A stretch of DNA of 29,626 bases from Candidatus Omnitrophota bacterium (GCA_013203315.1 JABMQJ010000010.1:1-29626), one strand, 5' to 3'. Positions 1 through 29,626 are shown, numbered from the stretch's first letter. A program made the numbers and translations. The notes: generated by a model from the letters alone, not told the origin.

Positions 1-894
1 AGCCTACCCGGACACAGATTCTTGAAAACGACTCTGGACTACAGCCATCTGTTAAAAGGTATTTTGTTTTGCGGAAAATGCGGGAGTTATTTTGTATCAA
101 CACACGCTCGTGGCAAAATGGGAAATAAGTTTTATTATTATGAGTGTAGCAGAGCAAGACAAAAACTCGGATGCGATACTAAACGCATATCAGCAACATC
201 ATTTGACCGGGCGGTTATTGACTTTTTAGGCAGAGCGTCCAAAGATCAGAATATTATTATCAATGCCGTTGGGAACGCTATGAAACACTCCTCAACCCAG
301 CTCGATAAATATGACAAGGAAATACGCCAGTTAAAGAAAAAGCTCGACAAAGCCAAAGACTCTGCCGATAAATTGCTTAACCTTGCTATAGAAAAAGTAA
401 TCACCAAAGGAAGAACTTATACCGAGAAAATGGACGCACTTGAAACCGAAATCATAGTGCTTGAAGATAAACTCGGAAAAGCCCAAGCCCGAAGAAAAGC
501 CGCTGAGATGACCGCTAACTCGAATGAATACCTGCACGCAAACCTACAGCTTGCCATGAGATACCTCGATCAAGCCCCGCCAGACGCCCAAATTGCCCTT
601 CTAAAGGCACTTATCAAGATACTCAAGGTTTATGACGACCATGTGAAGATGGAAATGTTTATAAACGAACCGGACGGCGAGATCGTGCAGAACTTACCGC
701 TGAAGGAACCCCAAAAACAGCGAACCCCGCTCCTTCTTGAGGAACAGGGTTCGACTGAGCGTCAACAATGGCGGAGAGGGAGGGATTTGAACCCTCGGAG
801 GCAGCAAAACCACCTCGGCGGCTTAGCAAGCCGCTCGTTTCAGCCACTCACGCACCTCTCCGAATTTTCACGTTTCTTTTTAAAAAATTCCTGA
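1..894 (+). CDS. Large serine recombinase, C-terminal part (zinc ribbon + coiled coil); 5' end outside window
   Basis: Frame is open from base 1. Contains the LLKGILFCGKCG...YYECSR...C zinc-ribbon motif followed by a long coiled coil, typical of large serine recombinases. The ORF runs antisense through the tRNA (WRRGRDLNPR). Confidence 0.85.
   Translation, partial: SLPGHRFLKTTLDYSHLLKGILFCGKCGSYFVSTHARGKMGNKFYYYECSRARQKLGCDTKRISATSFDRAVIDFLGRASKDQNIIINAVGNAMKHSSTQLDKYDKEIRQLKKKLDKAKDSADKLLNLAIEKVITKGRTYTEKMDALETEIIVLEDKLGKAQARRKAAEMTANSNEYLHANLQLAMRYLDQAPPDAQIALLKALIKILKVYDDHVKMEMFINEPDGEIVQNLPLKEPQKQRTPLLLEEQGSTERQQWRRGRDLNPRRQQNHLGGLASRSFQPLTHLSEFSRFFLKNS
713..753 (-). terminator. Probable intrinsic terminator downstream of tRNA-Ser
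   Basis: Imperfect hairpin CGAACCC...GGGTTCG (721-753), 15 nt past the tRNA CCA, followed on the minus strand by CTGTTTTT. Confidence 0.6.
769..861 (-). tRNA. tRNA-Ser(GCT)
   Basis: Minus strand reads GGAGAGGTGCGTGAGTGGCTGAAACGAGCGGCTTGCTAAGCCGCC...GGTTCAAATCCCTCCCTCTCCGCCA. Anticodon arm GCGGC-TT-GCT-AA-GCCGC, long variable arm, encoded CCA, 93 nt. Confidence 0.97.
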
Positions 895-1325
895 ATTAAA
901 GAACGTGATTCGTCTTTTAAAAGGCCTGATTTTGTATTTACTTTATGATTTAATTTTTTGTTTTCTAAAATATTTAAAGCGCTTCCGCAGGCACCTGTTT
1001 TTAGATCCTCCGTGGCGTAAAAAAGATTTTTTATTCTTGCCAGGACCATTGCGCCCGCGCACATTGAACAGGGTTCTATTGTAACATACACGTCGCAGTC
1101 ATTCAATCTCTCGTTTCTAAGATGCGCTGAGGCTTGAGTAATTGCGATCATCTCTGCGTGAGCAGTAGGGTCTTTAAGTGTAATGATTTGATTATGCGCG
1201 CGGGCAATGATTTGCCCTTTAAAAACAATAACCGCTCCGACAGGAACCTCGTCCCTCTCGAACGCGATCCTCGCCTGCTTAAGCGCCTCCTGCATGTAAT
1301 GTTCGTGTTTAGTTTGCATAATCAT
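840..1325 (-). CDS. tadA: tRNA adenosine(34) deaminase
   Basis: EVPVGAV, DPTAHAE and TIEPCSMCAGA motifs. Confidence 0.93.
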   Translation of the reverse strand: MIMQTKHEHYMQEALKQARIAFERDEVPVGAVIVFKGQIIARAHNQIITLKDPTAHAEMIAITQASAHLRNERLNDCDVYVTIEPCSMCAGAMVLARIKNLFYATEDLKTGACGSALNILENKKLNHKVNTKSGLLKDESRSLIQEFFKKKRENSERCVSG

Positions 1326-1340
1326 AAAACATCGAGTTCG

Positions 1341-1417
1341 TGGCGTGCCAGGCAGGACTTGAACCTGCGACCTTTTGCTTCGTAGGCAAACGCTCTATCC
1401 AGCTGAGCTACTGGCAC
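1341..1417 (-). tRNA. tRNA-Arg(ACG)
   Basis: Minus strand reads GTGCCAGTAGCTCAGCTGGATAGAGCGTTTGCCTACGAAGCAAAAGGTCGCAGGTTCAAGTCCTGCCTGGCACGCCA. Anticodon ACG, 77 nt. Confidence 0.97.
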
Positions 1418-1420
1418 CCG

Positions 1421-3142
1421 TTAAAATCGTAATATCAAATTAAGTAACCCACCTACTATTATCGCAACGCTAAGCATTATAGCGGCGGATTTCAGCATAT
1501 CTTTTATGCCCAATTCGCGGACCAAAACAGCAAATGTTGCTATGCACGGAAAATATATGGCCAGGACCGTACTTCCTATTACGAGCTGTTTGGTGGTCAT
1601 GTTGAGAGGGCCGAGCATGCCGATCGCAACGTCTTTTCTTAAAAATCCGATTATTAACGCTGCGATCGCCCCTTCCGGCAAACCCCACACATTGCGTAAG
1701 ATTGGTGAAAAAATCTTCGAGAAAAAATCAATAACGTTTAAAGCATATAAAATATTTACAAAAAGAATTCCCAGAAGAACGTAAGGCACCGCTTCTTTTA
1801 AAAAACTTGAAATACGCATCCAAAGTTTTTTTATAACGCCCTGTAATTGCGGAATCCTATACGGGGGTATTTCCATTAAGATCTCCGGGCTTTTTCCTTT
1901 AAGGACCTTATTTAATATTACGCCTTTTACTATTAAAACAATGCCTAGTGTTGAAAACACAAGCGCGACGTAACCCCCTCCTCTTTGCCCGACAAGGCCG
2001 ACAATCATGGCAATCTGCGCTATGCAGGGCACGGCAACAGCCATAAGCGTTGCGGCTATGAATTTCTCGCGCCTTCCCTCTAAAAGCCTCATTGCCAGGG
2101 CGCCCGGAACATTACATCCAAGCCCCAAAATCATAGGAATGATAGCGTATCCGTGCAGGCCTAAACGGTGCATAAAATTATCCGCAAGAACCGCGAATCT
2201 CGGCAGGTACCCGAAATCCTCCAGTATCCCCAGAACCAGATAAAAGCTGATTATGTAGGGCAGCACCATCGCAAACGGAACAAAAAGCCCTGTTGTAAAA
2301 ACCCCGAAAGATTGCGTGTAATCGATTTTTCCGTCGACGAGTTTTCCTATAATAACGTCATGCAAGAATCCGCCCGAGCCCAAGAGCGCTGAGGCCTTCA
2401 TGGCTATAGGCGTCCACAGTTTCTCGAAAAACGGTTCCGCTACGTATGTAATAAGATTTTCCGCCACAAAACGGATCACCCAAAAAGCGCAAAAGATAAC
2501 AGCCACCGCGAAAGGTATGCCGGTAGCCGGTTTTATGCTTATATCTTCCAGCCTTTCCAAAAAGGTGTGGTGCCTGTGATGCAGCTTTTGAACATCTTCT
2601 ATGATTCTCCCGATGTGCCGCCATCTTTCCTCGTCTGTCAGGCATTTAATTTTTTTCGCCTTCGCCTTCGGAAGGTGTTTGACCAGGTCCTTTATTCCCT
2701 CTCCTGTCAAACCGCACGTGGGTATGACCGGAACACCCAAAGCCTTTTCGAGTTTTCCCGCATCTATTTCTATACCCTTGTGCTTAGTTTCATCCCACAT
2801 GTTAAGCACCACGATAACGGGTATATCTTTTTCCAGTAATTCCAGTGTAAGGTATAGATTTCTTTCCAGGTTCGTAGCGTCTATAATATTTATGGCCAGA
2901 TCCCCGTCTTTTAGCATTCGAACCGCTACCTCCTCGGCTTTCGAGGTAGGGTCCAGGGTATAGGTTCCCGGGATATCTATAATCGCCGGTCGGGTGTCGT
3001 TTATTTTTATATACCCTTGCATAAACTCAACGGTTGTACCCGGATAGTTTGAAATAACTACTTTTGCGCCGGTAAGACGCGAGAAAATAGCGCTTTTTCC
3101 GACGTTGGGATTTCCTATCAAAAGTATCTTATTTATTTCCAT
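1421..3142 (-). CDS. feoB: Ferrous iron transporter FeoB (short form)
   Basis: G-domain motifs GNPNVGKS, NYPGTTVE, DIPG and NMWD; LEDFGYLPR and GLGCNVP membrane motifs; multiple TM segments. Confidence 0.95.
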   Translation of the reverse strand: MEINKILLIGNPNVGKSAIFSRLTGAKVVISNYPGTTVEFMQGYIKINDTRPAIIDIPGTYTLDPTSKAEEVAVRMLKDGDLAINIIDATNLERNLYLTLELLEKDIPVIVVLNMWDETKHKGIEIDAGKLEKALGVPVIPTCGLTGEGIKDLVKHLPKAKAKKIKCLTDEERWRHIGRIIEDVQKLHHRHHTFLERLEDISIKPATGIPFAVAVIFCAFWVIRFVAENLITYVAEPFFEKLWTPIAMKASALLGSGGFLHDVIIGKLVDGKIDYTQSFGVFTTGLFVPFAMVLPYIISFYLVLGILEDFGYLPRFAVLADNFMHRLGLHGYAIIPMILGLGCNVPGALAMRLLEGRREKFIAATLMAVAVPCIAQIAMIVGLVGQRGGGYVALVFSTLGIVLIVKGVILNKVLKGKSPEILMEIPPYRIPQLQGVIKKLWMRISSFLKEAVPYVLLGILFVNILYALNVIDFFSKIFSPILRNVWGLPEGAIAALIIGFLRKDVAIGMLGPLNMTTKQLVIGSTVLAIYFPCIATFAVLVRELGIKDMLKSAAIMLSVAIIVGGLLNLILRF

Positions 3143-3374
3143 TTCTTTCCACTTTTATAAAAACTTTTTCTGCCATGCCGAAACCGATCGCAACTTTGAA
3201 GCTATCAATAAGTACTCTTTGCGGGCCGCGCCAGAAATGCGACCCCTGCTTTTCTATCTTCTTCCCTATCCTTATTCCCATGCCCTGGATTCGCCGTGTT
3301 ACCTCTTGGCCGCCCTGAATGTCCGTAACGGTGCCCACCTCGCCCGGTTTCATACCTACTATGCTTATGATCAT
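3129..3374 (-). CDS. feoA: FeoA family protein
   Basis: 81 aa SH3-like protein (RRIQGMGIRIG...VAIGFGMAEKVF) directly upstream of feoB. Confidence 0.9.
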   Translation of the reverse strand: MIISIVGMKPGEVGTVTDIQGGQEVTRRIQGMGIRIGKKIEKQGSHFWRGPQRVLIDSFKVAIGFGMAEKVFIKVERNGNK

Positions 3375-3383
3375 GTTGTTTTT

Positions 3384-3587
3384 TTACCTTTTTTTATACA
3401 TTTTTATAAAATGTTCCATGCTTCGGTCATATGTTTTTTCTGCGGCGGCGGGAAAAAAGCACGCCGGCGCCTCTTTATTGCCGAGGTGATATTGTAAGCA
3501 CTCACAGCAAATGCCTTTTCTTGGGCACGGCTCATACGTACAATTACAGCGTAACATATTTTTTTCTTTTCTGCACTCCATATTCAC
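3384..3587 (-). CDS. Small Cys-rich protein (DUF6485-like)
   Basis: CNCTYEPCPRKGICCECLQYH...PACFF...TYDRS; AGGAG RBS upstream; sits in operon. Family name is from recall, not from a search. Confidence 0.7.
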   Translation of the reverse strand: MNMECRKEKNMLRCNCTYEPCPRKGICCECLQYHLGNKEAPACFFPAAAEKTYDRSMEHFIKMYKKR

Positions 3588-3591
3588 TCTC

Positions 3592-4536
3592 CTATTTATA
3601 AGCGATGCCTTTCAGTTCTTCGACATATAATCTTGCTGAAAATGCCGCCGTAGCTCCGTCGCCGCAGGCGGTAACTATCTGGCGCAGGAGCTTCTTGCGT
3701 GCGTCCCCGCAGACAAATATCCCCATCTTTGACGTCTTCATGTTATCGTCTGCGATAACATATCCTTCCCTGTCAGTTTTTAAAAGACCTTTTAAAAAAT
3801 CGGTATTCGGCGTATACCCTACAAATATAAAAGCGCCGTCGCACGGGAATTCGGATTCTTTTTTGTCTTTCAGGTTTTTCAATTTCAGCGCCTTTACCAC
3901 TCGTTCCCCTAAAATTTCGTTCACTATTGAATTCCACATAAAATCAATTTTTTTATTGGCGAGGGCTCTTTCCTGTAAAATCTTTGTAGCGCGAAGACGG
4001 TCCTTACGATGTATTAATGTAACCTTTTTTGCAAATTTCGCCAGAAAGAGAGCCTCTTCTACTGCCGTATCGCCTCCGCCTATGACTGCAACGTGCTTTT
4101 CTTTAAACAACGCCCCGTCGCATACCGCGCAGTAAGAAACACCTTTACCGCGAAGCTTATCTTCTCCCGAAACGCCCAGCTTTCTGGGGGAAGCGCCAGT
4201 AGCAATAATCACAGAAAGCGTTGTAACGGATTCGCCCATTAATTCTACCTGCCAGGCTTTTTTACCTTCGGATTCAGTTTCTTTAATATTTACCGCATCG
4301 GAGGTTTTGAATTCTGCTGAGAATTTCCCTGCCTGCTTTTTTAATTTTTCCATAAGATCAAATCCACCTATTGCTTCCGGAAACCCGGGGTAATTTTCAA
4401 TGTCACCGGTAATGGCTGCCTGGCTTGGCGGGTTGAAATTTCCGACCACTAGCGTCTTTAGCCTTGCCCTCGAAGCGTATATAGCCGCTGTAAGACCGGC
4501 CGGGCCCTGCCCTATAATAACAACGTCATTATTCAT
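3592..4536 (-). CDS. trxB: Thioredoxin-disulfide reductase
   Basis: GQGPAG FAD motif, GVSYCAVCDG active site, GGGDTAVEEA NADPH motif. Confidence 0.95.
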   Translation of the reverse strand: MNNDVVIIGQGPAGLTAAIYASRARLKTLVVGNFNPPSQAAITGDIENYPGFPEAIGGFDLMEKLKKQAGKFSAEFKTSDAVNIKETESEGKKAWQVELMGESVTTLSVIIATGASPRKLGVSGEDKLRGKGVSYCAVCDGALFKEKHVAVIGGGDTAVEEALFLAKFAKKVTLIHRKDRLRATKILQERALANKKIDFMWNSIVNEILGERVVKALKLKNLKDKKESEFPCDGAFIFVGYTPNTDFLKGLLKTDREGYVIADDNMKTSKMGIFVCGDARKKLLRQIVTACGDGATAAFSARLYVEELKGIAYK

Positions 4537-5312
4537 GCCTTACCTCTCCTTTTTAATACGGCTCTTTTACTCACGGGTTTCACTCTCTTCTTTTTCGCAT
4601 CATAGACACTCGTAACTTTTACTCCGCTAAAAAAAGTTTTTATTTTCTTAATTTCTCCCCTGGAAAGCGGTTTTATCCCGCAAGGCCTTGTCGGCGTATT
4701 AATCTGAACTTCGTCGGGACTTATTTCGCGAGCGAGATGCGCAATATCTTTAACGTAGTTTCTGTTTCCTTTAAAGAACATTATCTGTAACGCAAATCGT
4801 CCCTTATAATTCGACCTGAATTTTTTTAACCCTTTTATGATTTTATCAAATTTTACCGTCTTTGCGGGTTTATTTATTTTCGCAAAAAGCTCTTGCGAAT
4901 GCGCGTCAAGCTTGGCTATGACGAAATCTGCAGTGGCCAGATCTTTCCGGACATCCTTTTTGTCCATTGTCGAAGAATTCGTTAAAACCGCTATTTTATT
5001 TTTCCTTATCTTTCTTATGCCTTTTATAACTTCGCCTAGATTCCCGGCTAACGTCGGTTCACCCGCGCCCGAGAACGTAATATAATCTATTTTAATACCC
5101 GGGAACGCTTTTATTTCTTCTAAAATTTTCCCCGTTGGAATAAAAACTTTTCGCTTGCCGGTTAACCTGCCGCTTTTGCCTGCCTGGCAGTATACGCAGC
5201 CAAATGAACATATCTTACCCGAGCCGGCGTAAACCGGATCTACGCCTAAAGATCTTCCCAGCCTCCAGGAAGACACGGGCCCGTAAACATGCTTAAACAT
5301 CTTCTTTGCCAT
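4533..5312 (-). CDS. Radical SAM protein (COG0731-like)
   Basis: YGPVSSWRLGRSLG, CSFGCVYC (CxxxCxxC) and TFSGAGEPTL motifs. Confidence 0.85.
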   Translation of the reverse strand: MAKKMFKHVYGPVSSWRLGRSLGVDPVYAGSGKICSFGCVYCQAGKSGRLTGKRKVFIPTGKILEEIKAFPGIKIDYITFSGAGEPTLAGNLGEVIKGIRKIRKNKIAVLTNSSTMDKKDVRKDLATADFVIAKLDAHSQELFAKINKPAKTVKFDKIIKGLKKFRSNYKGRFALQIMFFKGNRNYVKDIAHLAREISPDEVQINTPTRPCGIKPLSRGEIKKIKTFFSGVKVTSVYDAKKKRVKPVSKRAVLKRRGKA

Positions 5313-5352
5313 AAGCTTTCCGTATCCCCCAAGTGGGGGCTTTAAGCACCAT

Positions 5353-5382
5353 ATTATACTATAATATCCTTAATAATGTCAA
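5353..5382 (-). promoter_or_regulatory. Sigma70-type promoter for the radical SAM-trxB-feo-tRNA operon
   Basis: Minus strand TTGACA (5382-5377), 18-nt spacer, TATAAT (5358-5353). Confidence 0.7.
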
Positions 5383-5393
5383 AAACGATTAGA

Positions 5394-5429
5394 AACAAAT
5401 AGGGGAGGTTTGGACCTCCCCTATTTGTT
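5394..5429. terminator. Intrinsic terminator after the pilin gene
   Basis: Perfect 16-bp inverted repeat AACAAATAGGGGAGGT-ttgg-ACCTCCCCTATTTGTT just past the pilin stop codon. Confidence 0.85.
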
Positions 5430-5453
5430 ATTTTGTAGAATTATTTACTCGTT

Positions 5454-5885
5454 TTATCGCGGTACGCCTGCGTGCGCGCCACTCCACGATTCGCCGCTTT
5501 TATCTTGCCAGCTTAGAGTTATCGTCTGGCCTTCGGTTCCGGCACCTGCTTTTTTAGAAGTCCTCGTGGCAGTTATGCTAAATCCGGTGTCAGAAGCGCC
5601 CGATACAGTGTAATTCCAGTAGGTCACACTACCTGAAGTTGGAACTTCAATAGCCAATAGGTTTATACTCCCGGAGTACTCTCCGTTCTCCAGCTTATAG
5701 AGATTTTGAGCCGTCCTTAAAGCACTCATTGTACTTACTGCTTCCGTTGCGCGGGCTTTCTCGATAAAGCCCATATACTGCGGAACCGCAAGAGTGGCCA
5801 AAACGCCTATTATTATAACAACCATCAAGAGTTCGAGCATTGTAAAGCCGTGACGCCTTCCAACAATGTTCATCATATTTTTCAT
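5454..5885 (-). CDS. Type IV major pilin-like protein (PilA/PilE)
   Basis: Class III signal RRHG|FTMLELLMVVIIIGVLATLAVPQY; strong AAGGAGG RBS. Confidence 0.9.
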   Translation of the reverse strand: MKNMMNIVGRRHGFTMLELLMVVIIIGVLATLAVPQYMGFIEKARATEAVSTMSALRTAQNLYKLENGEYSGSINLLAIEVPTSGSVTYWNYTVSGASDTGFSITATRTSKKAGAGTEGQTITLSWQDKSGESWSGAHAGVPR

Positions 5886-5903
5886 ATTTTACCTCCTTAT
5901 TTT

Positions 5904-7109
5904 TTATCCTAATGTGGCAAATTTAAATATTGGCATGAACATCGCCACAATTAAACCGCCTATAACAAGCGCCATGAAAAGAAGCACCACCGGGCCCAGG
6001 AGCGTCGTAAATCTTGTCATTGTCGTGTCAACAATATCTCCGTAATATTTGGCGACCTCTTCAAGCATGCCGCTAAAATTTCCCGTCTTTTCAGCCACTA
6101 GAACAAGCTGTATTGCAAGCGGCGGAAACATATTCGTTTGATACAGTGACTCAGAAAGCGGAAGCCCGCCTACAATCTTTACCCTTGCTTCATCCACCCT
6201 ATCTGCAAAAACAAGACTCTGCGAAGTCTTAACGGCAGCCTCCATAGCATTCACTATAGAAATGCCACTTTTCAATAAAACACTCAGCGTAGAGGCAAAT
6301 CTTTCCAAGGATAATGAAAGCAAAAAATCGCCTAAAATCGGGATATTAAAAAGCACCCTCTCGGAGGCTTTTTTGCCGTAATTAGTAGACATTGCTTTTT
6401 TGAATAGGAACCCCGCTACAGCCGCTGAAATAACCACTACAAAGAAATAGCCCCTTATAACATTGCTTATCCCGACAATCACGGATGTGAAGAAAGGTAA
6501 TTCCGCGCCAAATGCGCCGAAAAGTTCTTCGAATATCGGCACCACTTTAAAAATAAATACAACAATTGTAAGGATTGCAAGTGAAAAAAGCAAAATCGGA
6601 TACATGAAAGCGTCTATAGTTTTTTTTCGCATCTCGTCTCTGGATTCCAGAAACGTTACTACCTGGCGCAGGACAAACGGGAGCTGGCCGGAAAGCTCAC
6701 CTGCCGCTATCATGTCGCCCCAAAAACTCTCAAATATCCTGGGATATTTTTTAATAGCATCTGCCAGTGTAGAGCCGGCTTCCAGGTCTTTTTTTATCGT
6801 TTTTACCGTTGTAAGGAGTGTGGAGCTTTCTATCTGCTTAAGGACGATCTCGAAAGCTTCAATTATGGAAACGCCGTTTTCCAGGAGAATCGTTAATTCT
6901 TTGGCAAAAAGGCTTAAGTCTCTGGTTAATATTTTTCTATGCAGCTTTCTGCGATATTCTTCCTCTATTGATGCAGCTTCTTTTACAGAGAGTATAAGCA
7001 GGTCATCTTTCTGAAGGAGTTTTATAAGCTCTTGCTTGTTAGGGGCGAATGTCTGGCTGGTTATCAGTTTGCCTTTTTTGTCTCTCGCCTTATAGGTATA
7101 GTATGCCAT
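5904..7109 (-). CDS. pilC: PilC/GspF inner-membrane platform protein
   Basis: MIAAGELSGQL, MYP and AEKTGN...AMFMPIF motifs; 401 aa. Confidence 0.9.
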   Translation of the reverse strand: MAYYTYKARDKKGKLITSQTFAPNKQELIKLLQKDDLLILSVKEAASIEEEYRRKLHRKILTRDLSLFAKELTILLENGVSIIEAFEIVLKQIESSTLLTTVKTIKKDLEAGSTLADAIKKYPRIFESFWGDMIAAGELSGQLPFVLRQVVTFLESRDEMRKKTIDAFMYPILLFSLAILTIVVFIFKVVPIFEELFGAFGAELPFFTSVIVGISNVIRGYFFVVVISAAVAGFLFKKAMSTNYGKKASERVLFNIPILGDFLLSLSLERFASTLSVLLKSGISIVNAMEAAVKTSQSLVFADRVDEARVKIVGGLPLSESLYQTNMFPPLAIQLVLVAEKTGNFSGMLEEVAKYYGDIVDTTMTRFTTLLGPVVLLFMALVIGGLIVAMFMPIFKFATLG

Positions 7110-7110
7110 C

Positions 7111-8814
7111 CTAGCTCACGTCCATGGTAGTAGCAAGGACCTCATCCAGGGATGTAAGCCCGGCGCGAACCTTTTCCAGGCCGTCAAGCCTCAGGGACTT
7201 CATGCCTTTTTTTTCTATTAAAAACTTCTTTATAGAGCTCATGTCTTCTTTTTTTTCAATCATAGTCTGAATGTCTCTATCTACGCACATGATCTCAAAA
7301 ATAGCGACTCTGCCCATAAACCCGCGGTTTTTGCATGCATCGCAGCCTTTGGGTTTATATATTTTCGTGCCCTCAAGCTTATAGTCTTTAACTGTTTTTG
7401 CGTCTACCTTTACGAGTTCTTTACATTGCGGGCACAGTTTTCTGACCAGTCTCTGGGCGATTATCATGTTAAGCGTTGAGGCTAGAAGAAAAGGTTCTAT
7501 TCCGAAATCTAAAAGGCGTGAAATCGACCCGACAGAGTCATTCGTGTGCAACGTGCTTAAAACAAGCCTTCCTACCAGGGCCGAACGCACGCATATCTCG
7601 GCGGTCTCCAAGTCTCTTACCTCACCTACCATGATTATATCCGGGTCTTGCCTTAGGAAGGTTCGTAATCCACGTGCAAAATCCAATCCGATTTGCGGCA
7701 TTGCCTGGACCTGGTTAGCGCCCGCTATCCTGTATTCCACGGGGTCTTCTATTGTTATAATGTTTTTTTCCGGAGATTTTATTTCGTTTAGGAGACAATA
7801 AAGTGTTGTAGTCTTGCCGCTTCCCGTAGGCCCTGTGAGAAACACAAGCCCGTTTGGCTTATGTATATGGCTTGAAACCTTTTTCTGGTCTTCCTTATTT
7901 AAGTTTATGGTGCTGAGATTAAAATTTACCTGCTCTTTATCCAGTATTCTTATCGTAAGTTTTTCACCGTAAATGGTAGGGATCGTGGAAACGCGGAAGT
8001 CGATATTTCTTTTATCTATCTTTGTCATGAACCCGCCGTCTTGCGGAAGCCTTTTTTCGGCTATATCGAGGTGTGATAGTATTTTTATCCTGGATACGAG
8101 GGGCGCTATCATGTTTTTTGAAGGCGCGCTTTTCTCATACAAAATACCATCCACCCTGAACCGCACCACCACTTTTTCCTCCTGGGGTTCAACGTGTATA
8201 TCGCTAGCCTTTTCCCTCACAGCGTCCTGCATCATGAGGTTTACCATTTTTATTACAGGCGCTTCCGCGGCTTTCGATTTTAATTCATCTACGGTTTCTT
8301 CCTCGGCCCTCCACGCCGCCTGTCCGGCCACGACTGACTCTTTAGTGTCAAACACCCCCTTGTGCAGATACAATCTATCGATGCCGATTAGTATATCCGA
8401 CTTCGTGGTGCAATTAATCAAAAGATCCATCCTGGCTATTTTTTTAATATTGTCGATAACCACGAAATTAAGCGGATCCCACACGGCTACCGACAGATAT
8501 TTTGATGTTTTCGAAAGAGGTAATACCATGTTGGTTCTTGCAACCCTCTCGTCTATAAGTTTATCCAGGCTTTGGTCAAAGCTTATACTTAAAGATCCGT
8601 CCGCGAGTGAGAGATATTTTATGCCGAGCTTCCTGCTTATGGAAAGGCAAAGCCCCTCCTCAGAAAGATAGCCAAGCCCTATAAGGGTTTCACCTAAGGG
8701 TTTGTGATCTTTGGTTTTTTGCTGCAAATTCAGGGCTTCTTCAAGCTGTTCTTTCGTGACAAGGCCTTCTTCCAGTAAAATTTCGCCTAGTTTTTTTCTG
8801 ACAACTTTTACCAT
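7111..8814 (-). CDS. pilB: PilB/GspE assembly ATPase
   Basis: N-terminal KKLGEILLEEGLVT (MshEN-like), ASDIH, Walker A GPTGSGKTT, TIEDPVEY, LRQDPDIIMVGE, LSTLHTND and CxxC pairs. Start moved to ATG 8814, which has a GAGG RBS and avoids overlap with the secretin. Confidence 0.93.
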   Translation of the reverse strand: MVKVVRKKLGEILLEEGLVTKEQLEEALNLQQKTKDHKPLGETLIGLGYLSEEGLCLSISRKLGIKYLSLADGSLSISFDQSLDKLIDERVARTNMVLPLSKTSKYLSVAVWDPLNFVVIDNIKKIARMDLLINCTTKSDILIGIDRLYLHKGVFDTKESVVAGQAAWRAEEETVDELKSKAAEAPVIKMVNLMMQDAVREKASDIHVEPQEEKVVVRFRVDGILYEKSAPSKNMIAPLVSRIKILSHLDIAEKRLPQDGGFMTKIDKRNIDFRVSTIPTIYGEKLTIRILDKEQVNFNLSTINLNKEDQKKVSSHIHKPNGLVFLTGPTGSGKTTTLYCLLNEIKSPEKNIITIEDPVEYRIAGANQVQAMPQIGLDFARGLRTFLRQDPDIIMVGEVRDLETAEICVRSALVGRLVLSTLHTNDSVGSISRLLDFGIEPFLLASTLNMIIAQRLVRKLCPQCKELVKVDAKTVKDYKLEGTKIYKPKGCDACKNRGFMGRVAIFEIMCVDRDIQTMIEKKEDMSSIKKFLIEKKGMKSLRLDGLEKVRAGLTSLDEVLATTMDVS

Positions 8815-8830
8815 AACAGTTACCTCATCT

Positions 8831-10396
8831 TTATCGGTTGTATTTCTCAAGCGTATCGCGGATGGCGCGATCGCGCTGTGCCACTTCCGGCGGCATAATA
8901 TACTGATCTTCTCTCTTTTTAACAATGTGCGGCGTAATAAATATCAAGAGCTCCGTATCATCACCTCTTTTATACGATGATTTAAATGCCTCACCGAAAA
9001 AAGGTATATCGCCGAGAAACGGGACCTTTCTTATTGTTTTAAAATTGTCCGTTTGTATAAGCCCGCCTATCACAACCGTATCGCCGTCTTTAACAAGCAC
9101 CGTGCACGAGGCGCTTCGTACCTGCGGATCCAGGAATTGCGTGCTGAAAAATGTAGATGTTTGCGCTCTCGATACAGATGGTTCTAAATACATAAAAACT
9201 TGGCCTTTCGCATTGGCCTGGGGCGTTACTTTTAGCACTATCCCTGTTTCAACGCGTTCGGCTTTGCTTAAAACCTGGTCCCCTTCGCCGATAGTTGTGC
9301 TTTCCACGCCTATTGCCGTATTTGCCGATACCTTTATAACTGCCGGTTGATTGTTAAGGGTCATTATTTTGGGGCGGGAAAGATATTTTGTATCCTCGTC
9401 GTTAGATATCAATTTCAAAATAACTTCTGTGTTATTTGCCGTAATCGTTCCGTAATTGAAAAGGGCCGCATTTGAGAGCAGCTGGTCGTCGAAAGTTTGC
9501 TTTATCCACCATTCCGGAAACGGAAACCCTACTGGCACTTGCAGTTTTTGTGATTCATCAGAATCGGCATCTATGCCGTATTTAAAACCGAGTGTTTCGG
9601 TAAGCGACCCGTATTCCATGCCGATTCTTTTAAGCGCTGAGACTGTTGTTTCAACTATTTCCACCTGAATCATGATCTGCGGCGGCTCGACATCAAGTTC
9701 TTTTATGATAGCTTCGATAGCCTTGATATTCTCGGGAATCTCGGTAATAATGAGGCTGTTTGTTGGCTTATCCGCTATAATTTTGCCGTATTTAGTGAGA
9801 AGGCTCGAAACAATGTCAATTATGGTCTTACCTTGTGTTGCTTGCGGCATTTCAGAGCCTGCGCTGGACGCTAAGCCACCTTCGCCTGACCCGCCCATTT
9901 CCGTAATCGGAAACGCGCCTCCGGTGGAAGCAAAACCTACGTCTTCAGCCGGCATGGTCAGGCTATATGCCTGGATATAGTGTAGCTTTATCACCTTTGT
10001 TATAGTTTTTATTTCTTCGGTGCCGGATGGTTTTATTAAAAAGACGTCTCCTTTTTGCTTTTCATAGACGAGTCCGTTTGATTTCAGGATGGAACTCAGG
10101 GCTTCATCTACTGAGACGTCACTAAGATAAACTGTTACTTTCTTACCTTCAATAACTTCGCTTGCTATGAAATTGGCTCCGGTCTGCCTTGAAAAAGCTT
10201 TCAGTATATCTTTGAGCTCGGCATTTTCGAAATCAAGCGACACCCTTCTTTCCTCCATGCTTGTAATTTGTCCTGCATCACCGGCCATGGCTTCACCGGG
10301 AGGAGGCCCAATACCGGTAAGTTCCTGGGTATAACCCGTAGGCTCTGTCATTAAGAAAACTAGAGAAGTTAATATAATATAAAATTTTATTTTCAT
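8831..10396 (-). CDS. Secretin (PilQ/GspD family)
   Basis: Signal peptide, VSLDFENAELKDIL N0 domain, LDVEPPQIMIQVEIVE, GIVLKVTPQ and KVPFLGDIPFFG motifs. Confidence 0.92.
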   Translation of the reverse strand: MKIKFYIILTSLVFLMTEPTGYTQELTGIGPPPGEAMAGDAGQITSMEERRVSLDFENAELKDILKAFSRQTGANFIASEVIEGKKVTVYLSDVSVDEALSSILKSNGLVYEKQKGDVFLIKPSGTEEIKTITKVIKLHYIQAYSLTMPAEDVGFASTGGAFPITEMGGSGEGGLASSAGSEMPQATQGKTIIDIVSSLLTKYGKIIADKPTNSLIITEIPENIKAIEAIIKELDVEPPQIMIQVEIVETTVSALKRIGMEYGSLTETLGFKYGIDADSDESQKLQVPVGFPFPEWWIKQTFDDQLLSNAALFNYGTITANNTEVILKLISNDEDTKYLSRPKIMTLNNQPAVIKVSANTAIGVESTTIGEGDQVLSKAERVETGIVLKVTPQANAKGQVFMYLEPSVSRAQTSTFFSTQFLDPQVRSASCTVLVKDGDTVVIGGLIQTDNFKTIRKVPFLGDIPFFGEAFKSSYKRGDDTELLIFITPHIVKKREDQYIMPPEVAQRDRAIRDTLEKYNR

Positions 10397-10403
10397 GGTT
10401 CCC

Positions 10404-10892
10404 TCACCTCGCCTTTCCGGCTCTAAGTTCTATCTTTTTGCCGTTTTTCATAACAATAACTTTATCTTTTGCTATACTTAAGACTTTCGCGCCTACCGCG
10501 TTTTCACCTTCGCCTACAACTTCTCCGGAAATTATGGCCAGGCTTTCTTTCCCGCCCCATATCACACCTTCAAGAATGAGTTTTTCTCCCGCGGATTTGG
10601 CTGCGTTTTCGCTTGAATTAAACCCAAATAGCCCCTCGTCTTCAAGAGTTACAATCTCAGCCGGCCTTTGAAATGGGTTCCTTGCAGAGGTTCCCGTATA
10701 GGAAATATCTTCGCCGGAAAATTTTTCCATTTCGGCTTCCATGTCTTTTGTAACAAGAATATCTTTTCCAGGCTTAGCGGAAGTAAAAAGGTTGCCCTGG
10801 GTATGTTTCCGATAAATAAAATTAACGGCAAGTACGAGGATAAAACCCCCGATAACGACTTTTTGTATTAAAATCTTTTTTTCTTGGCTCAT
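10404..10892 (-). CDS. PilP/GspB-like accessory protein
   Basis: N-terminal TM, RNPF motif, LEGVIWG...AIISGEVVGEGE beta domain; located between PilO and the secretin. Confidence 0.6.
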   Translation of the reverse strand: MSQEKKILIQKVVIGGFILVLAVNFIYRKHTQGNLFTSAKPGKDILVTKDMEAEMEKFSGEDISYTGTSARNPFQRPAEIVTLEDEGLFGFNSSENAAKSAGEKLILEGVIWGGKESLAIISGEVVGEGENAVGAKVLSIAKDKVIVMKNGKKIELRAGKAR

Positions 10893-11686
10893 TTTTTTGG
10901 ACTAAATCCTGTAATTACTAACCTGAACGCAATTAGTGGTTCTCCCTTAATAGCAGGCACCGGGCGAGTCTCTTTTCCCGGCATCCCGACGCCCTCACCA
11001 ATCATTTCTTCGGTTATTCCGCCTGGAAGCTCCTCTCCGGGCATCATTCCTTCGGGAGGCATATCCTGTGGCATAGCCCCTCTCGGCATACCGTCCGGAG
11101 AAAAACCGGGATCCTCGGGGAAAGCAGGTTCTCCAAAACCAGGCCCCTCGGGTATAGTAGAAAGTCCTTCATGTCCCGGCATAAATCCTTCCATATCCGA
11201 ATACATAGATATGTCGTCAGCCCTCATGCTCAATTCCTCGGTAATAAGAAGCTTATCACTTGCTTCCAAATCGCTTATGAAGTGAGCTACATTATTATAG
11301 GAAGCCATGCCTTCTATCGCGATGCTTATTTTCAGGTGACCCTCTACGGCCCCGCTCTCAATCGGTTTTACCTCATCAAGCACAACCGACCGGTTCTTGG
11401 CGGATTTTGTTATTATCTCGATAAGCTTATACGCATTTTTTTCTACGGCGAACTCTGAGTTAAATTTGTTTGAATATTTTGTGTATTTTTCGATTTTTTT
11501 GAGGGCTTTCAGATTTTTGTTTGAGTTGTAGATAGTTTTTTGCGATTTATAAAAAGTTCCGAGGTCGTGCCTCATGAGTAAAAAATATGCAACGATACCG
11601 AGAGTCAGAAAAGATATAAGATATGCCATTTTTATCTTATCTTTTAAGATGTTTTTTAGGCTCGCTATTTCCATACTCTTATCCAC
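10889..11686 (-). CDS. PilO-like protein with Pro/Gly/Met-rich insertion
   Basis: TM plus coiled coil plus ferredoxin-like fold (ASYNNVAHFISDLE). GTG start abuts the pilM/N stop. Confidence 0.7.
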   Translation of the reverse strand: MDKSMEIASLKNILKDKIKMAYLISFLTLGIVAYFLLMRHDLGTFYKSQKTIYNSNKNLKALKKIEKYTKYSNKFNSEFAVEKNAYKLIEIITKSAKNRSVVLDEVKPIESGAVEGHLKISIAIEGMASYNNVAHFISDLEASDKLLITEELSMRADDISMYSDMEGFMPGHEGLSTIPEGPGFGEPAFPEDPGFSPDGMPRGAMPQDMPPEGMMPGEELPGGITEEMIGEGVGMPGKETRPVPAIKGEPLIAFRLVITGFSPKK

Positions 11687-13228
11687 CTATTGCAGAAGAA
11701 TCTCAAATTCCGTAACTTCCTTCTCGAGGAGGTTTTTTTTCCTCACCGAAATAAGCTTAACTTCCTTGAAACCGCTCATCATGTTTTTATCGTTACCGAT
11801 ATTTTCCAGTATGCTATTTATTACGACAATCCCCGCTTCTGTCGGGGCGTAAATGGCTCCTTCGATCGTAAGCGCTGGTTTACCATTTTTACTGATAGGG
11901 TTTCTGAAATCAATGACGTTTATCCATGAGAGCGGGGCGATGTCTTTCCCAAGTTCATTAAGTTTTTTCGTTATGTAAATCCTGTCCGAAAACACTTTAT
12001 GTATAAAGTCTGCTTTTTCTTCGGTAATATCTTCGTAGTATGTTATTTCATCGCGCGATGCGCCTGAGCTTGCGATGCCGGAGGCTTTAAAATACTTTTT
12101 TATTTCTTTTGTCAGGCTTTCTATTTTTTTGGCTTGCAGGAAATTTACGCCTGCTAACAGAATGTGCAGTGCCAGAATGCCGCATAAAATAATCCCGGCT
12201 TTTGCCGCTACGGGTTTATATATGCAGGGATCCTGCTCCGCTATTTCTCTGGGGGCAAGATTAAGGAAAGGTTCTCCCACGGCCTGACGCAGGAGAGAAA
12301 TCGCGGGAAGAAATCTATCCCGGGTTTCGTCGTTTTTTTCCTTGAATTTGAAATTAGAAAATTTTACCCTTTCTATCGTCACCCCAAAATCGTCACCGGT
12401 TATTCCTTCATTGAGAGAATAACTGAATCCGGAAATAAATATTTTATCAACCTCGCGCTTTGCTTCTTTCTTAATGTACTCAATGGTGTGCAGCACATCT
12501 GTTTCAATCGCTCCCCAGATATCTTTCAAAAGCGGGTATTTCATTTCGGTAGTCTTAAATTCATCCTCACCGGTTATAATGTTTACGCTCTTAAAAAAAT
12601 AGGGATAACGGTCTACTACACCCGTTATTACTATTTCATTGGATGGTTCGTAATGAACCGAGATATATGCTTTTTCTTTTTCCAGCTTCTGCTCGGAGTC
12701 CAGAATTCTGGCGATAAGTACTGGTGTAGGTATTATGACAGACGGCAGGATTTTTTTCTCCTGGTGATATTTTATCAGGGTATTTATATTTTTCGATTCT
12801 GACGCTACGAAGAGGACTTCCTGCGATCCGGATTTTTTGTCGCACTTTTTAAATCCAAATGCCAGATCCTCTATGGCGTAAGGAATGTATTTTTGCGCCT
12901 CGAATACAACTACCTTTTCCAGCTCATTATCCATGACCTGTTTGAAGAAAAAGCGGCGCAGTAACAAAAACTCGTCTTTTAGATTAAGGGCAATCTTTTC
13001 CGGTTTTTCTTTTTCGAATGCCTTGGAGAAAATCCTATCAAGTTCGGCTTTTGCTTCCGGTTGGGTTAGGTCTTTTACGTTTTTCAAAACCGGGTATCTC
13101 TGCATGGAGGAAATACGCACCCCGCCCAGGGTAACTTCACCCTTTACTATATCGACAAAATCTTCGCTGAGATAAACAGCGGTGCCTGAAAGTAGTAACT
13201 TTTTTATATTATCGTATATTCCTGCCAT
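11687..13228 (-). CDS. PilM-PilN-like fusion protein
   Basis: N-terminal PilM-like region (FEAQKYIPYAIEDLAFGF), then FLNLAP (INLLP-like) plus TM plus PilN-like domain (SWINVI...LTIEG). Confidence 0.7.
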   Translation of the reverse strand: MAGIYDNIKKLLLSGTAVYLSEDFVDIVKGEVTLGGVRISSMQRYPVLKNVKDLTQPEAKAELDRIFSKAFEKEKPEKIALNLKDEFLLLRRFFFKQVMDNELEKVVVFEAQKYIPYAIEDLAFGFKKCDKKSGSQEVLFVASESKNINTLIKYHQEKKILPSVIIPTPVLIARILDSEQKLEKEKAYISVHYEPSNEIVITGVVDRYPYFFKSVNIITGEDEFKTTEMKYPLLKDIWGAIETDVLHTIEYIKKEAKREVDKIFISGFSYSLNEGITGDDFGVTIERVKFSNFKFKEKNDETRDRFLPAISLLRQAVGEPFLNLAPREIAEQDPCIYKPVAAKAGIILCGILALHILLAGVNFLQAKKIESLTKEIKKYFKASGIASSGASRDEITYYEDITEEKADFIHKVFSDRIYITKKLNELGKDIAPLSWINVIDFRNPISKNGKPALTIEGAIYAPTEAGIVVINSILENIGNDKNMMSGFKEVKLISVRKKNLLEKEVTEFEILLQ

Positions 13229-13237
13229 AGCCTTTTA

Positions 13238-13954
13238 TTAAAATCGAACCTTATCGCCTCTTTTTATGCCAATGTTTACCATGGATTTGTGAAGCGCTTT
13301 TGTAATCGCCGCGTCATTACCCACTCTTTCCACCGAGACCTGCGCCAGCATCTTTCTTCCTCTAAAAATGTAGAGTACGTCGCCCTCTCTTACACCTTTT
13401 CGTTTTCCCGTATTTACCACTATAAAATCATAACGCTTATTAACCTCTAAAACCTTGCCCTTGTTTTTTAGCTTTATCGGCTTTACTTTAATGGGCGCGA
13501 GCGTTACATCGCTTGAGGAAGTTTCTTTATTCCATGGTTTTCCGGCAATTACCGATAATTTTTCTATAAGCTGGGTATTTTCGGTTTTGTATTCTTCGAT
13601 TTTATTTTTAAGTTCGTCTATTTTCTCGCCCTTATCAAAGGCTGCTTTTTCGGCAGTTGAAAGATTTTTACCGATTTCGTCCACCTCGTATTCGAGTTGT
13701 TCGATATTGCTTTCGTATTCATTCATCTTGCCGAGCAGAAGCTCGTTTTCCTCTTTGTATATTCCCAATTTGGTTTCAAGGGTTCTTCTTACTGCGGAGA
13801 AGTCGGCTATTTTGCTTGTCAGAAATGAAACTTCGCCTTTAACTTGATCTAAGTGGCTTTTAGCGCTTTCGTTTAACTCGTATAGATACCACGTAAGAGA
13901 AGCCAGGGCGCATATGAGGATGACGGCAACAATTCGCCATATGTTAAATTTCAT
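13238..13954 (-). CDS. Membrane-anchored coiled-coil protein with C-terminal beta domain
   Basis: N-terminal TM, long heptad region, C-terminal GKVLEV...VVNTGKRKGVREGD (FlgT C-terminal-like). Confidence 0.65.
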   Translation of the reverse strand: MKFNIWRIVAVILICALASLTWYLYELNESAKSHLDQVKGEVSFLTSKIADFSAVRRTLETKLGIYKEENELLLGKMNEYESNIEQLEYEVDEIGKNLSTAEKAAFDKGEKIDELKNKIEEYKTENTQLIEKLSVIAGKPWNKETSSSDVTLAPIKVKPIKLKNKGKVLEVNKRYDFIVVNTGKRKGVREGDVLYIFRGRKMLAQVSVERVGNDAAITKALHKSMVNIGIKRGDKVRF

Positions 13955-15396
13955 TTTATTTTCTCCTTGGTTTCCTTTTGCCTCTTCCCGACATCGCGCA
14001 AGATACTTATGAATATTTCGGTTAATTTTGGATCCATCTTAGTTCCGGCGAAACTCCTCATGGTTTTTATGGCTTCGGGGGCTGTCATGGCTTTTCTATA
14101 CGGCCTATCCGTCGTAATTGCGTCATACATGTCCGCTATGGAGAGCATCCGTGAGGTAAGCGGTATCTCCTCACCTTTTAAGCCGTCCGGGTAGCCTGTC
14201 CCATCATAGCTCTCATGGTGGTGCCTGACGAGTTCGCTTAATTTCGACATGGAGCGAAGCGGTTTTAAAATATTCTCCCCGATAACCGAATGGTGTTTCA
14301 TGATTTCGTATTCCTCGGGCGTAAATTTTCCTTCTTTTTTTAATATCTCGTCGCGTATCCCGAGCTTGCCGAGATCATGCAGCACCGCTCCGCCTTTTAG
14401 TACCTTTTTTGTCTCTTCGTTTATATTCAGTCTATCGGCTAATTTCATAACATACCTACCTACTCTTTCAAGGTGCCCTGCGCTATAAGCGTCTTTTGCT
14501 TCAACGGCGCGGGCTAAGGTAAGTAACGTTTCGTAATATGTTTTTTCCAGGTCCCTGCTTAATTTTAAATTCTCTATAGCTATGGCTAGTTGTCCTGCTA
14601 AATTTTCGAGAAGGAAAAGGTCTTCTGTGTCTATTTTTCCGGTATCCTTCAGGTTGCTGACACCCAGAACGCCGATAACAACGCTTTTTTCCATGATCGG
14701 AACGCAGAGCATGTTATTGTAAGAGAGGTATTCTTCTTCGGGCGGTATGTTCATTTCTTTTGATCCGCCTTTTTTTATAACCATGGGTTTTGAGGCCGTT
14801 ATAGCAAAACTTACAACGCCCTTATCCGAAGGAAGCTCCATGTTTTCGGATATGTCTTTTTGCGGGCCGGAATACGCTCTCAGAAGTAAATGTTTCATTT
14901 CGGAATCATACAGAGCCAGAAACGAACCCTCCGCTATCAGCACCTTTTTCATGGTTTGGACTATGAGCTTAAAAAGGGCATCTGTTTTGTGCGTCGAGGT
15001 TATCGCGTATCCGATCTTCTGGAAAAGTTCGCGGGTTAAACTGTGGGAAGATTCCAGGTCTTTTATTTTACTTTCCAGGTCACGCGTGATCCTGTTAAAA
15101 GCCATGGCCAGGTCCTTTAATTCGTTACCGCCAAAGGTTTCCGCGCCCCCCGAGGTGAGCTTAATGTCTTTGGTAAGGCCCGTGATTGACGTAATAATTT
15201 TTTTAAGCACAAATCCGCCGAAAGCCCCGGAAAGTATTACACAGAAAACAACAATTCCAATGTATGCTGCCGAGAATGCCGCGGCTTTTTGCGAAAGCAA
15301 CATAAATATAAGGTAAGAGGCGAGGGTGATCGGAATTACAAAAAGGAAGAAAAATATAAGGGCAGACTTAGTATGTAAAGTATCTCTTTTTTCCAT
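13951..15396 (-). CDS. Membrane GAF + HD-GYP domain protein (putative cyclic dinucleotide phosphodiesterase)
   Basis: Two TM segments, HAMP-like linker, GAF (MLCVPI...GVL), HDLGK, HHESYDGTGYPDGL and DRPYR motifs. Confidence 0.9.
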   Translation of the reverse strand: MEKRDTLHTKSALIFFFLFVIPITLASYLIFMLLSQKAAAFSAAYIGIVVFCVILSGAFGGFVLKKIITSITGLTKDIKLTSGGAETFGGNELKDLAMAFNRITRDLESKIKDLESSHSLTRELFQKIGYAITSTHKTDALFKLIVQTMKKVLIAEGSFLALYDSEMKHLLLRAYSGPQKDISENMELPSDKGVVSFAITASKPMVIKKGGSKEMNIPPEEEYLSYNNMLCVPIMEKSVVIGVLGVSNLKDTGKIDTEDLFLLENLAGQLAIAIENLKLSRDLEKTYYETLLTLARAVEAKDAYSAGHLERVGRYVMKLADRLNINEETKKVLKGGAVLHDLGKLGIRDEILKKEGKFTPEEYEIMKHHSVIGENILKPLRSMSKLSELVRHHHESYDGTGYPDGLKGEEIPLTSRMLSIADMYDAITTDRPYRKAMTAPEAIKTMRSFAGTKMDPKLTEIFISILRDVGKRQKETKEKIK

Positions 15397-15456
15397 ATTT
15401 TTTTATCACCTTTTCGCGATTGAGGTATTTCTTCTTATTTAATTACATCTGATATA

Positions 15457-15485
15457 ACTATACCACATAATATCGGGGATTGAAA
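15457..15485 (-). promoter_or_regulatory. Putative sigma70 promoter for the HD-GYP/pil operon
   Basis: Minus strand TTTCAA-N17-TATAGT with TGn extended -10. Confidence 0.45.
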
Positions 15486-15521
15486 GCGCGATAACTATCT
15501 TCTTTATTGCGTTTGTGAATT

Positions 15522-15977
15522 TTAATCCATTACAATTTCAAGAAAACTGAGTACGGTAACCAAGCTTTCTTTTTTATCTTCTTTTTTTGGAAATTTTTCC
15601 TGCCATTTGACAATAACCTCGATACGTTTAGCGTTTGTAATTTCCGACACCTTAAATTCATCGACACGATAGCTTAAAGCTCCCTTAAAACGTTCTTTAA
15701 AGTGGCCGTCCGGTAAATCGCAGATTTCCGGGTCAGTGTGGTCCCCTTCTTTAAGCGCCACTTCGAGATCACCGCCTGTTAGCGCCAGTAGCTTCTCAAG
15801 AGCGCCCCTTGCGTAGTTTACGGCCTCAAGCCTGTGCAAAGTGCGCACAAAAAGCCGTTCTTCCATTATATAGACTCCCGCTATGCCGCTTCCGACTACT
15901 GCAAGAATAAGAGAGGCCACAAGCACCTCGAGTAAGGTAAATCCTTTTTTATTCATCTTTTTTACTTTTATTTCCAT
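15522..15977 (-). CDS. Minor pilin (PilV-like)
   Basis: KKG|FTLLEVLVAS prepilin motif; true start may be the second Met. Confidence 0.85.
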   Translation of the reverse strand: MEIKVKKMNKKGFTLLEVLVASLILAVVGSGIAGVYIMEERLFVRTLHRLEAVNYARGALEKLLALTGGDLEVALKEGDHTDPEICDLPDGHFKERFKGALSYRVDEFKVSEITNAKRIEVIVKWQEKFPKKEDKKESLVTVLSFLEIVMD

Positions 15978-16411
15978 TTTATGATCGGCATCCTTCTAGC
16001 TTTGTCTTTGGGGTACCCGTATGTAAAATAGGTTCTCCTTAAATTGTAAAGCGCGGGGTCATGCTCTTCTTCGCATACTACTACCCTTGTAACATTGTTT
16101 ATCCTGGCCTCGCCTTCTATTATCATGACGTCATCCCGTTTTTCACGCCTCACGTTAATTATATCGTCACCTTCGGGTGTAATCGAAAATGTCAGGCTCA
16201 AAGGGCTGTTGACAGGGTCGGTGTAATAGAGATACCTCATGTACTCTATGCCGGCGGATCCAAGATAATACGCCTTTGTGGAATTGATGTACCTGGTGGC
16301 AATCTGAATTCGGTAAAGAACAGATAATGAATATGCCGCAACCATGATAGAAAGGACCGCCCCTACCACTAACACAAGCACTATGACAAAACCTTTATTA
16401 TTTCGCTTCAT
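15968..16411 (-). CDS. Minor pilin (PilX/GspK-like)
   Basis: NKG|FVIVLVL lacking Glu5; KAYYLGSAGIEY motif. Confidence 0.8.
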   Translation of the reverse strand: MKRNNKGFVIVLVLVVGAVLSIMVAAYSLSVLYRIQIATRYINSTKAYYLGSAGIEYMRYLYYTDPVNSPLSLTFSITPEGDDIINVRREKRDDVMIIEGEARINNVTRVVVCEEEHDPALYNLRRTYFTYGYPKDKARRMPIIKWK

Positions 16412-16430
16412 CGTCTATCCTTGCTATTTT

Positions 16431-19127
16431 TTATTGCAGTACGCTACGCTGCCACTCTCGAAACCGGTCATACCACTCTCGATACCGGTCATACCACTTT
16501 CGATACTCTTCATACCACTCCGTGTACTTCCCCTCTTTATACCATTCCCACCGTTTTTGGTACAACTCGTTCAGCTGCCTACTCCACTCTTTCTGCTCTT
16601 CATTCCATTTATTCCACTCTAACCATTCTATGCCGCGCCTCCCATAATCCCACCAACCCCGATAGCTGTCATACACTCCTATCGGTCCCTGGGCGCCCAT
16701 ATCCTCTTCGCCTACCCACGCATCTCCGTACTCGCCTCCGTAAGCGCCCATTTGCGCTTTCTTAGCTTGTTCACTACTCACTTCATCCGGTATATCACTA
16801 TCTTGGTCATATCCGATTAACCAATCTGTATTGTCGAGTATTGGATCCAGGAGAAGACGAAAATCCTGCTCGTCAAAGGGGCCATTATCCCATGTATCAA
16901 AAGGCGGCGGTTTACTAATATTGCTACCCTCGGGGGTTGTGCCGTATAAATCCGAATCGCTAATGTTGTCATCCGGAATACCGTCTACGTGAGAACCCGT
17001 GCCCCAGACAATGTTGCTTTCTAATGTGGCGCGGGAGCCTGATCCTAGACTCCCTTCAACCCCGGAATTCACAAGCGTATTACTACGTATCGCCGCATCG
17101 CCCACATTATATTCCCACTCTCGCTGCCTCTCAGCGAAATGATCTCTCCATCCAACTTTCTTGTCAAGCGCTGCAAACTTATCTGTCGACGACCTAGTAG
17201 CAATAATACCATTGCCGGTATTGTTGTAAAATATGTTATTCAAGACACGGATCTCGCCCGGGTAGTCATATTGATAGACGAACTTTTCTCCTGTAAATCT
17301 CTGTTGGTCCTCTTTCAATATCGGATTGAACACAAGCTTAAAAGGCCTGTAGGTGTACGTGGAATGCCCCCCTCCGTTAAACCATACACCGGTTGTGTTG
17401 TCGTGAAAAAAGTTGTTTCTTATTATGCCTTTATTCGTATGAGTAGCGAATATTCCGCGCGTGCCCGCCATTATTTTATTGTGATAAATATCAACCGGCG
17501 CCATTGAATTATCCAGGTAGATACCGCTATAAGCGTTTTCTATTATGTTATTATGGATTAAGATGTTACTTGTATCCGTACCGCCTCTGGAATAAATCTG
17601 TATGCCGCGATCGTTTATGCGCTCGAAGCGATTATTATATATTTCATCAGTAATGCGTCCGCCGCCGTATCCGTAATGATTGATGTGTATACCCCTGTTT
17701 GTGTAGTGAAACCAGTTATCATGTATCGTTGTAACAATATCTGCGCTGCCGTAATATGAATCCTCATCTACCAAAAGATTCCACACGCTGCGGCGGTTGT
17801 AATAAAAAAGGTTGTTATAGATGTCTGAATTAATTTCTGCTCCTCGCGCGAATAGACGTAAGTAAACCACGTGATAGGTAGGATAATAATAAAAGGCGTT
17901 ATCGTTTATTTTGATTTGTGTGGTTTGCGGGTTATTGTATTGATATATATACGCGTAGAAAGTATAAATACCGGAGCTCTTTCCGTAAAAGTAGTTATCA
18001 TGCACGCGAAGATCGTCCGCGCCGTAAACAAAGAGGCCATTCCTGCAAGAAGATACTGTGCAGCCGGCAATCTCAACTTTTCGTTCGTTTCTCGCTCTGC
18101 GCTGGCCCGTGTAGTTCGGGAGAAAAATCCGCACCCCTCCGCCTGATTGGTAAAAATTTGTATTTAGAATATTAATATTGACTTGCTTACTGTTTACAAT
18201 AATACCGCCCCAAAGACGAATGGTCGATCTCCATCGTTTATAGTAATCCCAATAGTTATCCCCCGGGCGCCACTTCAACCGCTCCGGACGTAACCAGTAT
18301 ACCAGTACCTTGGCGCTTGATCCCGAGTCTTCACCTCCACATTGAAAATCACCTTCGGTGTATATCATGGTGCTGGTTCCCAAGTATAGGCGCGTGCCCG
18401 GATGTATCGCTAAACTTGTGTTGTCGGAAAAACAAACGAACATGTTTCTTACCTCGGCGGCCGAGCCGGAAAACGAGTGGTCACCCGTTACGACAAATAT
18501 GGTCTCGGGGGTATCGGAAGATTCGGTAACGCTACCAAGTGCAGTGGTTAAGTCCAGGTATGGAAACTGTTTTGTCCCGTCCGGCGCGCCTGAAACAGCC
18601 CTGGGATCAACATAAATCAGGTCCCAGCTCTCTTTCGAGGTAGCGGTGACTTTAGCGTAGAATAAGCCCTTCTTGCCATATGTGCTTCCCCCGGCCTTAG
18701 CTTGCCTGGGCTCATTCCAGAGTTCCATTTCTATGCTCCGGAAACGCTTGGTGAGCCTTTCCTCGTCAACACCCTTAAAAAGTTCTTTCGTTTCTATATC
18801 GCGAGCCAGGATAGCTGATTTCCTTTCGCCTTCCTGAAATATCAATTTTCCACCGCTCAGTGTATAAGTTCTTATGCGAGGGTAGGAATGAGAGTGCAGC
18901 TCGATCTTGGTAGGGCTTTCTACGACTATCCATGCGGAATTCGCGATATTCTCGTTTATATGGGCCAGGGCGAGCTGCGCGTCGAGTATGCTTTGAAACT
19001 GGGTCGAGGATTCCTTGATAAGCTTGGCGTGAAGCTGATAGAGGCTCCCTGCCGCCATTCCGATGACACTAAAAATTAAAGTGGCGATAAGGACTTCTAA
19101 AATCGTAAATGCTTTTTTTCTGCGCAT
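16431..19127 (-). CDS. Large pilin-like protein: prepilin N-terminus + right-handed beta-helix (putative adhesin or glycan-acting domain)
   Basis: KKA|FTILEVLIA; IYVD...DGTKQFPY motif; repeated IxNNxF/GI motifs; MGAYGG; W/Y/E/R-rich tail. Confidence 0.8.
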   Translation of the reverse strand: MRRKKAFTILEVLIATLIFSVIGMAAGSLYQLHAKLIKESSTQFQSILDAQLALAHINENIANSAWIVVESPTKIELHSHSYPRIRTYTLSGGKLIFQEGERKSAILARDIETKELFKGVDEERLTKRFRSIEMELWNEPRQAKAGGSTYGKKGLFYAKVTATSKESWDLIYVDPRAVSGAPDGTKQFPYLDLTTALGSVTESSDTPETIFVVTGDHSFSGSAAEVRNMFVCFSDNTSLAIHPGTRLYLGTSTMIYTEGDFQCGGEDSGSSAKVLVYWLRPERLKWRPGDNYWDYYKRWRSTIRLWGGIIVNSKQVNINILNTNFYQSGGGVRIFLPNYTGQRRARNERKVEIAGCTVSSCRNGLFVYGADDLRVHDNYFYGKSSGIYTFYAYIYQYNNPQTTQIKINDNAFYYYPTYHVVYLRLFARGAEINSDIYNNLFYYNRRSVWNLLVDEDSYYGSADIVTTIHDNWFHYTNRGIHINHYGYGGGRITDEIYNNRFERINDRGIQIYSRGGTDTSNILIHNNIIENAYSGIYLDNSMAPVDIYHNKIMAGTRGIFATHTNKGIIRNNFFHDNTTGVWFNGGGHSTYTYRPFKLVFNPILKEDQQRFTGEKFVYQYDYPGEIRVLNNIFYNNTGNGIIATRSSTDKFAALDKKVGWRDHFAERQREWEYNVGDAAIRSNTLVNSGVEGSLGSGSRATLESNIVWGTGSHVDGIPDDNISDSDLYGTTPEGSNISKPPPFDTWDNGPFDEQDFRLLLDPILDNTDWLIGYDQDSDIPDEVSSEQAKKAQMGAYGGEYGDAWVGEEDMGAQGPIGVYDSYRGWWDYGRRGIEWLEWNKWNEEQKEWSRQLNELYQKRWEWYKEGKYTEWYEEYRKWYDRYREWYDRFREWQRSVLQ
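16452..16519. repeat. 21-bp tandem repeat (about 3.2 copies) encoding WYxxxRx heptads
   Basis: CCACTCTCGAAACCGGTCATA / CCACTCTCGATACCGGTCATA / CCACTTTCGATACTCTTCATA / CCACT. Confidence 0.85.
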
Positions 19128-19157
19128 AACAATAATAAATAAATATAATTTGCTTAA

Positions 19158-19186
19158 AGTATATCATTATTATGTACTAAAAGCAA
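19158..19186 (-). promoter_or_regulatory. Putative sigma70 promoter for the minor pilin operon
   Basis: Minus strand TTGCTT-N17-TATACT with TGn extended -10. Confidence 0.55.
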
Positions 19187-19231
19187 GTTTGTGGGGGAAA
19201 TTAAGCGAAGAAAAGGTAAGCTTAAAACTTT

Positions 19232-21094
19232 TTATTTACCTAAAAAGCGCTTTCTCTCTGCGAGAAGGATGATGTTTCTGAGCTCTTCCGCGTCACGGGC
19301 ATCCAGCCAGCGCTTGTCGAATTCTTTACTTTGCGCTATTTCAGCGATTGCAGCAAGCGCCCTTAGGTGAAAATTACGCTCATCTTTGGAACCAATAAGC
19401 ATGAATACAACGTGCACTTTTGACTCTACGCCCGGGAATATTATTCCGCCCTTGCACCTTGCAAGCAGTATCCTGAACTTATGTTCTCCCTCGACAATGA
19501 TGTGAGGGATAGCAAGGCCGGGCCTTATAACAGTGCTTGAATCTTTTTCGCGTTCTATCAGTAAATCAAATACCGGGTCCCGGCCCATGCCAAGCTCTCC
19601 GGCAAGTTCATCGGCTGCCTTTCCAAAAAATTCTTCCATGCTGAGTGAATTTTTCAGATCAAGTATCTTCGCGTCATTTATTATTTTGTCGAATCTGTCT
19701 TCAACAATTTTATCCCGCTCGATTATAATTTCTTTAAGCTCTTCCGGCAAAGTAGCCCCAACCAGTTCCTTGGCGGTAATCCTCTCTATGACATGTACGA
19801 GCGCCGCTTCACGCTTTGCCCCACGCCTTGCGTAAACCAGGTACCACAAAAGAGCGCACGCAATAAAACATGCGGTTATTGTAAGCGGCGCCTTTCCCAT
19901 TTCAAAAATAAGAAATCCATATCCTATAATACCCAGTATCTGAATCCACGGGTAAAACGGGGATCGAAATTTCGGTTGGTAGCTTTGGATTTTACTTTCC
20001 CGCATTACAATAAGCGAGAGATTCGCAAATATAAATAATAGAATCATAAGGGTAGACGCGGTTTTCACAAGATTTTCCAGGCTTAAAAATAATATAATGA
20101 TTATCATAAACGCGGTTGTGCAGATTATGGAAAAATGAGGTGTTTTAAATCTTGTGTTTACTCGTTTAAAAAAATGCGGCAAGAGAAAATCCCTGCTCAT
20201 TGCCAGGGAATCGCGCGAGGCTGAGAGGATGCCTGCGTTGGCCGTCGAGGTGAAAGCCAGTACAGCACAGACGGCGAGTAGTATGATTCCGAAACTCCCC
20301 GCAAATACGCCGGCCCCGGCTGAAATCGGCGCAAGCGTGCTTGAAAGCGTGCCGGGATCAAGGAGTCCTACCGTTACGAAAGTAACCGCGGCGTAAAGCA
20401 TCATTACGACAAAAAAAGCAAGAAACATTCCAAGCGGTATATTGCGCCCCGGGTTTTTTACTTCTTCCGCAACGCAGCACACTTTGGTTAAGCCCCCGAA
20501 TGAAACAAAGACAAGGCCCGCCGTAGCAAAAATGGAGCCCGCCCCATACGGCGCGAAGGGAACATATCTCTGGGGCTCGATAAATAAAAAACCGCGAACT
20601 ACGTAAAAGACAAGTATTGAGATAAGAAAAAGAACAAGCGCTATCTGCAGTCGACCGGCTTCTTTGGCGCCGAGAATATTGATAATCATGAAAAAGAGGC
20701 AAAATCCCACGGCAATGAGCTTTATCTGCATTTCCGTAATTCCGGGATTAATGAGCGTGGCAAATATACCTATTCCGAGAAGCGCAAAGGCGCTTTTGAA
20801 ACTTAGGGAAAACCAGCTGGCAAGTCCGCCTATTGTCCCCGCGGGGGCGCCCATGCTTCTTTCGATGAAAAAATAAACCCCTCCCGCTTTCGGCATGGCA
20901 GTGGCAAGTTCCGCTTTTGCGAGCACGGCCGGCAGGACAAGAATTCCGGCTAAGATGTAGGCAAAGATAACGCTCGGCCCTGTTTTCGCGTAGGCGATGG
21001 CCGGTAAAATAAAAAGTCCGGAGCTAATCATCGCTCCGGACGCTATGCAAAAAATATCTAAAAGACCGAGATCTCTTTTTAATTTCTGCGGCAT
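19232..21094 (-). CDS. APC-family permease fused to C-terminal PTS EIIA (Fru/Ntr-type) domain
   Basis: GAMISSGLFILP, AELATAMPKAGG and AEEVKNPGRNIP with about 12 TM segments; C-terminal REKDSSTVIRPGLAIPH. Confidence 0.88.
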   Translation of the reverse strand: MPQKLKRDLGLLDIFCIASGAMISSGLFILPAIAYAKTGPSVIFAYILAGILVLPAVLAKAELATAMPKAGGVYFFIERSMGAPAGTIGGLASWFSLSFKSAFALLGIGIFATLINPGITEMQIKLIAVGFCLFFMIINILGAKEAGRLQIALVLFLISILVFYVVRGFLFIEPQRYVPFAPYGAGSIFATAGLVFVSFGGLTKVCCVAEEVKNPGRNIPLGMFLAFFVVMMLYAAVTFVTVGLLDPGTLSSTLAPISAGAGVFAGSFGIILLAVCAVLAFTSTANAGILSASRDSLAMSRDFLLPHFFKRVNTRFKTPHFSIICTTAFMIIIILFLSLENLVKTASTLMILLFIFANLSLIVMRESKIQSYQPKFRSPFYPWIQILGIIGYGFLIFEMGKAPLTITACFIACALLWYLVYARRGAKREAALVHVIERITAKELVGATLPEELKEIIIERDKIVEDRFDKIINDAKILDLKNSLSMEEFFGKAADELAGELGMGRDPVFDLLIEREKDSSTVIRPGLAIPHIIVEGEHKFRILLARCKGGIIFPGVESKVHVVFMLIGSKDERNFHLRALAAIAEIAQSKEFDKRWLDARDAEELRNIILLAERKRFLGK

Positions 21095-21112
21095 GGTTTT
21101 AGGTTCAACCTC

Positions 21113-22030
21113 TTACCAGCTTTTTACAAAGTCTTTCAAGTTAACGAGGCGCTCTGCCCTTAGACTGCTTAGAATTTGTTTCACGCAGGTTTCGGGATCC
21201 TGATTTTCCGTGTCGACTACGATATCGGCGCTATCGGGTTCTTCGAAAGGAGCCGAAACTCCGGTAAATTCCTTTATCTCACCAAGCCTTGCACGTTTAT
21301 ACATGCCCTTAACGTCTCTTTCCTCGCAGGTCTCGAGACTGCATTTAAGATAAACGAGTTTGAAATCTCCGATAGTCTCTTTAATCATACGCCTATATTC
21401 ATTGGTAGGAGATACGAAGCTTGCGATTACAAAATTTCCGTTTTCGTTGAAAAGTTTCGCGACGTGAGCAATGCGGCGCAGATTTTCCTTTCTGTCTTCT
21501 ACGGAAAATCCTAAATCTTTGTTTAATTTGCCGCGGACATCGTCACCGTCTAAATGCACGGCTTTGTAGCCACGGTTATCCAGTTCTTCCTTCAGTCTTT
21601 TCGCAAGCGTTGTCTTGCCGGAACACGGAAGGCCCGTTAACCACACCGTCGTGCGTAAAGTCTTTATGTATTCTGTTACTTCGGGCGGAACGTTACTATC
21701 TTCTCCGGCTCGTACTTTTGTTCCGGAAATTTTTCCGATATCCGCCGGTGGGTCTACCCTGTTCACGTCGTAGCCTACTTTTCTTCCTATGTTGATGCTT
21801 TTTATATCGGGGATTACTATGATTTCGACTTTATCGCCGTAAACCCTTCTAATCATCTCGGCGCATTGCTCGGTTGTATAAGGATTTTTTTCGGAAATTT
21901 CCGTATTTCTTATCGCAACGCAGACATTCTCGCCTTCGGTTAAGGCGCGGTCTATCAAGAATTTGTGTCCGTTATGAAATGGCTGCCATCTGCCGATAAA
22001 TAAAGCAAATCTCTTGTGCGCATTGTACAT
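21113..22030 (-). CDS. cysC: Adenylyl-sulfate kinase fused to N-terminal HxGH nucleotidyltransferase domain
   Basis: N-terminal GRWQPFHNGH...ISGTKVR; C-terminal WLTGLPCSGKTT, LDGDDVR, RDVKGMY and FTGVSAPFEEP. Confidence 0.9.
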   Translation of the reverse strand: MYNAHKRFALFIGRWQPFHNGHKFLIDRALTEGENVCVAIRNTEISEKNPYTTEQCAEMIRRVYGDKVEIIVIPDIKSINIGRKVGYDVNRVDPPADIGKISGTKVRAGEDSNVPPEVTEYIKTLRTTVWLTGLPCSGKTTLAKRLKEELDNRGYKAVHLDGDDVRGKLNKDLGFSVEDRKENLRRIAHVAKLFNENGNFVIASFVSPTNEYRRMIKETIGDFKLVYLKCSLETCEERDVKGMYKRARLGEIKEFTGVSAPFEEPDSADIVVDTENQDPETCVKQILSSLRAERLVNLKDFVKSW

Positions 22031-22073
22031 GTCCTATTCCTCCTGTAGTCAGCTGTAATTAAATAAGGGAAGT

Positions 22074-22101
22074 ATTATACCATAAATACAAAAAATGTGA
22101 A
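22074..22101 (-). promoter_or_regulatory. Putative sigma70 promoter for cysC-permease
   Basis: Minus strand TTCACA-N16-TATAAT with TGn extended -10. Confidence 0.5.
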
Positions 22102-22123
22102 GAAGGAAAATTGGGGAGGTTTC

Positions 22124-23149
22124 CTATTTCTGCGGTTCGATGATTACCTTGATGGATTCACCGGCTTCGGCTACGAGACGGAACCCAACGCCAGCCTCTT
22201 TTAAGCTGAGCCGGTGCGTAATCAGTTTGCGTACGGGTATGTGGCCTTTGTGAATTAACTCCAGCGCTCTTGCGTTATCCAGTGGCGCGCTTCCGTATGA
22301 AGTCATTAGTTTTATTTCTTTGCGCCAGAATTCATTGACCGGAACCGGCAATTCGACGCCGGGGTCGGTAGCTGCGAAAAATAAAACTGTGCCTCCACGA
22401 TCCACGCACTGCAGGGCTTGCTTGAAAGCAGAAAATGCCCCGGTGCATACGATCACAAGGTCTGCAAGTTTTCCGTTATTAATTTTGCGTAAGGAATTGA
22501 GAATATCGTCCTTGGCATTAAGGCTTGCGTCGGCACCTAAATCTTTTGCCATTTTCAGGCGATATTTATTGACGTCTGTAGTAATGATTTTACCGGCGCC
22601 GGAGTGGCGAGCGAGTAGCAGGTGGAGTAATCCTGAAATGCCACTTCCGAGAATAAGTAGAGTCTGGCCCGGTTTTAGCCCGGCTAATCTCTCTCCCCGG
22701 ACAACGCAACCAAGCGGCTCGATAAACGTCCCTTCTTCAAATAAAACTTCTTTCGGCAGTAAAAATACACCGCACTCCACGTTTATCTTCGGAACACGTA
22801 TATATTCGGCAAATCCGCCGGGAAAAAAGTTTGTCGCATGTAAAGTCTCGCATGCGGTATGGTGATCATTCACGCAGTAATGGCAGGTATTGCACGGAAC
22901 GTGGTGAGAAACAAAAACCCTATCGCCTATCTTATAACGCTCTTCACCCTCCCCCACACCTACAATTTCTCCGGCAATTTCATGCCCGAGGACAATAGGC
23001 GCTTTTTTAACGCGATACCATTCGAGAACGTCGCTACCGCAGATACCGCTTGCTATTACTTTAACCAGTAGTTCGCCGGGGCCGATCGTTGGTTTTGCTG
23101 CTTCCTCAAGCCGGACATCGCTATTTTTGTAGTACGTCGCTACGCGCAT
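22124..23149 (-). CDS. Zinc-dependent alcohol/polyol dehydrogenase (MDR family)
   Basis: GICGSD, GHE, CxxCxxC...C and GSGISG motifs. Confidence 0.9.
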   Translation of the reverse strand: MRVATYYKNSDVRLEEAAKPTIGPGELLVKVIASGICGSDVLEWYRVKKAPIVLGHEIAGEIVGVGEGEERYKIGDRVFVSHHVPCNTCHYCVNDHHTACETLHATNFFPGGFAEYIRVPKINVECGVFLLPKEVLFEEGTFIEPLGCVVRGERLAGLKPGQTLLILGSGISGLLHLLLARHSGAGKIITTDVNKYRLKMAKDLGADASLNAKDDILNSLRKINNGKLADLVIVCTGAFSAFKQALQCVDRGGTVLFFAATDPGVELPVPVNEFWRKEIKLMTSYGSAPLDNARALELIHKGHIPVRKLITHRLSLKEAGVGFRLVAEAGESIKVIIEPQK

Positions 23150-23946
23150 GTCCTTACGCTACTCTTTGTTTCATTAAATAACTCGTATGCTTCTTTAGCA
23201 GTCGCTTTTTTGTGGATAATTGCCTGCAAGGCCCGAGCCATGCCAACAGGGTTTGGATTCTGCCAAACATTTCTTCCTAAATTTATCCCTATGGCGCCTT
23301 TTTGCATGCCGTCGCAAACGAAATCAAACACTTCAAGCTCTGTTTTGCATTTCGGGCCGCCCGCCATAACTACGGGAACCGGACAACCGTTTACAACCTT
23401 GTCAAAATCCTTATCACACCAGTAGGTTTTTACAACACGCGCTCCGAGTTCTGCGGCGATACGGCAAGCCAAGCCAAGATACCTGGCATCGCGCTTGCCC
23501 ATTTCTTTACCCACAGCCGTAACAGCCATTACAGGGATCCCGTAATTCTCGCACTCATTGACAAGTTTACTGAGATTTGAAAGCGTTTCCTTTTCGTAAT
23601 TACTTCCAACGAAAATAGAAATGCCGACAGCCGCTACGTTGAGCCTAATAATTTCCTCGATAGAAGTTGTGATAACTTCATTCGCCAGATCCTTACCCAC
23701 TACGCTTGTGCCACCGGATACGCGTAAAATTATGGGCTTACTGTTTGCCGGATCCACGCATGAACGAAGCACCCCTCTTGTGACGAAAAGTGCGTCGCAG
23801 AAAGGCAAAAGCGGTTTTATGGTTTCGCCGGGTTTCTCCAAAGAGCTCGTCGGCCCCTGAAAATACCCGTGATCAATCGGCATAAAAAAACAATGTCCGT
23901 CGGGTTGAATAAGTCTGCTCAAACGATTTTTTATTCCCCAATCCAT
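23140..23946 (-). CDS. lsrF: LsrF-type class I aldolase/thiolase
   Basis: MDWGIKNRL, DHGYFQGPT, AAELGARVVKTY, AGGPK and GRNVWQ motifs. Confidence 0.88.
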   Translation of the reverse strand: MDWGIKNRLSRLIQPDGHCFFMPIDHGYFQGPTSSLEKPGETIKPLLPFCDALFVTRGVLRSCVDPANSKPIILRVSGGTSVVGKDLANEVITTSIEEIIRLNVAAVGISIFVGSNYEKETLSNLSKLVNECENYGIPVMAVTAVGKEMGKRDARYLGLACRIAAELGARVVKTYWCDKDFDKVVNGCPVPVVMAGGPKCKTELEVFDFVCDGMQKGAIGINLGRNVWQNPNPVGMARALQAIIHKKATAKEAYELFNETKSSVRTCA

Positions 23947-24153
23947 TTTATTTTCCTCCTTATTTTTGTCTCCGGAACCGGAGCCCTATAGCCTAATAAG
24001 CTATGTGGCCTAAACGTATTATATTCTATTCTCCGGCGTTCCACAAGCACTTTTGCCTCAATCTAGTGACTTTGAACTTTTTCCTTGCCATCTTAGGCCC
24101 TTTTCTACTACCATACTATAATACAAACTTTGGTTATGAAATGCGAATCAGAA

Positions 24154-24566
24154 ATGAAAAAAACAGAACTACATAAATTCTCAAACACGCACTACGTCCC
24201 CGGAAGCAGGGCAAAAAGAATCCTCTGGCTGGTGTCAAGTATCGTGTTTTTCAAGTCTTCTGTTCCCTACCCGTATATTTTTAAACTTTTTATTCTGCGG
24301 CTTTTTGGCGCAAAAGTAGGCAAAAATATTGTTATAAAGTCTTCAAATTAATATTAAATATCCATGGTTTCTGGAGATAGGAACCAATGTCTGGATAGGC
24401 GAAGGCGCCTGGATAGGCGCCAGATACGTTGTTTGCCCGGGTGTTAAGGTGCGGCAATCATTCTGTTTTAACCGCGGGGTCAGTGGCGACGCATGATTTG
24501 GAACCGTACAAAATTTATCAGGGAAATCCGGCTACCTATAAAAGAAACAGGGTTATTAAAGATTAA
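24154..24566 (+). pseudogene. wcaF: WcaF-like exopolysaccharide acetyltransferase pseudogene
   Basis: Three frame segments: ...LRLFGAKVGKNIVIKS / INIKYPWFLEIGTNVWIGEGAWIGARYVVCPGVKV / GNHSVLTAGSVATHDLEPYKIYQGNPA...*. Two frameshifts, and the middle hexapeptide region is missing. Confidence 0.85.
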
Positions 24567-24652
24567 AAAGAGCCCGTTCTTCCAACCTGTTTAATTTAAA
24601 ATCGTTAAATCCATTTTGTTTTAGAAATTCTTTCGGATGGAAAAACAGTGAA

Positions 24653-25288
24653 TTATTCAGTATCTTTATAAGCAATTATATGCGCTGCCAGCGGTAGAAA
24701 CATCCTTGGCATTAATTCACGTATTGGTTGCGCAAGAGGAAATTTAGTTTTATTGATTATGCGCACTAGCAAATTTGTAGGATTTCCAAAACCAACCCCG
24801 ATAATTTTGTAACCTCTTTTATGAAAATAAGTCCGGGGAAAATAGCTTTTATGAGCTTCGAATTCATTATATCCCCCGATTTGATTCAAGCCACCTCGAA
24901 AAAAAGGCCAGTTTGGCACTGATATGATAATTCTTTTTTTTGCGGCTTTTTCAAGAATATTAATAACCTCTTCTGCCTTATCCTGTTCTATATGCTCTAT
25001 AAACTCAATTGCCAAAACAGTATCCCATACATCCTGTAAAGGCGAAGGCATTACCTGATGCCACACTTTGCGATAGCAATTACGTTGAGAACTAAGTTTT
25101 ACATTTGGCGGAAAAGCATCAAACCCGTCAACATACTGGTGCTCGGTAGTCAATCCGGCTTCAAATGAATTGCATTGAATAAGGCAACCCCAACGTCCAT
25201 AGCCGCAGCCGGCATCAAGTATAGTTTTGGTATCTCTGTGGATCAGTGGTACAACAATCGGGTCTAAATAGCAAGGGGAAGAACTCAT
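24653..25288 (-). CDS. Class I SAM-dependent methyltransferase
   Basis: ILDAGCGYG motif I, EFIEH, ISVPN. Confidence 0.85.
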   Translation of the reverse strand: MSSSPCYLDPIVVPLIHRDTKTILDAGCGYGRWGCLIQCNSFEAGLTTEHQYVDGFDAFPPNVKLSSQRNCYRKVWHQVMPSPLQDVWDTVLAIEFIEHIEQDKAEEVINILEKAAKKRIIISVPNWPFFRGGLNQIGGYNEFEAHKSYFPRTYFHKRGYKIIGVGFGNPTNLLVRIINKTKFPLAQPIRELMPRMFLPLAAHIIAYKDTE

Positions 25289-25469
25289 TTATTAAACCCT
25301 TTTTGTTTTGACAATGTCATCTGCATATTTTTATTCAATCTATTCTTACCTCTTATTCAGACACTACCCATCAATTCAAAATACCCGTTTCACCACGCTT
25401 TAGCATTATAATCTCGCTATTTCACATTGCGATTAACAGGCTCCGGATAAATACGACTAATCGGTAAAC

Positions 25470-25581
25470 AAGTTATAACACAAGTGGTTTATTGTCAAGG
25501 GATTAGATAGTCTCGTTGTTACCCGATTGTTCCCGATGCTTCCCATTGTTTTGGGGTTGGATGGGCACCATCTGGGTACTA
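25470..25581 (-). repeat. Partial copy (R0) of the 168-bp cassette-junction element, lacking the tRNA core
   Basis: AAGTTA-N17-TGTCAAGGGATTA, then TGGGCACCA-tc-TGGGTACTA starting 69 bp after TGTCAA, the same offset as in the full copies. Confidence 0.75.
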
Positions 25582-25624
25582 AAAAATTTATAATTATAAT
25601 TGCAAATAAATTTCTGATTTGTTA

Positions 25625-26395
25625 CTATTTATTCTTTAATACAAAAACAGGCTGAGGTCCTGCACCAGTACCATAATCTTTGTCTAGCATATAATCATTA
25701 TATCCAAACGAATCTACGACTTCCCATGTTGCCAACAATAACGGTAGTCTGATTCTTCCATATCTTCTATGCACATTCCAAACCACAGCATCCGCTCCAA
25801 CAGGAACTGCTAAAAAAAATATCCCATTTGGTTTAAGAATATATTTCATCTTTTTCATTGCTTCTAAATCACCTGCAGGATTTAGCGTGTCGCCATATCT
25901 ACCTAACTCATCATGCTCAAAAGAAGAAATTGAAAAAGCTACATCGTATCTTTCGCTATTTCTATTATACTCTTCAACAGTTAATGCTTTTACCCGCGTA
26001 TCCTGTACAATAATTCTATTATATTCTATTATCGTTGGCTTTCCGCCATAAGCCAGACAAATACTTTCATATCTGATCTCATCAGAACCCATTACCGCAA
26101 CTTTTTTTGCTTGAATATTGTATTTTTCTAAAGCCTGATAAAGCCAAGAATCTGTTATGCCATAACAAAATGTCTTTTTTCTTTTAACCTCTTCTATGCA
26201 TGAATCAATCTGCTCCTTTGTATAGATTAAAGGGTTATCCGGGGTATAAGAGTCGTCTCGATATTCATATTCAACTTTGATTTTGCCATTTAATGTATAT
26301 CCATTATACAAACTTATAGGGTTTTTTTTAGGTGGTTTTTTCTTTTGCAATTTCTCAACTCCATTATTTTTTTTACATACTCTGTAAATTATCAC
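25625..26395 (-). CDS. DUF268-like (methyltransferase-fold) protein; start uncertain
   Basis: VMGS...YE, FSISSFEHDELGRYGDTLNPAGDL, LKPNG..FLAVPVG.D...WNVHRRYG motifs. Confidence 0.75.
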   Translation of the reverse strand: MIIYRVCKKNNGVEKLQKKKPPKKNPISLYNGYTLNGKIKVEYEYRDDSYTPDNPLIYTKEQIDSCIEEVKRKKTFCYGITDSWLYQALEKYNIQAKKVAVMGSDEIRYESICLAYGGKPTIIEYNRIIVQDTRVKALTVEEYNRNSERYDVAFSISSFEHDELGRYGDTLNPAGDLEAMKKMKYILKPNGIFFLAVPVGADAVVWNVHRRYGRIRLPLLLATWEVVDSFGYNDYMLDKDYGTGAGPQPVFVLKNK

Positions 26396-26425
26396 CTTTA
26401 AATAAAATATGGAACGTAACTATAC

Positions 26426-26593
26426 TGGCGGAGAGGCAGGGATTCGTTTATGTGTGTTTTCGTAACTCTCCGTCGGACAATAGGTTATAACAGAAGTCTT
26501 TTATTGTCAAGCAATTAAGGATTCTATAGTTTTTCTAATTTTATCTCGGTTTGGTTCAAATATTCCCCTTGATTGGTCCCCAAATGGTCCCCA
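26426..26593 (-). repeat. 168-bp junction element R1 (att-like: tRNA-Ser 3' end + arm)
   Basis: TGGCGGAGAGGCAGGGATTCG at 26426; CTCTCCGTC at +40; AGGTTA at +56; TGTCAA at +79; TGGTCCCCA at +148 and +159. Confidence 0.9.
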
Positions 26594-26790
26594 TTGATAT
26601 ATGTTGCATAGGAAGATCTGCCTTTTCTTTGTCTTCTTTTGAGCCATTTTTCTATCAGGTGAACATCAAATCTTATGCTACTACCTATCTTAAAGTGTAG
26701 CACATAACCGTAATGAACCTACTTATAAACTGTGGAGAGCTTGGCTTGAAGCAAATCACTCAGTTGTTTGGGTATTAGTAATCTGTTCAT
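26524..26790 (-). pseudogene. Excisionase-like (HTH_17/Xis) gene with in-frame TAG
   Basis: Hand translation: MNRLLIPKQLSDLLQAKLSTVYK*VHYGYVLHFKIGSSIRFDVHLIEKWLKRR...; TAG at 26721-26719 lies at the usual Trp of the TVYxW motif. Not in the ORF track. Confidence 0.8.
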
Positions 26791-26891
26791 TTTATAGCCA
26801 TTTTATCCATTGGTAACACTTACCGTAGCTACCCTTAGAAAATATGCTCTGGAGCTAGCTGAACATCTATCATTTTATTGCCATTCGAGTA

Positions 26892-27710
26892 TTAAAGAAG
26901 CATTGTTTTACTCATGTCTCTAAAATAATCAAGCTTAAGTTCAAAATATGGATAAATGATATAGTCCTTAATTAATGGCTTTTTAGGCATTTGCTCTATA
27001 GCTTTTTTATCCCACGATTCCGGGTTAAGGTTCCATTTTTTCAGAAAAAGTTCTTTCGAAATCCAATGGAATTGCATAGATTCCATATGACTCTTATCCT
27101 TCCTGGTAGCTCCGGGTAATTGATCTTCTCTTATAGGTATATTTACTTCCGGGTTATGCAATCGGCCATGGTGCCCGTCATTTATCGACGAATATTCCTT
27201 GTTATGAAGAAACTGCCTCAAAAAGTAATCCGCCTCCTGGTAACCTATACCGCAAAACCTTTCATCCCAAAGACCAACTCGATCTATTGCCGATGGTTTA
27301 TAACTATGGAATGCATCTCCCGCGCCGAAGGAAATAAAGGAATATTTCTTATGTAAAGAAATTATATTTTTGACCCAATCCGTTTTAAAAAGAACGTCAT
27401 CTTGTGTGCAAATTAATAAATCACAATCTGCTTTTTTTATGTCTTTAAAACCATTGATAATAGCCTGATTCCAGTTTCTCGAAAGATGCCCTGTCGAGAA
27501 ATCCGGCCGCAAAACATTATTATATATCTCTATGTTGCGATTTGAAGTATTCAACTCATTTTGCATATTTCCCTTACCGATCGTACCACAATTGTTTATG
27601 ATATTTATCTGATAATTGTATTTGATTAAATCGCTTCTCAAAAGACTATTAATATTTTCGAACAACTTTTTGCGATTCTTATATGTTGTGATAAATATTT
27701 TTATCTTCAT
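26892..27710 (-). CDS. GT-A fold glycosyltransferase (GT2-like)
   Basis: IFITTYKN, LSRNWNQAI, TQDD (DxD-like), VGLWDERF..GYQEADY motifs; AAGGAG RBS. Confidence 0.8.
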   Translation of the reverse strand: MKIKIFITTYKNRKKLFENINSLLRSDLIKYNYQINIINNCGTIGKGNMQNELNTSNRNIEIYNNVLRPDFSTGHLSRNWNQAIINGFKDIKKADCDLLICTQDDVLFKTDWVKNIISLHKKYSFISFGAGDAFHSYKPSAIDRVGLWDERFCGIGYQEADYFLRQFLHNKEYSSINDGHHGRLHNPEVNIPIREDQLPGATRKDKSHMESMQFHWISKELFLKKWNLNPESWDKKAIEQMPKKPLIKDYIIYPYFELKLDYFRDMSKTMLL

Positions 27711-27887
27711 ATCCGAATAACTCCTTTATTTTGTTGACTGTTAAGACCTGATCATTATCATTTTACAACCTTGATTTTGTTGATGGGGGTAATAATTGGT
27801 TCGAACTTTATTTTAAAAGAGAGCCGATTGATTTTCGCGACGGAAGTTAACCTCCGTCATTATTTAAAATACGCTCCGTATCAAGTA

Positions 27888-28055
27888 TGGCGGAGAGGCA
27901 GGGATTCTTTTATGTGTGTTTTCGTAACTCTCCGTCGGATAATAGGTTATAACATAACTGCTTTGTTGTCAAGGAATTAGCGATTCCATACAGTTTCGTT
28001 TCTTTTCGTCTGTTTTCGTCCTTATTCGCTTTAGATGGTCCCAGAATGGTCCCAA
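27888..28055 (-). repeat. 168-bp junction element R2
   Basis: TGGCGGAGAGGCAGGGATTC at 27888; same landmarks at +40, +56 and +79; TGGTCCCA at +148 and +159. Confidence 0.9.
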
Positions 28056-28062
28056 AAAAGGT

Positions 28063-28170
28063 TTACTTCTTGCACTTGCAATAAGTATCGTGCATGCATT
28101 TTACAAAAGTTTTAACAATTGCAAAAATAACTATCAATAATGCTATTTGTCCAAATAATCCCCAACTCAT
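28063..28170 (-). CDS. 35-aa single-TM small protein
   Basis: MSWGLFGQIALLIVIFAIVKTFVKCMHDTYCKCKK preceded by AAGGAGGT-aaat-ATG. Confidence 0.65.
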   Translation of the reverse strand: MSWGLFGQIALLIVIFAIVKTFVKCMHDTYCKCKK

Positions 28171-28339
28171 ATTTACCTCCTTTTTGTCGCCTTTTATGGG
28201 CACCGTTTTGGCGCTAAATTCAAGGGGTAACGGGGCCAACCTGCTTGGCGCCACCCTGCTATATCGTAGGGTGACACTTTTTAGGACAGTCCTTTGCTTC
28301 TCAACATAGCGTTATCGATGAAAGATCTTATCCACAGCG

Positions 28340-29242
28340 TTACTTAGTAGCTGTAAAAAAAATCCAGTTAAGATGATTGTCACCTGGGCCAACGGGCCTT
28401 ATCCAGTATTCGAAGTCCCTAAACCTTATCTCCTCGAGATCTTTTTTTAATTGTTCTGGATTCTCTACTCTGGTGTCACATGCTTTATTAGTTTGTAATG
28501 CCGCATAGCAATTCTCATAGTAGCCAACAGTAGCCGGGCACTTCTCGCCATACCCCATTTGAATCGATATTCTTCCGCCATTCTTCAACGATCGATACAT
28601 GGACTCAAATATACTATATCTGGTCTCCCAGACACATATATGTTGCATAGTAATTGAAGAGAAAATAAAATCATAATAATCAGCTAGGACATCGCCAAGA
28701 TTCTTTCCGGATGTAACATAAAAACGCGACTCTTTAGTAAAATTGTGATAGGCGAAGTTTTTCTTTGCATTCATGATGCCTTCGGAAGATATATCAGCCC
28801 CATCTATCCTCTTAAAGGACTTATTATATTTAATAATGTTTCTTCCAGGCCCACATCCGAAATCCAAGGCTGTTTTTTCCTTATATCCGTCATCTATATA
28901 TTTCATCATATAATCATCATAATCAGCCCATTTATTATGTAGATCATATGACCCTACAACAGTGTCCTTTTTTACTGATCTGTAATAATCTGCAATCTTG
29001 TAGTGGTAACGATAATATAACTTTTGCGCATATGCATACCTGTCCTTTCTCTTAAGGCTATAATAGACCAATATATCCCATATGGATCTTCTTGAATTCA
29101 AAAATACAGACCTACCTAAGTTCGAGTAGACATTTCTTATGCCTTTGATTTTTTTAACTGCTTCATAAAGCGGCCTTATCTTTTTCAAATTGTTAATTAC
29201 TGAACTGGGTAGTATCGAGTATAACTTCTTGATCATTTTCAA
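28340..29242 (-). CDS. Class I SAM-dependent methyltransferase
   Basis: ALDFGCGPGR, GADIS, YDFIFSSITMQHI and LKNGG motifs; start at 29242 (TTG) or 29236 (ATG). Confidence 0.88.
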   Translation of the reverse strand: MKMIKKLYSILPSSVINNLKKIRPLYEAVKKIKGIRNVYSNLGRSVFLNSRRSIWDILVYYSLKRKDRYAYAQKLYYRYHYKIADYYRSVKKDTVVGSYDLHNKWADYDDYMMKYIDDGYKEKTALDFGCGPGRNIIKYNKSFKRIDGADISSEGIMNAKKNFAYHNFTKESRFYVTSGKNLGDVLADYYDFIFSSITMQHICVWETRYSIFESMYRSLKNGGRISIQMGYGEKCPATVGYYENCYAALQTNKACDTRVENPEQLKKDLEEIRFRDFEYWIRPVGPGDNHLNWIFFTATK

Positions 29243-29329
29243 ATATCCTTTGCCTATTTCGGTTTACCATCCAAAGAATATCTATTCTTGCCTATTCTAA
29301 CCTGCTTAGATTTGTCAGGTTAAATGAAC

Positions 29330-29497
29330 TGGCGGAGAGGCAGGGAGTCTTCTATGTGTATTTCCGCAACTCTCCGTCGAATAACAGGTTACAGCATAAG
29401 TCTTTTAATGTCAAGGAATTAAGCTGTGCGGATGTTTACATTTGGTTACATTTGTATGCAGATGTTACTGCATTGGGTGGGCATCATTTGGGCATCA
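29330..29497 (-). repeat. 168-bp junction element R3
   Basis: TGGCGGAGAGGCAGGGAGTC at 29330; same landmarks at +40, +56 and +79; TGGGCATCA at +148 and +159. Confidence 0.9.
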
Positions 29498-29501
29498 AAC
29501 G

Positions 29502-29626
29502 CTATGTTTTTGAAAGGATTTTTTTGTATACGGCAATATAGTTTTCGGCCATTTTTTCTCTGGAATAATTTTCTTCTATGTGCTTGCGGCAATTTTGGGG
29601 TTTTATTTTATCTATATTCTTTGTCG
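29502..29626 (-). CDS. C-terminus of a probable GT4 glycosyltransferase (5' part outside window)
   Basis: Hand translation TKNIDKIKPQNCRKHIEENYSREKMAENYIAVYKKILSKT* matches the typical GT4 terminal helix pattern (CR...E..[FY]S...M...Y...Y). Confidence 0.65.
   Translation of the reverse strand, partial: TKNIDKIKPQNCRKHIEENYSREKMAENYIAVYKKILSKT

Follow-up and report, generated by a model that had tools for sequence, protein, structure and literature searches.

How do small genes for glycan enzymes come to lie in a row, each followed by a repeat that ends like a tRNA? The question is raised by the right end of a 29,626-nt stretch of DNA from a Candidatus Omnitrophota bacterium (the window), read in a first-pass annotation as an integron-like array of minimal cassettes. 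A repeat search found a 138-nt family at 26398-26535, 27860-27997 (82%) and 29302-29439 (71%), spaced 1462 and 1442 nt apart, and a 46-nt sub-family that adds 25461-25506, 1012 nt further left. When copy 1 was searched against the whole genome by blastn, copies were matched at E values of 2.7e-35, 1.2e-25 and 7.4e-5, together with a fifth copy on contig C12 (38733-38827, 86%, E 2.9e-26) and, at C12:34191-34222, the 3′ terminus of a genuine tRNA gene. Both searches bear out the annotated recurrence at 26426, 27888 and 29330 with a partial copy to the left: a ~168-nt element is present in the window in three full copies and a partial one, and similarity among copies is only 71-86%. The three full copies align without gaps from paired 7-mers through the tRNA-like end, so the landmarks do fall at equal offsets, and the distances of about 4, 7 and 43 nt noted between stop codons and the element agree with the sequence for a 168-nt element.

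Each element consists, in order, of a pair of 7-mers spaced by one helical turn, a conserved block (60 nt) and a core, which in the full copies matches the last 17-21 nt of tRNA-Ser(GGA) exactly. Everything outside the core represents the P arm of attP, and each junction is an ordinary P arm plus core. The paired 7-mers are putative integrase arm sites. The genome has four exact pairs of this kind, each at a copy of the element, where 0.18 would be expected, so chance is excluded. Pairs of GGGACCA, ATGCCCA and GTGCCCA are mixed within the array (Table 1), and this mixture makes it doubtful that one integrase acting in trans, as first proposed, served all units. On the P′ side of the window units we looked for 7-mer pairs and found none, which makes lambda-type excision of single units doubtful. 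The partial P arm is the degenerate distal end of the array.

Table 1. Features at the right end of the window.
Feature	Coordinates	Strand	Details
Methyltransferase, 211 aa	24653..25288	-	Pfam Methyltransf_23; downstream of partial copy, inside low-GC stretch
Partial P arm	25461..25579	-	Pair GTACCCA/GTGCCCA 25560-25579; conserved block 25461-25506; tRNA-like core missing
DUF268 protein, 256 aa, methyltransferase-like cargo	25625..26395	-	Pfam PF03269, E 3.5e-28
P arm + core, copy 1	26426..26591	-	Pair GGGACCA-N4-GGGACCA 26574-26591; 21-nt core 26426-26446
Excisionase (HTH_17) pseudogene	26524..26790	-	PF12728 24.3-24.7 bits, below 27-bit cut-off; one in-frame TAG
GT2-like protein, 272 aa, cargo	26892..27710	-	Weak Pfam PF00535
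~105-nt terminal inverted repeat of serine-recombinase element, solo remnant	27813..27887	-	Directly after core
P arm + core, copy 2	27888..28053	-	Pair GGGACCA-N4-GGGACCA 28036-28053; 20-nt core 27888-27907
Small ORF, C-terminal half hydrophobic	28063..28254	-	Translation; no Pfam family matched
SAM-dependent methyltransferase, 300 aa, cargo	28340..29242	-	Pfam Methyltransf_25/11, E 1e-12
P arm + core, copy 3	29330..29495	-	Pair ATGCCCA-N4-ATGCCCA 29478-29495; conserved block; 17-nt core 29330-29346
GT4-type glycosyltransferase, 3′ end	29497..29626	-	Cut by contig end; cargo of next unit rightward

What do the units carry? As annotated, the payloads between copies are unrelated and all on the minus strand: a DUF268 gene, a GT2-like gene with an excisionase-like ORF, and a methyltransferase gene with a small ORF. 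They are also free of integrase, none being found in a Pfam search of the unit ORFs, and a PF00589 scan of the genome matched only contigs C25, C17 and C2. The GT2-like protein has 806 homologues, some with PF00535 (best non-self identity 53%), and a search for its donor through the 150 remaining genomes of the class found nothing at E<=1e-25. At the right edge, 29626-29497 is 94% identical by blastn to genome G001, whose GT4 (Glycos_transf_1) matches 29621-29505 at 92% by tblastn; this homology ends a few nucleotides past the GT4 stop codon, at the start of the arm. GC content is 0.33-0.38 from 24 to 29 kb and 0.41-0.49 elsewhere. The sugar methyltransferases and glycosyltransferases probably alter the cell surface. 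Glycan cargo is peculiar to this genome, the units of relatives carrying toxin-antitoxin, defence, membrane and unknown genes.

Where is the tRNA gene that anchors the array? The window is the entire contig C8, so the array could not be extended rightward on it. An intact tRNA-Ser ending CCCTGCCTCTCCGCCA had been predicted, and we found it as tRNA-Ser(GGA) at C12:34123-34211; thus, the array is split over two contigs. The cores are the last 17-21 nt of this gene, which supports the first-pass view that site-specific integration left the tRNA-Ser 3′ ends seen as repeats. On C12, a unit of 4.6 kb without an integrase (MT-GT2 fusion, MT, PMT_2-like) finishes with the fifth P arm and core. We checked the open frames at the termini of 8 contigs out of 32 (C8 and C12 included), and none continues the GT4 gene; tblastn with the neighbouring genes of G001 gave no match beyond the final 39 residues of GT4, which lie at the end of C8. 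Completeness of the assembly is 97%, and the gap inside the array could hide an integrase.

Which recombinase uses this site? Two relatives carry autonomous elements at tRNA-Ser(GGA): one of 8.9 kb in G070 (tRNA-Ser(GGA), Int, DUF3987, Xis, core) and one of 11.6 kb in G047 (tRNA, Int, Xis, core). Their tyrosine integrases are 67% identical; in both, the integrase lies beside the tRNA, the excisionase is of the HTH_17 type and an arm of the window type stands at the far end. From 7-mer pair to core, the P arm aligns in 15 copies from 11 genomes, these distal ends included, and is conserved across families of the class; blastn matched it in 8 of 60 relatives. In six elements of the integrase family, int and the tRNA or tmRNA also have a 7-mer pair of this kind between them, and a tRNA-Ser gene stands just upstream in the same orientation at 43 of the 79 loci found with the integrase. 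All genes of the autonomous elements are co-oriented with the tRNA, which explains the single-strand payloads of the window units. Thus, the tyrosine integrase foreseen for the tRNA-Ser site exists as a family that uses both site and arm in G070 and G047. The cognate enzyme is rare (11 of 251 genomes), and we did not find it in this genome (97% complete, with the gap in the array) or in nine genomes of the bacterium's own family. The best integrase match here, on C2, is 30-32% identical and lies beside another tRNA; at ~30% identity to the cognate family and next to a fragment of another tRNA, it was rejected as the enzyme acting in trans.

Are the units minimal cassettes or remnants? In the unit from 27888 to 26426, the excisionase pseudogene shares 48% identity with the G070 Xis across 61 aa, and its stop codon aligns with a Trp. 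The same unit contains the leftover end of a serine-recombinase element, 77% identical by blastn to C12:34204-34299; it aligns with the paired repeats of other genomes and gives a translated match to the C-terminus of the recombinase. Because the xis is broken and this end lies inside it, we consider the unit decayed, and the claim of minimal cassettes fails for this unit at least. The first-pass annotation had itself named the alternative, deletion remnants of larger elements, and this unit comes close to being one. A PF00589 scan for an integrase pseudogene found none left in any unit, so direct support for decay from autonomous elements is confined to the unit with the broken xis. The anatomy of the element, the tRNA and the homology of arm and xis to integrase-bearing elements are direct observations.

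Integrase-less units of 0.2-6.6 kb recur at tRNA-Ser(GGA) in relatives, and very small ones (0.2-1.5 kb) do so in many genomes, a recurrence that looks more cassette-like than random deletion predicts. G012 has four units and its congener G003 one, common to both (86% aa); the flank is conserved (93% aa), the three-unit difference falls exactly at cores, and the extra units lie on both sides of the common one. Gain or loss of units at cores between relatives was therefore observed directly, as was the lack of the integrase in this genome. Units without an integrase have well-kept P arms and cores. In the P-arm alignment, a TTGACA-containing block is present in most integrase-less copies and absent from the two integrase-bearing copies, which hints at selection on the junction itself.

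As read evidence we used Logan assembled contigs from four DNA runs of one study, in which contigs break at repeats; all four runs contain the stretch, and three are possible sources of it. Depth per unit was flat (12.2/12.9/14.5 in sample X1) and even across units in the four samples, and a search for excision joints in these contigs found none convincing. Two candidate joints, 26446->29478 and 26511->29473, were rejected as cross-matches, with sides of 21 and 25 nt that link two copies of the repeat.

What mechanism could build such an array? We consider it likely that decayed tyrosine-integrase elements accreted in tandem at tRNA-Ser(GGA), giving islets that resemble cis-mobilizable elements (CIMEs). 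The 3′ end of tRNA-Ser(GGA) would be an integration hot spot, and the window a distal part of the array anchored on C12. Small elements of one tyrosine-integrase family, each with a ~342-aa integrase next to the tRNA, an HTH_17 Xis towards the opposite end and arm sites formed by paired 7-mers, would recombine the 17-21-nt core of their attP with the identical tRNA 3′ end. Every insertion would restore the tRNA, move older inserts outward and terminate in its own copy of P arm and core. The window units may then be what is left once integrase, P′ arm and the bulk of the backbone genes were deleted: one or two genes of cargo (here glycan-modifying enzymes), a broken xis in a single unit, and finally P arm and core. 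We infer the order of these integration and deletion events. The units would be immobile alone, and such present-day mobility as they may have would at most consist in excision or loss, either alongside or through the action of an autonomous element that arrives, or when the repeated cores recombine with each other.

Alternatively, the array could be a fossil, a set of dead and fixed remnants that differ between genomes through ordinary deletion or homologous recombination between repeats and undergo no site-specific recombination today. The missing cognate integrase (in this genome and the nine family genomes searched), the coreless distal copy, the 71-86% likeness of the copies, the broken xis and the even depth in four samples are all consistent with this possibility. 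We nevertheless regard it as unlikely: cores are intact over 17-21 nt at four junctions of the genome, conservation of the arm extends over families of the class, the extra units of G012 flank the shared unit on both sides, and autonomous elements of the integrase family are present in the class. Another possibility, in line with the first-pass annotation, is a true cassette system, in which P arm plus core suffices and an integrase acting in trans captures single-gene circles and shuffles them at tRNA-Ser, the junctions serving as outward promoters. Integrase-less units of 0.2-3 kb in G012, G003, G038, G057, G070, G009, G222 and G308, their co-oriented cargo, the whole-unit differences between congeners, the rarity of the integrase and the conserved TTGACA / TGTTATAAC block, which faces the next unit in most integrase-less copies, would all suit it. 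Several features argue against it: an integrase stands beside the inspected arrays only within a complete mobile element, the broken xis and recombinase end point to decay, neighbouring units differ in arm variant, P′ arm sites are missing, the block is unflagged by the promoter scan, and the reads gave flat depth and no convincing joint. This reading is thus quite improbable, and we are more doubtful still of its strongest form, that P arm plus core alone is a working cassette site at which a tRNA-Ser integrase reshuffles one-gene circles in trans across Omnitrophota and relatives, with the TTGACA block selected as an outward promoter. If it were true, the site would be a tRNA-anchored functional analogue of integrons with an independent origin.

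Could the repeat have nothing to do with mobile DNA, being instead a glycan-operon promoter or leader that was duplicated, or a structured RNA whose 3′ end resembles a tRNA? Every copy lies upstream of a minus-strand gene and contains TTGACA and a possible stem, GACGGAGAG/CTCTCCGCC. An Rfam scan of 24000-29626 at E<=1 gave no match. The tRNA-like stem was rejected as a conserved structure: 76% of cells are paired, but 151 of 500 shuffles did as well, and it has one compensatory cell only and is broken in several copies. The candidate promoters TTGACA-N15-TATAAC and TTGACA-N17-TAACCT were unlisted by the consensus scan, and promoter-like sites in the region are no more frequent than in shuffles (20 versus 19.6), so that promoter activity of the block is a weak possibility. 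The identical type of element ends integrase- and xis-bearing elements in relatives. This explanation is largely refuted, and we give it hardly any credence.

How does an array of decayed elements compare with known systems? Integrons comprise IntI, attI, attC cassettes and a Pc promoter, the attC sites being imperfect palindromes that fold as single strands. The window shares with them an array of short, co-oriented, recombinase-less units bounded by tyrosine-recombinase sites. Unlike integrons, it has no intI or attI by the array (no PF00589 match on C8 or near the C12 tRNA), its junctions read as direct tRNA 3′-end repeats plus an attP arm rather than as folded attC, and its units probably derive from decayed autonomous elements. 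A lambda-type (heterobivalent) attP has a core identical to attB, arm-type repeats in both arms and a small HTH excisionase. The autonomous elements of relatives have the attB-identical core, putative arm-type words spaced by a helical turn in both arms and an HTH Xis; such pairs occur on the P arm in all copies and, in six autonomous elements, between int and the tRNA or tmRNA, versus none on the P′ side in the window. Unlike in lambda-type systems, a search of this genome (97% complete, with the gap in the array) turned up no cognate integrase.

CIMEs of the ICESt1 type are described as having lost integration and transfer genes while keeping att sites at a tRNA 3′ end, as stacking in tandem by later integrations and as sharing their site with related autonomous elements (PMC5704250). 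Like these, the window units are bounded by tRNA-Ser(GGA) 3′-end repeats and lack integrase and transfer genes, they share P-arm homology with the distal ends of the int- and xis-bearing G070 and G047 elements, and the xis pseudogene in one of them is 48% identical to that of G070. They differ in being far smaller (1.0-4.6 kb), most keep the P-arm side only, and no conjugation genes were seen in the parent elements. In Prochlorococcus, a streamlined genome, tycheposon islands arise from tyrosine-recombinase elements that integrate at tRNA genes, newcomers displacing older inserts and leaving partial tRNAs and scattered degenerate remnants (bioRxiv 10.1101/2020.12.28.424599). The array fits such an island, with units at best mobilisable in cis or trans. 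In layout, it shares with such islands a streamlined genome, a tRNA target with degenerate remnants and small cargo-bearing parent elements; phylum and habitat differ, and the cargo is glycan enzymes here versus nutrient-uptake modules there. The ssrA islands of Dehalococcoides are serine-recombinase islands at tRNA/tmRNA 3′ ends (PMC3146451). Two array junctions here likewise carry the leftover end of a large-serine-recombinase element, one that occurs at tRNA 3′ ends in relatives; unlike in those islands, the main repeat belongs to a tyrosine-integrase family.

Thus, the distinct, integron-like, cassette-collecting system first proposed comes down to an ordinary attP P arm plus core, with no dedicated integrase beside the inspected arrays. 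It is a known kind of gene-gain hot spot, with no new recombination principle and no new integron-like system. Such repeats break assemblies in metagenome-assembled genomes. With the attachment-site anatomy of this integrase family defined (17-21-nt core, paired 7-mers, Xis), islands could be called systematically in such genomes. For an uncultivated freshwater lineage with a small genome (~1.5 Mb), a route of accessory gene gain is now documented: a single tRNA-Ser hot spot used by a widespread integrase family with specificity for tRNA-Ser.

The repeat described in the first-pass annotation was recovered by a repeat search as three copies of 138 nt at 26398, 27860 and 29302 (spacings 1462 and 1442 nt), to which a 46-nt sub-family adds a copy at 25461, 1012 nt leftward. 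The window is a complete contig (C8) of a 1.5-Mb assembly (32 contigs, 97% complete), and when copy 1 was searched against the whole assembly by blastn, the window copies were recovered (E = 2.7e-35, 1.2e-25 and 7.4e-5) together with two matches outside the first-pass view, both on contig C12: a fifth element copy (C12:38733-38827) and the 3′ end of a tRNA gene (C12:34191-34222). The intact tRNA-Ser that the annotation had predicted is a tRNA-Ser(GGA) gene at C12:34123-34211, preceded on C12 by tRNA-Ser(TGA) and tRNA-Ser(CGA) (ARAGORN on the genome), and every full copy ends with its last 17-21 nt, identically. GC content is 0.33-0.38 in the array region, against 0.41-0.49 elsewhere on C8. The observation is confirmed; its first reading, as cassettes inserted serially at the tRNA by an integrase acting in trans, is partly supported.

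Read in the tRNA direction, the element opens with two 7-mers at a period of 11 nt: a GGGACCA pair in two copies, an ATGCCCA pair in two others, and GTACCCA/GTGCCCA in the partial one. About 45 nt of variable sequence separate these words from a conserved block (TAATTCCTTGACAATAAAAGA..TT.TGTTATAACCTATT), and ~40 nt beyond the block lies the core, the tRNA 3′ end. Exact 7-mer pairs of this type occur four times in the source genome, every time at an element copy (0.18 expected by chance). The partial copy (25461-25579) retains the pair and the block and lacks the core. An Rfam search of the array stretch gave no match, a promoter scan did not list the conserved block, and a tRNA-like stem in the element was rejected, as covariation gives no support.

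Elements that carry their own integrase were found at tRNA-Ser(GGA) in two related genomes from different families of the class. In G070, the gene is followed by an integrase (342 aa), SpoVG, DUF3987, an HTH_17 Xis and, 8.9 kb from the tRNA, arm and core. In G047, the order is a 242-aa ORF, integrase (343 aa), AbiV, ion channel, NUDIX, HTH_17 Xis, lipase, and arm and core at 11.6 kb. The two integrases are 67% identical, and an alignment (A2) of 15 arms from 11 genomes, both element ends among them, shows homology that extends from the 7-mer pair through to the core. A 7-mer pair (GTGCCCA or TTGCCCA type) also lies between the tRNA or tmRNA gene and int in six elements of the family, whose targets are tRNA-Ser(GGA), tRNA-Ser(CGA) or tmRNA. 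Since the words stand both there and in the far arm, they would occupy both arms, as arm-type integrase sites do.

Is such an integrase present in the source genome? Three PF00589 genes were detected, all of them outside the array: contigs C25 and C17 each carry one of Xer size, and C2 begins with a 359-aa integrase. The C2 integrase is only 30-32% identical to those of G070 and G047; it (C2:1-1111, L022) ends 3 nt short of the 5′ part of another tRNA gene, truncated by the contig start, with a run of small membrane ORFs behind it, and this locus is probably another integrated element. The cognate family (E≤1e-70) is encoded in 11 of 251 class genomes; the source genome and all nine searched genomes of its family were negative. 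A scan with one genome per species gave 79 encoding loci (L084-L162), 43 of which have a tRNA-Ser gene in the same orientation directly upstream (anticodons GCT 16, CGA 11, GGA 9, TGA 7); others, less often, adjoin tRNA-Leu, Met or His, or tmRNA. Their record titles span several phyla, including Omnitrophota, Zixibacteria and Ignavibacteria.

Payload genes of the window units.
Feature	Position	Strand
DUF268	25625-26395	-
GT2-like protein	26892-27710	-
SAM methyltransferase	28340-29242	-
GT4 gene, 3′ end	at contig end	-

All window payload genes point the same way as the tRNA. Read from 26790, the xis ORF is interrupted by a single in-frame TAG; translated with X in that place, it scores 24.3 bits for HTH_17, under the 27-bit cut-off. 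Over 61 residues it shares 48% identity with the G070 Xis, the stop aligning to Trp, and its identity to the G047 Xis is 34%. At least this unit is therefore a decayed descendant of an autonomous element. A small ORF directly upstream of an arm (28063-28170, minus strand) codes for a hydrophobic peptide of 35 residues whose tail is rich in Cys and Lys; it has no family match. On C12, tRNA-Ser(GGA) is followed by a 4.6-kb unit that lacks an integrase, encodes a methyltransferase-GT2 fusion, a methyltransferase and a PMT_2-like membrane protein, and closes with arm and core, with further genes on to the contig end. Downstream of the window array, in the stretch 22124-23946, a DeoC-type aldolase gene precedes a zinc-ADH gene; in G008 (L054 12650-14474), a 264-aa ORF precedes a zinc-ADH, which is located between tRNA-Ser(TGA) and tRNA-Ser(CGA), and therefore the DNA left of the partial copy may be old island DNA as well.

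Arrays at tRNA-Ser in related genomes (unit sizes are core-to-core spacings).
Genome	Units	Integrase
G012 (one contig, family of the source genome)	3114, 1141, 1268, 2272 bp	none
G003 (congener of G012)	1236 bp	none
G070	8.9-kb element, then 894, 723, 1284 bp	in 8.9-kb element only
G057	6.6 + 1.36 kb	none
G038	474 + 1098 bp	none
G009	1.8 kb	none
G222	1.6 kb	none
G308	234 bp	none
G388, tRNA-Ser(GCT) with same 3′ end	1.0 kb	none
G093, tRNA-Ser(GCT) with same 3′ end	7.4 kb	yes, far end

Only three of the units in relatives' arrays encode an integrase. In G008 and G023 the arm copies lie 2.9-3.1 kb away from the tRNA and their cores have diverged. G012 and G003 have one unit in common (NTP_transf_8, 86% aa identity) and a common DEAD-helicase flank (93%); relative to G003, G012 has two extra units on the tRNA side and one on the far side, with a core at each boundary. 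Thus, members of one genus differ in their arrays by entire units. Small units of G012 (L063), G003 (L066) and G070 (L064 12582-14604) show a second arm type at the same core, with two copies of GGTGTTAAA ~11 nt apart and then a GGTTTTTGA-type block ahead of the core. In the first G012 unit this arm type occurs on the P′ side as well. G001, of the same genus as the source genome, has two degenerate arm-core copies ~220 nt apart (L057 8575-8985; core ends 8764 and 8985); no gene separates them, and the 19 kb of contig examined holds no tRNA. Its full GT4 gene, ~7 kb downstream, is 94% identical over its last 130 nt to window 29497-29626; elsewhere, alignments of the two genomes longer than 700 nt show 66-72% identity. 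The GT4 homology stops a few nt past the stop codon.

A third kind of element is also found at this site. Similar sequence of ~85-105 nt follows the C12 tRNA, the core at window 27888 and one G070 core, and recurs in 12 of 200 other class genomes, seven of which carry it as an inverted-repeat pair ~1.5 kb apart. At the four paired loci fetched, the repeats flank a gene for a large serine recombinase that is antisense to the tRNA; in three of the four, one repeat is directly preceded by a tRNA gene (Ser-GGA, Ser-TGA or Ala-CGC). The source genome has two solo copies only (window 27813-27887 and C12:34212-34299), both matching the recombinase C-terminus in translation. With a solo repeat at the 27888 core and an arm at its other end, the unit from 27888 to 26426 therefore has a remnant of one element type at its start and the arm of a different type at its end.

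The fetched loci (L078-L081, from G128, G162, G127 and G158) delimit a ~1.6-kb element whose sole gene encodes the recombinase (482-556 aa). Its ~105-nt repeats are near-identical inside any one genome and different between genomes, and its far flank resembles an inverted tRNA 3′ end (GTTCGAAC ... CCACCGCCA); it could be either an integrated mini-element or an invertible segment. The window itself begins inside a large serine recombinase, in its C-terminal part (1-894, plus strand; Zn_ribbon_recom), whose frame stays open antisense into tRNA-Ser(GCT) (769-861, minus strand), a convergent layout as in these recombinase elements. The G127 recombinase as query did not match it.

How would such an array arise? 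Judged from sequence, it fits tandem accretion at a tRNA attB and then decay to integrase-less islets. The genes of the parent elements all point in the direction of the tRNA, and the cargo has its co-orientation from them. The alternative, dedicated cassettes mobilized in trans, is given low odds; three points speak for it, namely that very small units are common, that integrase-less units have well-preserved arms and cores, and that a TTGACA block is found mainly in integrase-less units and is absent from both integrase-bearing arms (G070 and G047). Contigs from four runs of one study showed even depth across the units and no convincing joint. Accretion and decay to integrase-less islets at a tRNA gene match the CIME scheme outlined in PMC5704250. 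In islands built by tycheposons, according to bioRxiv 10.1101/2020.12.28.424599, earlier arrivals are displaced into the island by newer ones, with partial tRNAs and remnants left behind; the array here fits this picture too.
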